From positions 1-52,756 of IMG/VR virus record IMGVR_UViG_3300017766_001124: 52,756 nt of DNA. One strand, written 5' to 3'. Positions 1 through 52,756 of the stretch are shown here, one piece after another. Source of the stretch: a virus (taxonomy: Duplodnaviria > Caudoviricetes). The position numbers were made by a program, and so were the translations under genes. How positions within the stretch are numbered: position 1 is the stretch's first letter; each line of letters starts with the position of its first letter. The notes under the pieces are model-generated. The model did not search any database. It saw only the letters and a list, made by a program, of their open reading frames with translations, and was not told the DNA's origin.

Positions 1-165
1 CATGTCCTCGGCGAGGTTGGCGTAGAAATCACCAGAGCGACGGTCTTCCTCTTCGCTCAGCTTTACGATTGCGCCGCCATCTTCGGTATCGACAACATCC
101 TCATCTTCATCATCGTCTACCTCGATGACTTCGCCGGTCAGGATGTTTTCGTCTTCGTCGTCCAT
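1..165 (-). CDS. Portal protein, N-terminal fragment (runs off left edge)
   Basis: ATG at 165 behind AAGGA RBS; MDDEDENILTGEVIEVDDDEDEDVVDTEDGGAIVKLSEEEDRRSGDFYANLAEDM; acidic N-terminus with FYANLAE directly after the terminase. Confidence 0.8.
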   Translation of the reverse strand, partial: MDDEDENILTGEVIEVDDDEDEDVVDTEDGGAIVKLSEEEDRRSGDFYANLAEDM

Positions 166-177
166 CGCCTGTTCCTT

Positions 178-1647
178 TTACACGGCATAAGGATTGACCA
201 CGCGCTTGGGCGGTGGAGCAACCTCATCTTTGCGGGCTTGTACAGCATTAAGTAGGTTTTTGTCTATGCAAAGGCGGATGGCTTGTGTCACGCTGTCCAC
301 ATAGTCGTCGTGCTTGATGCTGCCGGGGCCTGTGAAGGCGCACAATTGCGCAAGCATCGGTTCAATCCAGTTCTTGGGACGGCCTTCGTGTTTGTCGCTC
401 TCAGGCAGCCAGACCATCTTACGTGCAAAGACGGGGCTGACCATGTGCAGGCGGGTAAGCTTGTCCGCTCGACCGGGGTTGTATGCGTATGCGTCCAGAC
501 CCTCACGCTCTAGCATCTGACGCAGGGATATCCCCGACCCCTTGTCTTCAATCAGCAGGATGTCTGGCTTGCGTCCAGAGGTCATGGGCTTGCTCGACCC
601 GAACAGTGGCTTGATCAGGGCTTGGTCTGCATCGTCGCCGTAAGGGATTGCCATCTCTTTCTTCACGCGACGGATGAGATCCGGCATGCCAAGGTGGTCT
701 TCCCAGCAATCGAGCAGCATGATGTTGTTGCGCTTTTCGTGATGGAACACGCCCCAGACCGTGCAGGCGGTGGCGTCAGGGTCACCAGAGCGCTTGTCGA
801 ACGTCTTCTCAGTGAACGCCGTGTCCAGCGACATGATGATCCAGTCGAAGCGCGGCAGCGGAACCTTGGCAGACCACAGACGAAACTGGCTGCGCTTAAT
901 GATGCCTGCCTCTTCTGGCGATATAAGCTCGCCCATGAGTTCTTGACGGCCAAGCGTCGTGCCTTCGTACTGCTGGAGCTGGTCAAAGAAGCTTTCAGGC
1001 AGGTTGGAGCGGTTGTCGTATGTTGAACCAGACACAATGACGCGGCCGGCCTTTGGCTTGACCAGCTTGCGCACCAACTCCTTGGGCTTCGGTGTTGTCG
1101 TCCACAGCACCTGCGGTTTGTCGCCCAGACGCAGACCCATCATGGCCATGTCCCATGTGTCGTCATACTGCCAAGCGGCCAACTCATCGCACCAGATGCG
1201 TGTGTGCTGCGGTCCGCGCAGTCGCTCAGGCTTCTCGGCCGTGAACCCGCGTATCGCCGCAACGTCGCCGACGCAGTTGTACATCTCAATGACCATGTCA
1301 GTCTTGTTGTACGCCTTAATCAACTCAGGCGGGATGATGTTGAGCAGACCGTTCTCAAAGCAGGTGAACTTAATATCCTGATAGGTGGGCGCTATCACTG
1401 CGCTGGGGTGACAGGCCAGATCGAGAAAGACTTTGCGCGCCAACCATTCAGCCCCAACGCGGGTCTTACCAAAACCGCGCCCCGCCAAATAGCCCATCTC
1501 CGTAAAGTCAGGGCTTTGTCCCTGCATCTCAGCAGCGACTTCTGGCACTTGCTTCTCGCGCGCCGTTGCGCACCAGCTCTTCTGCCATTGCATATACTTG
1601 GTCTGCCTCTCATCAAGGCGAGACAGGACTGTTGTGTCGCGCGTCAC
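178..1647 (-). CDS. terL: Terminase large subunit
   Basis: Walker A AGRGFGKT, LRGPQ...WCDE Walker B, TTTP coupling motif, nuclease acidic motifs SLDTA, IEDKGSG, HDDYVDS. Confidence 0.95.
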   Translation of the reverse strand: MTRDTTVLSRLDERQTKYMQWQKSWCATAREKQVPEVAAEMQGQSPDFTEMGYLAGRGFGKTRVGAEWLARKVFLDLACHPSAVIAPTYQDIKFTCFENGLLNIIPPELIKAYNKTDMVIEMYNCVGDVAAIRGFTAEKPERLRGPQHTRIWCDELAAWQYDDTWDMAMMGLRLGDKPQVLWTTTPKPKELVRKLVKPKAGRVIVSGSTYDNRSNLPESFFDQLQQYEGTTLGRQELMGELISPEEAGIIKRSQFRLWSAKVPLPRFDWIIMSLDTAFTEKTFDKRSGDPDATACTVWGVFHHEKRNNIMLLDCWEDHLGMPDLIRRVKKEMAIPYGDDADQALIKPLFGSSKPMTSGRKPDILLIEDKGSGISLRQMLEREGLDAYAYNPGRADKLTRLHMVSPVFARKMVWLPESDKHEGRPKNWIEPMLAQLCAFTGPGSIKHDDYVDSVTQAIRLCIDKNLLNAVQARKDEVAPPPKRVVNPYAV

Positions 1648-2099
1648 TTGCCAGCGGGGTTTTTAAGCATCAGGGTTGTCAACTCTTGCAGCAACTCAGG
1701 CGGAACGCCGGAAACCTCAGTCTTGAGGGTCTCGCCTTCCTTGTTGCCGACATCGACAATCTGCTTGTCGCCGTACTTCTTGGGCTTCAGCTTGCCCATG
1801 GCCCATTTGCGTGCGTCAATGCGTACACGCTTCTCCTGCGCATCTAGCGTGGGATGGTCTGCAATCTCAAGGATATCCTCAAGCATGTCCTCAGTGGCAG
1901 CCTCGCGCGCACGTACGTACTTCTCTGCGAACTCAGGGAACCGATCTAACCACACATAGACTGTTGAAGCGTTAGGGAAGTCGTCGCTCATGCAGAGCTT
2001 ACGTAGGCTTATGCCCTCTGTGAGTTTATCACAAATGAGGTTTCCCATCTCTTCGGTGTATGTGCTGGGTCTGCCACCTTTGGGCTTATCTTTACTCAT
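1644..2099 (-). CDS. terS: Terminase small subunit
   Basis: GRPSTYTEE...ICDKLTEGISLRKLC...STVYVWL HTH, RIDARKW...PKKYGDK; overlaps terL start. Confidence 0.9.
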   Translation of the reverse strand: MSKDKPKGGRPSTYTEEMGNLICDKLTEGISLRKLCMSDDFPNASTVYVWLDRFPEFAEKYVRAREAATEDMLEDILEIADHPTLDAQEKRVRIDARKWAMGKLKPKKYGDKQIVDVGNKEGETLKTEVSGVPPELLQELTTLMLKNPAGK

Positions 2100-2139
2100 C
2101 GCGTGCTCCGCAAACGGACAGGGCTTCCGATTAGCCGTC

Positions 2140-2168
2140 TATCTAGCCCTTGTGGCGAAGCAATGCAA
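2140..2168 (-). promoter_or_regulatory. Putative sigma70-type promoter for the terminase operon
   Basis: TTGCAT-N17-TAGATA (preceded by GC) about 40 nt upstream of terS. Confidence 0.5.
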
Positions 2169-2252
2169 GGTAGTGGCATATGTTGGACCCGATATGCCAG
2201 CGGGTGGACTTCCATCTATGCCTATAAGGCGGGGCTGAGGTTGATGGAAGCT

Positions 2253-2501
2253 TTATTGTTCCTTCCAGTTGATTAGAGCTTGGAGCCTCTCTGCGTCGTC
2301 AATGGGCATGTCGCTAAAGTCGAGGATGCGGCCGCGTATGCGTTCCAGTGCAGCACGGCGCTTGGCGATAGTCTTATCCCTGTCGATGCCCTCAAAGTCT
2401 TCTGGATCTGCGTCTGCGCGTTGCAGGTCGTACAGGGCGATGGCCTCGCTTTCAAATGCCAGAAGCAGGCTGCTCAGGTCTTGGCGCTGTTGTGGTGTCA
2501 T
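2253..2501 (-). CDS. Hypothetical protein
   Basis: 82 aa ORF with GGAGGAG RBS, co-oriented in early gene run. Confidence 0.6.
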   Translation of the reverse strand: MTPQQRQDLSSLLLAFESEAIALYDLQRADADPEDFEGIDRDKTIAKRRAALERIRGRILDFSDMPIDDAERLQALINWKEQ

Positions 2502-2502
2502 C

Positions 2503-2847
2503 TCACTCCTCCATGGGGCATTCTTCCCCCGGCAAGCAGTCGTAGACGCCTTGGTAATACTTCAGGCCGGCCAGTAGGAACTGTTCCATATCGGGCGGCT
2601 GGTCGTTCCGCTCTTGGAAGAACTCTTCATAGGGCATCTCAAAGACGATCTCGTTGCCTGAGCCTTCAACGTAGATGTCGAGGGTCATGCGGATGTTACC
2701 GTCAATGGGATATACGTCAATGCGCACGTCCTTCAGCCATTCGGTAATGTGGCTGTTGATCATGTTCCACATCGCCTCTTCAAAACCATTGAAATGGTTA
2801 TCAACTTTCACGAGGCCATCGAACTTGGTTACGTCAACGTAGGTCAT
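2503..2847 (-). CDS. Hypothetical acidic protein
   Basis: 114 aa ORF, tightly packed with neighbours. Confidence 0.65.
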   Translation of the reverse strand: MTYVDVTKFDGLVKVDNHFNGFEEAMWNMINSHITEWLKDVRIDVYPIDGNIRMTLDIYVEGSGNEIVFEMPYEEFFQERNDQPPDMEQFLLAGLKYYQGVYDCLPGEECPMEE

Positions 2848-2873
2848 GCCTATGCCTTTCTGTCGTGATCATG

Positions 2874-3167
2874 TTATTTGCTCCACAGCCAATCGAGCTT
2901 GATGCCGTCAGATGGTATCTCGCTTTCCTTCACCAATTTGGTTCGTGCGCTGCGGTCTGTGGACCATACACCGTAGTGCGGGGCGATTGCGCAACCGAGC
3001 AAGTTCTCTGTGCGGAAATCAACGCTGTCGCCGTTATCGCGCAGGATGATCACCTTGTGATAGTGGTTCGGGTAGTTCGAGCTTGTGGTGTAAGCGACCT
3101 CCCCCTCTTCAAACTTGGGTTTGGGCTTACCGAAGATGCGGTCGTGAATTTCCTTGGCCGTTTCCAT
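2874..3167 (-). CDS. Hypothetical protein
   Basis: 97 aa ORF; AGGAG RBS preceded by GGGGGCC-UUCG-GGCCCCC hairpin (3182-3199). Confidence 0.65.
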   Translation of the reverse strand: METAKEIHDRIFGKPKPKFEEGEVAYTTSSNYPNHYHKVIILRDNGDSVDFRTENLLGCAIAPHYGVWSTDRSARTKLVKESEIPSDGIKLDWLWSK

Positions 3168-3206
3168 GTCTGGTCTCCTGCGGGGGCCCGAAGGCCCCCT
3201 CCCCTA

Positions 3207-3620
3207 TTAGAAGTTGAAGTCATGAAAGGCGTGGCGACCGGCGTAGGCGTTGCCACCACCCTCGAAGGTGCGCGTGCCGGACTTCTTCCACTTGCGACGC
3301 TCGTTGCCTTCTTCATCGGCCCAGCGGCGCAGGCTGATCTTAATCTCGTAGCCCTCTGGGTCAGCTTCGTAGCTGTAGCTCTGAACGTGCTGGTTATCGC
3401 AGTGAGCGGCGAAGCCACCGGGAATGAAGTTGAGTTCTTCACGGTTGAGAAGCTCGGCCTTGTCGCGGCGCAGCGTGATGGTGGTCGGCGTCTTCTTGAC
3501 GATAGTGTAAGCGTGAACGTCAGACCAGACCGAAACCGATACGCCTTCACCTACGTTGAGGGCTGCGATGGCGTCTGCGTCGTTGTTGATCTCTGCGGTG
3601 CGTTCTGCGGTATAAGTCAT
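3207..3620 (-). CDS. Hypothetical early protein (start MTYTAE)
   Basis: AAGGAG RBS before ATG at 3620; WSDVHAYTIVK and C-terminal GRHAFHDFNF resemble a common phage hypothetical family. Confidence 0.7.
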   Translation of the reverse strand: MTYTAERTAEINNDADAIAALNVGEGVSVSVWSDVHAYTIVKKTPTTITLRRDKAELLNREELNFIPGGFAAHCDNQHVQSYSYEADPEGYEIKISLRRWADEEGNERRKWKKSGTRTFEGGGNAYAGRHAFHDFNF

Positions 3621-3624
3621 TGTC

Positions 3625-3693
3625 AGTCTCCTTGTTGTGGGGCCGTAACCCCGTTGACCAATTCTCTTTGAACGATATCGCATCACCTTGCAA
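3625..3693 (-). promoter_or_regulatory. Early promoter plus hairpin leader (copy 1)
   Basis: TTGCAA-N17-CAAAGA ... TCAAC-GGGGT-TACG-GCCCC-ACAACAAGGAG. Confidence 0.6.
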
Positions 3694-3706
3694 GGGGATA
3701 ATTGCA

Positions 3707-3895
3707 TTATTTAGTATTTTTTTTGACCGCCTTCACCTCAATCCGCTCCCCGTTGTTTCGACGGAGCTTATCCATCTTCACCATTGTCAGGAGGGACAGA
3801 CCGAACTTTTCTGCCACCTCCTCCTTCTTGGCCTTTGGCTTAGCGAGTTCTGCCTGTATTTTCTCCACCATTTGCAGCGTGAGCCTTTTAGTCAC
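3707..3895 (-). CDS. Small basic HTH-like protein
   Basis: KEEVAEKFGLSLLTMVKM resembles an HTH. Confidence 0.5.
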   Translation of the reverse strand: MTKRLTLQMVEKIQAELAKPKAKKEEVAEKFGLSLLTMVKMDKLRRNNGERIEVKAVKKNTK

Positions 3896-4055
3896 TGAGC
3901 TGCTCCAACTCTCTGATTGCCCAGTTTATGCCTTGGATCTCAACGCCCATGTCATGCAGGCCGTGAGCATCCTTGGCGTGAAGAAACACTTCTGCCATTT
4001 CCCAGCAGACGCGCACCCTGTCTTGCAGGGCGGAGATACGCTGGGCTTTAGTCAT
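3888..4055 (-). CDS. Hypothetical protein (55 aa, not in ORF track)
   Basis: MTKAQRISALQDRVRVCWEMAEVFLHAKDAHGLHDMGVEIQGINWAIRELEQLSD; overlapping start/stop with neighbours. Confidence 0.55.
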   Translation of the reverse strand: MTKAQRISALQDRVRVCWEMAEVFLHAKDAHGLHDMGVEIQGINWAIRELEQLSD

Positions 4056-4225
4056 TTTGTTTCCTTCATGGCATCGCGTGCCTTTTTCAACGCAAGCGCT
4101 GCATGCCCAACAAATTCAGGATGACCGTTTTCAAGAGCCATCTCTAGATAATCCTCAAGAAATGGAATGACATATGCCAAAGTCACACGTAGCAGTTCCA
4201 CCTTCTTCTTATTTCCCTTAGCCAT
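4052..4225 (-). CDS. Hypothetical protein (start MAKGNK)
   Basis: GGGAG RBS; ATGA overlap with next gene. Confidence 0.55.
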   Translation of the reverse strand: MAKGNKKKVELLRVTLAYVIPFLEDYLEMALENGHPEFVGHAALALKKARDAMKETK

Positions 4226-4427
4226 TGGTCTGCTCCCATAGGCGGTCCAGAACAACCGAGTAGGGTTCCTCTTCGGCATCCCACTGGTCTTCGATCTGGT
4301 CCATCAGGTCAAAGAAATCGCCGGTCTCTTCTATACCCACAAAGCATTTGGTTAAGCCCAGCTTGTGGTTCACGAACGTGGTTGTGCTCAAACCAGCGTC
4401 GATGGTGTAGTTATCAAAACGGATCAT
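4218..4427 (-). CDS. Hypothetical acidic early protein
   Basis: AGGAGG RBS; first gene after promoter copy 2. Confidence 0.65.
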   Translation of the reverse strand: MIRFDNYTIDAGLSTTTFVNHKLGLTKCFVGIEETGDFFDLMDQIEDQWDAEEEPYSVVLDRLWEQTNG

Positions 4428-4432
4428 GCGTA

Positions 4433-4495
4433 CCTCCTGTGGGCCATCGGCCCTGTTGATCTGTTATCTTTGGCAGACATTTATTCCCCTTGCAA
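4433..4495 (-). promoter_or_regulatory. Early promoter plus hairpin leader (copy 2)
   Basis: TTGCAA-N17-CAAAGA ... TCAACA-GGGCC-GAT-GGCCC-ACAGGAGG. Confidence 0.6.
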
Positions 4496-4660
4496 TGGGG
4501 TTTCGTAATTATTTCTTAGGTGCTGACGAACCAACTCCCCTCGATCCCACTGACCAGAGCGGATGCCAGCCTGCACGATCATGCTGAAGGGTCGGCCCTC
4601 CTCTTCACGCTGGGCGATCAGGGCTTCACGGGCATGCTTCATTCGAGGGTCTTCAATCAT
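4481..4660 (-). CDS. Hypothetical protein (59 aa, not in ORF track)
   Basis: MIEDPRMKHAREALIAQREEEGRPFSMIVQAGIRSGQWDRGELV...; ATGA overlap with upstream ORF. Confidence 0.5.
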   Translation of the reverse strand: MIEDPRMKHAREALIAQREEEGRPFSMIVQAGIRSGQWDRGELVRQHLRNNYETPLQGE

Positions 4661-4845
4661 TGTATGGCATCCAATTCATCTGGTCTGGTTACGATAATAG
4701 CCCAGCGGCCGTCACAAAAGGGAACCGTCAAATGCAGATGCCCCTCCACGTAGGCCATATCATCCCATTCGTCTGCCTCGGCCTGCTCTAGCCGTGCTAT
4801 GAACTCAAAGATGACCTCGCCGAGCTGTGTGGGTGTCATAGCCAC
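4657..4845 (-). CDS. Hypothetical protein
   Basis: 62 aa ORF in packed operon. Confidence 0.5.
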   Translation of the reverse strand: MAMTPTQLGEVIFEFIARLEQAEADEWDDMAYVEGHLHLTVPFCDGRWAIIVTRPDELDAIQ

Positions 4846-5015
4846 CTTTCCTCAATGTAGTCAGCCACCAGTTCGATCACTTGGCAATTGGCCTCTGTGG
4901 CAGCCAGATTGATCTTGGGTGTGTCCATGGCCTTACAAACGGCAAGGAATGCCTCTTCCCTGAGATCTGCGACGATCTGATTAATCAGGGCCTGCCGATC
5001 CATCACCTCAATCAT
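4836..5015 (-). CDS. Hypothetical protein (start MIEVMD)
   Basis: ATGA overlap with upstream ORF. Confidence 0.5.
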   Translation of the reverse strand: MIEVMDRQALINQIVADLREEAFLAVCKAMDTPKINLAATEANCQVIELVADYIEERWL

Positions 5016-5365
5016 TCTGCGCAAATCCCATCCACGACGCCATCCATGATGCTGTCTGGGATAGGCATCTCCCACTGCTTCTTGAGGCGGTCGTCCATGT
5101 TGGTGGATGAGCCGTTAGCTTCGTAAAAGGTTAGGCGCAGATCCATGTACATTTTGCTGTCGCACTTAACAGCCGCAAACCCAGTGGCCCACTCTCTTTT
5201 CGGCAGGCTGATGCGATACCACGCCCCGATGGCGTCACTGCCACGCTTGATGGTGTCGAGATCAATCCACGCCTTTGTCTCGCCGTTCTCGGCCACGAGC
5301 CTCCATGTGGCGGCATCAGCCGAAGAGGGCATGGTCAGGGCGATCAGGAAGAGGATCTTCTTCAT
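5012..5365 (-). CDS. Secreted protein, surface-adhesin-E-like
   Basis: Signal peptide MKKILFLIALTMPSSADAA, W..V......WIDLDTIKR, C-terminal IPDSIMDGVVDGIC with two Cys. Confidence 0.6.
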   Translation of the reverse strand: MKKILFLIALTMPSSADAATWRLVAENGETKAWIDLDTIKRGSDAIGAWYRISLPKREWATGFAAVKCDSKMYMDLRLTFYEANGSSTNMDDRLKKQWEMPIPDSIMDGVVDGICAE

Positions 5366-5652
5366 ATCAGAGTGCTTTGCCACAGGACCGATACCCTTCC
5401 GTTAGAGCTTTGTGCTCGCTTATAGCCGGCCGCCTCCACAATCTCTCCTCTTTCGGCAGCTTTTGCAATATGCCCCCACGCCCTCTGGTCGGGTGCTGCC
5501 GGCAGTTCTGGGTTGGCCTTGCGGACCTCTTCTGTCGTAAAAGACTTATGCTCGCGTGCGTACTTGACGAAGGCCTGATAAGCGGCCGCCTTCCATTCGT
5601 CCCCGGCACGGTCTGCGGCCTGCTTGGCGCGCTCTAATCCAACCTCGATCAT
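5362..5652 (-). CDS. Hypothetical protein, possible winged helix
   Basis: FTTEEVR...PDQRAWG...A..GEI...GY...W.S pattern common in phage hypotheticals. Confidence 0.65.
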   Translation of the reverse strand: MIEVGLERAKQAADRAGDEWKAAAYQAFVKYAREHKSFTTEEVRKANPELPAAPDQRAWGHIAKAAERGEIVEAAGYKRAQSSNGRVSVLWQSTLI

Positions 5653-5855
5653 AATTCACCCTTTGCTTTAATTAGACCTATGTAGGTGTTATCCCCCAAA
5701 ATCCCGGCATACACCTTGCCCTCAAACTGCTCGGCTATCGTCATTTTACTGTACACCTTGCCAGTTTTAAAAATGGCTTTCGCCAATTTGCGAGACCCCT
5801 CAATGAGGTTTTCGTTTGGATCTTTGGGGGATTGGCTGCCCTTCTTACTCGCCAT
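5649..5855 (-). CDS. Hypothetical protein
   Basis: 68 aa ORF overlapping neighbours. Confidence 0.5.
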   Translation of the reverse strand: MASKKGSQSPKDPNENLIEGSRKLAKAIFKTGKVYSKMTIAEQFEGKVYAGILGDNTYIGLIKAKGEL

Positions 5856-6015
5856 GTTTCAGGGTCCGCATCGACTTCTTGAAACGTCCCTTCTCATCGC
5901 GGTCTGTCAGCGTTGAGTATTCCTCAACCAGTGCGTCGTACTTCTTGCCGGCAGAGTACGCCTTGATGGCATAGCCAGCGGCAAAGGCGATTGCTCCAAT
6001 AACAACTTCCGTCAT
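5845..6015 (-). CDS. Small membrane protein (start MTEVVIG)
   Basis: N-terminal hydrophobic segment, C-terminal RDEKGRF; GGAAGG RBS. Confidence 0.55.
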   Translation of the reverse strand: MTEVVIGAIAFAAGYAIKAYSAGKKYDALVEEYSTLTDRDEKGRFKKSMRTLKHGE

Positions 6016-6203
6016 GCTACCTTCCTTCCTATACGTTCGGCTGCGCGTTGACGCAGGCTTTCTATGCGTGTTCCCCGGCACCCAGATGCCAAGTCGTACT
6101 CACGCGACAACATGGTGAGCTCATGATCCAGAGCTCTCATTTCGACCTTCAGGCGGTCGTATTTTGCAAAGGCTTTAGAAGCCCTCTTCAAAATATCCGT
6201 CAC
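6012..6203 (-). CDS. Hypothetical coiled-coil protein (GTG start)
   Basis: AGGAG RBS before GTG ACG GAT ATT. Confidence 0.5.
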   Translation of the reverse strand: MTDILKRASKAFAKYDRLKVEMRALDHELTMLSREYDLASGCRGTRIESLRQRAAERIGRKVA

Positions 6204-6420
6204 CCTCGTTCTCCTTAAACAAGTCGTCTTCAATCCAAACAAAGCCAGCCAGCATTGCCTCGATGGCGACTGAGATCGGGCCAGAGACGGGTAGCTCACC
6301 GCTCTCCATGCGACGCACAGTCCTATATCCATTGGTTTCCGATAGGCGCAGGGCGTCCGCCATCTGACGGACCGTCATGTCTAACTTCTTGCGTGCTGCC
6401 TTAAATTCTTCTGCGGTCAC
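6175..6420 (-). CDS. XRE-family HTH transcriptional regulator
   Basis: MTAEEFKAARKKLDMTVRQMADALRL...TVRRMESGELPVSGP. Confidence 0.8.
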   Translation of the reverse strand: MTAEEFKAARKKLDMTVRQMADALRLSETNGYRTVRRMESGELPVSGPISVAIEAMLAGFVWIEDDLFKENEGDGYFEEGF

Positions 6421-6743
6421 AAAGCCATCCTAACAGCCATGTAGACCATGATAGCCACACCAATCAGCGCAACAACCTTCATGAGGGTGTCGGTAGGCTG
6501 ACCAATCTCATTCTCAACCACGACGTAGGGCGGCTTCACAGCGTCAAAGACCTTCTGACGAATATCGACAGCGCGCTTGAGACCAATCCCTTTAACGTCG
6601 CGGACCATGTCACTTGGCTCAGCGTCGAGGATGTCTCCGGCCGTTTCGTAACCTGCGCGAGACAGGTCATCCAGCAAATAGCTTTTTGGCATGATGGCTT
6701 TGAGCGGGATGGCCCGCCAGATTTTATCGTTAGTCATAGTCAT
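6417..6743 (-). CDS. HhH / RNAP alpha-CTD-like domain with C-terminal transmembrane helix
   Basis: LSRAGYETAGDIL...MVRDVKGIGLKRAVDI; hydrophobic tail VVALIGVAIMVYMAV. Confidence 0.55.
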   Translation of the reverse strand: MTMTNDKIWRAIPLKAIMPKSYLLDDLSRAGYETAGDILDAEPSDMVRDVKGIGLKRAVDIRQKVFDAVKPPYVVVENEIGQPTDTLMKVVALIGVAIMVYMAVRMAL

Positions 6744-6934
6744 TGTGCTCCCAGTGAAATTACGTCGTATTGAATTGCTCGGCCATTGTGCAGCTTGCCG
6801 CGATCAGCAGCCTCCAACTCCATGGCGAGGCAGACACCATCGGACCAAGTTTCCGAGTGAGCGACAGTGGCGATCCACTCGGTCTTGCCGTTTATGTCGA
6901 TGGCTGTGTGCTTGATGATTTCAAACTTGATCAT
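6740..6934 (-). CDS. Hypothetical protein
   Basis: GGAGG RBS, 64 aa. Confidence 0.55.
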   Translation of the reverse strand: MIKFEIIKHTAIDINGKTEWIATVAHSETWSDGVCLAMELEAADRGKLHNGRAIQYDVISLGAQ

Positions 6935-6935
6935 G

Positions 6936-7178
6936 TTAGATCGCCTCCACTTTGCAGCCGTGCGCCAAAAGGTTGGCTTTGGCTTCGCGGATCGTGCTGT
7001 GGCAGAAGGTCACGCCGTTCTGCTCGCCATTGTGGAAGTCAGGGATTTCGAGGTCGTGGCGATCAAACTCCCACGTGCTGCCGCACGGCCATGTAGCGCG
7101 ATACTGGCGCGCCTTGCGTACAGGGCTGCGGCGCGTGATGGCAAAGATGTCGTCTGCAAAGTTGTTAATGGTAGTCAT
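6936..7178 (-). CDS. Hypothetical early protein
   Basis: AAGGAGG RBS; first gene after promoter copy 3. Confidence 0.65.
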   Translation of the reverse strand: MTTINNFADDIFAITRRSPVRKARQYRATWPCGSTWEFDRHDLEIPDFHNGEQNGVTFCHSTIREAKANLLAHGCKVEAI

Positions 7179-7183
7179 GTCAA

Positions 7184-7249
7184 ACCTCCTTGGTGGGCAT
7201 CATTGCCCGCTGACAATCCCCGTCTAAGAGGATAATAAAACATCGTCAA
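7184..7249 (-). promoter_or_regulatory. Early promoter plus hairpin leader (copy 3)
   Basis: A-tract, TTGACG-N17-TAGACG ... TCAGC-GGGCA-ATGA-TGCCC-ACCAAGGAGG. Confidence 0.65.
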
Positions 7250-7423
7250 CTATTTTTTTTCATTGGTCAGTGACGGCTGATAACGGACGATGTCCCAGTC
7301 GCTCTCGAAGTCGAAGGGCTTCCAGCGCCACTTGCCGGGCTCTTGGTTGCGGCGCGTCTGGCCATTGCGGAACATGATGTCCACGAACTCAAGGTTAGGA
7401 GCCCTCCCCCTGTTGGCTGGCAA
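7250..7423 (-). CDS. Hypothetical protein (57 aa, TTG start, not in ORF track)
   Basis: MPANRGRAPNLEFVDIMFRNG...KWRWKPFDFESDWDIVRY; V..FRxG/WxW/DIVxY pattern seen in small phage proteins. Confidence 0.55.
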   Translation of the reverse strand: MPANRGRAPNLEFVDIMFRNGQTRRNQEPGKWRWKPFDFESDWDIVRYQPSLTNEKK

Positions 7424-7425
7424 TG

Positions 7426-7614
7426 CTATGCCTTTCGGTCCACGAAATGGGTAAACGTGCCGTCCGAGTTCTCCCGACGGTTGACGAAGTACGGCCGGCC
7501 GCTGGCGATCACCCAGTTCATTTTGTTTGCCTCCTCGCAGTGCTTGTAGAGCATATCAACTCCGTAGCGAGCGTTCTGGGCCTCACCCATCGTCTTCTTC
7601 AATGCGTTAGTCAT
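7426..7614 (-). CDS. Hypothetical protein
   Basis: 62 aa, overlaps MTase stop. Confidence 0.55.
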   Translation of the reverse strand: MTNALKKTMGEAQNARYGVDMLYKHCEEANKMNWVIASGRPYFVNRRENSDGTFTHFVDRKA

Positions 7615-9157
7615 TTAACAAGCCCTCTACTTTCATGATGCGTTCACCGATCCAGCGCATGACTGGCACGGCCATTGAGTTACCTAAAGCCTTATAGCGC
7701 GGCCCGTCTGGGCAGTCCTCCGCGCCCTTCTTGCGCCACGGGATGGCCGTGAAGTTGTCGGGGAAGCCTTGCAACCGCTCGCACTCAACGGGGGTCAGAC
7801 GGCGGACAGTGGACTGTTGCTGCGCAAACAGGCTGCCGTTCGTTGCGCTTGCGTTGCCGTTCCACTTTGTGCCGTAGGCTGCGGTCAGACAGTCTGCCGT
7901 TGGCTGGAACGCTTCACTGGGCACCATGACTGCGTATCGATCCGCGCCAGTGCTGAGGGTGGGGCTTTGCTCTTCGCTCAATCCGATGGTCCGCGCCTTC
8001 GCGCCCATCTTCCAATCAAACGCCACGGCGGGCTGCTGGCCACCACCATCCCCGCCTTTACGCAGTGTCGGGCTGGCGACAGGTTGAGCAACGTAATCTC
8101 CACCCTGATTTCCGCCAACTGGGCCGCCTGCCATCAATGGTTGCGCCACCTCAGTCTCGCGGGCCTTGTAATCCTTGCCGCTGTTCATGGGCATAATTGA
8201 ATAGGCTATCGCCTGCGTAACGGGACGAGCCTCTAAAGTGTAAGCAGCATCATCATCACGAAACCCGGCTCCATCGGGGCCAGCGTTGGGGTTCTCACAA
8301 ACTGCCCGCTCTTGGATGGCATAAGTGACGTGCATATGGCTGCTTTTGCTCATCGTTGGCGCAGGCATACCATCCTCAGCCTTTGAGCGATTGGTCTTGG
8401 ATGTAATTTGCGCAAGGTCAAACGGCACGATGTGTCCCTGCTCTGCGTCCTGCACAGACCGTGATCTTCCTGTTCTAGCGCATAACGAACCAACGCTTTC
8501 ACCAACCTGCGGATTGTGTTCGGTTATATCTCCGAAGAACCCGCTACACTGGTTAGCGCCGACCGTAAGGGTGTCGGAAGTTCTTTCCCCCTTTTTTCGG
8601 CTCGGCGCAGAATGCCCTTGCAAGCTGTGGCGCTCAAAAAGAACCGCTGCGGCACTGGCTGCGTCTCCAAGACATCCGACAACGAACACACGGCGGCGCC
8701 TCTGGGCCACTCCAAAGTACTGAGCGTCAAGCACTCTGTAGGCGAACCCATACCCGAGTTCGACCAAGCCCCCGAGTATGGAACCAAAGTCCCGTCCTCC
8801 ATTTGACGACAAGACGCCGGGGACGTTCTCCCAAACCACCCATCTGGGCCGTTTTCTCTGAGCAAGTTTAAGAAACTCAAGCGCCAAGTTGCCACGGTCA
8901 TCGTCCAAGCCTCCTCTGAGGCCAGCGACTGAGAAGGATTGGCAGGGGGTTCCTCCGACAAGAAGGTCAATTGCTCCATAGTCATCTTCTCCAATAGTTG
9001 TGAAATCTCCGTGTAGCGGCACGTCAGGATAATGGTGAGATAGGACAGCGCGTGGGAACGGCTCAATCTCACTGAAGAAAGCTGCCTCCCAGCCAAGGGG
9101 ATGCCACGCAGCGGTCGCGGCCTCAATCCCAGAGCAAACGCTGCCGTACCTAATCAT
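7607..9157 (-). CDS. DNA (cytosine-5)-methyltransferase
   Basis: Motifs I SVCSGIEA, IV GGTPCQSFS, VI WENVPG, VIII QRRRRVF, IX RRLTPVECERLQGFP, X RYKALGNS; true start ATG 9157 (MIRYGSVC). Confidence 0.95.
   Translation of the reverse strand: MIRYGSVCSGIEAATAAWHPLGWEAAFFSEIEPFPRAVLSHHYPDVPLHGDFTTIGEDDYGAIDLLVGGTPCQSFSVAGLRGGLDDDRGNLALEFLKLAQRKRPRWVVWENVPGVLSSNGGRDFGSILGGLVELGYGFAYRVLDAQYFGVAQRRRRVFVVGCLGDAASAAAVLFERHSLQGHSAPSRKKGERTSDTLTVGANQCSGFFGDITEHNPQVGESVGSLCARTGRSRSVQDAEQGHIVPFDLAQITSKTNRSKAEDGMPAPTMSKSSHMHVTYAIQERAVCENPNAGPDGAGFRDDDAAYTLEARPVTQAIAYSIMPMNSGKDYKARETEVAQPLMAGGPVGGNQGGDYVAQPVASPTLRKGGDGGGQQPAVAFDWKMGAKARTIGLSEEQSPTLSTGADRYAVMVPSEAFQPTADCLTAAYGTKWNGNASATNGSLFAQQQSTVRRLTPVECERLQGFPDNFTAIPWRKKGAEDCPDGPRYKALGNSMAVPVMRWIGERIMKVEGLLND
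8524..8979 (-). CDS. Overprinted ORF, M.EcoHK31I-beta-like MTase partner polypeptide
   Basis: Alternative frame inside the MTase, own GGAG RBS; WSNSGMGSPTECLTLSTLEWP...CSLSDVLET...FFLSATACKGILRRAEKRGKELP. Confidence 0.65.
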   Translation of the reverse strand: MEQLTFLSEEPPANPSQSLASEEAWTMTVATWRLSFLNLLRENGPDGWFGRTSPASCRQMEDGTLVPYSGAWSNSGMGSPTECLTLSTLEWPRGAAVCSLSDVLETQPVPQRFFLSATACKGILRRAEKRGKELPTPLRSALTSVAGSSEI

Positions 9158-9914
9158 TGTAATTGCCCTCCAGTATCTTTTGGAAATTAGCCTTCTTGAA
9201 CACCCAGTCAAACGTGCACCCGCGCCAGCCGTTATCGCCGCGCAAGAACGGGCTCCGCTCGATGCTGTTGAACACCGCCACAAAGTCCTCAAGCTTGTAT
9301 TGGGCCATCCGAGCCTTCAGCAGTGCACGCCGCTCCGGTGTCAGGTCACGAACCTTTGGCTTGCCAAGCTTGACTGCAACCTCATTCCAGACCTCAACAA
9401 CATCCTTCGGGTCGAACGTGTCTGAAACCTCGGTTTCGGACATACACTCGTTAGAGTGTATAATATCTTGGTTAGTGGTTAGTGGTTTATGGTTAGTGGT
9501 TAGGCTTTGTTTGGGTTCCTTTTGGGTTACCTCTGGCAAAGGCTTGGGTTTTTCTGGGATGGCTTTGGTATCAGTTTCGGATGCCGACGGGTTGGCTTTG
9601 GGGCGGCCACCGCGCTTGCCGTTCTCGCGCTGTTTCTCAAGAAACTTGCGGTAATTGTCGATCTCAGCGTCGCACCGATCATGCGCCCAGCGGTCATCCT
9701 CTGCGAGGCAGAAGAAGTCTTGAAGCACCTGAGTGACCTCTTGCACATGGTCGCGCATGCCGATCTGACGAGCCACGTCGGCCTCATCGCCAAACAGCTT
9801 CCCGTCGCGCAGGTAGTAGAGATCGAGCAGCCGACGATAGGCCAGATCCTCCATCAGTGAGAGGTGGCGCGTGTGGCTGGCGTAGTCGCCAATGTTGAAT
9901 TGGAAATAGTGCAT
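9150..9914 (-). CDS. Replication initiator, YdaU/DUF1376-like
   Basis: MHYFQFNIGDYASHTRHLSLMEDLAYRRLLDLYY; NGKRGGRP; C-terminal SPFLRG...W..TFDWVFKKANFQKILEGNY. Confidence 0.85.
   Translation of the reverse strand: MHYFQFNIGDYASHTRHLSLMEDLAYRRLLDLYYLRDGKLFGDEADVARQIGMRDHVQEVTQVLQDFFCLAEDDRWAHDRCDAEIDNYRKFLEKQRENGKRGGRPKANPSASETDTKAIPEKPKPLPEVTQKEPKQSLTTNHKPLTTNQDIIHSNECMSETEVSDTFDPKDVVEVWNEVAVKLGKPKVRDLTPERRALLKARMAQYKLEDFVAVFNSIERSPFLRGDNGWRGCTFDWVFKKANFQKILEGNYND
9468..9503. repeat. Short tandem TAGTGGT-type repeats, candidate replication origin
   Basis: ttggttagtggttagtggtttatggttagtggttagg in the initiator linker, next to an AT-rich patch, as for lambdoid origins inside the initiator gene. 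Confidence 0.5.
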
Positions 9915-9916
9915 TG

Positions 9917-9967
9917 TCAGGCCTCCGCGTCTTGCACGCAAAGGGACAACTGGGTATAACTCGTCAT
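9917..9967 (-). CDS. Putative 16-aa leader peptide coupled to the replication initiator
   Basis: AGGAGG RBS, MTSYTQLSLCVQDAEA, TGA ends 2 nt before the initiator ATG. Confidence 0.45.
   Translation of the reverse strand: MTSYTQLSLCVQDAEA
9932..9960 (+). promoter_or_regulatory. Antisense sigma70 promoter
   Basis: TTGCAC-N17-TATAAC pointing against the replication operon. Confidence 0.65.
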
Positions 9968-10035
9968 ATCAATGCCTCCTCTTCAGGCGTTGTATCGGGG
10001 TGGGACCGCCGCAACTCGGTCTCACCCCCAAACCT
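9966..10035 (+). ncRNA. Putative antisense RNA with two hairpins
   Basis: CAAUGCCU-CCUCUUC-AGGCGUUG and GGGGUGGGACCG-N8-CGGUCUCACCCC; each stem pairs fully (one G-U) only on the + strand. Confidence 0.55.
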
Positions 10036-10039
10036 TAAC

Positions 10040-10357
10040 TCAAGCGTAAATCTTCCGCAAGGCCTCCGGTGAGACCTTTGACTTGGCACGCAGACCAAGG
10101 TGGTGACGCACGCTCGTGTGATCCAATTCTAGGATGTGGGCGATCGTGTACGGATCATAGTCATACCTAAAGAAAAGCAGGGCTATGAACTCCTTTCGGG
10201 CCTCCACGATGTGCTTCAATCGGCTCTTGCCGAACACCTCTTCTGCGGAAACTTTATGCTTCCTACGCACGCGATCCATGGCAGGCTTGACCCCCTTGGG
10301 CATGATCAGCCCCTTGGGCACCTTGATCGGCATGGCGAGGAACTCTTCCAAAGTCAT
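10040..10357 (-). CDS. DnaA C-terminal (domain IV)-like HTH protein
   Basis: VSAEEVFGKSRLKHIVEARKEF...IAHILELDHTSVRH. Confidence 0.75.
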   Translation of the reverse strand: MTLEEFLAMPIKVPKGLIMPKGVKPAMDRVRRKHKVSAEEVFGKSRLKHIVEARKEFIALLFFRYDYDPYTIAHILELDHTSVRHHLGLRAKSKVSPEALRKIYA

Positions 10358-10696
10358 TTACGTCTCCAAGAAGGTTAAGTGGGGATAAAGTGCCTTGAAG
10401 ATGGCCTTGCGCAGGACGTAGTCAGAGGTCTTGAACCCCTTCACGTCCTCGCACACGTTCTTATCGCCCTCAAAATACTGGAAGTCCGGCCGCATCCCAA
10501 CACGCCTGCCGTTCTCGTGCTTGATCTGCCGGCCGTCGATCTCGAAGAAGAACTGCGGCTGCACCACTAGGTGGGTGATATGACCCGCCCGCTCTAGTAG
10601 ATGCAGCTCGTTGCAGCGCTTGGCCTCCTTGATGCTGTCATGGGTGTGGCCATGCAGACAGTCAGCCTTCTTAGCCCCGTACTTATGCCTTCTCAT
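10358..10696 (-). CDS. DUF1064-type PD-(D/E)XK endonuclease
   Basis: KYGAKK...HDSIKEAKR...QPQF...PDFQY...EDVKGFKTSDYVLRK. Confidence 0.8.
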   Translation of the reverse strand: MRRHKYGAKKADCLHGHTHDSIKEAKRCNELHLLERAGHITHLVVQPQFFFEIDGRQIKHENGRRVGMRPDFQYFEGDKNVCEDVKGFKTSDYVLRKAIFKALYPHLTFLET

Positions 10697-10886
10697 TGAT
10701 CAGGTCATCCAAAGCACGGCGCACTTTGACGTAGTTCTCCAGCGTCGGAGAGGCCTTCTCATTGCGCCACAGGCTGAGAACATTCTTCCCAATCCCAGAG
10801 CGCTCAGCAATGTGCCACGCCTTGATATTGTGCATTGCAGCATCTGCATAAATCCTGCTGATGAGTAGCTTCACGTCTTCGTTCAT
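10683..10886 (-). CDS. Cro-like HTH regulator
   Basis: IAERSGIGKNVLSLWRNEKASPTL; first gene of the leftward operon; AGGAGG RBS. Confidence 0.75.
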   Translation of the reverse strand: MNEDVKLLISRIYADAAMHNIKAWHIAERSGIGKNVLSLWRNEKASPTLENYVKVRRALDDLINEKA

Positions 10887-10904
10887 AAATCCTCCTTGTC
10901 ACAG

Positions 10905-10975
10905 CGCCATATACGCGCGTTTCACCGCATTGCAATTTTTTTCTTGACTGACGTGATGATTGGATTATTTTGGCC
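10905..10975. promoter_or_regulatory. Divergent promoter region
   Basis: Leftward TTGCAA-N16-TATATG and rightward TTGACT-N16-TATTTT back to back around a T-tract. Confidence 0.55.
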
Positions 10976-11004
10976 GCCTCAAACAATCAGAACTGGAGAC
11001 CTTT

Positions 11005-11559
11005 GTGAACGTATATCAGAAGCTCAACAATGCGCGCATGATGGTGCATGCGCAGCCCCTGAAGAAGACCGGAAAGAACACCTTTGCGGGTTACGAATAC
11101 TGGGAACTTAGCGACTATCTGCCGCAGTCATTGATCGCCTGCGAAGAGGTTGGCCTGTGCCCGATCATCTCGTTCGACAATGAGATTGCAACGATGCGAT
11201 TGGTGGACGTCGATACGGGAGAGGAGATCGTGATCACCTCGCCTATGGGATCGGCTGCATTGAAGGGCTGCCATGAAGTCCAGAACATCGGCGCAGTGGA
11301 GACCTACCAGTCTCGCTACCTCTGGCAGACTGCCATGCAGATCATAGAGCGTGACGTGCTCGAAGCTACCACTGGCCGCGATGCGCCTGAGAAGAAGCTT
11401 GCGACTGATGCACAGCTTGCTGAGTTGACCACCATGATTGAGGTGACCTCCACCGACGTTGCGTCCCTCTGCCGCTTCTACAAGGTTGATGCCTTGAGCA
11501 AATTGTCCACGGATCAGGCCGCGCACGCGATTGCAGCCGTCAAGAAGAAGGTGAAGTAA
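11005..11559 (+). CDS. ERF-family ssDNA annealing protein
   Basis: GGAG RBS plus GTG; KKTGKNTFAGYEY..LSD, QNIGAVETYQSRYL. Confidence 0.85.
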   Translation: MNVYQKLNNARMMVHAQPLKKTGKNTFAGYEYWELSDYLPQSLIACEEVGLCPIISFDNEIATMRLVDVDTGEEIVITSPMGSAALKGCHEVQNIGAVETYQSRYLWQTAMQIIERDVLEATTGRDAPEKKLATDAQLAELTTMIEVTSTDVASLCRFYKVDALSKLSTDQAAHAIAAVKKKVK

Positions 11560-11560
11560 C

Positions 11561-12169
11561 ATGATTGAGCAGAACACGCCTGAGTGGCATCAAGCCCGCT
11601 GTGGTTCCTTGGGAGCCTCTGCCGTCCATGACGCCCTAGCCAAGACCAAGTCTGGCTGGGGAGCGGGTCGAGCCAATGCAAAGGCCCGCATCGTTCTAGA
11701 GCGCCTCACAGGGACGCCGCAGGAAAGCTTCACCAACGCTGCTATGCAGTGGGGCCATGATCAGGAGGACAACGCAGCCAACGCCTACGCCTTCCTGACA
11801 GGCAATCCGGTTGAAGTGTGCGGTATCTATAAGCACCCGACCATTGAGGGCACACACGCCTCTCCTGACCGCCTTGTGGGCGACGATGGGCTGGTGGAGA
11901 TCAAGTGCCCCAACAGCGCAACGCATTTGGACACGCTGCTGACCAAGAAGGTGCCGGCCAAGTACATCACTCAGATGCAGTGGCAGATGGCTGTCACCGG
12001 CCGTAAGTGGTGCGACTTTGTGTCCTATGACCCGCGCTTCCCTGAAGAGCATCAGGTCTTCACCCAGCGCGTTGAGCGTGACGATGCCCGGATTGCGGAG
12101 CTTGAAAAGGATGTGGCTGAGTTCCTTGCGGAAGCAGAGGCCGATCTAAAGGCTCTCAATGAAGGTTAA
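11561..12169 (+). CDS. YqaJ/lambda-exonuclease-family recombination nuclease
   Basis: QNTPEWHQAR, AMQWGHDQE, ASPDRLV, VEIKCP, QMQWQM, WCDFVSYDPR. Confidence 0.9.
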   Translation: MIEQNTPEWHQARCGSLGASAVHDALAKTKSGWGAGRANAKARIVLERLTGTPQESFTNAAMQWGHDQEDNAANAYAFLTGNPVEVCGIYKHPTIEGTHASPDRLVGDDGLVEIKCPNSATHLDTLLTKKVPAKYITQMQWQMAVTGRKWCDFVSYDPRFPEEHQVFTQRVERDDARIAELEKDVAEFLAEAEADLKALNEG

Positions 12170-12512
12170 TCACAAGAGGATTAAGCCGAAGGCGGGGGCA
12201 GCGCCGACGGCTGAGGAGCGGCGTTTCTGGGATTGGTTGGCGGAATGCGCTTGCCTAGCCTGTGGACGCCGCCCCGTTACCCTCCATCATGTGACCAGCG
12301 ATGGTTACAAGCGTATCGCCCGAAGCCATAAGAGGGTCGCCCCACTCTGCGCCATGCACCACCTAATCCAGCACGGCCCTACCATCTCGGTAGAGGCATT
12401 GGGTCACAAGGGGTTCACTGAGCGCTGGGGGGTCGATCTACTGGCCGAAGCCGAGCAGCTCTGGGAGCAGTGGAATGAAGAGTGTAACTCTAAAGACCAA
12501 GGCGCAGCGTGA
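12159..12512 (+). CDS. Zn-binding HNH-like nuclease (Ref/DUF968-like)
   Basis: CLACG...LHHV...PLCAMHH. Confidence 0.65.
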   Translation: MKVNHKRIKPKAGAAPTAEERRFWDWLAECACLACGRRPVTLHHVTSDGYKRIARSHKRVAPLCAMHHLIQHGPTISVEALGHKGFTERWGVDLLAEAEQLWEQWNEECNSKDQGAA

Positions 12513-12882
12513 TTATGCCAAGCAGCTCATTGACGAAGCCCCGGATAACTATGTGGTGTCGTTCAAGGAGCGCACGCGCAGTCTCGACCAGAATGCCCTC
12601 ATGTGGGCGCTCTTGGAAGATATTGCGTCGGCAAAGCCTAATGGCCGGGATATGGACAAGGACACATGGAAAGCCGTGTTCCTGTTCGAGATCGGCATCA
12701 AATCACGCTTCCAGCCAAGCCTTAGCGGGGAGGGCATGGTCGTGATCCCCTCCAAGTCATCAACCCTATCTGTCAGCCAATTCTCCGAGCTGATCGAGTG
12801 TATCTATGCGTACGGAGCAACCAACGGCATCGTGTGGCGAGACTACACGCATGGCCTTATCGAAGAAAGAAACAAGAAATGA
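12475..12882 (+). CDS. ninB: NinB/Orf recombination protein
   Basis: RSLDQNALMWALLEDIA, WKAVF, SSTLSVSQFSELIECIYAYGA..GIVW. Confidence 0.85.
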   Translation: MKSVTLKTKAQRDYAKQLIDEAPDNYVVSFKERTRSLDQNALMWALLEDIASAKPNGRDMDKDTWKAVFLFEIGIKSRFQPSLSGEGMVVIPSKSSTLSVSQFSELIECIYAYGATNGIVWRDYTHGLIEERNKK

Positions 12883-13115
12883 GCGAACAAGTTAGCGCGG
12901 ATGAATTGCGCCTGCTGATTGAGCGGATCGAGACGCTAGAGGCTGAAAAGCAGGGCATCGCCGACGACGTAAAGGACACGTACAGCGAGGCCAAGTCTCG
13001 TGGTTACGACACAAAGATCATGCGCCAGATCGTCCGCCTGCGGAAGATGGAGGCACACGCACGTCAGGAAGCAGATCTGCTTCTGGACACCTATCGTTCA
13101 GCACTGGGGATTTGA
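12879..13115 (+). CDS. gapR: GapR (DUF2312) nucleoid-associated protein
   Basis: ADELRLLIERIETLEAEKQGIADDVKDTYSEAKSRGYDTKIMRQIVRLRK...Y..ALG. Confidence 0.9.
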   Translation: MSEQVSADELRLLIERIETLEAEKQGIADDVKDTYSEAKSRGYDTKIMRQIVRLRKMEAHARQEADLLLDTYRSALGI

Positions 13116-13116
13116 C

Positions 13117-13476
13117 ATGCAGGTAATGACAATCAGAGGAAACATCGGCAAGGACGGCGTCATCAAGGACGTGCGCGGCCGGGACGTGCTGTCGTTCTCA
13201 GTCGGCGTGAAGCAGGGCTTTGGGGACAACACGAGCACCAATTGGTATCGCGTGCAGGTTTGGGGCAAGCTTGCTCAGACCCTGCTTCCCAAGGCCGTCA
13301 AAGGCGTGGGCGTGATTGCGATCGGTGATTTGAAGATCGGGGACTACCAAGGCAAGCCCAGCTTTGACATTGACGCTACCAAGGTTGAGTTTATTGGCGC
13401 GCCAAAGGCGGAGGCCAAGCCTGCATATCAGCAGCCTAGCTTTGTAGAAGATCTGAACGACGACGTACCGTTTTAA
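13117..13476 (+). CDS. ssb: Single-stranded DNA-binding protein
   Basis: IRGNIGKD, FSVGV, TNWYRVQVWGK, acidic tail DLNDDVPF. Confidence 0.9.
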   Translation: MQVMTIRGNIGKDGVIKDVRGRDVLSFSVGVKQGFGDNTSTNWYRVQVWGKLAQTLLPKAVKGVGVIAIGDLKIGDYQGKPSFDIDATKVEFIGAPKAEAKPAYQQPSFVEDLNDDVPF

Positions 13477-13487
13477 GGGAGGGTGAC

Positions 13488-13730
13488 ATGGGGTGGTGGA
13501 GCATCTTTGAGAACGAAAAGCGGCTGAAGGATTTGAATGAAGAGCTTAACCTTTGCGCGGAGCACCGCAAACAAGGCTCGGCTGAAATCCAGAAGCTTCA
13601 GATCATCAACGCTGCGCTTAGGCGTGAGAATGAGATCCTTCGCAGAGACATCCACCACCTCATGGCTGATATACAGCCCAGAGACGCTAAAACGGGGCGT
13701 ATGCTACCAAAGGTGAAACATGCAGACTGA
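13488..13730 (+). CDS. Hypothetical coiled-coil protein
   Basis: GGAGGG RBS; C-terminal PRDAKTGRM. Confidence 0.6.
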   Translation: MGWWSIFENEKRLKDLNEELNLCAEHRKQGSAEIQKLQIINAALRRENEILRRDIHHLMADIQPRDAKTGRMLPKVKHAD

Positions 13731-13905
13731 CACTGACACAGCCCTTCTGGAGACCCTCAAAAAGGGTGAGGCCAGCCATGACGTGCTTATGGCCGCTCAC
13801 GATCGGCTCACAGAACTACTGAGGCAGAAGGGCGACATGTTCAAACAGCTCGTTGAGCAATTGAACGAGATCGACGCCCTGAAAGACCAGTTAAAAAAGA
13901 ATTAA
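13720..13905 (+). CDS. Hypothetical coiled-coil protein
   Basis: 61 aa, overlaps previous gene. Confidence 0.55.
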   Translation: MQTDTDTALLETLKKGEASHDVLMAAHDRLTELLRQKGDMFKQLVEQLNEIDALKDQLKKN

Positions 13906-13915
13906 CATTTTTCCC

Positions 13916-13982
13916 TTTACAAGGTGAAAAGCATCTGCCATATCGGACTGGTCAACGGGGCTGCGGCCCCACAACAGGAGAC
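13916..13982 (+). promoter_or_regulatory. Early promoter plus hairpin leader (copy 4)
   Basis: TTTACA-N17-CATATC ... GGTCAAC-GGGGC-TGCG-GCCCC-ACAACAGGAG, near-identical leader to 3625-3660. Confidence 0.65.
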
Positions 13983-13987
13983 AAGAG

Positions 13988-14416
13988 ATGGAACTGTTTT
14001 TTGATTATCGTGATGATCTGGTGGATCTGGGTCGGGATGAAGACGGCGAAGTTGTCGTCGGTCGTTCGTTTTACGTAGTGGCTGAAGACGATGCCGGTCA
14101 TCGTTGGGCTCATTCTCATTCGTTTCTGGATCACGTTCGTGCTGTTGATGAAGATGGCGCTCGTTATTGGGCTCGTCGCTCTTTTGCTGAAGTAGAAGAT
14201 GCAGCAGTTCGTCTTCGTGATCGTATCGCCGCTCACGTGGCTGCCGGTGGTCGTTTGGACGCATCTCTTTGGGTCGAGATTGATCCAGCTTACGGTTCAG
14301 CGGCTTATCAGGAGCTGGACGCAGTCGGTTATTTCGGAGCGCGTGAGCGTCATCAGGCCCGCGAAGCAGGCGAAGCGGTTCCTTTCGATCAAGCTATCGA
14401 CGTTCATTTTGCTTAA
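13988..14416 (+). CDS. Early protein of unknown function lacking Lys/Asn/Thr/internal Met
   Basis: 142 aa, strong RBS and own promoter; only 3 A-starting codons after ATG; DPAYGSAAY motif. Confidence 0.8.
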   Translation: MELFFDYRDDLVDLGRDEDGEVVVGRSFYVVAEDDAGHRWAHSHSFLDHVRAVDEDGARYWARRSFAEVEDAAVRLRDRIAAHVAAGGRLDASLWVEIDPAYGSAAYQELDAVGYFGARERHQAREAGEAVPFDQAIDVHFA

Positions 14417-14454
14417 TCCAATGGGGCTTCGGCCCCACCCTTTTGGAGGATGTC

Positions 14455-14628
14455 ATGGTTAGAGCAGCATCATATTACGACTATCGCAGTGGCCAGTACG
14501 CCGTTCTTGTGATCGAAAACATCGGCAACGGCACTCGTGAGCAAGTTGATGAAATCGTCATCCCACGCGGCAAGCGCTCAGCTCGCAAGTGGGCCAAGGA
14601 TCTCAACGCAACGCCGTGGAACTTCTGA
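14455..14628 (+). CDS. Hypothetical protein
   Basis: GGAGG RBS preceded by GGGGC-UUCG-GCCCC hairpin; ends GKRSARKWAKDLNATPWNF. Confidence 0.65.
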   Translation: MVRAASYYDYRSGQYAVLVIENIGNGTREQVDEIVIPRGKRSARKWAKDLNATPWNF

Positions 14629-14780
14629 TGTACGTGATCTGGGGACGCAAGGCCAACGGCAACGCCGTCAAGTGCTTCACATGGCGCGGAGAGGCCTCAC
14701 AGGGCGTCCAGAGGGCCTACAGAGAGGCTAAGGACTGGGACTATGATCTGGCCTATTGCTGGGCTGAGGAGGTGCTATGA
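14628..14780 (+). CDS. Hypothetical protein (MYVIWG...)
   Basis: TGATG coupling to previous ORF. Confidence 0.55.
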   Translation: MYVIWGRKANGNAVKCFTWRGEASQGVQRAYREAKDWDYDLAYCWAEEVL

Positions 14781-14846
14781 AGGGCAAACAACGGTTTAAC
14801 GCTGGGCCATTTGAGGATGCGCTGCAAATGCCCATCCCCGAAATGG

Positions 14847-16328
14847 TTACACGTCGTATTTCTCAGAAAGCTCTTCCAGCTCAACCGGTCCGCCCTGAGC
14901 CATCAAAGGCATCTCGCCCTTGAGCATCTTTTCCATGACGATCTCAGGGTCAACGCCAAGGCGATCAGCGGTGTATTTGATGCGGGCCTCAAACGTCTTC
15001 AGGAAGGGTTCTGCGACCGATCCAAGGCCTGTATCCTCTCCGCCGCCAACCCACATTGACGCCTGATACTGAGCGGGTGACATTCCAAGCTTCTTTGCTT
15101 GGTCCTGTTGCCAGCCCTCATAGTAACCATATTCGTTTTCATTAGGCATTGATGCCCAGAAATTGGGGCGCGCAACAGCCTCATCCATTGAGATGGAGCC
15201 AGACTTGAGCCAATCCTGAGGGCGATACGTTACCTTTGGCTTTGAGCGATCAAGCTTGCTTGTAAACGCATCAATGTCAGAGCCCTGCATGTTGGGATAC
15301 TGCTCAAGCAGGTCCGAAATGATCTTCTGACGATCATTGTTCTCAGGCTTGATCAACTCATCAAACGATGTGGCAAGGAAGCGCGGATCTTGGCTGATGA
15401 TGCCCGGCAAACGGAAATTGTGCGTGTCAATCGTGGCGACCTGCTGGTTGCCCTGTAGGTTGCTGGAGAAACTTGCGGGCTTCGGGTTGTCAAAGATGTT
15501 CCAGCCACCCTCTTCCGCAATGTTACGGGCGTGTTTGACGTGGCTTTCCTGTGCAACAGACCCATACCCCTTAGCGGGCTTGTCTGGCACTGGGATGCCG
15601 TTTTTCAGCAAATAGTTGTAGTAGGATGCCATGCGAATGTTGTCTTGCACCTTGGCACGAGGGCTGGTGGCAGCAACAATGTCCATCAGGCGTGAGTATT
15701 CATCTGGGGCACGGCTTTCACCGACAGAAGAAACTAGACGGCGATAGAGAGGGTCGGTGTTGTACCATTCAAGGCCGCCCCGCTCTGCGCCGCGCTCCAC
15801 GGTCTCATTAATGCCACGCGCCACATCTTCGCTGGCCAAAGCGTCCACAATGCGCGCAGAGGGACCGCGAGGTGCTTGGTAACGCTCAATCTGAAACTGG
15901 GGAACGTCCGGCACTTGGCGCAAAGCGCTGTAATCGAACATAGTGCCAAGATTGTCTTCATTGGCGGCCCGCCAATCAGAAAAAGACGGCGCACCCTTTT
16001 GCTTAGAAGATGTCGCAGCAAATACGTCAGCCGCCAAATCGCGGTTCGTGCCAGCGCCAGTCTTCAAATAAGCAGGCGCTTCGACTTTGGGTGCTGGGGC
16101 TTTAACTGGCTTCTTTTTCGGCGGAGCAGCCTTTTGTGGAGTGGCCTTTTGTGGAGCAGCTTTAGGCGGAGCGGCTTTAGGCGGTTCTACCTTTTTAGCT
16201 TCTCGCTGCACGGCTTTGCGGATCGTGGCCTCGTCAGCCTGATCGCCAAGGGTGTCCATGACCTGCTTAACCAGCGGTCGGCCAAAGTCCTTGTAAAGCT
16301 GACTTACGAACTTTGACAGACTGCTCAT
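14847..16328 (-). CDS. Putative virion-internal protein with glycosylase-like (DUF7178-type) domain
   Basis: WYN, AATSPR..VQDN, KPASFSSNL.G....TIDTH, QYQASMW; APPKA low-complexity N-terminus; C-terminal MAQGG. Confidence 0.55.
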   Translation of the reverse strand: MSSLSKFVSQLYKDFGRPLVKQVMDTLGDQADEATIRKAVQREAKKVEPPKAAPPKAAPQKATPQKAAPPKKKPVKAPAPKVEAPAYLKTGAGTNRDLAADVFAATSSKQKGAPSFSDWRAANEDNLGTMFDYSALRQVPDVPQFQIERYQAPRGPSARIVDALASEDVARGINETVERGAERGGLEWYNTDPLYRRLVSSVGESRAPDEYSRLMDIVAATSPRAKVQDNIRMASYYNYLLKNGIPVPDKPAKGYGSVAQESHVKHARNIAEEGGWNIFDNPKPASFSSNLQGNQQVATIDTHNFRLPGIISQDPRFLATSFDELIKPENNDRQKIISDLLEQYPNMQGSDIDAFTSKLDRSKPKVTYRPQDWLKSGSISMDEAVARPNFWASMPNENEYGYYEGWQQDQAKKLGMSPAQYQASMWVGGGEDTGLGSVAEPFLKTFEARIKYTADRLGVDPEIVMEKMLKGEMPLMAQGGPVELEELSEKYDV

Positions 16329-16852
16329 TTCTTCTTGCCCCGCTTAACGGCCATGCCGCCCTTCTTATACTGTTTTGCGGGCCTTTTCACCCGAAAGTTG
16401 CTGACCGCGTCCTTGGCCTTTTTAGCGTACTTTCCGACCCGGTTCATAACGCCATAGGTCAGGCCACCCAGAATGCCCTCTTCGACCATGCTGCGGGGAA
16501 GATCAGCCATACCCTCAGCCTCACCGGCACCGTACAGAGCGCCCATGGCGACCTCAGGGGCGTATTTAGCTAGGCGGGGAGCTTTAGCTGCCAGTTGCGC
16601 CACGCGGGCTGCTCCTACACCGGGGATAAGGCTGGGCACGATAGAGCCAAGCGCTTCATATCCAAAGGCTCCGTAGGGGTCTGCCTCCTCATACGCCTTC
16701 ATCTCACGACGGATGCGCGCAACCTCACGGGAGTAGGCAGACGGATCTCGCTGAGCCAGCGCACGCAAGCCAGCTTCAATCTCATCGCCAAAAGCGAAGG
16801 TCGCCCCTTTTATGCCAGCGCGAAATCTGTCTCTGTTTGTGGTTTCGGGCAT
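16325..16852 (-). CDS. Putative ejection-associated protein
   Basis: KGATFAFGDEIEAG is paralogous to KGALFDFADEAEA in the adjacent large ejection protein. Confidence 0.55.
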   Translation of the reverse strand: MPETTNRDRFRAGIKGATFAFGDEIEAGLRALAQRDPSAYSREVARIRREMKAYEEADPYGAFGYEALGSIVPSLIPGVGAARVAQLAAKAPRLAKYAPEVAMGALYGAGEAEGMADLPRSMVEEGILGGLTYGVMNRVGKYAKKAKDAVSNFRVKRPAKQYKKGGMAVKRGKKK

Positions 16853-16861
16853 GGTTTCTTC

Positions 16862-19720
16862 CTACGGCCTGTCGCCAGTTTCAAATTCATAGATACCCTG
16901 CGCAACCCTTCTTATGCGGTCAGGCGGGATCTTATCGTTAGGTCCAATCCCAGCCTTATCCGCTACGTGCTTGACGTAGTTGTTAAAGGCCTCAGGATCA
17001 TTGGCAGCGTTTGTTGGGCTCAGCCAGCCTTCGATCAGAGAGTAGGGCGTGTTCTGACCCTTTTTGATCTTGTTGATGATCAGGGTCATCTTAGCTTCTT
17101 TGCCAGCCGACATAGTGTCAAACTTGGCAAACGGGATGCCCTGCTCATTCTTGCCCTCACCCGGCCCAATGTAACCCGGCAGCTTTTTGGTCCATGAAGA
17201 AACGATCAGGTTGCCGGGGTTGTTGTTACGTTCCCCAACAGAGGCTTTGCCATCGCTAAAAGGGGCGTTGCCTTCTTCAGCTTCCTCCTGTGCAGCAGGG
17301 AGAGCAGGCGTAAGGCCATTGGCCTCTTGCGGCGCTTCTTCTACTAGAGGCTTCTCGATGCTGACAGATGGCGGCATTTGCAGAGAGCGATCTTCGACAG
17401 CGGCTGGGGCAGTTGCGCCAACGGCTGCCGCACCACGTCCTGAAAGAACGTCTTCAACCTTAATGTTACGAGCAGCAATCGCCTCGGCTTGGCGATATTC
17501 TTCCAACAAACCACGAAGCTTTTGAGGATCGGAAGTGCGCAAAGCTTGAGCAAGCTTGGTGTAGACCTTTTCGCTCATTTTAGAGCCCGGAACTTTGCTG
17601 GCCAGCCACATGCCAAGGCGCGCCAAGTTACCCGGCGATGTCGGGTTCAGAACCGCGCTCACAACCGTATCAAAATCGCCCGTCGCAATTGAGTTATCCA
17701 GCGAAGCGAGATCCTGCGCAAGTGGCGTGGTGGGCGAGCCGCCAAGCGTCTTTGAGGTGCGCTCAAACAGCTCCGCCTCACGCTTCAATGCCGCATCAAG
17801 CACACGGAACTGCTCTTTTGGCAAAACCGTGCGAAGCTTTTCACGATTACCCTTTGCCATGATTTCCTTGGCAAAGTTGCGAGAGCGTGCCGTGTCTTCA
17901 GTTGGCTCAATAATTCTCTGCATCAGGCCAGTACGGAAGGCCTCCTTTTCAGCCTCCGACATCTTGCCAAACGCTTTCTGGACCTCTTGCGGGCGCACAG
18001 AGCGAGACATTGCGTCTCGACCATTTTCTAGCGCTTTGCGCACCTCAAGGTCGCCAGCATACATCCTGCGTGCCTGACGATACTCAGGGACAATCTTGTC
18101 CAGACGGTCAAGGATTTGGTCGCGCGTATCTTTCAATTTCTCCGCACGACCACCATCACCAGCCTTGTACAGGGCAGTAATTTCTTCATCCAATACGCGC
18201 TTGATGCTGTGCAATGTGCGGACATCAGGAACAATATCACCCGTCGGACGCAGACCAACCAAAGTGCCAGCCTCATCAAGGACAGGCTCCATCTCCATCT
18301 TGAGCATATATTTAGACGGATCTTCGCCACGCGCAGCCGCATTATTTGCAGCTATATCAGCGGTTTCCTTAGCTTTCTTCAGTGCGCCAGCAACGCCGGG
18401 GTTCTTCAAAAGCGTCTGGATCGTCGGATCTTTGACCGCGCCAAAGGCAAAAGATTTCTCATAACCCTCTTCACCGATTTTGCGCAGACGGTCAGTGACA
18501 GCATCTTGTGCCGTAAAATAATCCTGAGCATCAGGGAACGCAGCCCGGACTTGCTCAGTAAAGCGCTCAGGGGCCTCACTTTGACGTTCCGCAAGAGTGC
18601 GAACCAATTCCTCGCGGCCCTCATTTGGCTTGGAAATGACAGCCTTCGTCAGGCGAGCCATTTCTGGTGTGGTCATGCCTAATTCCATAGGAACGCCGTA
18701 CTTCTGACCGCGCTGCATCATGAATGCAATTGTCTCTGGAGATGTGTCACCTAATGCGCGATTGATCTGCTCAGCCGCACCTACAGTAACACGATCAGGC
18801 GTTGGCCCAGCACGGCCAAGTCGGCGTAAAACCGCATCCTTACCACGCATCGCCAAACGTCCACCGCCCGGCAACAGGCTACTTACGAGACCACCCGTAA
18901 TACCTTGCTCAAGAGCCTCAGTGGGGATGTCTCCCATGGTATTCGCAGCGCCAATACCCGAAACAACGCCAGATGACGCACCAACAAGGCCTGATCTCAG
19001 CGCAGCGCTTCCAATCTTGCCAATCCCAGTCGCAGCCTGATAGCCACGACCAATAAAGCCAAGGCCGGGAATAAATGTGCCTGCAAGGCCACCACCCAGT
19101 TCTAGGCCAAGCGCCTCTCCCGGATTGGCCTTAGCCCATTTGTCGTAGTCGTAATTGATCTGGCCTTTAATCTTATAGTATTCGTCTGCGCTAAGCTCAC
19201 CAGATAGGAGCATGCGCGTTGCCGCTTCAGCTTCGTCTGCAAAGTCAAAGAGAGCACCCTTAGCAAAGGCTCGCGCACGATTAGCGCCCTCGCCAGCGGT
19301 GCCCATTTCCGTCACGATAGGCTTTGTAGGCGCAACCGGGATGTTAACGTCCTCATAGGCGACACGCGGGTTGAGCATGCCGCTCTTTTTGTAAAAGTCT
19401 TCGATTTGTTGGACGTTTGATACATTCATGCCATACTTGGAGGCCAAGCTTTGCAATTGAGATGCGTCAAAGCTCTTATTTGCAGCAGCGCTTTTGATGT
19501 AAGCAGAAACCTCAGCCTCATAAGCCTTGCGCTTATCGGCATCCGTCATGGGAGTGGCAACAGGCGCTTCAGGAGCGCCCTCACCCTTAGCAGGCTCACC
19601 TGTAGAAGGCGCAGAAGAAATGCCGAGATGTTTCTTAACAGTCTGGTCTATCACCTCATCCGGCGTCCCCTCTTCAAACTCTAGAAACGTGCCGTCAGGG
19701 AGTTGCGCTTTTATGGTCAT
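16862..19720 (-). CDS. Large ejection (internal virion) protein with C-terminal lysozyme-like domain
   Basis: QLPDG..LEFEEGTPDEVI N-terminus, Gly/Ala hydrophobic segments, C-terminal GERNNNPGNL...FAKFDT...G...YVKHV...ETG. Confidence 0.7.
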   Translation of the reverse strand: MTIKAQLPDGTFLEFEEGTPDEVIDQTVKKHLGISSAPSTGEPAKGEGAPEAPVATPMTDADKRKAYEAEVSAYIKSAAANKSFDASQLQSLASKYGMNVSNVQQIEDFYKKSGMLNPRVAYEDVNIPVAPTKPIVTEMGTAGEGANRARAFAKGALFDFADEAEAATRMLLSGELSADEYYKIKGQINYDYDKWAKANPGEALGLELGGGLAGTFIPGLGFIGRGYQAATGIGKIGSAALRSGLVGASSGVVSGIGAANTMGDIPTEALEQGITGGLVSSLLPGGGRLAMRGKDAVLRRLGRAGPTPDRVTVGAAEQINRALGDTSPETIAFMMQRGQKYGVPMELGMTTPEMARLTKAVISKPNEGREELVRTLAERQSEAPERFTEQVRAAFPDAQDYFTAQDAVTDRLRKIGEEGYEKSFAFGAVKDPTIQTLLKNPGVAGALKKAKETADIAANNAAARGEDPSKYMLKMEMEPVLDEAGTLVGLRPTGDIVPDVRTLHSIKRVLDEEITALYKAGDGGRAEKLKDTRDQILDRLDKIVPEYRQARRMYAGDLEVRKALENGRDAMSRSVRPQEVQKAFGKMSEAEKEAFRTGLMQRIIEPTEDTARSRNFAKEIMAKGNREKLRTVLPKEQFRVLDAALKREAELFERTSKTLGGSPTTPLAQDLASLDNSIATGDFDTVVSAVLNPTSPGNLARLGMWLASKVPGSKMSEKVYTKLAQALRTSDPQKLRGLLEEYRQAEAIAARNIKVEDVLSGRGAAAVGATAPAAVEDRSLQMPPSVSIEKPLVEEAPQEANGLTPALPAAQEEAEEGNAPFSDGKASVGERNNNPGNLIVSSWTKKLPGYIGPGEGKNEQGIPFAKFDTMSAGKEAKMTLIINKIKKGQNTPYSLIEGWLSPTNAANDPEAFNNYVKHVADKAGIGPNDKIPPDRIRRVAQGIYEFETGDRP

Positions 19721-20925
19721 TTAATGCGGTTCCCTTGCTTGTCGTAACGGATTGTCTTCGGCGTGCTAGAGGAAGCCCCAGAATAATATCCGCTGCGGAT
19801 TTTCTCTTCACGATCTTTTGCGCGCTCAATAATGCGCTGAAGCATCGGAATAGCGTTACTCCAGAGGCGCTCACGCGCCGCACGAGGTAAGCTAGAGGAA
19901 CCCTGAAGCTGAACAAGAAACTCACGCTCTGCGTTGGTAATTGCACCGGGGAAGGTGGTCTTTAATTTACCAATTGCGATTTCCTTGATGAGTGTGTCCA
20001 TCTCCTGAGCGGCCAAATAGGCAGGATCATCAGAATTAAACAGGCTGCCAATGCCCTTGCGGATACCAGACAGGCTACCCTCAAACGCAGTCGGGCTAAG
20101 CTCCATGACTTTCTGAAGCCTGTTCAGCGTGTCTTCAGATGCCGAAATAACATCAGCATTCTCAAACATCATCTTTTGCTCAGTAGACGTAAGTTTGCGC
20201 TCTGGAGCCGCCGCAGCAGGCTTGAACTCGCCTGTAGTGTCGTCGATTTGGCCAGCCGTTGCACCATACATAGCCGCTTCTTCAGGAGTAGCAGGGCGCC
20301 AATTAGCTTCAGTCGTGAGTGGCTGAAGGCCCTTTGGACCTTTAATGAATTGGCGACCTCCGATGGTCACAACCGTCTCTTCAGCGCCCGGCACCCTTGT
20401 CAAAACCTTGTTTGGATCACGCTTGTCAACAACAACGCTTCCCGGAGGCAGAACAAGAGGCTGTGGCCCATAACGAGACTGCAAGTTCTGAAGTGCAATC
20501 ACGTTCTTAACATCACCCTGCGCCAGAGCCATACGCTGCTTAGCGAGGTTCTGGAGCGCTTCAGTGCGCTCCTCTTCGCCTGTGCGCTTCAACTCACCAA
20601 ACTTCTGCAAGACAGGCAGGACGTTGCCCATGGTGCCAGAAAAGCCACGAACGCTTGTGGGGGCAAAGAATGCAGACGAAAGGGCTAGAAGCTTTTCAGT
20701 CCCACTGGGACCATATCGACGCTCTTTGATTTGTTTTGCCAAATCGTCGTAGTAACGCTGCTGCGCCTGTGAACTAGCAAGGATCGCCCGTGAGATATCT
20801 TCAGGCTTAGTCAGGTTCATAGCCGAAAGACCGCCAAGACCCGCATAGGCATCCGCAGCGTCCGCATCAGCGGCAGCGTTGTCTGCGGCATCTTCGTTAG
20901 CCACGTTCAGGTCTTCATCTTCCAT
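19717..20925 (-). CDS. Putative ejection protein
   Basis: GGAGG RBS before MEDED; helical; FPGAITNAEREFL motif; position in DNA-injection cluster. Confidence 0.6.
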   Translation of the reverse strand: MEDEDLNVANEDAADNAAADADAADAYAGLGGLSAMNLTKPEDISRAILASSQAQQRYYDDLAKQIKERRYGPSGTEKLLALSSAFFAPTSVRGFSGTMGNVLPVLQKFGELKRTGEEERTEALQNLAKQRMALAQGDVKNVIALQNLQSRYGPQPLVLPPGSVVVDKRDPNKVLTRVPGAEETVVTIGGRQFIKGPKGLQPLTTEANWRPATPEEAAMYGATAGQIDDTTGEFKPAAAAPERKLTSTEQKMMFENADVISASEDTLNRLQKVMELSPTAFEGSLSGIRKGIGSLFNSDDPAYLAAQEMDTLIKEIAIGKLKTTFPGAITNAEREFLVQLQGSSSLPRAARERLWSNAIPMLQRIIERAKDREEKIRSGYYSGASSSTPKTIRYDKQGNRIK

Positions 20926-20942
20926 GTCGCCTCCGTTGATCA

Positions 20943-22133
20943 TCAGATGATACCCGCGCCCTTGAGTTCTTTAATCAACGCAGCGCCACCGGTCAGGGCA
21001 CCCGCCACCTGAGAAGCCGTTGATGCTGGGTATTCAGGCTTATAGCTTGTCGGCTGGATGCCGTATTCCTGCGTGGCCGTCGGAACAGCGCTAGAAACAC
21101 CCTGCAACGCGCCAACCATCTGGCTGATCTGCTGCTGCGGGTAAGCCTGACGACGCTCCCATTCAGCACGGGCAAAGTCGAGGTTCTGCTGTGCCAAAGC
21201 TTGCTGCTGTGCGCCGATCTGAGACAAGGCACCTGCACCAGTGAGGCCTTGGGTCTGCTGCTGCTGTGCGAGATCTGCCATCTGAGCAGCCGCTGCCATC
21301 TGGTTTGCGGTGTCCTGACCGTAATAGCCAGCCGCCTGACCAGTGATGTCAGCCAATTGCCGACCAGCCGCCGACAGCGCACCCTGCTGTTGGAAGCCAA
21401 GGCTGCCAGCGGTCTGAGCCAATTCAGCTTGACGCGCAAGATCGGCCTGAGCCAAGCCTGCGGCCTGACCATAGCCCTGCTGCAATGCCTGCGCCTGCTG
21501 GGCCGAGACGCCCTCCATCGTGTCACGCAAAGCCCGACCGATCAGTTCAGCCTGACGTGTGCCGCCAAACTGGCCTGCGCTAATCATCTTGTCGCTGATT
21601 GCCGGAAGGAGCTGCTCTTGCAGCGTACGTGCGCCCAGTGCGCCAATCCGGCCGACAACAGCCTCCTGATACGGGTTCATGTACTGGTTGATGTTCTGCA
21701 CTGCCGTCTGGCCAGCCTGCCCCAGATAGGGCTGCGCCATATTCAAACCAGTGGGTTGCGTTCCTTGCAGCGTAAACTGCTTAGCTTCAGCCAGTCCCGG
21801 CTGAGCCATGCCGGCGGTAGAGCGGCCAAAAACGTCCTGCGTCTTGGTCGTGGCTGTATTCAGTGCAGGCTGATAACCAAACGCATTCTGACGGGTCGCC
21901 TGAAAGCCAGCCTGTTGATCGGGAGCAAAGTCAGCAAAGCGCGGGATCGGCTTGCCAGTGACGTCTACATATTCCTGAAAAGGCTTAGCAGCTACAGCGC
22001 GCTGGTTGGACAGAACGTCCATTGCATAGTTGGTGTACCAATCAGGCAAGATCGTCTGCTTGGTAACGTCTGTCAGCGCAGAGCCAGCGGGGATCTCCTG
22101 CCCTTCAGCCATGAATGAAGTGGTGTCAACCAT
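20943..22133 (-). CDS. Putative ejection/DNA-transfer protein
   Basis: Gln/Ala-rich, QYMNPYQEAV, AGQFGGTRQ motifs typical of podoviral ejection proteins. Confidence 0.7.
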   Translation of the reverse strand: MVDTTSFMAEGQEIPAGSALTDVTKQTILPDWYTNYAMDVLSNQRAVAAKPFQEYVDVTGKPIPRFADFAPDQQAGFQATRQNAFGYQPALNTATTKTQDVFGRSTAGMAQPGLAEAKQFTLQGTQPTGLNMAQPYLGQAGQTAVQNINQYMNPYQEAVVGRIGALGARTLQEQLLPAISDKMISAGQFGGTRQAELIGRALRDTMEGVSAQQAQALQQGYGQAAGLAQADLARQAELAQTAGSLGFQQQGALSAAGRQLADITGQAAGYYGQDTANQMAAAAQMADLAQQQQTQGLTGAGALSQIGAQQQALAQQNLDFARAEWERRQAYPQQQISQMVGALQGVSSAVPTATQEYGIQPTSYKPEYPASTASQVAGALTGGAALIKELKGAGII

Positions 22134-24295
22134 TAGATACGTCCTCCAGACATGTACTTCTCAGGGCTCTTAGCATTCACGCTGAACTTACCCTTTGCCA
22201 AGTTCTTACCCTTATGTTTACGGACTTTCACCCGCAATTCATCAAGCTTCTTTGCGCCAGCCTTAGACGATCCATCGCCAAGTAAGGCCACCGTTTCAGC
22301 ATCAATAACATATTCGCCATCGGAAAGCACCGCAGGAATGTCATCTGATCGGCCAGTGCCGGGGCCTTCCACAGCGAAGCTTTCACGCGATGAGCCACGG
22401 GAATAACCCATGTCACCACCATGAGACATACCCACGGGTTCCTCAGGGATGCCAGAAACAGCGCGGAAGGTTTCCTCACCCAGTGTACCGGGGCCATAGC
22501 CAGCATAGGGAGACGTGGCACGGCTGAGATCAGCACCGGTCGGCATATCCATCGCCGGACCCATACCGTAGCGATACCAGTCGGTGACTGGGCGTGCAGC
22601 AAGTGTGCGATCCGCAGCAGTGCCACCAACGCCGCCGACCGTAAACGACCCAGAAGATCCCGCCGTGGGAAGCTTGGCAGAGAAAATGGGGTTGAGAGCA
22701 TTTTTTGAGGAATAGCGCCCAGCGGAACCACCCCCGCCACCGCCGCCGGCAATGTTGCCGAGCAGGCCGACGCCCAGACCGGCGAGCCTTAGATAGTCGG
22801 CGATCTTTTCTGCGTCGGACTTCGGCTCAACGACCTTGTCGGTGAGTTTTGGCCCCGTGCCCGCCAGCGTGCTGGCTACGTCAAGGTTCACGGCGAGGGG
22901 CTTGTCCTCGAGGTCAAGGACTTCTTTCTTCGGCGCAGTCACCTTAATCTCGTCGCTAAGGCCAGCGTTAAAGTCCGGCACAACTGGGTTGATGCGGATA
23001 TTGTCATCTTTGACCGCTGCATCGGCCTTCTGCGCGTTGACGAGGATTTCGGAAGGCATTGTCGTACCGGGTAAGACGGCGAGAGACTTATCCTCGGTCG
23101 TCGGTACTTCCTTCTGTGCGTTGACAAGGATTTCGGACGGCGTCGGCCCGTCACCCGAATAACGCGCAGTCGGGATTACGTTGCTGCCGCCAGCAAAAGT
23201 TGGCCCTGACAGTCGAGTGCCGGTGACGACCATGGCGGGGTCTACAACAGACGATACGGGGGCAGACGGGTACGCAGGTGGCGTGCCGTTGGCCCACGGA
23301 GCGGGCAGCGCGCCGTCTGGGCTGAATGGAATGAGTTTCCCGTTGCTGTCAAAAATACCCGTTTTTGGATCGTTGTACGCCGCGCTGACAAGATCAGGGG
23401 CAAACGCGCCCGCTTCGATAATGCTGTTATCAAGACGAGCCATCGCGTTGGAAACATTTCGGTTGATGGTGTCGTTTAGGCTTGGCCCAAGCAACTGGCT
23501 GGCGGCGTACTGTCCTGCGCCTGCGGTAACGCCTCCAATCAGCGAGTTTTTAAGGCTTTGGCCTGTCGCGAGGCCACCGCCCGTCGCGCCGATACCCGTG
23601 CCGACTGCCCTTGCGGCGTCCGCAGACAAGCCAAGTTTGCTGAGTGGGCCAGTTGCTCCACCGAGAAGCTGCCCACCGGCAGCCGTTGCGCCACCCAAGA
23701 CAGCGCCCTTGAGGATGTTCTGGCCCTTCAGGCCGGCGCTTACGCCTCCGACGCCTGCGCCCAGTCCGATGGTGCCCAACGTACCCAAGCCTGCCAACGG
23801 AGCGCTTGCGCCCATCGTAAGTGGGATCATGGCGATAGGAAGCGCCGTGCCGAGTACGTTACCGATCTCGCCCAGTGTGCTCCTGTTCGCCTTTTCGTGC
23901 GCAACCGTTGCGTAGCCAGACATGCCCGGCGTCGCTGCCTGAATGTCCCAGTTGGCCTTGCGGCCACCCGTGTCGGTCAGACCCTGCGCCAGATCGCGCG
24001 CCGTCTGAGCCGCCTCATAGCCAACGCCCTCGAACACGACTTGGCCTGTGGCGTTGTCTACAAGGCGCACGGACGTCTGCGGGCTTACCGCAAATGTGTT
24101 GCTTGTGCTGGAAATTTGGGAGGTCGGGTTGCCCTTGTTTGACACAGGTGCCGCGAACGTCTGCGTCGGGCCGCCGTAGCGACCGCCAATCAGATCGTAC
24201 GTGCCGAGATCCGCAAGGGTCGTGCCCTGCGTGGCAGCGCTAAAGGCCGTGTTGCCGTAGCCAGAGCCAGTAATATCTTCGTACGGGTCGGCCAT
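22133..24295 (-). CDS. Putative ejection protein with TonB-box-like repeats
   Basis: Start MADPYE; Gly-rich hydrophobic segments; C-terminal GPGTGRSDDIPAVLSDGEYVIDAETV. Confidence 0.65.
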   Translation of the reverse strand: MADPYEDITGSGYGNTAFSAATQGTTLADLGTYDLIGGRYGGPTQTFAAPVSNKGNPTSQISSTSNTFAVSPQTSVRLVDNATGQVVFEGVGYEAAQTARDLAQGLTDTGGRKANWDIQAATPGMSGYATVAHEKANRSTLGEIGNVLGTALPIAMIPLTMGASAPLAGLGTLGTIGLGAGVGGVSAGLKGQNILKGAVLGGATAAGGQLLGGATGPLSKLGLSADAARAVGTGIGATGGGLATGQSLKNSLIGGVTAGAGQYAASQLLGPSLNDTINRNVSNAMARLDNSIIEAGAFAPDLVSAAYNDPKTGIFDSNGKLIPFSPDGALPAPWANGTPPAYPSAPVSSVVDPAMVVTGTRLSGPTFAGGSNVIPTARYSGDGPTPSEILVNAQKEVPTTEDKSLAVLPGTTMPSEILVNAQKADAAVKDDNIRINPVVPDFNAGLSDEIKVTAPKKEVLDLEDKPLAVNLDVASTLAGTGPKLTDKVVEPKSDAEKIADYLRLAGLGVGLLGNIAGGGGGGGSAGRYSSKNALNPIFSAKLPTAGSSGSFTVGGVGGTAADRTLAARPVTDWYRYGMGPAMDMPTGADLSRATSPYAGYGPGTLGEETFRAVSGIPEEPVGMSHGGDMGYSRGSSRESFAVEGPGTGRSDDIPAVLSDGEYVIDAETVALLGDGSSKAGAKKLDELRVKVRKHKGKNLAKGKFSVNAKSPEKYMSGGRI

Positions 24296-24528
24296 TAACC
24301 TTGTCCTTGAAGCATTGGGTAAGCTCTCATCGCCCATTCCCGCCAATCATTAAATTGATATGGGTTAGGCGGGTTGCGCTGCGCAAATGGCTGCGCGCGT
24401 ACAAAACCAGCGGCCCAAAATTGCCAGTCAGCTTCGTCCTTCAGTTTCCCGAAAGACCAAGCGTCTCCATTCGACAGTATAACCGCGTCTGCCCATTGAA
24501 GCAAGGTAAGGCCGCGCGGATCTATCAT
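24295..24528 (-). CDS. Small Trp-rich virion-associated protein
   Basis: DPRG...WA...W..WA...PNPYQFNDWREWA between tail hub and ejection genes. Confidence 0.65.
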   Translation of the reverse strand: MIDPRGLTLLQWADAVILSNGDAWSFGKLKDEADWQFWAAGFVRAQPFAQRNPPNPYQFNDWREWAMRAYPMLQGQG

Positions 24529-26153
24529 CCAATGACAGTTCCGTCGCCCGGCTGCGTATGCGCCAAGACCAGACCCATTTGGAAATCTCCCCCAACCGTG
24601 TTACTTTCGAAGCGGAAGCGCAGTTCACGGCGCTGCGTCTTGAAGTAAACCACCTGATCTTGCGGCGTCGGTGGCGTCTCGTAGATCGTCATCACGTCGC
24701 CGTTAACCTCCGGCGCGCGGGCGTTTGCACGGCCCATGACTTGCACCGTCATGTTGCCAGACTGCACAAAGTCAGGCTCCATCATGAGCACCTGAATGGC
24801 CTTGTTCGTCTGCGCCGACACAGGAAGCGACAGGTCCGCCGTCTCAAAGTAAGACTGGATCGGCTGAATGCTCTGCCCGTCGATGGCGTCAGTGCCGACC
24901 TCATGCACCCACAGACGATACTGCGGGTCGTCGCTTTCCTCAGTGATGCGGTCGTTACCGTCTTGCGTGATGCGGGTGTCGCCACCTTGGGTGATGCGCG
25001 TACCAGTGGGTGTGAGATTAGGCTCAACACCCGTCATGAGCGGCTTGCGGAACACCGTCGGGAACGTGCCAGCCCCACGGCCGCCTTCAGGCAGTGGCGT
25101 GTCGTACCAAGTATCCTCGCGGACGTTGTAGATCACGGCGTGATTTGGCTCAGTGCTAGACCCCTTGGGGAAGCACCACCAAATCTCACCGAAGCGCGGA
25201 ACCTTGATGGCGAACACCTTCTGGCGATACTGATAGTTGAGGTTATCGAAGAAGAAGTTCAGGTTCATGTTGTTCGGAACTTCACGCACGACGCCGTTGA
25301 AGCTCAGGAAGCGGTCAGAACCGACCCAGAAGAAGATGCCGTCATACTCAATCACGCTGTTTGCGCTCATGATGGACGACTGCGTGCTGATCGTGTCAAA
25401 CTGGAAGATTGCATCGCCGCCCACAAAAGAGGCGCGCAGGATGCTGTCAGCCGACCAGAACAGGCCAGACGGTGAGTTGCCGGGGCCGCCGCGCAGAGGC
25501 ATGCCCTTGACGATCTTCTGGCCCGTGATGTTTGCAGCACCCGCTCCAGAGCCTGTATAATCGGCCGGATCGCCGGGAACAGACCAAGCCACATAGCCGT
25601 CGTTGCCGTAAATGAACGTGTACGGCTGCAAGGAAACAACGCCGCCCGTCAGGCTGTAGCCAGTGGGGAGGTTGGTCACCTCGGTCAGCGCGGCAGTGCC
25701 GGTCAAGTCGCCGATGAAGAGCTGACCGCCTTCGCTGTTGCAGATGCAGTTCAGGTTCGGCGCGACCTGAGCGATGATCTTGTTGGTGAAGTTGCCAAGG
25801 ACATCGGTCTCAGTGGCAACGTCAAACTGCCACATATTGCCATCGCTCTGCGTCAGCGAGGTTGGCGTGCGGTCATAAATGATGGACGTGTTGTACGTGC
25901 CGTCCATATACAGGCGCTCAATCAGGTTAGCTGAGCCTGCGTGGATGTAGGTGAGCTGGTCCTGAGTGTATGCCTGCAACGCGCGGGGGACGCCGCGCAG
26001 ATACTTGTTTGCCGAGCGATAGCCCCAGATCTTGCGTGGCAGGCCGCGTTGAAAGCGCACCCACGAGCCGTCAACGTACTGGTCACCCTCAAACTTGGTG
26101 CCGTCCCGCTTGATGCCCGGCAGTGATTTAATCTGTACGACGTTGTCTGCCAT
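24525..26153 (-). CDS. Tail hub/nozzle protein (P22 gp10 / tubular B-like)
   Basis: PGIKRDGT...WVRFQRGLPRKI.G, FGEIWWCFP, AVIYNVREDTWY; beta-rich. Confidence 0.7.
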   Translation of the reverse strand: MADNVVQIKSLPGIKRDGTKFEGDQYVDGSWVRFQRGLPRKIWGYRSANKYLRGVPRALQAYTQDQLTYIHAGSANLIERLYMDGTYNTSIIYDRTPTSLTQSDGNMWQFDVATETDVLGNFTNKIIAQVAPNLNCICNSEGGQLFIGDLTGTAALTEVTNLPTGYSLTGGVVSLQPYTFIYGNDGYVAWSVPGDPADYTGSGAGAANITGQKIVKGMPLRGGPGNSPSGLFWSADSILRASFVGGDAIFQFDTISTQSSIMSANSVIEYDGIFFWVGSDRFLSFNGVVREVPNNMNLNFFFDNLNYQYRQKVFAIKVPRFGEIWWCFPKGSSTEPNHAVIYNVREDTWYDTPLPEGGRGAGTFPTVFRKPLMTGVEPNLTPTGTRITQGGDTRITQDGNDRITEESDDPQYRLWVHEVGTDAIDGQSIQPIQSYFETADLSLPVSAQTNKAIQVLMMEPDFVQSGNMTVQVMGRANARAPEVNGDVMTIYETPPTPQDQVVYFKTQRRELRFRFESNTVGGDFQMGLVLAHTQPGDGTVIG

Positions 26154-26162
26154 ATCGCTGCC

Positions 26163-26867
26163 TTACGTGTAATATGCGAACTCGACGGAGCCGCCAGACG
26201 GCACGACGAAGTTGTAGGTGGCACCCGGTGTCACAGAGACGCTGGTGTAGGTGGTGGTAGCCGCTGCGTTTCCGGTCTGATTAGGATATGATCCACTCAG
26301 GCTTCCGCCGTTAAACGTGTAGCCAAATCCCGTCGTGTTTGCGCCGACAGAACCGTATTCGATGAAATTGGCGCGAGGATACCAATAGCGTAGCCCTTGG
26401 CTGTACAATACGTTCCCTGAGGTCGGCGGGCTGCCTTGGCTTGGGTTGTTTTTACTCGTTATGTAATAGCCAGTCAGGTCTTTGCTGTCGAATACCGCCA
26501 GTTCCCACGTATCGTCTGACGCAACGTACCAATACATTTGTCTAAGGCCTGCGCTGCCAGCAAAACCACTTGACGGAATGCTGTTGTAGTCCGCTTGGTT
26601 CTCCGCGTAAATAGAACCCCAATCTGCGTAAGGCGCGTTGGCGAAGGGGCCCGTGTCTGGGAAAGTTCCGTAGTTGCCAAGAAACGTGCTGGCATAATCG
26701 CTAATGCCGTTTTGCCCTTTACCGCGAACATAGACCAAGCTCGTTACCCCAACTGGGCAAGTCCAAGACCCGTTTGACGTAAAGACTTCCTTGCGCGTCG
26801 TGGTTCCACTCTCAAGCAACCCAAAGCCGCGCCCCGATGCCGCCCCGCGTGTGATCAGTGTCGGCAC
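26163..26867 (-). CDS. Putative fibre-tip/receptor-binding protein (GTG start)
   Basis: MPTLITRGAASGRGFG N-terminus, FTSNGSWTCPVGVTS, VTPGATY; follows tail fibre. Confidence 0.6.
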   Translation of the reverse strand: MPTLITRGAASGRGFGLLESGTTTRKEVFTSNGSWTCPVGVTSLVYVRGKGQNGISDYASTFLGNYGTFPDTGPFANAPYADWGSIYAENQADYNSIPSSGFAGSAGLRQMYWYVASDDTWELAVFDSKDLTGYYITSKNNPSQGSPPTSGNVLYSQGLRYWYPRANFIEYGSVGANTTGFGYTFNGGSLSGSYPNQTGNAAATTTYTSVSVTPGATYNFVVPSGGSVEFAYYT

Positions 26868-26878
26868 TAGACGACCCC

Positions 26879-28741
26879 TTATGCAAACTGAGCGACAGAA
26901 GCGAGGACGGTGAACGTAGCGCTGCCCGTCTTGATGATGGTGTACGTGTACACGTCGATGCTGTTCACGTTGCCAGCAAGCGGAGGCACACCGCCCTGCC
27001 ACTTAGTCGTGACGCCAGTTGTCGTGCCGTCCACCTGCACAGTGCTGTTGTAGTACGCCGTGCTGCCGTTCGTCACCATGAAGGCGACCGTTACAGCTTG
27101 GCCCGTAGACAGTGCTGTGTTCATCGTCGTGCCAGCCGACCAAGTCAGGTTGACCGTCCAGTTCGCCGAGGCGTTGCTCGTGTAATACAGGACCGACTGC
27201 GTTGACGGATAAATCGCAATCGTGCCCGTCGCTGCCGTCGCCGACACCGTGACAGGCTCTGCAATGTTGCGGACGATCTCAGCAGGGACTGAGGTTGAGC
27301 CCGTGAACGTCTGCGTCGCAGTGAACGTCGTGGCTGTGCCCGGCGCAACGTAATCAGTGCCAGCCGTTGCAGCGCTAAACGCTGACGTTCCAGAGCCTTT
27401 AACAAGACCAGTGAGTGTAGCAGCGCCTGTGCCGCCCTGCGCGACGCTGAGAGGCGTCGTAAGGCCTGAGAGCGATGTAATGTCGCTATTAGCCCCAGAT
27501 GCCGCAGCGCTTAGCGTGGAACGTCCCGCAGCCGCGTTTGCCGCCGTAAACAGCGCGTCACCCGTTGCCGTCGATCCAAGCGTGGTGCGCCCTGACGCAG
27601 CGGACGATGCCGTGAACAGCGCAATACCGGTCGCGGTGCCTCCAAGGTTAACGCGGGCGCTTGCCGCCGTCGTTGCGCCAGTGCCGCCCTGTGCGATGGT
27701 CAGCGGGAAGGAAACGCCGCCAGTAGATGCAGCAACGACGTTCGTGCCGTCCGAATAGACGATTGCCGCCTCATTTGCGCCGATCTCAACGCCAGTCACC
27801 TGCGTCGTCGTGCGGACGGTAAAGGTGTAAGAGCCGGTCGTGTTGTTTGTGATCCAGTATTGCTGGGTCGTGTTCGGAACGACGATTTCCATGTTCGCCG
27901 TGAGCACGCCGACAAACGTGTAGGCGATGCGGTTAAGCTCTGCGCCAGACAGCGTGTAAGGGCTTGTCTGTCCGGTGAGGTTGATCGACGTATAGTCAAA
28001 CGCAAACGTCGCGCTCTGGCCGAAACCAACCGTGTACCAAGTGGTGCCGTCGGTAACGAGCGTGCAGCTATCTTCCAAATTGAGCGTTAGCGTAGACAGA
28101 TCGTTGATCGTCTCAGACCCAGCCGGATCAATCGTAAGATCGCCTGTGCCGTTGTTGCGCACATTCACAAACCAACCGTTCGTCAACGTGGCGGCGGCGG
28201 GCAATGTCAGTGTGCCCAGTGCACCAGTCCAGACATAGGTTGACGCACGATCCGCAGCGCCCAGCGTAAAGTTGGCGCTGAACTCGGTAATCGGCGTCTG
28301 CGTGGACAGCGTTGCGCCAGTCGCAAGCAGACCATAGCCAGCCAATGCAGAGGCCTGAGCCTGAGCCGTCGCTGCGCCCATCTGGTAAGTGCGCCATGTG
28401 CCAGCGGCAGTCGTATTGCTCGTCAGGTAAAGCTGGTACTGCAAGCCCTGCGCAATCGACACCAGAGTGCCGCCAGCGTTGTTCTTAATCGTGATCGTGC
28501 TCGGACCGAGGTTGTTGAACAGCACCGTCTGCCCAGTTGCCGTCTGATCGGCGGGAGGCATGATGATTGAGTAAGCACCCGTCGGCGTGACATCAATGAT
28601 GCGTGCAACAGGCGTCAGGGTTGTGCCACTCTCAAGAGGCCACTCAAGTTCAGTATCTGCCGTCAGAGAAAGCGCCAGATAGGACACGTCAGACGGATAG
28701 ATCGTCGATCCGCCGAAGACCTGTGTGTAGGTGTTGGTCAT
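26879..28741 (-). CDS. Tail fibre protein
   Basis: Thr/Gly/Ala-rich, GGTGATTAASARVNL repeats, C-terminal KWQGG.PP...SIDVYTYTIIKT. Confidence 0.75.
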   Translation of the reverse strand: MTNTYTQVFGGSTIYPSDVSYLALSLTADTELEWPLESGTTLTPVARIIDVTPTGAYSIIMPPADQTATGQTVLFNNLGPSTITIKNNAGGTLVSIAQGLQYQLYLTSNTTAAGTWRTYQMGAATAQAQASALAGYGLLATGATLSTQTPITEFSANFTLGAADRASTYVWTGALGTLTLPAAATLTNGWFVNVRNNGTGDLTIDPAGSETINDLSTLTLNLEDSCTLVTDGTTWYTVGFGQSATFAFDYTSINLTGQTSPYTLSGAELNRIAYTFVGVLTANMEIVVPNTTQQYWITNNTTGSYTFTVRTTTQVTGVEIGANEAAIVYSDGTNVVAASTGGVSFPLTIAQGGTGATTAASARVNLGGTATGIALFTASSAASGRTTLGSTATGDALFTAANAAAGRSTLSAAASGANSDITSLSGLTTPLSVAQGGTGAATLTGLVKGSGTSAFSAATAGTDYVAPGTATTFTATQTFTGSTSVPAEIVRNIAEPVTVSATAATGTIAIYPSTQSVLYYTSNASANWTVNLTWSAGTTMNTALSTGQAVTVAFMVTNGSTAYYNSTVQVDGTTTGVTTKWQGGVPPLAGNVNSIDVYTYTIIKTGSATFTVLASVAQFA

Positions 28742-29394
28742 TAGGCCTCCTTACGAACCGCCGAGCGGTCGAGTATCTTGGCGAGGTCTTCGCCGTTGAG
28801 CATAGCGGCAGCGCGATCATACATCTGCTGCCAGACAGGGATGCGCTCATCGTTCTTGAGGAACGGCGTTGCCTCCAAAAGCGTGCCGTAGAGCAAGAGC
28901 TGCGGTGCGTAATCGGTGAGCCAGTTGGTCTGCACTTCGTCGTCCAGAAGTGGCGGCAGCTCATAATAGAGCACCTCAAATGGGTACGCAGCGTCAGGCG
29001 TCGGGGCAATCAGCCAGTTGTTATAGTCGTAATCGCCGTAGAAAATTGGCTGCTCCGTCTGAGACCGATCAGGCCAATAGCTGAGCAGATACTCATAGGC
29101 GCGGGTGTACAGAACCTTGCGAGTGTTGTTCTGCGTACCCGTTCCGATGTTCATCGACACGGTATCGCGCCAGCGGTCAGGCTTGGGGTAGACCGACTGG
29201 CCGACAGTCAAAGTGCCGGTGACCACGTTGATGAAGCCCTGTATCTTGAGTTCACGCGAGATCCGGCGCTCTGCAAGGTTAATCAGGCGCGGGATTTGCT
29301 CGTAAACGACAGGGTCAGACGCATAGGTGTTGCCGCGCTCTAAATAGCGCCGAACGTCCTGTTGGAGCGTCGTGAAGGTCATTGTGGTCGCCAT
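28741..29394 (-). CDS. Head-tail adaptor / tail tubular protein A-like
   Basis: INLAERRISREL, IAPTPDAAYPFEVLYY, TNWLTDYAPQLLLYGTLLEA. Confidence 0.75.
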   Translation of the reverse strand: MATTMTFTTLQQDVRRYLERGNTYASDPVVYEQIPRLINLAERRISRELKIQGFINVVTGTLTVGQSVYPKPDRWRDTVSMNIGTGTQNNTRKVLYTRAYEYLLSYWPDRSQTEQPIFYGDYDYNNWLIAPTPDAAYPFEVLYYELPPLLDDEVQTNWLTDYAPQLLLYGTLLEATPFLKNDERIPVWQQMYDRAAAMLNGEDLAKILDRSAVRKEA

Positions 29395-29432
29395 GGCGCA
29401 GTCCTACAGCATTTTGTGGCAAAACGCCACGG

Positions 29433-29600
29433 TCAGGAAAGGTACTCAAACACAAGGCCAGCAACCGCCAGAACGAGAGCGCCAAGGGTCATTTTGCCCT
29501 TTGAGATGCCCTTCTTTCCGGCGAGTGGGAGTGTCTTGCCGATCACAGCCTTCGCGCCTTCTTTTGCAGCAGCCTGCTTCAGTTTGTTGAGAATGCTCAT
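29433..29600 (-). CDS. Small basic membrane protein, lysis accessory candidate (55 aa, not in ORF track)
   Basis: GAGGAG RBS; MSILNKLKQAAAKEGAKAVIGKTLPLAGKKGISKGKMTLGALVLAVAGLVFEYLS; directly after endolysin. Confidence 0.65.
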   Translation of the reverse strand: MSILNKLKQAAAKEGAKAVIGKTLPLAGKKGISKGKMTLGALVLAVAGLVFEYLS

Positions 29601-29610
29601 GTCTATCTCC

Positions 29611-30222
29611 TCACGCCCAAGTGGCGTATTTCTTTGTCTTCATGCGACGGTCATCGAGACCGTGCGTGCCGCCATTGATACGCTTTGTCAGTGCAAGGAT
29701 GGCCGCTTCGTTAATCCCCTTGTCGCAGATGCTCCAAAGCTTGTTCTTGTCGAAAAACCACAGCGCGCTCTCAAAGCAGAGTTCGCCTGCAACGAGGTCT
29801 GGATTGTCCATGACGTCTGGCCGACCGATGTAGTCAGCGAACGCTTTGTAGTTGTCATGCCCGGTCAATTGGAGGGCACCCCGGCCCCTGAATTTCCATC
29901 CGTCGCCGCTGCTCTCAGGGCCGTTGCCCATGCGATTGGCATAGACGCGGTTGGCGATCTTCTGCGGCTGGCGCTCGTACATGCGCGCCTCCAGATCGGT
30001 CTTGAAATACTTGCCGAAGATGCCGCGCAGGCCCTTCGCGCCGTAGTTCAGGTTCTCGCTGAACGCTTTGAAGTTGCCGCTTTCATGCGCCGTTTGAGCA
30101 AAGAAATGCGCAGCCCGAGCAGGTGACAGCTTATAGAAAGCCGCAGCCTTCTTGAATGTTCCCGGACCAAACGCACCATCTGCCGTCACTCCGATCTTTT
30201 TCTGAAGCTCAACCATGCTCAT
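29611..30222 (-). CDS. Endolysin, glycoside hydrolase family 19 with short peptidoglycan-binding N-terminus
   Basis: LQKKIGVTADGAFGPGT; AHFFAQTAHESG, ENLNY, DGWKFRGRGALQLTG, TKRINGGTHGLDDR. Confidence 0.9.
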   Translation of the reverse strand: MSMVELQKKIGVTADGAFGPGTFKKAAAFYKLSPARAAHFFAQTAHESGNFKAFSENLNYGAKGLRGIFGKYFKTDLEARMYERQPQKIANRVYANRMGNGPESSGDGWKFRGRGALQLTGHDNYKAFADYIGRPDVMDNPDLVAGELCFESALWFFDKNKLWSICDKGINEAAILALTKRINGGTHGLDDRRMKTKKYATWA

Positions 30223-30728
30223 TTGCCAGCACTCCGCCAGTCAGGAAAGTCATCTTCGTCAACCACGCCGTCACCGTTTGCGTCGTAGCGCAGGTCGTTG
30301 CGGTACTTCTCCCACGGGGCGAGATCGTCGTCATCGTCGTCATCTTCAGCCACAGGCTCAGGGGCAGTGGGTTCAACATAGGGAACGACAGGCAAACCCT
30401 CAGGCGCAGGTGCGTCAGGCTCAGGTGCAGGTGTCTCCAGTTCCAATGGCTCTTCTGGCGGCGTCTCCTTATCACGCGCATTGGCGTTCAAGCTAAGACC
30501 GCCCAGCAGGCCGACGAACGCGCCGACAACTGTGTTGAACGCAGGGCCGATGATCTCAAAGATCTTGTCGTTGCTGACGACGCTGTCCGAGACGAACAGG
30601 CCGGCGACCATCGCAATGATGACCACGAGGATCACGCATGCCAGCGTCATCACTGCTGTGCGGATCGTGAACTCAATCGTGTCCTCGATGCCCTCTTGCT
30701 TGCTTTCGAATTTATCCCAGAAACTCAT
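30219..30728 (-). CDS. Holin-like two-TM protein with acidic tail and EF-hand
   Basis: Two hydrophobic helices (..IIGPAFNTVVGAFVGLLGG), DANGDGVVDEDDF; coupled to endolysin. Confidence 0.6.
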   Translation of the reverse strand: MSFWDKFESKQEGIEDTIEFTIRTAVMTLACVILVVIIAMVAGLFVSDSVVSNDKIFEIIGPAFNTVVGAFVGLLGGLSLNANARDKETPPEEPLELETPAPEPDAPAPEGLPVVPYVEPTAPEPVAEDDDDDDDLAPWEKYRNDLRYDANGDGVVDEDDFPDWRSAGK

Positions 30729-31255
30729 CAGTCCCTCCCAGCCAGCGGGTTAGCCAAGGTCTTGGTGATCCGCTCGTCAAGCTGCTTCTCAAGTTCTTTT
30801 ACACGGCGCTGCTGCTCAACATCCTGAGCACGTAGCTCTTGTATAATAGCACGTTGAGATTGCAATGTCTCCCTCTCTGAAACTTGCGTGCGAGCAGTCA
30901 CTGCATCGACCGTCTGGCGCGTGCTCATGACGCTGCTGCCGATGCTGCTGGAGAGCGCGGCAAGGTTGTCCGAGAGGTACTTCGTCGTCTCAAGGTTCAT
31001 CTTGATCATGCGCTCGTTGCTGTCCTGACGCTCCTTCATCTTGTTGAAGTCGTCGCCCATAGACGCATAGGTAGAGGTCACCTCCTGCATGGTCAGGAAC
31101 TGCTGATAGACCTGAAAGCCAGCCCAGAGCGAGCCAACCACCGTCGATATGGCCGCGAAGATGATGGCGATCTTGCCGCTGCTCAGGCCACCTACGTTAA
31201 AGCTGAAGCCACTCTCATCAAACGAGACTTTCGGCTCCTCTTTGTCGTCACTCAT
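30728..31255 (-). CDS. Single-TM coiled-coil protein
   Basis: Start MSDDKE; TM IAIIFAAISTVVGSLWAGF; long coiled coil ending LANPLAG. Confidence 0.65.
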   Translation of the reverse strand: MSDDKEEPKVSFDESGFSFNVGGLSSGKIAIIFAAISTVVGSLWAGFQVYQQFLTMQEVTSTYASMGDDFNKMKERQDSNERMIKMNLETTKYLSDNLAALSSSIGSSVMSTRQTVDAVTARTQVSERETLQSQRAIIQELRAQDVEQQRRVKELEKQLDERITKTLANPLAGRD

Positions 31256-32897
31256 ATTGGTCCTCCACCATGTCGTCCCAAAGCCGGTCTTGCCCACTCA
31301 TCATGCGGTACAGCGCCATATTGGCGTCTGGGATGCGACGGTCCTTGTATATGTCCTTCGGCCGGTAAAACGGCATATCAGGTATGCGCGCTTGCGTATA
31401 TGCTGAGTACCCAACGGGGACCGCCGCCAGTTGCGCCATTGTCTCGCCGTCTTGGCTGTTCACGTCGCCGATGTCAGTAGGGGCACCAGCCGCCATCTCG
31501 GCCTGCATCCCAAGCAATTCCATCTGTTGCGCTTGTCCGGCTGGGCTTGTGTCAATCGCCGCCGTCATGACAGGCTCAGATCGAATGGGGGCTTCAGTGG
31601 TCACTACCTCAGGCGCTTGAGCAACCTCTTGCGCAGGCTGCCCATCGGTCCACGCAGGCTCATCAGGGGTCGCCATGCCTGTCATCTGCGTCGGGGTAAA
31701 GGTTGGCCCTTGCTGGGGCTCAATCCAATACGTCGTGTCAACGGTCTCCGTTGTTGTCTGCTCGCCGTGCATCTCGGCATATTGAGCGTCGGCCTGCGCC
31801 ATGAAAGCGACGTTTTGAAGCGATGCGTTGAGGACCGTTTCACGTGAAAACGTGTCGGCATCCTCAATAGCCTCGCTCTTGAAGAAGTCCACGTTGCGGT
31901 CACGACGGGTCTCAACCGCCACTGTCTGGTCGGGCCCTTGCTGCTCGGCGCGAGCCGCTTCAGCCGCCTTCGCTTCTTCGCCAACCGCTTCTACAGTCTG
32001 CGCCACTTCCTCATCAGTGGGGGCATCAGACACACCGCCGGCCGCAAGCGCAGCCAGTTCTGCTGGGTCTAATGGCGGGTCGTTAGCGTCCTCCGCTTGG
32101 TTCTCGTCCACCTCTTCGGTCTCTACGATGTCATCGGAGACTATGTCCTCGTCTGGCGTAGCCTCTTCAACTATCACCTCTTCCGCCACAGCTTCTTGCT
32201 CAGGTTCGCTTTGCAAAACTTCAGTCTGCGTCTCGGTTGGGTCCGGCGTTACGTCTGGCGCAGGGTCAACCGCATCGGGCACTGGGACAAGAGTAGGCTC
32301 TGGCGCACTGGGGACTAAAATGCCTGACTGGTTCTGAAGGTTCTGTACGTTCTGACCGTAAAAAAGTTGCACGTTATCAGTGGCTTCTGGCCCAGTTATG
32401 CCGACCGAGACCGTGTGGAACGTGTTCGCCAGCGCGCCAAAGTTAAACTGTATCTTGCCGTCATCGAACAGGCCGATCTCAAATGTGACCCTATTCTGCG
32501 TCCCGAACTCTGTCGTGTTATACCAACCAAAGAGCGCCGACGTGTCGGTCATGCGGTAATAGGGGTTGGGGTTGCTAATGAGATCAGTCCAGTAGCCGTA
32601 GATGGTGTTGCGCTGCGCCTGATCCATTGGGAGGCCGTCGCAGCAAAGATGCGCCGCACTCTGGAACGACACAAAGCCGTTTGATGATACCCACGCAGAG
32701 GTGAATGTCTGCCCGTAATACTGGAACGGGAAGGCAAGTTGCACAAGCTGCGTGCTGTCATCGCCGCCATTTAACTGCGTCATCGTCTGCGGCGAGCCAA
32801 TGATCTGCGGCGGTATTAAGGCAGGCTCGTACTCCTGCGCTGCAAGAGGTGTGCAGATCAGCGCCGCGAGGAGCGCTTGGGCTTGTTTTCTTCCCAT
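31248..32897 (-). CDS. Secreted protein with NIDO/nidogen-like domain and acidic linker
   Basis: Signal peptide; DDS...LAFPFQYYGQTFTSAWVSSNGFVSF, YWTDL, TFEIGLF. Confidence 0.6.
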   Translation of the reverse strand: MGRKQAQALLAALICTPLAAQEYEPALIPPQIIGSPQTMTQLNGGDDSTQLVQLAFPFQYYGQTFTSAWVSSNGFVSFQSAAHLCCDGLPMDQAQRNTIYGYWTDLISNPNPYYRMTDTSALFGWYNTTEFGTQNRVTFEIGLFDDGKIQFNFGALANTFHTVSVGITGPEATDNVQLFYGQNVQNLQNQSGILVPSAPEPTLVPVPDAVDPAPDVTPDPTETQTEVLQSEPEQEAVAEEVIVEEATPDEDIVSDDIVETEEVDENQAEDANDPPLDPAELAALAAGGVSDAPTDEEVAQTVEAVGEEAKAAEAARAEQQGPDQTVAVETRRDRNVDFFKSEAIEDADTFSRETVLNASLQNVAFMAQADAQYAEMHGEQTTTETVDTTYWIEPQQGPTFTPTQMTGMATPDEPAWTDGQPAQEVAQAPEVVTTEAPIRSEPVMTAAIDTSPAGQAQQMELLGMQAEMAAGAPTDIGDVNSQDGETMAQLAAVPVGYSAYTQARIPDMPFYRPKDIYKDRRIPDANMALYRMMSGQDRLWDDMVEDQYE

Positions 32898-34003
32898 GCC
32901 GCTGAAGCCTCCTTGCCGATCTTACCCTCAAACGGACACGGCGTCCCTGCCATCCTCATGGCGTCAAATACGCGCTCATCCTGACAAAGCAGCGACACAG
33001 CAGCCACCCGCATACCCATGTCGTACAGCGTCTTGGACAACTTCAAGGCCTCGCAGTTCTTGTCGCGGATCGTCTTACCGCCAGAGATGCCGAGTATCTG
33101 CGTCTGGACCGCCCCAGAGATGCCGGTGGTGCAGAGGTCTTGGCTGTACGACATCATGCTTGGCGCAATCGCAGAAGGCGGCGGAGACTTGATGTTCTGG
33201 TCGATCACCTGCCGGTTCTCGCTATAGCTTTTGCTGTCGCTCACGTTGACGTTCTGATTGACGTTGGTGTTCTCAGACACCGAGCGGCTGTCGTTGGTGT
33301 TCTGGTTCACGTTCGTGCTGACCGAGCGGCTGTCGTTCACGTTGGTGTTGACCGAACGGCTATCGCTGACACTCGTGTTGATGTTGGTGTTCAGGTTCTC
33401 GCTGGTCGATATGTTGGTGTTGAGCAACGTGCTCTCGTTGATGTTTCGGTTCTCGCTGGTCGAGGTGTTGATGTTCGTGTTGACCGACCTGCTGTCATTC
33501 ACATTCGTATTGAGGTTTGTGGACACACTTTCGCTGGTTGAGACGTTTGTGTTCAGGTTGGTCGAAGTGCTGGATGACACGCTATCGTTGAGGTTTCGGT
33601 TCGTATTGATGCTAGTGGACGTGCTTTCGTTTACGTTCCGATTGGTGTTCAGGTTGGTGCTGTTGATCGTGCTGGCCGACGTGCTGTTGACCGTCTGGTT
33701 AACGGTGCTGGTCGAGACATCGGTGTTGAAGTTGTTGTTTGTAGCCGTGCTGGTGGACGTATTCTGATTGATGTTCGTCGCGGTGCCAGACTGGATGTTG
33801 TTGTTCGTGTTCACGCTGGTGGACGTGTTCACGTTATTGTTGGTGTTCGTCGATGTCGCCGTGCTGGTAGAGGTATTGGTGTTGACGTTCGTGTTCGTCG
33901 CAGTGCTGTTTGTGGTCGTGTCGTAGACGTAGTTGGTGCTCTGGGCGAGCACGATGCTAGACCAGCCCACCGCGACAAGGGCGAGATGCCGTTTGTTGAT
34001 CAT
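32858..34003 (-). CDS. Secreted Asn/Thr/Ser-repeat protein with Cys-rich C-terminal domain
   Basis: Start MINKRH, signal peptide; NTNVN repeats; PPPSAIAP...DLC...SGAVQTQILGISGG...NCE.LKLSK.LYDMGMRVAAVSLLCQD...AGTPCP. Confidence 0.75.
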   Translation of the reverse strand: MINKRHLALVAVGWSSIVLAQSTNYVYDTTTNSTATNTNVNTNTSTSTATSTNTNNNVNTSTSVNTNNNIQSGTATNINQNTSTSTATNNNFNTDVSTSTVNQTVNSTSASTINSTNLNTNRNVNESTSTSINTNRNLNDSVSSSTSTNLNTNVSTSESVSTNLNTNVNDSRSVNTNINTSTSENRNINESTLLNTNISTSENLNTNINTSVSDSRSVNTNVNDSRSVSTNVNQNTNDSRSVSENTNVNQNVNVSDSKSYSENRQVIDQNIKSPPPSAIAPSMMSYSQDLCTTGISGAVQTQILGISGGKTIRDKNCEALKLSKTLYDMGMRVAAVSLLCQDERVFDAMRMAGTPCPFEGKIGKEASAAWEENKPKRSSRR

Positions 34004-34004
34004 G

Positions 34005-34166
34005 TTACTTGGCCAGTATGTTGACGAGCGTAGCAATGACGCCGCCGGCGCAAGCAACGAGGATCGCCTCCAGCCGCTTGATGCGGAGGATCGTCTCGCG
34101 CCAGCGTTCGTCTTCCTTGGTCTCTAACGCAGTAAGGCGGCTATCGACTTCTTTTAATGAGGTCAC
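34005..34166 (-). CDS. Small coiled-coil plus C-terminal TM protein (53 aa, GTG start, not in ORF track)
   Basis: GGGAG RBS; MTSLKEVDSRLTALETKEDERWRETILRIKRLEAILVACAGGVIATLVNILAK; XhlA/holin-like architecture. Confidence 0.6.
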   Translation of the reverse strand: MTSLKEVDSRLTALETKEDERWRETILRIKRLEAILVACAGGVIATLVNILAK

Positions 34167-34178
34167 CTATGTTCTCCC

Positions 34179-34541
34179 TCACTTCAAGTTCCTCAACTTG
34201 TAGATGGCCGACAGGTAAACACCTGTCAGGGTATCAATCAGGTTAGCGACAGCCCGATTGCCCTGACAGATGTTTTCGTGGTGCTCCTCGATCCATGCTG
34301 CGTCGTCTTCCAGCGCCTTGAGGCAGTCGCTGGGTGTCGTCTTGGGGGCAGGGATAGCCCCAATAAGCTTGAATGCGCCCTGATACGCCTCAACGAGGTC
34401 ATCAATCGCCTCAATCACGTCGTCGTAGAAGGTGCCCAGCGCCATGTGCTTGGAAAAGCTTCCAGTGCCCGTTGCGCGCCAGTGCTCAAAGTGCGCAAGG
34501 TTGCGAGCGTAGAAGACGCGACCGATGAGTTCCTCGATCAT
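34179..34541 (-). CDS. Ferritin/Dps-like four-helix protein (DUF5856-like)
   Basis: AHFEHW...SFSKHMALGTFYD...DDLVEAYQG...YKLRNLK. Confidence 0.75.
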   Translation of the reverse strand: MIEELIGRVFYARNLAHFEHWRATGTGSFSKHMALGTFYDDVIEAIDDLVEAYQGAFKLIGAIPAPKTTPSDCLKALEDDAAWIEEHHENICQGNRAVANLIDTLTGVYLSAIYKLRNLK

Positions 34542-35158
34542 TATGCGATCCTCTCTGAGACTAGGATAATCGACGGGATTGCCGGGGCAATCGCGCCCGC
34601 CGCAGTGAAGTCAACCGTCACCGCCACGTTGGATGGCAGCCACATGATTTCAATGTACTGGCCAGCCGTCACTTGCTCATAAATCACGATCTGAAAGAAC
34701 TGCGCGCCGCCTTCAGACACCTTCGGTATTGTTGTGATGGTCGCAGAGTTGGCAATGTTGGTGCCGTTCAGGCGGAACCAGACAGTGGCCGTATGGTCTG
34801 CGCCTGCGGAGTTTGCAAACTGTATCGAGGGGGCCAGCATATACGTACCAGCCGCCGCGAACGTGATGCGCGTTGGGTTGCCTGATCCGTCGTTGGCGAT
34901 GGTGATGCCCGCGCCAAAGTCTGTGTTCTCTAACTTGATCGCCGTGGCAGCCGAGACACTGCCCGTCTGATCAGTGTTGCTGAACGCCTGAATATATGCT
35001 CGGCCAGACAGCGAAGCGTAGGGCACCGCAGTGGCGCTGTTGCCAATCGCGCTCGCCGCCACCTTACGGCTCTCGCCGCCCTGCACGATCTCTAGCAGCT
35101 CGGTTCCTGCGAGCGGCGTAGTGGCCGCTGTCATATCCGTGATTTTGACGTTTGCCAT
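34541..35158 (-). CDS. Putative fibre/spike with C1q/TNF-like head
   Basis: N-terminal KITDM...GTE..IVQGG; AGTYMLAPSIQF, VWFRLNGTNIANS, GQYIEIMW. Confidence 0.6.
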   Translation of the reverse strand: MANVKITDMTAATTPLAGTELLEIVQGGESRKVAASAIGNSATAVPYASLSGRAYIQAFSNTDQTGSVSAATAIKLENTDFGAGITIANDGSGNPTRITFAAAGTYMLAPSIQFANSAGADHTATVWFRLNGTNIANSATITTIPKVSEGGAQFFQIVIYEQVTAGQYIEIMWLPSNVAVTVDFTAAGAIAPAIPSIILVSERIA

Positions 35159-35188
35159 TAGGGCCTCCTGTTGGCGCTATATCATGAG

Positions 35189-38100
35189 TTAGTAAGGTGT
35201 GAAAGCCTGTGTAGGCGCTGTAAAGTTGGCGGTGTAGCGGGCAACGCCCTTGGTGATGCGGAGGTCATCGAGGTAGCCGACAATCGGGAAGCTACCACTT
35301 AGGCGACTTCCGATTTCCCAGCGCGCAGTATCGTAGGTTGCAGTGTCAGTGTATGTTGATCCAACCTGCGTACCGTTCACAAACAACCGAGTGCTGCTGC
35401 CGCTTTTACAGGCGGCGATATGCTGCCAAGTGTTTGCGGTCAGCGCGCCAGTGCCTGTGATGTTGGGAACGCCTGAGCCCACAGTGACCCAAGAAATGCT
35501 AGTTCCTGAGCTGTAAATTTCCATTTGCAACACGGTGTTTGCTGCGTTGAGCGAGTCAAAATACACCTTGGTTCCACTCGCATCCGTGTACGCCCAGAAC
35601 TCAACCGTCCAGTTGCCCGATCCCAATACAAGAGGCTGGGAATTTGGAATAAATAGACAGCCGGTAGGGATGTAGATCGAAGACCCGCCGAACTTGCTCT
35701 GCACAGTGCTGACCTGCGCGCTGCCGAAAGTCTCCATGTCGTTGATCGCCGTTGCGTCGTATGCGCCAGCGTTCATGCCGTTCGCAAGCAGGACGGTGGC
35801 GGGGGTCGGTGTCAGAGGGGCGCTTGGCGGCGTGAATGTTGCCGTGTAAATCGCGCTGCCTTTGATAATCCGCACGTCAGACACATACCCCTGCATCGGC
35901 GAATAACCGCCAACAGAAGTGGGGCCGTTGCCAATATAGACCGTAGGCGTTGCTGTGGCCCACATCCTGCTCGACGTTGTGTAGGTTGCGGTCTGCTTAA
36001 CGCCGTTGATGTACATGGAGAACACGTTGCTGGCTCGAGTAACCGCAACGTGGTACCATGTGTTAAGTTTATAGGTATCGTTTGCGTTTACGACCGTACC
36101 GCCAAAATCATAGCAAGCGAAGGTGATCTTCTGCGTTCCAGTGTCGAACAGAAGATTTGTCGCCCCCGCAGACGCCCATGTGTTGTTGAAGTTAACGATG
36201 CGCGAGTAGTTTTGGACCGACGTTGCATACACCCAGCATTCCAAGGTGAAGTCACCGCCGCCGATGTCTGTCACATTGGTCGCGGGGACAGTCAGGATGG
36301 TCTCAAGCGCCCCAGTGTTAGTGCTGCTAAAGTACATCGAACCGCCGTTGCTGGCAGTCGTGGACGTGTAGAAGGGATCGAATGACTGTATTTTTGTATC
36401 GCCGTTGACCGTGATAGATAGGGCATTGCTGCTGGTATCAATGAAGCGGGCTGACTGACAGGCAAGGAAACTCGTCCCGCTAACTGCGGTAAGAGGTGAG
36501 GTAGGTGGCGTGAAGGCAGCGGTGTAAAGGGCGGTACCTTTTACGATGCGAACATTGCTCAGGTAGCCGGTTACGTAGGCACTATCTCGCTGGTTGTACC
36601 CAATTCTCAGATCGTTAGACGACGTGCAAGTGCCGGAAACGGTAGAGGATGCCCCAAGAACACCATCGATGAATATGCGGGCGGTGCCACTGGCACGCGC
36701 CACTGCGACGTGATGCCAAGCGCCATCATTTACGTTAACAGAAGCGCGGAACTCATCAAATCCACCTCCGTTACCGCGAGCGAAGTAGACCTCGTTGCCG
36801 CTATTGAAGCGATTGCCGATGCGCCACGTTCCGGCCTCAGTGCCTGTCAGCAGCGTGCCAATCGTCTGGGTGTACGACCCAGAGGCAGCGGCATTGATCC
36901 AGAACTCAACCGTAAAGTCGCCTGTGCCAAGCTGGAAAGCAGCGTTATTTGCTACGGATAGATAGTCACCAGACCCATCAAAATACCCGCTATAATACCC
37001 CGCCTGAAACGGATTGCTCCCCGTGACAGTGGTGTTTCCAGCAATCGTGACGGTGGCATTATTGGTGCTATTGTCCGTGAACGCTGCGTTCTGGCAGGTG
37101 AGCAACCCCGTCCCACTAATAGCTGTCAAAGGCGAAGTCGGCGGCGTAAATGCACCAGTGTAGACAGCGGTGCCCTTTACGGCGCGAAGGTTGCTAATGT
37201 ACCCGTTAAACTCGCCAGCGCCGATGCTATCGCCAGCAGTTCCGACCCACCAGCTATTAGCAGTACCTGTAACCGTTGCGGAACTTGTTGCTGTTCCATT
37301 AGCTACGCCGTTAACGTATAGTGTGATCGTTGACCCGCTGCGCACCAACGCAATATGCGCCCAAGCATTATACACAATGCTATCGGTGCTTTGAATGACA
37401 GGGAAAGAGCCGTTAAACGACACATTATATTTGGCCGTGTTTGCAGACCCGTGACCAGCGAAGATGGCAAAACCGCCGTTGGTAGTGTAGGTGCTGTAAT
37501 TATTAACAATACATGGAAAGCTAGTTACGCGAGCAATTGGGAACACCCAGCACTCAACAGTAAAATCTCCGGGGAACTGAAGCCCAGTTGAGTATGGGTA
37601 AGCAAGATAATCCCCAGTCCCATCAAAATACCCAGACCAATACTGAATGTCGCTCTGGTTGTAGGTGATGCCGGGATAGGCAGGAGCAAACGGGCTGAAG
37701 CTCTGGACCTTGGTGTCGCCGTTAGCGGTGATCGTGAAGTTGTTCGTGCTGGCATCGCGGAAGCGGTTGCTCTGACAGGTGAGCAGCGATGTGCCACTGA
37801 TCGCAGTGAGTGGCGATGTGGGGGGTGTGAAGGCAGCAGTGTAGACGGCTGTTCCGTTCACGATGCGATAGTTGCTTAGATTGCCGTTAAAAAAGTAATC
37901 AAGCGCCTGCCCAGCGCCGACTTTCAGTGCTGTGTTGCTTAGTGTACGGCTTACACTGGTCGGGCTTATGTCTTGCGCGCCGTTAATGTATGTAGTCCAA
38001 GATCCGCTAGAACGAACCAACGCAAAGTGCGTCCACGTATTAACAGACACATTGATGGTAGGCGTCCCGATGAAGCCGTTGCTATATATGGAAACCTTGT

Positions 38101-38599
38101 TTGGATATGAAGCGTGGTTGTAGATAACGCAAAACCCAGCAGCATCATTTGTCGATGCGCGGGTATCGTAAAAATACTGGTACTGCCCAGTTCCGGTCGA
38201 GTATATCCAGCACTCAAACGTAAAGTCACCCGTACTTAAAGCCGTCGGTGATACAGTCAGGTAATCCCCAGACCCATCAAAATAGTTCGACCAGTCCGCC
38301 CCGTAAGGCGTGAACGACCCCTGTGTGGTGGTGCTGCCACGACTGATTGGGTTGAACGCGCCACTGCTGTCAACGAACAGGTTGTTGTTAGCGTTGCCCA
38401 GAGCGGTCGTTGAGAGCAGCAGGGAGACGTAAGGAAAGTACGTATCAGGAGCTTGGATGTTCGCGTTGGGCCACACGCCCTGCTTAACCCAATAGGCAAC
38501 ATCATCCATGCGCCAGACGCCCGGAGCGCGGCCAGCAGTAGTCGGCCCCGTCGGGGTCGCTGGAGACTTAGTGATGATGTTTGCCGGATACCTGCTCAT
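35189..38599 (-). CDS. Multi-LamG (concanavalin A-like) receptor-binding protein
   Basis: Five LamG-like units (DFT.E.W, W.H.A..R.G, GY.S..RI.KG.A.YT..FTPP), repeated YFDGSGDYL. Confidence 0.85.
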   Translation of the reverse strand: MSRYPANIITKSPATPTGPTTAGRAPGVWRMDDVAYWVKQGVWPNANIQAPDTYFPYVSLLLSTTALGNANNNLFVDSSGAFNPISRGSTTTQGSFTPYGADWSNYFDGSGDYLTVSPTALSTGDFTFECWIYSTGTGQYQYFYDTRASTNDAAGFCVIYNHASYPNKVSIYSNGFIGTPTINVSVNTWTHFALVRSSGSWTTYINGAQDISPTSVSRTLSNTALKVGAGQALDYFFNGNLSNYRIVNGTAVYTAAFTPPTSPLTAISGTSLLTCQSNRFRDASTNNFTITANGDTKVQSFSPFAPAYPGITYNQSDIQYWSGYFDGTGDYLAYPYSTGLQFPGDFTVECWVFPIARVTSFPCIVNNYSTYTTNGGFAIFAGHGSANTAKYNVSFNGSFPVIQSTDSIVYNAWAHIALVRSGSTITLYVNGVANGTATSSATVTGTANSWWVGTAGDSIGAGEFNGYISNLRAVKGTAVYTGAFTPPTSPLTAISGTGLLTCQNAAFTDNSTNNATVTIAGNTTVTGSNPFQAGYYSGYFDGSGDYLSVANNAAFQLGTGDFTVEFWINAAASGSYTQTIGTLLTGTEAGTWRIGNRFNSGNEVYFARGNGGGFDEFRASVNVNDGAWHHVAVARASGTARIFIDGVLGASSTVSGTCTSSNDLRIGYNQRDSAYVTGYLSNVRIVKGTALYTAAFTPPTSPLTAVSGTSFLACQSARFIDTSSNALSITVNGDTKIQSFDPFYTSTTASNGGSMYFSSTNTGALETILTVPATNVTDIGGGDFTLECWVYATSVQNYSRIVNFNNTWASAGATNLLFDTGTQKITFACYDFGGTVVNANDTYKLNTWYHVAVTRASNVFSMYINGVKQTATYTTSSRMWATATPTVYIGNGPTSVGGYSPMQGYVSDVRIIKGSAIYTATFTPPSAPLTPTPATVLLANGMNAGAYDATAINDMETFGSAQVSTVQSKFGGSSIYIPTGCLFIPNSQPLVLGSGNWTVEFWAYTDASGTKVYFDSLNAANTVLQMEIYSSGTSISWVTVGSGVPNITGTGALTANTWQHIAACKSGSSTRLFVNGTQVGSTYTDTATYDTARWEIGSRLSGSFPIVGYLDDLRITKGVARYTANFTAPTQAFTPY

Positions 38600-38869
38600 T
38601 TACACTTCCTCCCATAGACAGGTATCTTCATTAAGTGACCAATTTCCTTCGGGCCTTGGCGGAATAAAAGCATCTCGCTGCGCATCGTATGCGTATCCCA
38701 GACCTGCAAAGTTTTTGCGCAACGGACGGCCTTCAGGGTGCTGGCCGCCATGCGTGTTGTACGAGGTCTGCACCCAGCCATCGCCAAACAAGCCGCTATC
38801 AATAACATCCTGCTCGGCCACGATGACCTGAGTTACAATCCCGTCTTCAACCTTTGCAAAATGTCCCAT
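38600..38869 (-). CDS. Conserved fibre-associated small protein
   Basis: MGHFAKV...WVQTSYN...PLRKNFAG.GY.YD..RDAFIPP; family typically beside glycine-rich fibre genes. Confidence 0.75.
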   Translation of the reverse strand: MGHFAKVEDGIVTQVIVAEQDVIDSGLFGDGWVQTSYNTHGGQHPEGRPLRKNFAGLGYAYDAQRDAFIPPRPEGNWSLNEDTCLWEEV

Positions 38870-38877
38870 ATCCAACC

Positions 38878-39825
38878 TTAGTATGTAATCGAGCCACTGC
38901 TTGTGAAAGTATAAATAGTGTAGCTGCCGGACGTTGTAACAGTTGGAGACCCAGTTGTGGAAGCCGCAGCTCGAAGCGCGCGGATAATAACCACGCCAGA
39001 GCCACCAGAGCCGCCTCCAATAGTGTCGTATTCGCGCGTTCCGCCACCGCCACCGCCGCCTCTGTTAGCCGTGCCGTTCGAACCATTGCCGTTCATGCCG
39101 ACGCCCCCAGCGCCGCCGCCACCTGCGCCACCGGCACCACCCGTTGCGCCAGTATAGATGCCAGTAAATGTTCCGCCGCCCCCGCCGCCAGCGTATGTCA
39201 CTGAAGATCCAGTAATCGTGGAGGCGGTCCCTGCGCCGCCAGCGCCACCGCCACCAGTGCTACCATTGCCACCAACAGCACTTGCGCCACCACCACCACC
39301 AGCGCCTGCGTCTTGACCGGAACCACTGCCGCCGTTGGAACCCTGAGAAGGTGTTGTGCTTGGCGTGTTACCAGCGCCGCCAGCATACGCGCCAGCAGCC
39401 CAGTCACCACCGCCGCCGCCAGAGCCGCCAGTGCCGCCCGTAGCTTGCGCGCCACCGCGTCCGCCACCAGCAGAAGTAATGGTTGAGAATACTGAGTTTG
39501 ACCCTGCCGTGCCATTTATTGGGCTACCACCAGACGCTGTACCACCAGCACCGCCAGCGCCGACTGTTACTGTGTACGCCGTGCCGTTATCCAGCAAAAA
39601 TCCGGTGCCAGTGCGGAAACCGCCTGCGCCGCCACCACCAAACACGTTTGCGCCGCCCCCGCCGCCAGCCACAACAAGGTAATCAACAGAAACCGAAGTG
39701 GTCGGCCACGTCCCCGCCGCATTCTGCTGCATCTGCTGATCAAGCGTCCATGACCCAGAAGCCGCTGTCGTGCTGGGCGTGGGTGGATTAGCAGTTATGA
39801 AACCACCGCGATAGCGCCGGGACAT
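38878..39825 (-). CDS. Glycine-rich fibre/receptor-binding protein
   Basis: VDYLVVAGGGGG, GGGGAGGFRTG, GGSGVVIIR, YTFTSSGSITY. Confidence 0.8.
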   Translation of the reverse strand: MSRRYRGGFITANPPTPSTTAASGSWTLDQQMQQNAAGTWPTTSVSVDYLVVAGGGGGANVFGGGGAGGFRTGTGFLLDNGTAYTVTVGAGGAGGTASGGSPINGTAGSNSVFSTITSAGGGRGGAQATGGTGGSGGGGGDWAAGAYAGGAGNTPSTTPSQGSNGGSGSGQDAGAGGGGGASAVGGNGSTGGGGAGGAGTASTITGSSVTYAGGGGGGTFTGIYTGATGGAGGAGGGGAGGVGMNGNGSNGTANRGGGGGGGTREYDTIGGGSGGSGVVIIRALRAAASTTGSPTVTTSGSYTIYTFTSSGSITY

Positions 39826-39836
39826 ATGTTAGCCCC

Positions 39837-40232
39837 TTATGAAAGTTCTTCGTAGCTCAAGGTGTACGTGATGCCGCTCGCAGTACCCGACGTGACGGTA
39901 ATGCTCGTGCCTTCTTCAAGGTAAATCTGCGTCGTCTTGTCAGCGATGATCAGTGAGGCATCAGCCGGAACCGAGATCGTGGAGGCAATCGGGTAGGCGG
40001 TGCCGCCCGAAGGGGCCGACCCCTGAGCGACAGCACCATTCGTGTAGATCGAAACCGTGCAGTCAACAGCCGAGGTGCCGTTCACGTTAGCCGCGATGAT
40101 CTGATTGATCTTGAAGACCTTACCAGATGACGCTGCGTTAGGAAGCAGGACCACAGCCGTAGTCGCAGACGGCGTAAGATACGTCGTTTTGCCTGTCGCG
40201 GTCGTGAGACCAAGGATGTTTGGAGCCGCCAT
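39837..40232 (-). CDS. Fibre adaptor-like beta protein
   Basis: MAAPNI, KVFKINQI, ISVPADASL, YLEEG, SYEELS. Confidence 0.65.
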   Translation of the reverse strand: MAAPNILGLTTATGKTTYLTPSATTAVVLLPNAASSGKVFKINQIIAANVNGTSAVDCTVSIYTNGAVAQGSAPSGGTAYPIASTISVPADASLIIADKTTQIYLEEGTSITVTSGTASGITYTLSYEELS

Positions 40233-40242
40233 AATTCAGTCC

Positions 40243-42936
40243 TTATAGCCCGAAGAGGAAGTTAATGCCAGTGACCTTCGCCTGCGATATACCCGTCGCG
40301 GCTGGAGCCTGTGATACCCAAGTCGTGCCGTTGCTGACAAGCACGTTGCCATTGGTGCCCGGCGCCACCGTCTGCACGGCGCTGGTGCCGTTACCAAGCA
40401 GCACAGCGTTGGCTGAGAGCGTAGATGCGCCCGTGCCGCCATTGCCGACCGGAAGAGTGCCCGTGACGCCAGTCGTCAGCGGAAGGCCCGTTGCGTTGGT
40501 CAGCGTGCCAGATGAAGGCGTCCCAAGTACGCCGCCCTGAACAACGACAGAGCCAGCGGTACCAATGTTTGTGCCCAGCGCCGTCGAAACGTAAAGCCCT
40601 AATCCGCTGACGCCCGTCGAGATCGGCAGGCCCGTGGCATTCGTCAGGACACCCGCAGAGGGCGTGCCAAGGTTCGGCGTCGTAAAGACTGGCGATGTGG
40701 TCAGTGCGACGACTGTGCCGCTGCCTGATGTCGTGTAGCTGGTGCCCCAAGCCGAGCCTGTGCTGTTCGGAATGCCAGCGCCGGGGTAGACCATGCTGGT
40801 CGGGGCTGCCGTCCACGTAGCGGTCGTGCCGTTCGATGTCAGAAGGTAGCCGTTAGCACCGATGGCCAGTCGCGTGGCGCTATTTGCGCCATTGCCGATG
40901 ATGAGATCGCCGGTCGTCGTGATCGGAGACAGTGCGTTGAACGCCGCAGAAGCGGTCGTCTGGCCAGTTCCGCCGTTTGCAATAGATACTGGAGCCGAAA
41001 GGCTGAACTGCGTGCCAGTCAGCGTCAGGCCGTTGCCAGCGCTGTAAATCTGCGCAGACGATACCTGCACGAACGAAATGGCCGTCGTGCCGAACACAAT
41101 CGGACTGGCCGCATTGCAGACGTAGGTTTCGCCAGCGCCTGTGTTGCCCGACGTGACAAAGAAGGCGTCGCCGTTACCGAGAGCGTCCGTGTCCTTGAGG
41201 CCGTAGCTGTCAGCATCCGTAGCGCGGGTCAGAACCCAGTTCGTGCTGCCACTGCCGACTGTGGTGACGGTATAAACGCCGTTCTCGAAAGCGTTGGTCT
41301 GGTTGTAGACAAGGATGCGATCACCAACAGAGGCCACCACACCATCAGGCGTAAATGCCACCTGAGTGCCAGCGTTAGTGAGTGTCGCCCCAACGCCAAC
41401 ACCAGCGCCGCCCGGCTGGTTATATGTCGCAGTCAGGTTCCCAGTGGTGCTTGGGACTTCGTACTTGACCGGCGAGTGATATGTGATGCCCGAAGACACC
41501 AGACCATCAACATACTGCTTGGTCGCAACCTGAAGCGCTGTGCTTGGGTCGCCAGCCACCGTCACCTGCGTCAGAGACGGCGTCATGGTGTAGGCTGGAG
41601 CGCCCCCACTGGCCGCAATAACACCCGTGCTGGACGCAAGGAACGTCGTCGTGCCAGAGCCAGTCTGGTAGGGAATAGACCCGTTTGCGCCGCCAGCAAG
41701 GTTTGTCGCCGTGCCAATCGTGATGTTGGCTGGGTTCAGATACTGCGGAGCCGTTCCGTTAGAACCCAACAGATAGCCGTTTGTTCCAACCGATAGCTTA
41801 TCAAGTTGCGTGGTCGTGTTAGCGAACAGAATGTCGCCAACCGAATAGCCAGTGATGCCCGTACCGCCGCTGGTCGGAGCCAGTGTGCCGCCGATGGTGA
41901 TCGTGCCAGCCGCCGTGATCGGGCCACCCGTCGTCGTCAGGCCCGTCGTGCCGCCAGAGACGGCAACGCTGGTGACCGTGCCCAGACCTGAGATCGTCGT
42001 CCACTCAACGTCAGTTGCGCCAGAGTTCAACGTCAGCGCCTTACCTGCGTTGCCAGCATAGCTAGGCAGCAAGTTAACGCGCGCACCTGCCGCTGTCGTG
42101 GCGTTCGTGCCGCCATTAGCGATGGCAAGCGTGCCACTCAAAACGTAGGCAGGGCCGCTGATCCCGAAGGACAGACCCGTCGTACCGCCTGATAGATTGT
42201 ACCAATCAGGAGCCGAAAGCGCCCCGCCAGACACGAAAATCTGACCAATGCTGCCGCCATTAGACAGCGCGGTCTGAGACCCGGTAGAATAGAGGATGGC
42301 ACCGGCAGCAGGCGAGAGCGAACTGCCGGTGCCGCCACGAGACATGGGGAGCACTCCAGAGGTCTCAGTGGTATCGGACAGATCGACAGCCGGGTGAACG
42401 TGGTCGTCGCGTGCTGCAAAGGTGCTTGCGCCAGCAGTGGCGCTGCCGCCGGGCAGTGGCGTCGCAGCGGTAAGTGCCAGCGAGATCGTGCGGTCAGCAG
42501 CCAGTGTGCCGCCGCCAGACAATCCGTTACCCGCAATGATCGAGCGCGATGTCGGGACGTAACCACTCAGGCTGATTGGCGTAGTGGTCGCAACCTCTAC
42601 TCGGCCTTTTGCATCCACCGTGAGAACTGGGATCGTAGAAGACGAGCCGTAGGTGCCAGCAGTGACACCGCTATCAGCAAGCTGAGTATAACCGACCCCG
42701 CCAGCAGCAATAGATATAACACGATTAGCAGAAAGGTCGCCCCCACCAGTAAGGCCGCCGCCTCCAGTAATCGTCCGGCTCGACGGCACAGCGCCAACAG
42801 ACGCGATGTTACCGAAGCGAACCTTGTAGGTGACGCCGTTGAGGACATAGGGCAAATATCCGTCTTGGCTCAGACCGTCATACTCGGTGAGCTGCGAAAT
42901 GCGTGTCGGAACCAGATTTGAGGGAACAGTTGTCAT
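40243..42936 (-). CDS. Long tail fibre protein
   Basis: GGGDLSANR repeats, ARDDHVHP, ATKQYVD, DRILVYNQT..ENGVY...LTRATDAD, LGTPSSGTLTNATGLP. Confidence 0.85.
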   Translation of the reverse strand: MTTVPSNLVPTRISQLTEYDGLSQDGYLPYVLNGVTYKVRFGNIASVGAVPSSRTITGGGGLTGGGDLSANRVISIAAGGVGYTQLADSGVTAGTYGSSSTIPVLTVDAKGRVEVATTTPISLSGYVPTSRSIIAGNGLSGGGTLAADRTISLALTAATPLPGGSATAGASTFAARDDHVHPAVDLSDTTETSGVLPMSRGGTGSSLSPAAGAILYSTGSQTALSNGGSIGQIFVSGGALSAPDWYNLSGGTTGLSFGISGPAYVLSGTLAIANGGTNATTAAGARVNLLPSYAGNAGKALTLNSGATDVEWTTISGLGTVTSVAVSGGTTGLTTTGGPITAAGTITIGGTLAPTSGGTGITGYSVGDILFANTTTQLDKLSVGTNGYLLGSNGTAPQYLNPANITIGTATNLAGGANGSIPYQTGSGTTTFLASSTGVIAASGGAPAYTMTPSLTQVTVAGDPSTALQVATKQYVDGLVSSGITYHSPVKYEVPSTTGNLTATYNQPGGAGVGVGATLTNAGTQVAFTPDGVVASVGDRILVYNQTNAFENGVYTVTTVGSGSTNWVLTRATDADSYGLKDTDALGNGDAFFVTSGNTGAGETYVCNAASPIVFGTTAISFVQVSSAQIYSAGNGLTLTGTQFSLSAPVSIANGGTGQTTASAAFNALSPITTTGDLIIGNGANSATRLAIGANGYLLTSNGTTATWTAAPTSMVYPGAGIPNSTGSAWGTSYTTSGSGTVVALTTSPVFTTPNLGTPSAGVLTNATGLPISTGVSGLGLYVSTALGTNIGTAGSVVVQGGVLGTPSSGTLTNATGLPLTTGVTGTLPVGNGGTGASTLSANAVLLGNGTSAVQTVAPGTNGNVLVSNGTTWVSQAPAATGISQAKVTGINFLFGL

Positions 42937-43239
42937 TTACGGCTCCAGATATTCTTCAAAGTCCTCGCTAACGAGGAAGTAGCTGTCGTCTTCAGTCGGC
43001 AAACCAAGTGGATCTGTGCCAATTGGCGTGTCAGGACGCGCAAATTGCAGCGCAATCTTCTCAGGTTGCCGCGCAGGAAGGCGATATGGGTCGTATTCGT
43101 CCCGATCTTCGAGGCAAACCTTCAATCCGGGGTAATTTGGGTCCGAATAGAGGTCATCGAGGCTCATTTTGCGTGAGCAACGGCCGCAAATCCCGATTGC
43201 AAGGGTCGATCTACCGCGTGTGTCGAGATAAACGCTCAT
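42937..43239 (-). CDS. Small Cys-containing virion protein
   Basis: ICGRCS...GLKVC..D.D.YDP...ARPD, conserved next to neck genes. Confidence 0.7.
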   Translation of the reverse strand: MSVYLDTRGRSTLAIGICGRCSRKMSLDDLYSDPNYPGLKVCLEDRDEYDPYRLPARQPEKIALQFARPDTPIGTDPLGLPTEDDSYFLVSEDFEEYLEP

Positions 43240-43241
43240 AA

Positions 43242-44231
43242 TTACCTCGTGTACATGCTGATATTGGGCGCGATCATCATCGGGCTGTTGTCGCGCTCTT
43301 CAGCCTGCGCAATATACAGCGCACTTTGGGCTTTTGCGTCCAACAAACCGATCATGTTCGGGTCAACTTCGACGATTTCGAGCGCCATCTTGGCTGCCAG
43401 CATGGAAACAATGGCCTCATACCAACGCTGAGGCACCTCAAGCTCCTGCGTCATGGTGCCAACGTCCATAATGTAGCGCTGCACCCACAACACAAGCTGG
43501 CAATAGTCCGCGCCGCTGTTCGGAACGGGCCACAGGTGCATCACTGGGTTCGGAATGAGGCGGTCGTACCAGTATTGCAGGGAGCGATTGCTCTGGAAAT
43601 ACTTGTTCGGCAGGTTCGTGTAGTCGTCGCGGTTCATGCGCGCCAACGGGATTTCGGTCGGCGTGTTGCCGGTGTAGATTTCTTCAAATACGAGAGTGCC
43701 ACTCGTGGCCCGCACGCGGAAATACGGCGTGGCAACTGAACTGTCGAGGTCGTACCAAGTCCACTCACCCGACACTGCGGACGGGTTTTCGGTCTGGATG
43801 GTTTCCCAAACGATGTTGTCGGTTGAGCGTTCAAGCGCAATCGGAACCGATGCGGCCAGCCACTTAACGCCCACTGTTGTCACGAACGTATCGCCGCCAA
43901 ACGCAATGGTGTGCGTGGTTGAGGTGGTCGTGTTGACGCCAGAGACGGTCTGGAGCTGACGGAAGTTGCTGTTCAGGATGTCAACAACCTTGGTATCAAG
44001 GATGACATCGCCAACGCCGTTGTAGAGCGGGATGATCTGCTTCTCGATGCACCACAGAGGCGCGCCCATGTTAGCGAGGTCGGAGAGCAACAGATAGAGC
44101 TGGTCGTTCGCAATATCGACGTATTCAGCCGTGATGCTTTCAGCAGGCAGCTTGCAGCGGCGTATCGAATTTTCGATCACCTTCCGCGTGTTGAATACCG
44201 TTTGTGAAACCGTGTTGCTGTAAGCCATCAA
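43242..44231 (-). CDS. Head-to-tail connector/neck protein
   Basis: LSDLAN.G..LW, RDDYTNLPNK, LWPVP, VPQRWYEAI...LA, AEERD. Confidence 0.7.
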   Translation of the reverse strand: MMAYSNTVSQTVFNTRKVIENSIRRCKLPAESITAEYVDIANDQLYLLLSDLANMGAPLWCIEKQIIPLYNGVGDVILDTKVVDILNSNFRQLQTVSGVNTTTSTTHTIAFGGDTFVTTVGVKWLAASVPIALERSTDNIVWETIQTENPSAVSGEWTWYDLDSSVATPYFRVRATSGTLVFEEIYTGNTPTEIPLARMNRDDYTNLPNKYFQSNRSLQYWYDRLIPNPVMHLWPVPNSGADYCQLVLWVQRYIMDVGTMTQELEVPQRWYEAIVSMLAAKMALEIVEVDPNMIGLLDAKAQSALYIAQAEERDNSPMMIAPNISMYTR

Positions 44232-44291
44232 TCCTGCTCGCTGGGTTCAGTCAGCAGCCTACTAGCTGGAGCAGGCATTTCTGGCATGGGT

Positions 44292-44320
44292 GTTATACAG
44301 GACGGGACGCCTATCCGCAA
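44292..44320 (-). promoter_or_regulatory. Putative sigma70 promoter for tail genes
   Basis: TTGCGG-N17-TATAAC; leader CCTGCTC...GAGCAGG could pair over the RBS. Confidence 0.5.
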
Positions 44321-44341
44321 GACAAGCGCCCTATCTGCGTA

Positions 44342-45304
44342 TTAGCATGCTCCGCCGTAATACTTGGCCATCAAGCCGCCCATAGCCATGCCTGTTGGCG
44401 CTGGCTGCGGAGCTGGCTGCTGTGGCACGTTAGACAGCGACAGCGTCCGAGGCACGTTGCTCAGCGACAAGCCCTGCGGCTGCTGCATCGCATTGGCGAT
44501 GCTCTGTGGCTGCATAGGCACGTTGCTCAGCGACAGACCTTGGGGCTGCTGCATCGGAGGCGGCGTCACAGCCATAGGTGGTGTTACATCTATAGGACGT
44601 CGTTCTACTGGCTTAAACTGATACAGATAGTCCTTTGCCGCCTGCAAAGCCTGCTGATGCTGCTCTGGCGTTGAATTCATGTCAGTCGTCAGCTTAACAA
44701 GATCGCCACGATATTTCGCAAGCTGCATAGGGTCTACGCCACTTGAGAAGATGCCGCCTTGGAACTGCTTGTTCATTTCACCGGCATAGGTGTTGATTTC
44801 ACGCAAAGCAGCGTTGCGATCAAACGATGGGGCGGGGCGCGAAGGTCCGGGATTAAACACATTATCCGTGGGTATCGGACGCACAATCTCTGGCGTCTGC
44901 GGCATCGGCCTCTGCGGCGTCACCACAATCTCTGGCTGCTCAGCCACAGTCAGGCCGCCCTGCGCAGGCATCGGCTGCGCGGGCATCCCCATGGACGCAG
45001 GAGCAGGCATAGGAGTACCCACAGGGACGCTACGATTTGACGAGTTGTTTATGCTCATGCCCTGCTTATGCAGCGTATTCAGCGCATTAACCAATGCGTC
45101 TCGGCGCTGATCGTCTGTCGCAGACATGTTTAACTGCAATTCTCGCAGAGGTGCCTGCATTTCTCGCAGCTTATCAGGCGTGAAGCCGCGATCCAGCATT
45201 CCCTGTTGGCCGCCGTACTGATTGTACAGTTTTGAAAAGTATTCGTTAAACTCGCGCAATGGATCAGTTGGCGGCCGAACGTAACCGGGATTTGGTGTGG
45301 ACAT
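44342..45304 (-). CDS. Pro/Gln/Met-rich putative capsid-internal protein
   Basis: Two similar helical units, LSLSNVP repeats, C-terminal MAMGG. Confidence 0.6.
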   Translation of the reverse strand: MSTPNPGYVRPPTDPLREFNEYFSKLYNQYGGQQGMLDRGFTPDKLREMQAPLRELQLNMSATDDQRRDALVNALNTLHKQGMSINNSSNRSVPVGTPMPAPASMGMPAQPMPAQGGLTVAEQPEIVVTPQRPMPQTPEIVRPIPTDNVFNPGPSRPAPSFDRNAALREINTYAGEMNKQFQGGIFSSGVDPMQLAKYRGDLVKLTTDMNSTPEQHQQALQAAKDYLYQFKPVERRPIDVTPPMAVTPPPMQQPQGLSLSNVPMQPQSIANAMQQPQGLSLSNVPRTLSLSNVPQQPAPQPAPTGMAMGGLMAKYYGGAC

Positions 45305-45306
45305 GA

Positions 45307-46095
45307 TTAGCAGCCCTTCCCTTTGGGCATAACAGACAAGCCGCCGCTCTTCATGCCAAGGCGCAGGCCGCGCTTAGGCGGTGTGGTGCTGGCCAGCGTC
45401 ATGCCGCGTGCTGGAGTTGTGCTAGATAGCGTCAGTCCGCGCGTAGGGGCTAGCGTCAGTTCGCGCGTAGGAGCCGTGGAGGGCACGTTGCTCAGCGTCA
45501 AACGGGCAGACTGCGGCACGTTGCTCAGCGTAAGGCCGCCGGCAGCCTTCTTAGTCACGCCAATGCTCTTGCCGACTTCCTGCATGCGCTTTGAAATCAT
45601 AGGCTCACGGTTTGAAGGGGGAACGCCCTTCTTGACGGTCTGCTTCTCAAGACGCTCACGAGCCATGCGGACGCCGCGTGCGCCCTGAGCCAATTCGTCC
45701 TTGGTCATGCGGGCCATCAACACGTCGGCACTTTCTGGACCTTCACCCATAGGTGTGCCTTCATTACGCTTCTTCACGCGCGGGATCTTGGCACCAGCAG
45801 CGCGGGCTTCGTTCAGAGCGATGGCAACAGCCTGCTTCGTGCTCTTGACCTTGGGGCCTTCCTTGGAGCCGCTGTGAAGCTTGCCCTTGGTGAACTCTTC
45901 CATCACCCGACCGATCTTCTGCTCGCCCTTCTTGACGTGTCCGCCCTTGGCGTACTTAGCCACCATAGCAGGCTTGTTCATTGGACCTTCACCGCCGGGC
46001 ATGTCGGCGCGGCTGACAGTCATGCCGCCATTGGCAAACTTGCGACCCGAAGTGGTGTCGTAGCTGGTCTTCGTGGTGTTCTTGAAACCGTCCAT
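45307..46095 (-). CDS. Basic putative capsid-internal protein (DUF6496-like segment)
   Basis: KIGRVMEEFTKGKLHSGSKEGPKVKSTKQAVAIALNEAR; four xxxGG motifs. Confidence 0.65.
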   Translation of the reverse strand: MDGFKNTTKTSYDTTSGRKFANGGMTVSRADMPGGEGPMNKPAMVAKYAKGGHVKKGEQKIGRVMEEFTKGKLHSGSKEGPKVKSTKQAVAIALNEARAAGAKIPRVKKRNEGTPMGEGPESADVLMARMTKDELAQGARGVRMARERLEKQTVKKGVPPSNREPMISKRMQEVGKSIGVTKKAAGGLTLSNVPQSARLTLSNVPSTAPTRELTLAPTRGLTLSSTTPARGMTLASTTPPKRGLRLGMKSGGLSVMPKGKGC

Positions 46096-46096
46096 G

Positions 46097-46273
46097 TTAC
46101 TTACCTTTCTTGCGGGCGACCGCTAAGTTATCAACGAGATTTGGATAAGGCCGACCTGCGGCCTCTGCTCTGCGTTTAGCTGCGGCCTTTCTCTTAACGG
46201 ATAGAGGCTTAGGCTTCCCAAGATCTTTGGGGCGCTTCTTGTCCCAAACAGGCTTTACGGAAAACTTACTCAT
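46097..46273 (-). CDS. Small basic protein
   Basis: KPVWDKKRP...KAAAKRRAEAAGRPYPNLVDN. Confidence 0.65.
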   Translation of the reverse strand: MSKFSVKPVWDKKRPKDLGKPKPLSVKRKAAAKRRAEAAGRPYPNLVDNLAVARKKGK

Positions 46274-47061
46274 CAGCAGTCCCACTTTCTCAGGGCCAAA
46301 GCCTTGCGTGTCGGCTTACCGCCTTCATCCTTCATCGCCCCCGGCATGCCGCTCATCCGAGCACAAAATGATTTCCGACGAGCGGCCGCCTTGGGAGACT
46401 TCTTAGCCTGCTTGGCTGAAACCGGGGGCTTGATGTCATGACCCTGCGCCTTGAGAGACGCACGACCGAGAGCGTTCAGTCCGCCTTCAGGGTTCTTGCC
46501 TTCTTTGCGTGTCCATGCACCACCGCCCTTGGCATAGGCCTGACGCCCAGCCAGTTCGCGCATGTGCTGGTTGCGGGTGTTTATGAACTCAACGTCGCGC
46601 TCATGGTGTACAGGGTCAGAGCGTAGAGATGTCGCCAGACCACCCTCTTGGAAGGCCTGCCGATACCCAATGCCGCCAGAGACGCCCCCGCCCGGCTGAT
46701 ACTGCACACCCGCACTAAACGGTCCGCGCTGGTACTGTGCCTGCAATTGCTGAAGCTGCATATTTGGGTCTACGGATGCGCCAAGGTTAAGCTGGCCACC
46801 CGCTGCGGGCATACTGTAGTTTGCACCACCGCCGCCAAAGCCTTGAGGCCCGACAGTAGCGCCCCCGCTAAGCATGCCAGAACCAATCTGTTGCTGGCCA
46901 GAAAACGACATACCCTGTTCAGTCAGATAAGGGTTGCCCGGTATTTGCATCGGCTGCTGATTAGGCGCAGGCCCAAGATCAGGCACGCGCTGACCAAGCG
47001 CTTCATTTATCTCATCTCTTGCTCTTACGAGGCGGAGATCAAATGGTCGGTCCGATGCCAT
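46273..47061 (-). CDS. Putative capsid-internal protein with DUF6321-like C-terminus
   Basis: AWTRKEGKNPEGGLNALGRAS...RRKSFCARMSG...LALRKWDC. Confidence 0.65.
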   Translation of the reverse strand: MASDRPFDLRLVRARDEINEALGQRVPDLGPAPNQQPMQIPGNPYLTEQGMSFSGQQQIGSGMLSGGATVGPQGFGGGGANYSMPAAGGQLNLGASVDPNMQLQQLQAQYQRGPFSAGVQYQPGGGVSGGIGYRQAFQEGGLATSLRSDPVHHERDVEFINTRNQHMRELAGRQAYAKGGGAWTRKEGKNPEGGLNALGRASLKAQGHDIKPPVSAKQAKKSPKAAARRKSFCARMSGMPGAMKDEGGKPTRKALALRKWDC

Positions 47062-47079
47062 GTCGCGCCTTGCCTGTTA

Positions 47080-47346
47080 TTAGGTGTACAACACAACGAC
47101 AGTGCCAGTCGTGATAACCGTCAGGCCATTGTTCGCTGCGATCCCGTTGCCGCCAAAGTGAACAGTCTCGCCGGCCGTTGCGCCAGTCTTGGTGTACAAG
47201 ATCACGCCACTTGCGGCGGTGGCGTTATCATAGACGGTTACGTTGCCAGCACCAGTCACAGACAAGCCGAAGAAGCCAGCCGGAGTGGCCTTGATCACTG
47301 TGGTGGTATTGTTGACTACTCGGTAACCGAGTTTATCGCCCATCAT
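47080..47346 (-). CDS. Small beta-rich virion protein
   Basis: AAGGAG RBS; VTVYDNATAASG, GI...NGL. Confidence 0.65.
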   Translation of the reverse strand: MMGDKLGYRVVNNTTTVIKATPAGFFGLSVTGAGNVTVYDNATAASGVILYTKTGATAGETVHFGGNGIAANNGLTVITTGTVVVLYT

Positions 47347-47458
47347 GTTGAAATCTCCTTCAGGTTGCCCTGCTAGAAGGTGGCCGCCCAAGCTTTGAGG
47401 GGATGAAGCCTAAGCGACCACGCAACTTATATCACATCAATTACTAAGGCGATATGCC

Positions 47459-47878
47459 TTAGGCGACCGTTGCGCCGTAGTTGGCGAGGATCATCCAGCC
47501 CAACGTGGTGAAATACTGGAGGGTCACGCTGTCGCCCACGTCTCCAAACGTGATCGTGCTGAAGCCAGTCTTCGTGGTCGGGGTGAGCGTGCCGTCGCCG
47601 CCATCGACAACCATGACGATGGTCAGGATCTGACCGTTAGCGCCGTTGGCAAGCGTCAGAGCGTCAGCAGCAGTCGTTGTGAGACGGACAGTGGCAGCCG
47701 TGATCGGAACAGCGCCAGCGCCCGAGCGGGTCGTGACCGTGCCGAACGTGCGGCCGGTGAGGTCGCCAGTGACGTTACCCGTCACGTTACCCGTCACGTT
47801 GCCGGTGATGTTGCCGGTGACAGTACCGATGAAGCCGTTGGTCGATGTAACTGGACCGGAGAAAGTTGTAGAACCCAT
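47459..47878 (-). CDS. Putative head fibre/decoration protein
   Basis: MGSTTFSGPVTSTNGF, (V/I)TGN tetrapeptide repeats; follows MCP. Confidence 0.7.
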   Translation of the reverse strand: MGSTTFSGPVTSTNGFIGTVTGNITGNVTGNVTGNVTGDLTGRTFGTVTTRSGAGAVPITAATVRLTTTAADALTLANGANGQILTIVMVVDGGDGTLTPTTKTGFSTITFGDVGDSVTLQYFTTLGWMILANYGATVA

Positions 47879-48000
47879 GTTCATATCCTTTTGCACAAGT
47901 CGCTCGCCAGTCTGTGCAACGTCCTCTGGGAAGGTCTGGCAAGCTAATTAACCCAGTGCGCAGCGATATAGCACAAACAAATAGGGCTTGCATAGCAGAC

Positions 48001-48034
48001 AAAAGAAAACCCCCCTTGGCGGACCAAGAGGGGC
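48001..48034 (-). terminator. Intrinsic terminator after the major capsid gene
   Basis: GCCCCTCTTGG-TCCG-CCAAGGGGGGT followed by TTTCTTTT. Confidence 0.75.
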
Positions 48035-48059
48035 TCCCTTTGACACAAGGTCGAGGCGA

Positions 48060-48977
48060 TTAGACGCCCGGCGTGCCGTAGATGCCGCGGGGGTCCGTCC
48101 ACCCGAACGCGTAGCGCTCAGTGGCCTTGTACCGCATGCTGTCTGTTTCGAAGTCGCCTTCCATGGACTTTTCGAGACCACGACGCATGGCGAGCTTCAG
48201 GCCTTCCGGCGCATCGGTTTCGACCCACCAAGCGGTGGACGAAGTGATACGCGAGAGGTTGGCCTGACCTTCCGCCAGCAGCCCCATGGATTTCACGGGG
48301 TTGATGTCGTTGTCTGCCGTGCCAGTACGGAGGACAGACTTCAGCAGGACTTCAGCTTGGAAGACGTTGCTGGGACCAGCGACGATCTTCTTCGGCGTCA
48401 AACGGATGCGCTTGCCGTTGTTGTCAACAGCGTTGCGGACCTGAATGAGAAGCTGCTCAAGTGACGTCTGCGAAAGCGCAGCAGCCGTGTTGAGCTGGTT
48501 GCTGAAGGTAGCACCGTTAGCAAGCGGGTGGTTGGTCGCCACAAGCGAAACGCCGTCGCCGCCGACATACGAACCGTTGAAAGCACGGTTCAGGATGTTA
48601 GCGCCAAGGGTTTCCTTCGTTTCAATCAGCGACTGTGCGAGGTGACGCGCATAGGTCTGACCGATACGGATGTGGTCGCCGTCTTCGACGAGCACCTTCG
48701 TCAGCGCGAATGCAAGGCCGTAGACCTTGTAGACGTAACGCTGAATGAAGAGCACGCCACCCGACTGGTAGGTGACCGGCATGCCGTCTGGAAGTTCCGG
48801 TGCAGCACCGAAACCGTACAGGACGGGTTCTTCGTGGTAGTTGCGAGCGATACCTTGGAAGGTCTTGAAGACCTGAGCGTATTCGTCAGCGCGCTGGTCG
48901 TAGATGCCGTTGAACTCTTCGTTCAGGATCGGCTCGACGATGGAGCGGAAGTCAGTACTCCGCATTGGGGTAGCCAT
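48060..48977 (-). CDS. Major capsid protein (HK97 fold, Mu gpT-like family)
   Basis: EPILN, GFGAAPE..DG, LA.SL..TKE..GAN.LNRAF, GGDGVSL...HP, EGDFETDSMRYKATERYAFGWTDPRG. Confidence 0.9.
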   Translation of the reverse strand: MATPMRSTDFRSIVEPILNEEFNGIYDQRADEYAQVFKTFQGIARNYHEEPVLYGFGAAPELPDGMPVTYQSGGVLFIQRYVYKVYGLAFALTKVLVEDGDHIRIGQTYARHLAQSLIETKETLGANILNRAFNGSYVGGDGVSLVATNHPLANGATFSNQLNTAAALSQTSLEQLLIQVRNAVDNNGKRIRLTPKKIVAGPSNVFQAEVLLKSVLRTGTADNDINPVKSMGLLAEGQANLSRITSSTAWWVETDAPEGLKLAMRRGLEKSMEGDFETDSMRYKATERYAFGWTDPRGIYGTPGV

Positions 48978-48991
48978 GTGTCAGCCCTCCT

Positions 48992-49573
48992 TTAGATAGC
49001 GGCCTTATCAGCGACAAACTGGTGTTCGCTGATCTGGACTTCAACAGTGAGATACGTATCTGTTGCGGTATCTTCCACAGCGTCGCTGAGGCCGATAAGG
49101 CGGACAGATGCGTTGGCGGCAGCCGATGCAACATCGAGAGCAGCAGACGACAGACCCGTCGTGGTGTTACCCACGAGCGTGTTTGCGAAGTCATACTGCT
49201 TACCGATGTCAGCGGTCGTGACGTTAGCGTTCGTCTGCACTTGGTAGACGATTGCCGGGTCAGTCGTGACATAGGCAGTGATAGTTGTTGCCGAAGTGGA
49301 GGCAGTCCACTTGTTGCTCACGCGATAGCGGCCGTCGCTGTCGGTGAACTCCACGCCTTGGAACGTGCCAATGAAAGCTTCGCCCGTTGCAGCAGCAACG
49401 ATTGTGCCTTCAGTCTGACCCGAGCCAGTGGATGGGGCAATACGAACCGGCTGGTTCTGGAAGATATTGACCGCGTACCCCGTTGCGATGGTGTAAGCCA
49501 CCGGACGGATCACACCCGACGGATGTGAAGAGGGACGCAAGCCAAACGGCTGAGCAGTCGTAGTCATAGCCAT
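48992..49573 (-). CDS. Capsid cement/decoration protein
   Basis: PFGLRP, IATGYAVNIF, GTFQGVEFTD, DPAIVYQVQ, GNTTTGLS; directly upstream of MCP. Confidence 0.7.
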   Translation of the reverse strand: MAMTTTAQPFGLRPSSHPSGVIRPVAYTIATGYAVNIFQNQPVRIAPSTGSGQTEGTIVAAATGEAFIGTFQGVEFTDSDGRYRVSNKWTASTSATTITAYVTTDPAIVYQVQTNANVTTADIGKQYDFANTLVGNTTTGLSSAALDVASAAANASVRLIGLSDAVEDTATDTYLTVEVQISEHQFVADKAAI

Positions 49574-49602
49574 TTACCTCTTGATGGTTGAGAAACCGAC
49601 CA

Positions 49603-50142
49603 TCAGAAAATACCTCTGGTCGGAGCGTAGTCGCCCACTTCTCGCATCCCATCGCTTTCCAGTAGTCTGCCACCAGCGCGCTCGGCCTGATCACGCATCA
49701 ACTGCGCAGTCTCTTCGAGCTTCTCTTCTTCACGCAACGGAGCGTCGTGGTGAGCTTCCTGCATGTACCTGTAGTACAGGGACAAGGGTAGCTTAGCCGC
49801 AAGCATCTCGTTGACCGCAATGCAACCAGCGTACTCGCCAGTCTTTTGCGTGACCAGTTCCATGCCGGGAACGTCTTCAGAGCGGATCAACTCGTAACCG
49901 AGGCGCATACGCTGTTGAATAGTGTCCGACTTGTTGGTCGTCGTGAGCCAGCAAACATGATAACCCGGAATTTCAGGGATATTCGGTAGGTGGTCGTTGT
50001 ATAGGTTCATACGGAACATTTCGAGCCGTTCGTCATCGCTCAGTTGCCGGTCTTCCGTCACATGACGGTCCTGCGCATTCCGAGGCCGACGGCCATCGTC
50101 CAGTTCACGCTTTAGGCGTTCATCCATCCGTTCTTCAGTCAT
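49603..50142 (-). CDS. Conserved head-module protein
   Basis: LP.IP..PGYH.CW, RMRLGYELI, MLAAKLP between scaffold and capsid genes. Confidence 0.7.
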   Translation of the reverse strand: MTEERMDERLKRELDDGRRPRNAQDRHVTEDRQLSDDERLEMFRMNLYNDHLPNIPEIPGYHVCWLTTTNKSDTIQQRMRLGYELIRSEDVPGMELVTQKTGEYAGCIAVNEMLAAKLPLSLYYRYMQEAHHDAPLREEEKLEETAQLMRDQAERAGGRLLESDGMREVGDYAPTRGIF

Positions 50143-50156
50143 TAGCTCTCTCCTTT

Positions 50157-51101
50157 TTAGCGAGCTGCGTTGTTACGGTCATATTCACGATACGCCTTGA
50201 GCTGACGTTCCCGACGAGCGGGATCGTCCCAAATGCCCGCTTCGATCATAGCAGCCTTTCTATCGGGTGTCACGTACACTTCTTTCCGAGTAGAAGGCGG
50301 CGCATGCTCACGGGTATTTCCTGTCGGCGGGGCCCTACGGCGCGGCGCTGCTTCACGGCGAGATGGGCCTTCGTCCCCACCAATGCGTGCAGCAACACGG
50401 CTCGTAAGCTCGTGCCAGTATTCTTCTGATGCAGGGTTCCAGCCCTCCGCTGCCAGAGCGTTGTCAATCGCTTTGGTAATGGCGCTGTCCTCATCGCGGC
50501 CCTGTGGGTTGTACCAAGGGTTCGCATCGAGCCACTGCTTGGCGTAGCTAGTCACACGCGGATCTGCACGCGGCTGCACGGCTTCCTGTGCGTACTGTTC
50601 GGCTTGCTGCTTGGCGTAAGCCAATTGCTGGGCACGCTCCTTAGCCTCATCGCGGATGCGCATGGCCTGAGTGACATCGTCACCATTGCCAGCCTCAACG
50701 GCGCGGCCAATGATCAGTTCTGCCTGCTGCGCCTCATACAAGGCACGCTGATATTGCTGGTCAATCGACTGCGCTTGCTGACTGAGGGTGTTCCCCTCAA
50801 TGGCCTGCATGCGACGCATCAGTTCGGCGTTCTGCTCACGCAAGATGGTCAGCTCTTCTCTGGCCTTGTCGCGTGCGCGCTTCTGAATTTCGCGGCGTTT
50901 ACGACGATCACGGTTCTGCTTAGTCGTGATTTCCTCATCGCTGTCGTCTTCAGAAACGCCCATGCGCTCCTCGTCGTCTTCCTCTTCAGGCTCTTCAGCC
51001 GGTTCGGCCTCTTCCTCTTGAGGGACGGGAATGCGCTCGTCTTCTGTCTCTACAACAACGAGATCGTCGTCGTCCTTTTCATTAAATACGTCTTCAGCCA
51101 T
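50157..51101 (-). CDS. Scaffolding protein
   Basis: Acidic N-terminus, long coiled coil, W...NPWY; position in head module. Confidence 0.7.
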   Translation of the reverse strand: MAEDVFNEKDDDDLVVVETEDERIPVPQEEEAEPAEEPEEEDDEERMGVSEDDSDEEITTKQNRDRRKRREIQKRARDKAREELTILREQNAELMRRMQAIEGNTLSQQAQSIDQQYQRALYEAQQAELIIGRAVEAGNGDDVTQAMRIRDEAKERAQQLAYAKQQAEQYAQEAVQPRADPRVTSYAKQWLDANPWYNPQGRDEDSAITKAIDNALAAEGWNPASEEYWHELTSRVAARIGGDEGPSRREAAPRRRAPPTGNTREHAPPSTRKEVYVTPDRKAAMIEAGIWDDPARRERQLKAYREYDRNNAAR

Positions 51102-51129
51102 GACCGGCTCCTTTCGTTAGCCTTATGGA

Positions 51130-51558
51130 TCAGACAAAGGCCTTCATCGCCAGCGGGTCGCCGGTGACTTTGCCAATGAGATCCAGATCGTTGAGGATCA
51201 CGAAGATGACTTCTTCATCGTCGTTGATCTTAACCGTCCATTTGTCGCCGCCGTACTTGGGGACGCGGACAAAGTCCCCCACTTCACACCATGAACCTTC
51301 TGGCCATGACTGCTGGGTGTTACGGTTTTTGAAGGCGAGAGACCCAATCGACACCACCTTTGCGATCTGCGTGTTCCAAGTCTCTGTGTCCTTGGTATCG
51401 CCGGTCAGGATGATGCCGCCTGCGGTCTTTTTCTTCGCCAGACGGATCTGACAAAGCACGCGCGAGCCAAATGGCTGCACGCCGGGGTCAACCGCTGGGA
51501 AAGCCTCATCGAGGCTTCCAAAGTCGAATTGAACCTTATTCAGTACATATTCTTGCAT
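51130..51558 (-). CDS. GroES-like co-chaperonin
   Basis: PFGSRVL, KTAGGIIL, AKVVSIG, WCEVGDFVRVPKYGG, ILNDLDLIG. Confidence 0.85.
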   Translation of the reverse strand: MQEYVLNKVQFDFGSLDEAFPAVDPGVQPFGSRVLCQIRLAKKKTAGGIILTGDTKDTETWNTQIAKVVSIGSLAFKNRNTQQSWPEGSWCEVGDFVRVPKYGGDKWTVKINDDEEVIFVILNDLDLIGKVTGDPLAMKAFV

Positions 51559-51578
51559 GGGTGCTCCTTCCTGCAAGG

Positions 51579-51773
51579 TTATAGGTCAAAGTCCCTCCGC
51601 TCCTTCTCAGCCACCATGTCGATCAACGCGGTTTTGGCTAATTCCAGACCGGAAAACATACCCACAACCCGTCCATACTCGAACAGATCGCGGGATTGAG
51701 GCTGCGCCAGCGCTTCACGGGCAAGGTCTGCCTGTGATTGCTCCAGTCGCTGTAGCAGGGTCTCAATTCTCAT
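51579..51773 (-). CDS. Hypothetical head-module protein
   Basis: EYGRVVGMFSGLE motif, common between portal and GroES. Confidence 0.7.
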   Translation of the reverse strand: MRIETLLQRLEQSQADLAREALAQPQSRDLFEYGRVVGMFSGLELAKTALIDMVAEKERRDFDL

Positions 51774-51895
51774 GCAGGCGTCTTAGGCATCGACGGAACC
51801 TTGGGCATCTCGCCCATGGCCATCCGCTTGTGCTGCTTTACGCCTTCGCCCTTCTGGGCAACGTCACTTGTGTTGGGCTTGTCGCTCTTAGCCAT
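51770..51895 (-). CDS. Small basic protein (41 aa, not in ORF track)
   Basis: AAGGAGG RBS; MAKSDKPNTSDVAQKGEGVKQHKRMAMGEMPKVPSMPKTPA; ATGA overlap. Confidence 0.55.
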   Translation of the reverse strand: MAKSDKPNTSDVAQKGEGVKQHKRMAMGEMPKVPSMPKTPA

Positions 51896-51905
51896 TGCGG
51901 CCTCC

Positions 51906-52756
51906 TTACGGTTGCGGGTTTATCCCAGTGCCCGTAGACACCGCGATCTTCTCACCAGACGCGATCTCCGCAGCGGCAAGCTGCATAGCGGTCTGGTTAT
52001 CCTGCATGTTCATTGTCATGCGGGCATCAAGTTCAGCCTTCTTGCGCTGGTCCTCACGGTCCTGCTTCATCTGCTCAAGCTGCATTTCGATCTGCTGCTT
52101 GGCGGCTTCAAGTTGCATGCGCTGCTGTTCCATCTGCATGTCGGCCTGATCCTGCATGACCTGAGCCTGCATCTTCTGGCCTTCCAGTTGCATCTGCGCC
52201 TGATCACGCTGCGCCTGTGCCTGCACCTTCTGCTGCTCAATGGCGATGCGCGGGTCTTGCGGCATGCCGGGCTGCGTGAATTGCTGGATGACTTGCTGCA
52301 CCTGCTGGATGACGGGCGGCAACGACTGGAACACGCCTGTCGCCTCCTGCGTCACTGTCTGCGAGGCTTCGGCCAGCATACGGTCAAACGCCTGTCTGTC
52401 GTCAGGGTCTTTGAGGTTCTTCATCACGCCAGTGACGTCTTCGCCCGCAACCTCTTCCGACAACTCCAGCACGCTTGAAACATACCACAGGGCCAAATGT
52501 TCTTTGAGGTGGTTTAGAATGATCGGGAGGTAGACCGGAGCAATGATCGGGTTCATGCCCAGCACTGGGTTCATCATGTATGCCAAGTGCGTCTTGAGGT
52601 GCGCAATGTGGTCCTGCGCTGGGAAGGCAACAACCGGCCGGCCCATCGTCGCGGCAGCGTTCTCGTTCACCGCGTTCTGCTCTTTTGGCTCCATCGGAGG
52701 ATTAAGCAGATCCTTGGCGTTCGGGATTTTCAGCGTGTCAAGGATGCGCTCTTCAA
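51906..52756 (-). CDS. Portal protein, C-terminal fragment (enters from right edge)
   Basis: Frame open to the window end; ENAA...G.PV.AFP.QDHIAHL..H, then a Gln-rich coiled-coil barrel as in P22-like portals. Confidence 0.8.
   Translation of the reverse strand, partial: EERILDTLKIPNAKDLLNPPMEPKEQNAVNENAAATMGRPVVAFPAQDHIAHLKTHLAYMMNPVLGMNPIIAPVYLPIILNHLKEHLALWYVSSVLELSEEVAGEDVTGVMKNLKDPDDRQAFDRMLAEASQTVTQEATGVFQSLPPVIQQVQQVIQQFTQPGMPQDPRIAIEQQKVQAQAQRDQAQMQLEGQKMQAQVMQDQADMQMEQQRMQLEAAKQQIEMQLEQMKQDREDQRKKAELDARMTMNMQDNQTAMQLAAAEIASGEKIAVSTGTGINPQP

Follow-up and report, generated by a model that had tools for sequence, protein, structure and literature searches.

The rep locus and its upstream region

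The DNA analyzed here (the window) is a stretch of 52,756 nt from a freshwater tailed phage, in which a control cassette of about 130 bases lies directly upstream of a replication-initiator gene. This gene, rep (9150..9914, minus strand), encodes a replication initiator or primosomal protein of 254 aa according to Pfam (PF07120) and PHROGs. The N-terminal domain of Rep is DUF1376 of the YdaU type (PF07120, E 6e-23) and the C-terminal domain is O-like or DnaD-like, and the protein matches the primosomal and replication-initiation families of PHROGs. The start codon of rep is an ATG read directly at 9914-9912 (minus strand), and an iteron-like array of five 7-nt units is present within the gene at 9469-9503.

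On its other side, the cassette is flanked by a gene of 105 aa on the minus strand (10040..10357) with a weak HTH of the DnaA_C type (PF08299, E 1.2e-4, below the cut-off), the stop codon of which was read directly at 10042..10040. Of the 34 other loci described below, 16 have a homolog of this upstream gene immediately 5' of the cassette. A weak -10-like sequence, TAAGGT, was read directly at 10037..10032 (minus strand), and at this site relatives carry an extended -10-like motif, TGTGnTAT, which is a candidate for a local sense promoter.

A short leader ORF adjoins the start codon of rep

A leader ORF of 16 codons followed by a TGA stop (9919-9917) occupies 9917..9967 on the minus strand and ends 2 nt ahead of the rep ATG. 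Its Shine-Dalgarno sequence AGGAGG (CCTCCT on the plus strand, 9975..9980) is positioned 7 nt ahead of the leader ATG, and its last codons contain the Shine-Dalgarno sequence of rep itself, GGAGG, read directly at 9922..9926 (minus strand). An earlier, sequence-only reading of this DNA had proposed the 16-codon ORF at 9967-9917 with its stop 2 nt before the initiator ATG, and direct reading placed the leader ORF, the Shine-Dalgarno sequence, the rep ATG and the promoter elements described below exactly where that reading had them.

The arrangement is maintained in relatives. A GGAGG-type leader Shine-Dalgarno sequence is kept across the alignments, and that of rep is GGAGG or AGGGG in most relatives. 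In 30 of 35 cassettes a leader stop (TGA, TAG or TAA) precedes the rep ATG by 1-4 nt, and in the remaining five the leader frame ends 20 nt inside rep. Cassettes differ in the peptide and in the stop codon used, yet the stop keeps its place beside the rep ATG, and ATGA overlaps are seen where the cassette precedes other rep types, suggesting that leader and rep are coupled through termination and reinitiation. Occlusion of the rep Shine-Dalgarno sequence did not exceed controls, with a pairing probability of 0.81 in the native sequence compared to 0.76 after shuffling of the upstream region, and significance in one of 29 sequences. RNAalifold of 24 leader-to-rep segments revealed no family-wide mRNA-strand helix in the leader ORF, only an invariant 3-bp GCA/UGC pairing without covariation. 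Since pairing of the rep Shine-Dalgarno sequence is no better than in shuffled sequences and no mRNA-strand helix was found, we do not claim its sequestration, and the predicted dependence of rep on the leader therefore draws on the stop-start proximity only.

Two hairpins covary and favor the antisense strand

The plus strand folds into two hairpins upstream of the leader ORF. Hairpin 1 (9970..9992) has 8 bp and a 7-nt loop, with the anti-Shine-Dalgarno sequence CCUCCU spanning stem and loop, and hairpin 2 (9997..10028) is a GC-rich structure of 12 bp with an 8-nt loop, the sequence of which varies between relatives. The fold of plus-strand positions 9962-10040 reached -33.8 kcal/mol, whereas shuffled sequences averaged -18.4 (z -5.67) and none of 200 was as good. 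On the mRNA strand each stem contains one internal mismatch, where the single plus-strand G.U pair of each hairpin becomes A.C. These results bear out three claims of the sequence-only reading, namely the two plus-strand hairpins, the one G.U pair in each that turns into A.C on the mRNA strand, and the complementarity of the hairpin 1 CCUCCU to the leader AGGAGG (9980..9975, minus strand).

In relatives, hairpin 1 comprises 9-11 bp including G.U pairs on the antisense strand versus 4 bp on the mRNA strand, and its outer 5-7 pairs form on the antisense strand only, where they covary. Loci with a longer coupled ORF of 77-85 aa have a different hairpin 1 sequence of the same design, again with the anti-Shine-Dalgarno sequence in the loop. 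Hairpin 2 always follows right behind the stop of the same-strand upstream gene. It is present in 54 covariance-model matches and is more widespread than hairpin 1.

MAFFT combined with RNAalifold on the raw antisense alignment returned only 10 pairs, with the stems of hairpin 2 misaligned. In the covariance-model alignment used instead, which is biased towards the structure supplied by the analyst, 84.3% of cells were paired in 52 distinct matches, compared to 47-52% with slid partners. Double-sided changes occurred in 14 of 19 pairs, and in hairpin 2 at six of the eight modelled pairs; the observed values were reached by none of 500 shuffles. Covariation in relatives, to which the earlier reading had looked for a check of its hairpins, is thus present.

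The two strands are not equivalent. G.U cells were more numerous on the antisense strand (148) than on the mRNA strand (32), and standard pairs made up 84.3% and 71.4%, respectively. Much of this G.U excess goes back to three positions that were inherited within one conserved stretch, so the cells are not independent. The antisense fold was the more stable one in 32 of 35 cassettes and in 22 of 24 representatives (mean -35.5 versus -30.0 kcal/mol; binomial p 3.6e-5, with rows that are not fully independent). Selection for an open, A/C-rich leader on the mRNA would likewise enrich the complementary strand in G and U.

A conserved promoter signature lies within the leader ORF

A putative antisense promoter on the plus strand consists of a -35 element TTGCAC (9932..9937), a 17-nt spacer and a -10 element TATAAC (9955..9960) that lacks the T at -7. 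The elements agree with the sigma-70 consensus at three and five of six positions, respectively, thus at 8 of 12 in total, under promoter rules that are assumed to hold in the host. There is no extended -10, and the consensus-based sigma-70 scan does not list the TTGCAC-N17-TATAAC site, so that the earlier description of this promoter as near-consensus was too generous. By an arithmetic estimate, a bare TTG-N20-TA is expected about 100 times by chance on both strands of 52.7 kb, and the candidate promoter stands out from chance only through its conservation in relatives.

This conservation is pronounced. TTG is found at -35 in all 35 cassettes and TTGC in 34 of them, and TA at -12/-11 with a 17-nt spacer is likewise found in 34, L043 having TATAAT at a spacing of 18. 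The T at -7 is absent from the window and from 28 of 35 cassettes, and one subfamily reads TTGCAA-N17-TATAAT. Among 21 representatives, each less than 88% identical to the others, conservation of 90% or more between leader positions +5 and +46 is confined to columns +12/+13 and +33 to +36. On the antisense strand these columns read TA and TTGC, spaced like parts of -35 and -10 hexamers with 17 nt between the hexamers. The conserved T falls on a wobble position and CAA is the only codon used for Gln, so the constraint acts on nucleotides. The 19-nt spacing between TA and GCAA is kept in 13 loci with a leader ORF of 77-85 aa, in which the ATG is 6 nt further away, and also at loci with other rep types, as read by eye from the printout. 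A sigma-54 reading of TTGC was rejected, since by eye the spacing of GG and GC is wrong in the window.

The predicted antisense RNA body extends over 9967..10030 (plus strand), with a start at about 9967, opposite the leader AUG, as estimated from the position of the -10 element. No U-tract follows hairpin 2 in the window, where the tail reads CCAAACCUUA, and hairpin 2 is not a canonical terminator in the family, as only 16 of the 51 members have UUU at a distance of up to 10 nt. The product of 65-75 nt given in the sequence-only reading was accordingly a guess. A run search returned 24 sequencing runs, all of them freshwater or aquatic metagenomes and two of them RNA. Four of these, compared with the window, contributed a single RNA-library contig of 166 nt at 10293-10458, outside the cassette (9914-10040); such contigs carry no strand information. 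Metagenome contigs were observed to break exactly at the rep ATG.

The cassette recurs upstream of different initiator genes

The same cassette is located 5' of rep in 34 further viral or metagenome loci (35 with the window), and a covariance-model search found it in 54 loci. Besides DUF1376 genes, it precedes HTH_36 genes and a third type of rep N-domain, as well as the coupled ORF of 77-85 aa. As judged by sequence comparison, the interval 9914-10040 is most likely a member of an undescribed and portable control cassette for phage initiator genes.

Blastn of 9000-11000 gave no match to the cassette in 50,697 phage records, and a search of genome contigs with the Rep protein returned only four weak partial matches. 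A motif search of genome contigs yielded at least 120 matches, and the covariance model, run on 80 of these loci, produced partial matches at the motif only, together with one weak full-length match (L193, 21.2 bits); no prophage copy of the cassette was found among the genome-contig loci searched. The Rfam check proposed earlier likewise led to no known family. Two spurious families were all that a cmscan of 8500-11500 against Rfam 15 returned at E values of 10 or less, and there was no match at cassette loci L001, L011, L023, L033, and L043. The int-alpA RNA of Rfam (RF02996) has no match in the window. However, this orphan motif takes the same position in other DUF1376 loci, indicating an alternative leader that is distinct from the present cassette, and int-alpA is thus itself likely a 5' leader of rep.

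Proposed control of rep translation and alternative explanations

Based on these comparisons, we propose that a cis-antisense RNA probably blocks translation of the leader and thereby translation of rep. The rep mRNA, transcribed from the minus strand, would carry a GC-rich hairpin, either at its 5' end or between cistrons, together with a strong Shine-Dalgarno sequence and the 16-codon leader ORF, and ribosomes would terminate at the leader stop 2 nt ahead of the rep AUG and then reinitiate. A constitutive promoter of the sigma-70 type, TTGCAC-N17-TATAAC, would fire in the opposite direction from within the leader ORF, and the resulting small RNA, with its 5' end opposite the leader AUG, would fold into hairpin 2 and into hairpin 1 with its anti-Shine-Dalgarno CCUCCU. 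By pairing with the leader of the rep mRNA, the small RNA would cover the leader Shine-Dalgarno sequence and AUG, leader translation would be blocked and less Rep would be made. More templates would produce more antisense RNA, and the circuit may thus act as a negative feedback on initiation. The antisense RNA and coupled leader of the sequence-only reading are in this way supported by the comparative signature, the covariation, the G.U bias and the position of the stop, whereas the strength of the promoter, the length of the product and the lifestyle ascribed to the phage are not.

Several other explanations were considered. It is unlikely, in our view, that hairpins and short ORF work in the rep mRNA alone with no functional antisense RNA. 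Hairpin 2 would then serve in processing or stabilization between the cistrons, the small stem at the Shine-Dalgarno sequence would adjust translation of the leader, and ribosomes would pass from the leader to rep by coupling. The invariable location of hairpin 2 right after the stop of the same-strand upstream gene, its wider occurrence compared to hairpin 1, the weak antisense -10 and the inconsistent U-tract after hairpin 2 on the antisense side are all compatible with such a sense-only leader. However, the outer 5-7 pairs of hairpin 1 form and covary on the antisense strand only, and TTGC-N19-TA, the sole conserved bases in an otherwise free leader and promoter-like on the opposite strand, would be left unexplained, as would the constancy of their spacing when the ATG shifts by 6 nt.

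Conservation of the promoter signature is also in keeping with a role of the promoter itself, with polymerase collisions or occlusion reducing transcription into rep, and perhaps also into an origin inside rep, and with the RNA being secondary. In the window no clear terminator is present and transcription may continue against the operon, and rep contains the iteron-like array of five 7-nt units (9469-9503); moreover, the accessible part of a study on lambda describes effects of pO activity on pR transcription and on replication and little effect of the oop RNA level (PMC3985674). Convergent-promoter interference of this lambda pO/pR type would by itself need neither covarying hairpins nor an antisense G.U bias nor an anti-Shine-Dalgarno sequence in a hairpin loop, and we regard it as quite improbable. 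We give hardly any credence to chance, with the hairpin and the resemblance to a promoter both being fortuitous, or to another kind of feature such as a DNA-level site or a gene for a small plus-strand protein. The promoter match by itself is at chance level and a plus-strand frame of 52 aa is open in the window (9914..10072), but compensatory changes and shuffle controls favor RNA helices and the cassette recurs in 54 loci. A plus-strand protein was rejected as a candidate, since just 8 of 22 representatives keep a frame on the antisense strand open throughout the cassette.

Lifestyle of the phage and implications

The sequence-only reading had proposed copy-number-like control and possibly a plasmid-like or carrier state for this phage, which it noted to show no integrase. 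CheckV rates the linear record as 93% complete, and no integrase, ParA/ParB, protelomerase or CI-type repressor was found among its 69 ORFs (PHROGs; Pfam on 46), so that the suggested plasmid-like or carrier state is not supported. The lack of an integrase in a record of this completeness says nothing positive on a plasmid lifestyle.

The cassette is a compact element with no Rfam match that is conserved in dozens of uncultured freshwater phages and exchanged among at least three initiator types. Should the proposed function be true, RNA would allow these phages to gauge how many templates they have and to limit or time initiation accordingly, related phages would have an RNA-level route for cross-inhibition, and a small, portable and tunable part for translation control would be gained. 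A more far-reaching reading, which as a whole we consider unlikely, regards the cassette as the phage counterpart of a plasmid incompatibility determinant. If so, the antisense module would be self-contained and move between unrelated initiator genes, with the hypervariable, covarying hairpin 2 setting its specificity, and a resident replicating phage would shut down Rep translation of a newcomer with the same hairpin, resulting in exclusion at the level of replication. By diversifying this hairpin, freshwater phages that circulate together would evade one another's control. The short leader would in this view be a truncated remnant, the 5' end of a coupled gene that was once full-length, retained solely as the site of the antisense promoter.

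Comparison with known systems

Control of initiator synthesis by an antisense RNA and a leader peptide is a textbook mechanism of plasmids. In the literature searched, we found no description of control by antisense RNA and leader peptide for replication genes of tailed phages.

In the CopA-CopT-tap-repA system of R1 and IncFII plasmids, a cis-encoded stem-loop antisense RNA acts on the leader of the rep mRNA. The work of Blomberg, Nordstrom and Wagner in 1992 on the R1 tap leader, which is coupled to repA, reportedly found that its translation and not its product is what matters. The cassette shares with this system predicted antisense stem-loops directed against the rep leader, a short, putatively coupled leader ORF and an expected dosage-dependent feedback. 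In line with this, the leader ORF has a Shine-Dalgarno sequence and a stop that adjoins the rep start, from which coupling is predicted, and the antisense stem-loops are conserved. In contrast, there is no terminator made of a stem-loop and a U-tail, the tail in the window being CCAAACCUUA, and as no Rfam family matches this interval, CopA is not matched either. Furthermore, the putative antisense promoter is placed within the leader ORF, and the RNA would cover the leader Shine-Dalgarno sequence and AUG directly, and Rep is of the DUF1376 type and encoded by a tailed phage in which no plasmid maintenance genes were found.

Phages provide two partial parallels. The cassette resembles the pO/oop region of lambda in having a putative antisense promoter opposed to the operon, which in lambda is the early rightward one, located just 5' of the initiator gene and behind a small HTH-type gene. 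In lambda, the target of oop RNA is the 3' end of cII, the gene upstream, whose message is destabilized by way of RNase III, and O is left unaffected. Here, hairpin 2 ends at 10028, short of the upstream stop at 10040-10042, and the overlap would be with the leader ribosome binding site. The c4 RNA of P1 and P7 blocks the small ORF icd, to which ant is translationally coupled, and is thus likewise a phage antisense-type RNA against a small upstream ORF with a coupled downstream gene. However, c4 RNA is processed from a transcript of the same strand and controls an antirepressor, so that its target is not a replication initiator, and the c4 family of Rfam has no match here.

The hallmark of the I-complex plasmids is an activating pseudoknot between bases of the target loop and a sequence beside the rep ribosome binding site. 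Inspection of the loops gave no clear support to an IncI-style pseudoknot, as the invariant GCAA lacks a covarying partner in the variable loops of hairpin 2; some of these carry UUGC, which is complementary to GCAA, and others do not. For ColIb-P9 (Inc RNA, repY and repZ) and the IncB and IncK plasmids (RNAI-SLI), the accessible part of the source describes a short antisense RNA that targets a stem-loop in the rep leader, and a leader peptide coupled to rep (PMC10724649). The cassette is similar in its predicted antisense RNA against a 5' stem-loop, its putatively coupled leader, and a variation in loop and upper stem that would likely determine specificity, and it differs in having two hairpins in the RNA rather than one and no Rfam match.

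REx-C elements of Pseudomonas plasmids are described, in the accessible part of the source, as self-contained and portable units of stem-loops, a putative antisense RNA, a leader peptide and rep signals, of about 175-370 nt, which are exchanged among non-homologous initiator genes and are reported there from Pseudomonas plasmids only (PMC5304414). Compared by description and not by sequence, the present cassette differs in its size of about 130 nt and its occurrence in freshwater phages. Like REx-C, however, it is found in front of more than one kind of initiator gene, preceding DUF1376, HTH_36 and a third type of rep N-domain.

Results

The replication initiator of the window is encoded by rep (9914..9150, - strand); its product of 254 aa joins a DUF1376 (YdaU-type) N-domain to a C-domain that is O-like or DnaD-like. 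The window is an entire IMG/VR virus record, linear, of 52,756 bases, with 56% G+C and a completeness of 93% (CheckV). Upstream of rep, on the same strand, are a 105-aa gene with a weak, sub-threshold match to a DnaA_C-type HTH (10357..10040), a DUF1064 gene (10696..10358) and a small HTH gene (10886..10683), and from 10960 the recombination genes for Erf, YqaJ exonuclease, NinB and SSB run the other way as an operon. Synteny placed homologues of the 105-aa protein directly 5' of the control cassette in 16 of the 34 other loci, the place that cII holds in lambda with respect to oop and O. Within the interdomain linker of rep (9440-9510), a 7-nt unit is repeated five times in tandem (9469-9503), with AT-rich sequence and a short inverted repeat beside it. 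The array resembles iterons or an origin and is comparable to ori-lambda within gene O; 39 nt of the region match Pseudomonas phages MR13, MR15 and psageK9 at 97%, and the same 39 nt give depth spikes in metagenome contigs.

The sequence-only reading had proposed a plasmid-style antisense RNA with a leader peptide in front of rep, and all of its elements were present in the cassette. On the - strand, a 16-codon leader ORF (9967..9917), preceded by the SD AGGAGG (9980..9975), terminates with TGA 2 nt short of the rep ATG. On the + strand, a putative antisense promoter inside the leader (-35 TTGCAC at 9932-9937; -10 TATAAC at 9955-9960, 17 nt away) faces two predicted hairpins (hairpin 1, 9970-9992; hairpin 2, 9997-10028). 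The + strand of 9962-10040 folded at -33.8 kcal/mol against a shuffle mean of -18.4 (z -5.67; 0/200 shuffles as good), and since each stem has one mismatch on the mRNA strand, the remark that G.U pairs on the + strand become A.C on the mRNA strand was right.

Loci for comparison were 80 of 102 relatives from a rep protein search of viral contigs and 80 of 165 from metagenomes; genomes gave only four weak and partial matches. Three kinds of region were recognised in the 150 nt ahead of rep. The window-type cassette, found in 34 loci, is made up of a GC-rich hairpin whose sequence varies, conserved sequence around a GGAGG-type SD, and an ORF of 13-24 codons, with rep next. In 13 loci (L002, L005, L006, L012, L013, L014, L018, L096, L100, L101, L107, L110, and L117), the region about 230-330 nt before rep instead holds a Cys-rich ORF of 77-85 aa, without a match in a Pfam search, whose stop overlaps or abuts the rep ATG. 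Within the first ~14 codons of this ORF, again behind hairpin 2 of the cassette, the antisense TTGC-N19-TA signature recurs, and the short leaders may have arisen by truncation of the longer gene. Many more distant loci have a different leader of ~70 nt, structured and placed before other DUF1376 rep genes in the position of the window's cassette, which scores as Rfam int-alpA (RF02996). Among 32 loci scanned there were 11 such matches (L049, L051, L054, L055, L056, L058, L061, L065, L066, L076, and L079), all on the sense strand and ending ~16-25 nt before the rep ATG, with only L066 above the gathering score (41.2 vs. 35.8); int-alpA, filed as an orphan sRNA, may be a rep 5' leader.

The cassette is also found in front of other genes. 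With leader and antisense signature it precedes an HTH_36 N-domain gene (L296), and in six loci (L021, L116, L121, L123, L292, and L299) an unnamed 'MSRWFR' N-domain joined to a window-type C-domain. Contigs of two freshwater metagenome runs have 9861-9914, the 5' end of rep, in common and diverge exactly at 9914/9915, a break that would fit a recombination joint linking the cassette to rep. A weaker copy in L298 is followed directly by an HNH-endonuclease-like ORF. No match to the cassette was found in cultured phages (blastn, 9000-11000), nor a copy in the genome loci examined. One Akkermansia MAG contig (L193:1490-1588, + strand) gave a weak full-length covariance-model match (21.2 bits, E 9e-5), which may be due to chance.

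The antisense promoter had been called near-consensus, a description that proved too generous: it agrees with the sigma-70 consensus, which may not be that of the host, at 3/6 and 5/6 positions, lacks the -7 T and was not among the sites called in a consensus scan of the window. Taken alone, it is a chance-level match. TTG is present on the antisense strand in all 35 cassettes (the window and 34 other loci) and TTGC in 34, the exception being L122 with TTGATC, nearer to consensus; TA at -10 positions 1-2 follows a 17-nt spacer in 34/35, and L043 has TATAAT at spacer 18. A weak point is that the -7 T occurs in only 6/35 at spacer 17 and in L043 at 18; the family consensus is about TATAAA, and one subfamily (L023 and its relatives) reads TTGCAA-N17-TATAAT. 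When 31 cassettes were anchored on the leader ATG alone and reduced to 21 representatives less than 88% identical, the only columns at least 90% conserved between leader positions +5 and +46 were +12/+13 and +33 to +36, exactly the TA and TTGC of the antisense strand. In codon 4 the conserved T falls at the wobble position; the base after it stays A though the residue differs (Thr, Ile, Arg, Ser), and Gln is encoded by CAA in every case, never by CAG. The leader is therefore constrained in its nucleotides, not in its peptide. The ATG of the 13 long-ORF loci is set 6 nt farther away from the motif, with the TA..GCAA spacing still 19 nt (TTGCNN-N17-TAAGAA), and a reading by eye found this spacing likewise kept in loci with other rep types.

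In 30/35 cassettes the leader stop (TGA, TAG or TAA) precedes the rep ATG by 1-4 nt; in the remaining five the frame continues and ends 20 nt inside rep, and in loci with other rep types stop and start overlap as ATGA. Leader peptide sequences vary freely; this, with the stop-start placement, is what would be expected of a leader that matters for being translated and not for its product. The rep gene has its own GGAGG (9926..9922); pairing of the rep SD was not above shuffled controls (0.81 vs. 0.76; 1/29 significant), and no family-wide helix was found on the mRNA strand.

A covariance model built from 34 sequences, with the two-hairpin structure supplied by us, gave 54 matches in 100 sources. 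Standard pairs filled 84.3% of 899 cells, a fraction inflated by fitting the alignment to the supplied structure; fairer measures are the controls with partners slid 1-3 columns (47-52%) and the changes on both sides in 14 of 19 pairs, values reached by 0/500 shuffles. The covariation in relatives that the sequence-only reading had named as a check was found. On the antisense strand 148 cells held G.U pairs, whereas only 32 held A.C, the cells that would be G.U on the mRNA strand, and standard pairs therefore fell to 71.4% on the mRNA strand; these counts are not independent events, because the sequences share ancestry and have inherited three of the G.U positions. The antisense fold was the more stable in 32/35 cassettes, in 22/24 representatives (mean -35.5 vs. 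-30.0 kcal/mol) and in 12/13 long-ORF loci. In per-sequence folds, antisense hairpin 1 has 9-11 bp with several G.U, and on the mRNA strand only a 4-bp GCCU/AGGC core is possible. Hairpin 1 of the long-ORF loci differs in sequence and repeats the design, with the start-codon complement in the stem and the anti-SD in the loop, and hairpin 2 diverges strongly between close relatives with pairing kept. The window continues after hairpin 2 with CCAAACCUUA, and UUU within 10 nt of this hairpin occurs in only 16/51 members. RNA-library contigs compared with the window fell at 10293-10458, outside the cassette. Many relatives have a TGTGnTAT-type motif, a possible local sense promoter, after the upstream stop and ahead of hairpin 2; the TGA found at this place in the window is simply the stop codon of the upstream gene.

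Discussion

The comparative evidence makes it fairly probable that the cassette is an antisense RNA and leader control of rep. Selection on the mRNA leader to stay unstructured would by itself leave a G/U-rich complement and could account for the strand bias, but without an antisense RNA it is difficult to explain the compensatory changes in those parts of the stems whose pairing exists on the antisense strand only. Promoter interference instead of antisense RNA action is one rival explanation, motivated by evidence for it reported for lambda pO/oop (PMC3985674); pO/oop equals the cassette in position and differs in predicted target.

The antisense-plus-leader part of the sequence-only reading is supported; the plasmid lifestyle that it inferred is not. 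The lack of an integrase holds at PHROGs/Pfam sensitivity: PHROGs was searched with all 69 ORFs of 55 aa or more and Pfam with 46 of them, and neither search matched an integrase, a ParA/ParB protein, a protelomerase or a repressor of the CI type. There is no positive sign of a plasmid-like or carrier state, and a role in the lytic cycle, where Rep synthesis would be limited or timed while templates build up, fits just as well.

We did not find such a cassette described for phage initiators or DUF1376 genes in the full texts searched, which mostly exclude subscription journals. Plasmid rep controls include CopA-tap-repA of R1 and Inc RNA-repY-repZ of the I-complex, and the cassette would work like these. 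It does not belong to their RNA families, because the Rfam search, also named as a check beforehand, gave no match in the window or the cassette loci scanned, a pseudoknot finds no support and there is no canonical terminator. In portability across non-homologous rep genes the cassette resembles REx-C of Pseudomonas plasmids, a portable control unit common to such genes (PMC5304414).

Follow-up and report, generated by a model that had tools for sequence, protein, structure and literature searches.

How the ejection proteins and DNA of short-tailed phages pass across the periplasm, and what the energy of the host membrane contributes to that passage, are long-standing questions. The window analysed here, a stretch of 52,756 nucleotides comprising positions 1 to 52,756 of IMG/VR record IMGVR_UViG_3300017766_001124 (Duplodnaviria; Caudoviricetes), raises them in a specific form. 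It encodes a protein, here called P0001, whose linker carries four short motifs that look like the TonB boxes of alphaproteobacterial transporters. Are these motifs mimics of TonB boxes, and might they engage the TonB-ExbBD machinery of a host as the phage genome is delivered?

The gene and its surroundings are the natural starting point (Table 1). P0001 is translated from 22136-24295 of the minus strand, and its 720-aa form is the one recorded in the protein collection. The gene lies in a cassette that reads fibre, structural protein, P0001, "DNA ejection protein," a 408-aa protein, and a 952-aa protein with a lysin-like part, the last of which also matches phrog_873, "endolysin," over its aa 809-950 (E 4.7e-12). 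Caulobacter phage RW and IMG/VR relatives keep this order; besides RW, 10 related loci were compared, and nine of them have it. Phage DSL-LC04 agrees only in part, its homologue being flanked by a "stabilization protein" on one side and a "DNA transfer protein" on the other. The original prediction had P0001 as a putative ejected virion protein, and its place in an ejection-protein-like cassette of conserved order supports this.

Table 1. P0001, its parts and its cassette neighbours, in window coordinates.
Feature	Residues	Coordinates	Strand	Basis or score
P0001 gene, putative ejection / internal virion protein with box array	720 aa	22133..24295 (including stop codon)	-	ORF, translation
N-terminal folded domain, beta-sheet and one helix	aa 45-135	23891..24163	-	AlphaFold2
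First hydrophobic Gly/Ala-rich block, candidate membrane-inserting segment	aa 139-212	23660..23881	-	Kyte-Doolittle, AlphaFold2
Box 1, DPAMVVTGTRL	aa 352-362	23210..23242	-	top P0001 match of the real-TonB-box matrix, 10.6 bits
Box 2, PSEILVNAQKE	aa 386-396	23108..23140	-	15.9 bits family matrix, 4.2 bits real-TonB-box matrix
Box 3, PSEILVNAQKA	aa 414-424	23024..23056	-	19.1 bits family matrix, 4.2 bits real-TonB-box matrix
Box 4, SDEIKVTAPKK	aa 447-457	22925..22957	-	23.1 bits family matrix, 8.4 bits real-TonB-box matrix (second-best)
Second hydrophobic segment, then poly-Gly run	aa 498-525	22721..22804	-	hydropathy, AlphaFold2
C-terminal conserved domain, with IPAVLSDGEYVIDAETVALLG motif	aa 621-720	22136..22435	-	alignment A1, tblastn
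Upstream neighbour, virion structural protein	542 aa	24525..26153	-	phrog_3287 E 9e-38; 59% identical to RW gp068c
Downstream neighbour, "DNA ejection protein"-like	396 aa	20943..22133	-	phrog_4287 E 3e-6; 48% identical to RW gp065c
Cassette protein, endolysin / tape-measure-like C-terminal part	952 aa	16862..19720	-	phrog_5880 E 7e-54

In its structural-module location and its membrane-type segments, P0001 resembles the ejection proteins of podoviruses (gp14-16 of T7; gp7, gp20 and gp16 of P22) and, as these do, it adjoins a "DNA ejection protein"-like gene and a large protein with a lysin-like part. Homology to the solved or Pfam-described ejection proteins was not found. A Pfam search of P0001 returned no family, a profile from alignment A1 (30 sequences) matched no PDB sequence at E<=1, and Foldseek of the P0001 model against the PDB, N-terminal domain included, gave 0 matches at E<=0.001. 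Likewise, the ESM Atlas gave no usable match for aa 340-470.

Nor does P0001 look like a tape measure protein of the familiar kind. Tape-measure PHROGs match it at aa 638-685 only (E 7.6e-6 and 2.5e-5), and tape-measure proteins of Arthrobacter phages give weaker tblastn matches over aa 641-718. These matches fall in the C-terminal domain, which holds most of the invariant columns of A1 and is shared with gp066c of phage RW and, it seems, with tape-measure proteins. Unlike a tape measure, however, P0001 is not a long helical ruler; in the AlphaFold2 model its helices are confined to aa 140-306 and a few short ones elsewhere, with no long coiled stretch.

Phage RW (Riverwalkvirus) is the only cultured relative, all others being metagenomic. 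Its gp066c is like P0001 in gene position and architecture, with a C-terminal 160 aa that is 50% identical and neighbours that are 48-59% identical; RW, GB2A, RLK and KcrB all show 50% identity to P0001 aa 563-720 by tblastn. The protein is annotated as a "hypothetical protein" in RW and as a "tail length tape measure protein" in GB2A. The host of RW is Caulobacter vibrioides CB15 (PMC11053796), and the label "podovirus" for RW comes solely from the title of its first description, as cited in that paper. The window itself has no tRNA genes, and megablast of 20 kb of it against phage records found no match. A scan of genome contigs gave 20 related loci, all from metagenome bins with titles that range from Bacteroidia to Bathyarchaeia. 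Several of these contigs are about as long as a phage genome; many are presumably mis-binned phage contigs, and their labels were set aside.

In the AlphaFold2 model, the N-terminal domain has a block pLDDT of 81-94 (aa 41-120) and 74-78 (aa 121-140). Hydropathy in a 19-aa Kyte-Doolittle window then exceeds 1.0 at aa 139-191 and 194-212, and modelled helices at 169-189, 194-211, 225-243 and 248-268 extend this first hydrophobic block to about aa 268. Hydropathy exceeds 1.0 again over aa 498-522, next to a modelled helix at 494-507. The boxes lie between these two Gly-rich hydrophobic blocks, both of which are probably membrane-inserting. Over aa 323-569 the model, built on 30 aligned sequences, has pLDDT below 50 and no secondary structure; the same low confidence applies to 476 of the 720 residues. 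The box-bearing segment is thus predicted to be disordered, and would be free for strand addition. The linker had been described as rich in proline, which holds to a moderate degree (16% Pro over aa 291-345 and 10% over aa 346-490), not strongly.

All four motifs are where the original prediction had put them, its edges lying 0-3 nt inside the spans re-derived here. Their cores are 34, 28 and 33 aa apart. Box 4 is the most canonical of the four, with I450 and V452 invariant among the 30 sequences of A1, as is V357 of box 1. Boxes 2 and 3 are the product of a DNA duplication (a direct repeat at 23026-23057 and 23110-23141, 32 nt long, 91% identical, 84 nt apart), and they score low with the matrix of real TonB boxes because Asn replaces a nearly invariant Thr. 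A pattern for the core of the box, [IVLM][IVLKTRM]V[TNS][AG], matches P0001 four times, against a mean of 0.21 in shuffled sequences, and none of 5000 shuffles reached four. When a matrix built without P0001 was used to scan the 170 stop-to-stop frames of at least 100 aa in the window (33,900 aa in total), only five matches reached 10 bits or more, and four of these were the P0001 boxes. By these counts, the boxes of P0001 are not chance. The pattern was drawn, of course, from the same four boxes, and tests of the core are therefore not fully independent; this dependence is answered by the 4-mer, flank-only and reverse-matrix tests described below. A single box is also present in P0382, and no other separate soluble protein bearing a box was identified.

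The family to which P0001 belongs is large, with 5903 matches at E<=0.001 in a library clustered at 50% identity. Over 120 homologues, the pattern gave 267 matches against 20.2 +/- 4.4 in shuffles; at least one box was found in 108 of them, and at least two in 87. Words of four residues, counted with no pattern in hand, tell the same story. In a set of 132 relatives, reduced to 50% identity and stripped of their conserved last 240 aa, IVVT was the 4-mer with the highest enrichment (55 proteins against 0.94 expected), followed by DIVV (52 against 0.62), VVTG (50 against 2.8) and EIVV (40 against 0.48). Thus, both the pattern and the 4-mer counts find the boxes conserved and enriched in homologues, as the original prediction required if it was to stand. 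Family members with boxes carry from one to seven internal copies. In 155 proteins, 338 of 366 boxes come after the first hydrophobic block but before the last poly-Gly run. Isolated boxes were also seen at the termini of a baseplate hub protein and of tail-tube-family proteins in other phages.

Among the closest relatives, conservation hardly separates the boxes from the rest of the linker, the box residues being 0.57 identical and the other residues 0.53; box by box, the identity is 0.72 and 0.76 for boxes 1 and 4, and 0.40 and 0.38 for boxes 2 and 3. The case for selection rests on the wide family. The boxes also persist through turnover of the linker. Some phages share the genes next to P0001 with the window at 90-93% identity, while identity falls to 46-50% for the P0001 homologue and to 22-27% for its linker; these diverged linkers still have three to four boxes.

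Such turnover bears on the view that the boxes have no binding role at all, being either sites for a head-maturation protease or the residue of neutral repeat expansion in a low-complexity linker. Linkers of this family do expand: boxes 2 and 3 are a recent duplication, and in many relatives whole units have multiplied in tandem (three of 37 aa in P0036, four of 30 aa in P0134). Nevertheless, the motif recurs in linkers that cannot otherwise be aligned, down to about 35-40% protein identity and even where the whole linker has been replaced, and this recurrence is not what neutral drift produces. As for cleavage, some phage protease sites have acidic residues ahead of a hydrophobic core, as the boxes do. 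Protease sites of that kind, however, are defined on their N-terminal side, while the conservation of the boxes is strongest after the two acidic residues, at Val, Thr and Gly/Ala and at Lys/Arg in +6, and Glu stands at -1 in only 77 of 267 boxes. A linker whose boxes bind nothing is, on this evidence, very improbable.

If the boxes bind something, is it TonB? TonB-dependent transporters provide the standard. Of 47 Plug-domain matches, the 30 whose loci were fetched made up the sample, 15 from G001 (a Caulobacteraceae genome) and 15 from G003. For 21 of them, the best match of an 11-column matrix derived from the phage boxes was the TonB box, 11-24 aa ahead of the Plug domain: 14 of the 15 G001 transporters and seven of the 15 from G003. 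The comparison also works in reverse. When a matrix was made from 14 real boxes of G001, its best match in P0001 was box 1 and its second-best box 4. Across 259 family proteins it found 373 matches of at least 8 bits, where shuffles gave 19.4 +/- 4.3. Phage boxes and those of transporters (BtuB, FhuA, FepA, and the 30 of G001 and G003) share an unstructured setting and a consensus: acidic, acidic or Ala, Ile/Val, a variable residue (+1), Val, Thr, Ala/Gly, any residue, Lys/Arg. They differ in arrangement, transporters having one N-terminal box just before the plug domain, while the P0001 family has its one to seven boxes inside a long linker, with neither plug nor barrel.

The comparison extends to positions that the pattern did not select. 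The flanks of the phage boxes agree with real TonB boxes too, in being acidic at -2 and -1 and in having Lys/Arg at +6. Scored on flanks alone, 13 of 27 real boxes ranked among the best 10% of positions within the protein that carries them (Fisher combined p 2.8e-9); divided by genome, these were 12 of 14 from G001 and one of 13 from G003. By this score, the flank likeness is specific to the alphaproteobacterial type of TonB box only. The match of matrices in both directions, together with these unselected flanks, upholds the claim that the boxes resemble alphaproteobacterial TonB boxes, and shows the two, as sequences, to be statistically equivalent.

The likeness ends with the box. A more extended resemblance to the N-terminus of the transporter (box plus first plug strand), suggested by eye, was examined and rejected as unsupported: hhalign paired 12 box columns only (P 3e-4), with no similarity detected between transporter and phage box regions beyond them, and a score for the downstream part alone was 3.2 against 2.4 +/- 0.2 in 20 column-permuted controls. 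A second element of the "P..V.V" type was likewise dropped, its pattern matching 69 of 270 units against 58 +/- 5.8 when shuffled, and only two of 27 transporters.

TonB is not the only protein whose C-terminal domain binds partners by strand addition: that of TolA, which has a related fold, does so as well. The boxes might then be aimed at TolA, as are the g3p of filamentous phages and the group A colicins. In E. coli, the TolA-binding strand of TolB sits at its N-terminus. The best scores of the matrix in TolB were -2.5 (G001) and 1.7 (G003), neither of them N-terminal, against scores of up to 21.5 in transporters. TolA as the target is accordingly hard to credit.

A broader objection is that the motif may serve as a beta-strand for some partner other than TonB, its likeness to a TonB box being convergence on the sequence of an edge strand. 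The partner might be found among the ejected proteins themselves, in self-association into a trans-periplasmic conduit; it might be the portal or tail channel, in docking; or it might be another periplasmic protein. The core, Ile/Val-x-Val-Thr-Gly, is indeed a generic strand-forming sequence, and any beta-augmenting partner could select something similar. By eye, many units also have another short run of hydrophobic residues 8-15 aa further downstream, but this element has no statistical support. Generic strands, moreover, would not be expected to have flanks that match one dialect of TonB box and not another (12/14 against 1/13), nor to yield a matrix that picks out the TonB box in nearly all of the Caulobacteraceae transporters. 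The predicted disorder of the segment, and the fact that a TonB_C search of the window found no match at E<=1, and thus no phage-encoded TonB-like partner, also count against it. (A Plug-domain search of the window found no match either.)

Relatives that depart from the consensus favour this objection or count against the TonB reading. The 580-aa gp066c of RW differs from P0001 in having three degenerate boxes (VDEIVVTPSQP, VDPVVVNPPQG, VDELVIKPPTT), in which Thr, Asn or Lys is followed by Pro at the position where real boxes have Ala/Gly. The same drift is seen in the high-GC RW-like loci L005, L007 and L008. In general, RW-like members retain the acidic-Ile-Val-Val portion and have Thr/Lys/Glu-Pro in place of Thr-Ala/Gly. 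DSL-LC04 has a different, five-fold repeat, YAGMDLSSAQGTLGGPS, where the boxes would be, as if the linker might hold repeats of any kind. Other relatives have few boxes or none: L125 and L127 have one at most, and a sister type (with N-terminal ..MLAHINPxE..) has 0 boxes in six of six proteins. The wider family must therefore be able to do its core job without TonB docking. One control for the envelope speaks for TonB: the tape-measure protein of an Arthrobacter phage, whose host is Gram-positive, shares the C-terminal domain and has 0 boxes in its 1351 aa. With both sides considered, we regard a partner other than TonB as rather unlikely.

A direct structural prediction was also attempted. 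The TonB used, P0261 from the exbB-exbD-tonB operon of G001, served as a stand-in for that of the host. Its C-terminal domain (aa 138-240, with the 50-row alignment A2) was co-folded with P0001 aa 435-470, which contains box 4 (alignment A1). A single run without controls scored 0.08 and 0.04, where the mark is 0.32; under the rules of the method, such scores weigh on neither side of the question of binding.

The reading that we prefer, with a probability of roughly one half, is that the array is real, conserved and probably novel TonB-box mimicry, carried by an ejection-type protein that is presumably present in the virion of the phage, a podovirus-like freshwater relative of RW. P0001 would exit the capsid through the tail, and its unfolded linker would reach the periplasm, where the flanking hydrophobic blocks and the cassette context suggest that it would be exposed. 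Each box would then add a beta-strand to the C-terminal domain of the host TonB, much as the boxes of transporters and group B colicins do. Such pairing would dock the nascent ejection conduit to TonB-ExbBD in the inner membrane, or would allow its proton-driven motor to pull on the conduit. Binding to TonB, and any coupling to energy, are inferred.

There are precedents for parts of this scheme. The N1 domain of g3p in filamentous phages belongs to a virion protein that engages, at entry, the periplasmic domain of an inner-membrane protein linked to the proton motive force. That domain, however, is folded and binds TolA, whereas P0001 offers an array of linear motifs, in which a TolB-type TolA box has no match. 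Closer in kind are the group B colicins, klebicins and pyocins, which, like the proposed P0001, are incoming foreign proteins with a TonB box on a disordered periplasmic segment. In a 2024 review (PMC11658791), KlebC and colicins 5 and 10 are described as exploiting TonB-ExbBD by a TonB box of their own. These toxins are soluble, with a single N-terminal box and domains for receptor binding and killing, while P0001 belongs to the structural module of a phage and combines its array of boxes with hydrophobic blocks and a domain that also occurs in tape-measure proteins; Pfam and PDB profile searches found no colicin or pyocin domain or sequence homology in it. In the literature searched, there was no phage virion protein with a TonB box of its own, and no report of such boxes in ejection proteins of the T7/P22 type, in keeping with the original statement that no array of this kind in an ejection protein is known to have been described.

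The same sequence evidence would, of course, serve equally well if the boxes bound TonB only to occupy or divert it, either blocking the TonB-dependent entry of competing phages and bacteriocins soon after infection or shutting down host transporters; several boxes per molecule would raise avidity. The copies delivered by a virion are probably few, however, relative to cellular TonB, and the array belongs to a structural protein with membrane-type segments and a domain in common with tape-measure proteins, which fits delivery better than inhibition. Nor was a separate soluble protein with boxes identified, the single box of P0382 aside. Only a very slim chance can be given to sequestration.

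Docking may be extended to a bolder picture, one that we consider improbable. Here, TonB-ExbBD would act as a winch, grabbing in turn boxes about 30-50 residues apart. The proton motive force would thereby draw the unfolded ejection protein from the capsid through the periplasm, with the rest of the ejectosome and the leading end of the DNA in tow. The flanking residues, acidic in one dialect (alphaproteobacterial) and Gln/Arg in another (G003), would be a periplasmic key to host range, traded between phages by swaps of the N-terminal two thirds of the gene. The terminal boxes on baseplate hub and tail-tube-family proteins would represent a like trick in contractile-tailed phages.

The recurrence of boxes in most of the relatives sampled suggests that these phages may tap a host motor in genome delivery. 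Conserved mimics of the TonB box in a protein of an ejection cassette provide a concrete and testable link between passage across the periplasm and a known motor. The family is large, and the relative cultured on a genetic model host (RW on CB15) makes the experiments feasible. Should the flanks of the boxes track the TonB boxes of hosts, the motif could help to assign hosts to uncultured phages. And if the mimicry is true, the parasitism of TonB would extend from bacteriocins to the virion proteins of phages.

All four TonB-box-like peptides that the original prediction had read from the DNA are present in the translation of P0001, the protein whose gene and boxes are placed in the table; the predicted coordinates lie within the box spans, with edges 0-3 nt (at most one codon) inside. 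The cores of successive boxes are 34, 28 and 33 residues apart. Boxes 2 and 3 form a duplication at the level of DNA (32 nt, 91% identical, 84 nt apart), and a second, short repeat in the gene encodes EDK-x-LAV after boxes 2 and 4. The window, a single IMG/VR record of 52,756 bp with a completeness estimate of 93% and a G+C content of 54-59%, holds no tRNA genes.

Features of the window and of the loci compared with it (genes numbered in minus-strand order)
Feature	Location	Strand	Description	Basis
Gene 1		-	tail-fibre-like protein, 620 aa	PHROG
Gene 2		-	virion structural protein, 542 aa	phrog_3287
Gene 3, P0001	window 22133-24295	-	720 aa, same length in protein collection; directly after gene 2	
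Box 1	P0001 aa 352-362		DPAMVVTGTRL	
Box 2	P0001 aa 386-396		PSEILVNAQKE	
Box 3	P0001 aa 414-424		PSEILVNAQKA	
Box 4	P0001 aa 447-457		SDEIKVTAPKK	
Gene 4		-	"DNA ejection protein"-like product, 396 aa	phrog_4287, E 3e-6
Gene 5		-	408-aa protein, after gene 4	
Gene 6		-	952-aa protein, C-terminal part endolysin/tape-measure-like	PHROG
Laminin_G_3 protein	window 35189-38599	-	1136 aa, five Laminin_G_3/concanavalin-like repeats	Pfam, E 5e-92
P0382	window 44345-45304	-	320 aa, Pro/Met/Gln-rich	PHROG search, no match
Phage DSL-LC04 "tail tape measure protein"	L063 3066-5345	+	P0001 homologue	
Non-family box-bearing locus	L154 8433-9674	+		
Non-family box-bearing locus	L164 2513-3454	-		
Non-family box-bearing locus	L155 2181-2897	-		
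Non-family box-bearing locus	L162 6841-10557	+		

Four tests show that the boxes exceed chance expectation. P0001 has four matches to the expression [IVLM][IVLKTRM]V[TNS][AG], itself drawn from these same four boxes, against 0.21 expected, and none of 5000 shuffles reaches four. An 11-column family matrix, built from phage boxes without P0001, finds five matches of at least 10 bits in the 170 long frames (33,900 aa) of the window; four of these are boxes 1-4. Among the best 120 homologues, the expression finds 267 matches, against 20.2 +/- 4.4 in shuffles, with at least one box in 108 proteins and at least two in 87. Finally, a test free of the expression was run on 132 of 150 proteins (>400 aa, from a 50%-identity representative list, trimmed of their conserved last 240 aa); enrichment was highest for the 4-mer IVVT, present in 55 proteins where 0.94 would be expected, with DIVV, VVTG and EIVV next. 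The original observation thus holds, and applies beyond the single protein to a large family, with 5903 representatives at E<=0.001. The window's only match of at least 10 bits outside P0001 is a box-like peptide in P0382, QPEIVVTPQRP (17.0 bits).

Likeness to real TonB boxes was judged against transporters from two cellular genomes reached via related loci: G001, from a record titled Caulobacter sp. whose TonB is closest to Phenylobacterium entries, and G003, from a record titled Pseudomonadota bacterium. The sample was 30 of 47 Plug-domain matches, 15 per genome. Sequences at their N-termini include VEAVVVTGSRI and VGEIVVTAQKR (G001) and AQRVEITGSSI (G003). In 21 of the 30 whole transporters (14/15 in G001, 7/15 in G003), the best match of the family matrix falls 11-24 residues upstream of the Plug, where chance would place about 6% (a 40-residue target in a protein of roughly 700 residues). 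The best match exceeds all 100 shuffles in 12 of the 30, and in 11 of those 12 it is the TonB box.

The flanks tell more about dialect. Scored only at positions that the expression left free, 13 of 27 real boxes (L054, L055 and L059 were dropped, having no core near the plug) rank among the best 10% of positions within the respective protein (combined p 2.8e-9). Here, the split is 12/14 for G001 against 1/13 for G003; thus, the phage motif fits the dialect of the Caulobacteraceae genome (acidic flank, Lys/Arg at +6) and not that of G003 (Gln/Arg flank). Conversely, a matrix from the 14 real G001 boxes alone ranks box 1 first in P0001 (10.6 bits) and box 4 second (8.4 bits); boxes 2 and 3 come fourth and fifth (4.2 bits), because they have Asn where Thr is expected. 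Across 259 family proteins it finds 373 matches of at least 8 bits, where shuffles give 19.4 +/- 4.3, and 183 of the proteins have one or more. In G003 transporters (L033-L061), the family matrix sometimes favours a plug-domain strand over the TonB box; such strands, GTLVLVNGRRI and YTLILVNGERA among them, share with boxes 2 and 3 (ILVNAQK) an Asn that follows Val.

The likeness to alphaproteobacterial TonB boxes that was originally proposed is borne out in both directions and by the flanks, and TonB-box mimicry by the P0001 family is well supported at the level of sequence. That the boxes bind TonB, with a role in delivery, is given about an even chance (roughly 0.5). They could instead target TolA, whose binding strand in E. 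coli lies at the N-terminus of TolB; the TolB N-termini of G001 and G003 show no match to the matrix, and this target is very improbable.

The AlphaFold2 model of P0001, from an alignment of 30 sequences, has a confident N-terminal domain at aa 45-135 (block pLDDT 81-94 for aa 41-120, 74-78 for aa 121-140), Gly/Ala-rich helices at aa 169-268 (58-82), no order at aa 323-569, and a weakly modelled C-terminal part. Hydropathy peaks at aa 139-212 and at aa 498-522, the latter followed by poly-Gly. This places the boxes in a disordered linker between hydrophobic, membrane-type blocks. Family-wide, 338 of 366 boxes (155 proteins) fall between these blocks, at a median spacing of 53.5 aa (commonest bin 30-39 aa). 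Because P0001 has no Pfam family and no match in the PDB by sequence or by fold, it is called an ejection-type protein from position and architecture rather than homology; tape-measure PHROGs match it at aa 638-685 only.

Its gene order is common to the cultured Caulobacter phage RW, whose neighbouring proteins are 59%, 59% and 48% identical, and is kept in nine of ten other related loci compared, phage DSL-LC04 from a lake giving a partial match only. In DSL-LC04 the P0001 homologue has a "stabilization protein" on one side and a "DNA transfer protein" on the other, names used in P22-type short-tailed phages. RW, with RLK, KcrB and GB2A, belongs to the proposed genus Riverwalkvirus, with host C. 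vibrioides (PMC11053796). Elsewhere in the window, the 1136-aa Laminin_G_3 protein is probably a fibre or adhesin.

Not every relative conforms, of course. The boxes of RW are degenerate (VDEIVVTPSQP, VDPVVVNPPQG, VDELVIKPPTT), and high-GC RW-like loci (L005, L007, L008) share its Thr/Lys/Glu-Pro endings. None of six proteins of a sister type, which has a different N-terminal domain (..MLAHINPxE..), carries boxes; nor do the seven lowest-GC loci. The control for a Gram-positive host, the 1351-aa tape-measure protein of an Arthrobacter phage, has 0 boxes, though this is a single case. Sixteen of 100 loci had no ORF under the C-terminal expression and are left out of the box listing by locus. 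In the DSL-LC04 protein, the same linker position is taken not by boxes but by an unrelated unit, YAGMDLSSAQGTLGGPS, repeated five times in tandem. That the boxes pair strands with a partner other than TonB is a serious though rather unlikely alternative, to be set beside the match to the Caulobacteraceae dialect. In the nine closest relatives, conservation is barely higher for box residues (0.57) than for other linker residues (0.53). That the boxes have no binding role is improbable. At another locus, L141, three to four copies of a unit containing GQQVTVSNKTDK are found.

The gene is a mosaic. In two IMG/VR relatives, L066 and L067, the structural proteins encoded nearby share 90-93% identity with those of the window, and the next gene downstream 76-78%; identity of the P0001 homologues is 46-50% overall, with 93-97% in the C-terminal 100 aa, 37-44% in the N-terminal domain and 22-27% in the linker. 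The rewritten linkers retain four and three boxes, respectively. The step in identity near aa 490, from 22-47% in the N-terminal two thirds to 76-97% in the C-terminal third, suggests that an N-domain-plus-linker cassette is exchanged between phages. Many relatives have expanded whole box units in tandem (three of 37 aa in P0036, four of 30 aa in P0134); P0037 has seven matches to the expression and an eighth copy with Lys for Asn. A shorter form (L146, L148, L150, L153, L158, L161, L170, L172, L173), whose complete members measure about 506-532 aa, has the N-domain, the hydrophobic block and 3-4 canonical boxes but not the DGEYV C-terminal domain, the domain in common with tape-measure proteins. 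Relatives L001-L020 lie on contigs, several about 50-63 kb, binned into metagenome-assembled genomes with titles from Bacteroidia and Chloroflexota to Bathyarchaeia and Saccharibacteria; these look like mis-binned phage contigs.

When IMG/VR was scanned for exact DNA matches to Asp-Glu-Ile-Val-Val-Thr-Gly-x-Arg, 29 loci came up; about 18 carry members of the P0001 family, and one more, L152, encodes a real transporter. Among the rest, the box extends the N-terminus of a baseplate hub (phrog_177, E 3e-100), stands at an N- or C-terminal end in two tail-tube-family proteins (phrog_45), and lies within a 1239-aa tape-measure-like protein. These may be coincidence, since the pattern should give, by rough estimate, about 10 chance matches.

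How might TonB be used? P0001 would be packaged and then ejected, its linker would enter the periplasm, and the boxes would add a strand to the C-terminal domain of TonB, in the manner of the boxes of transporters and colicins. The conduit might then be docked to the inner-membrane complex, or be pulled by its proton-driven motor. Complexes of TonB with BtuB and with FhuA have been solved. TonB boxes are carried by colicins 5 and 10 and KlebC (PMC11658791). The same binding could serve merely to occupy TonB, as an exclusion or takeover device; this is quite improbable beside delivery.

A search of openly available full-text articles, in their main text, found no phage virion, ejection or tape-measure protein described as having a TonB box. 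In the excerpts returned, "TonB box" and "tape measure protein" meet only for T5/FhuA, where the box is the receptor's, and in the passages covered of a 2024 review phages appear only as users of transporters (PMC11658791). Judged from sequence statistics, the linear motif that recurs in the disordered linker of this ejection-cassette protein is conserved and cannot be told apart from alphaproteobacterial TonB boxes. The P0001 family is best filed as a candidate case of the TonB parasitism already known from bacteriocins, set apart by its array of boxes and its occurrence in a putative phage virion protein.
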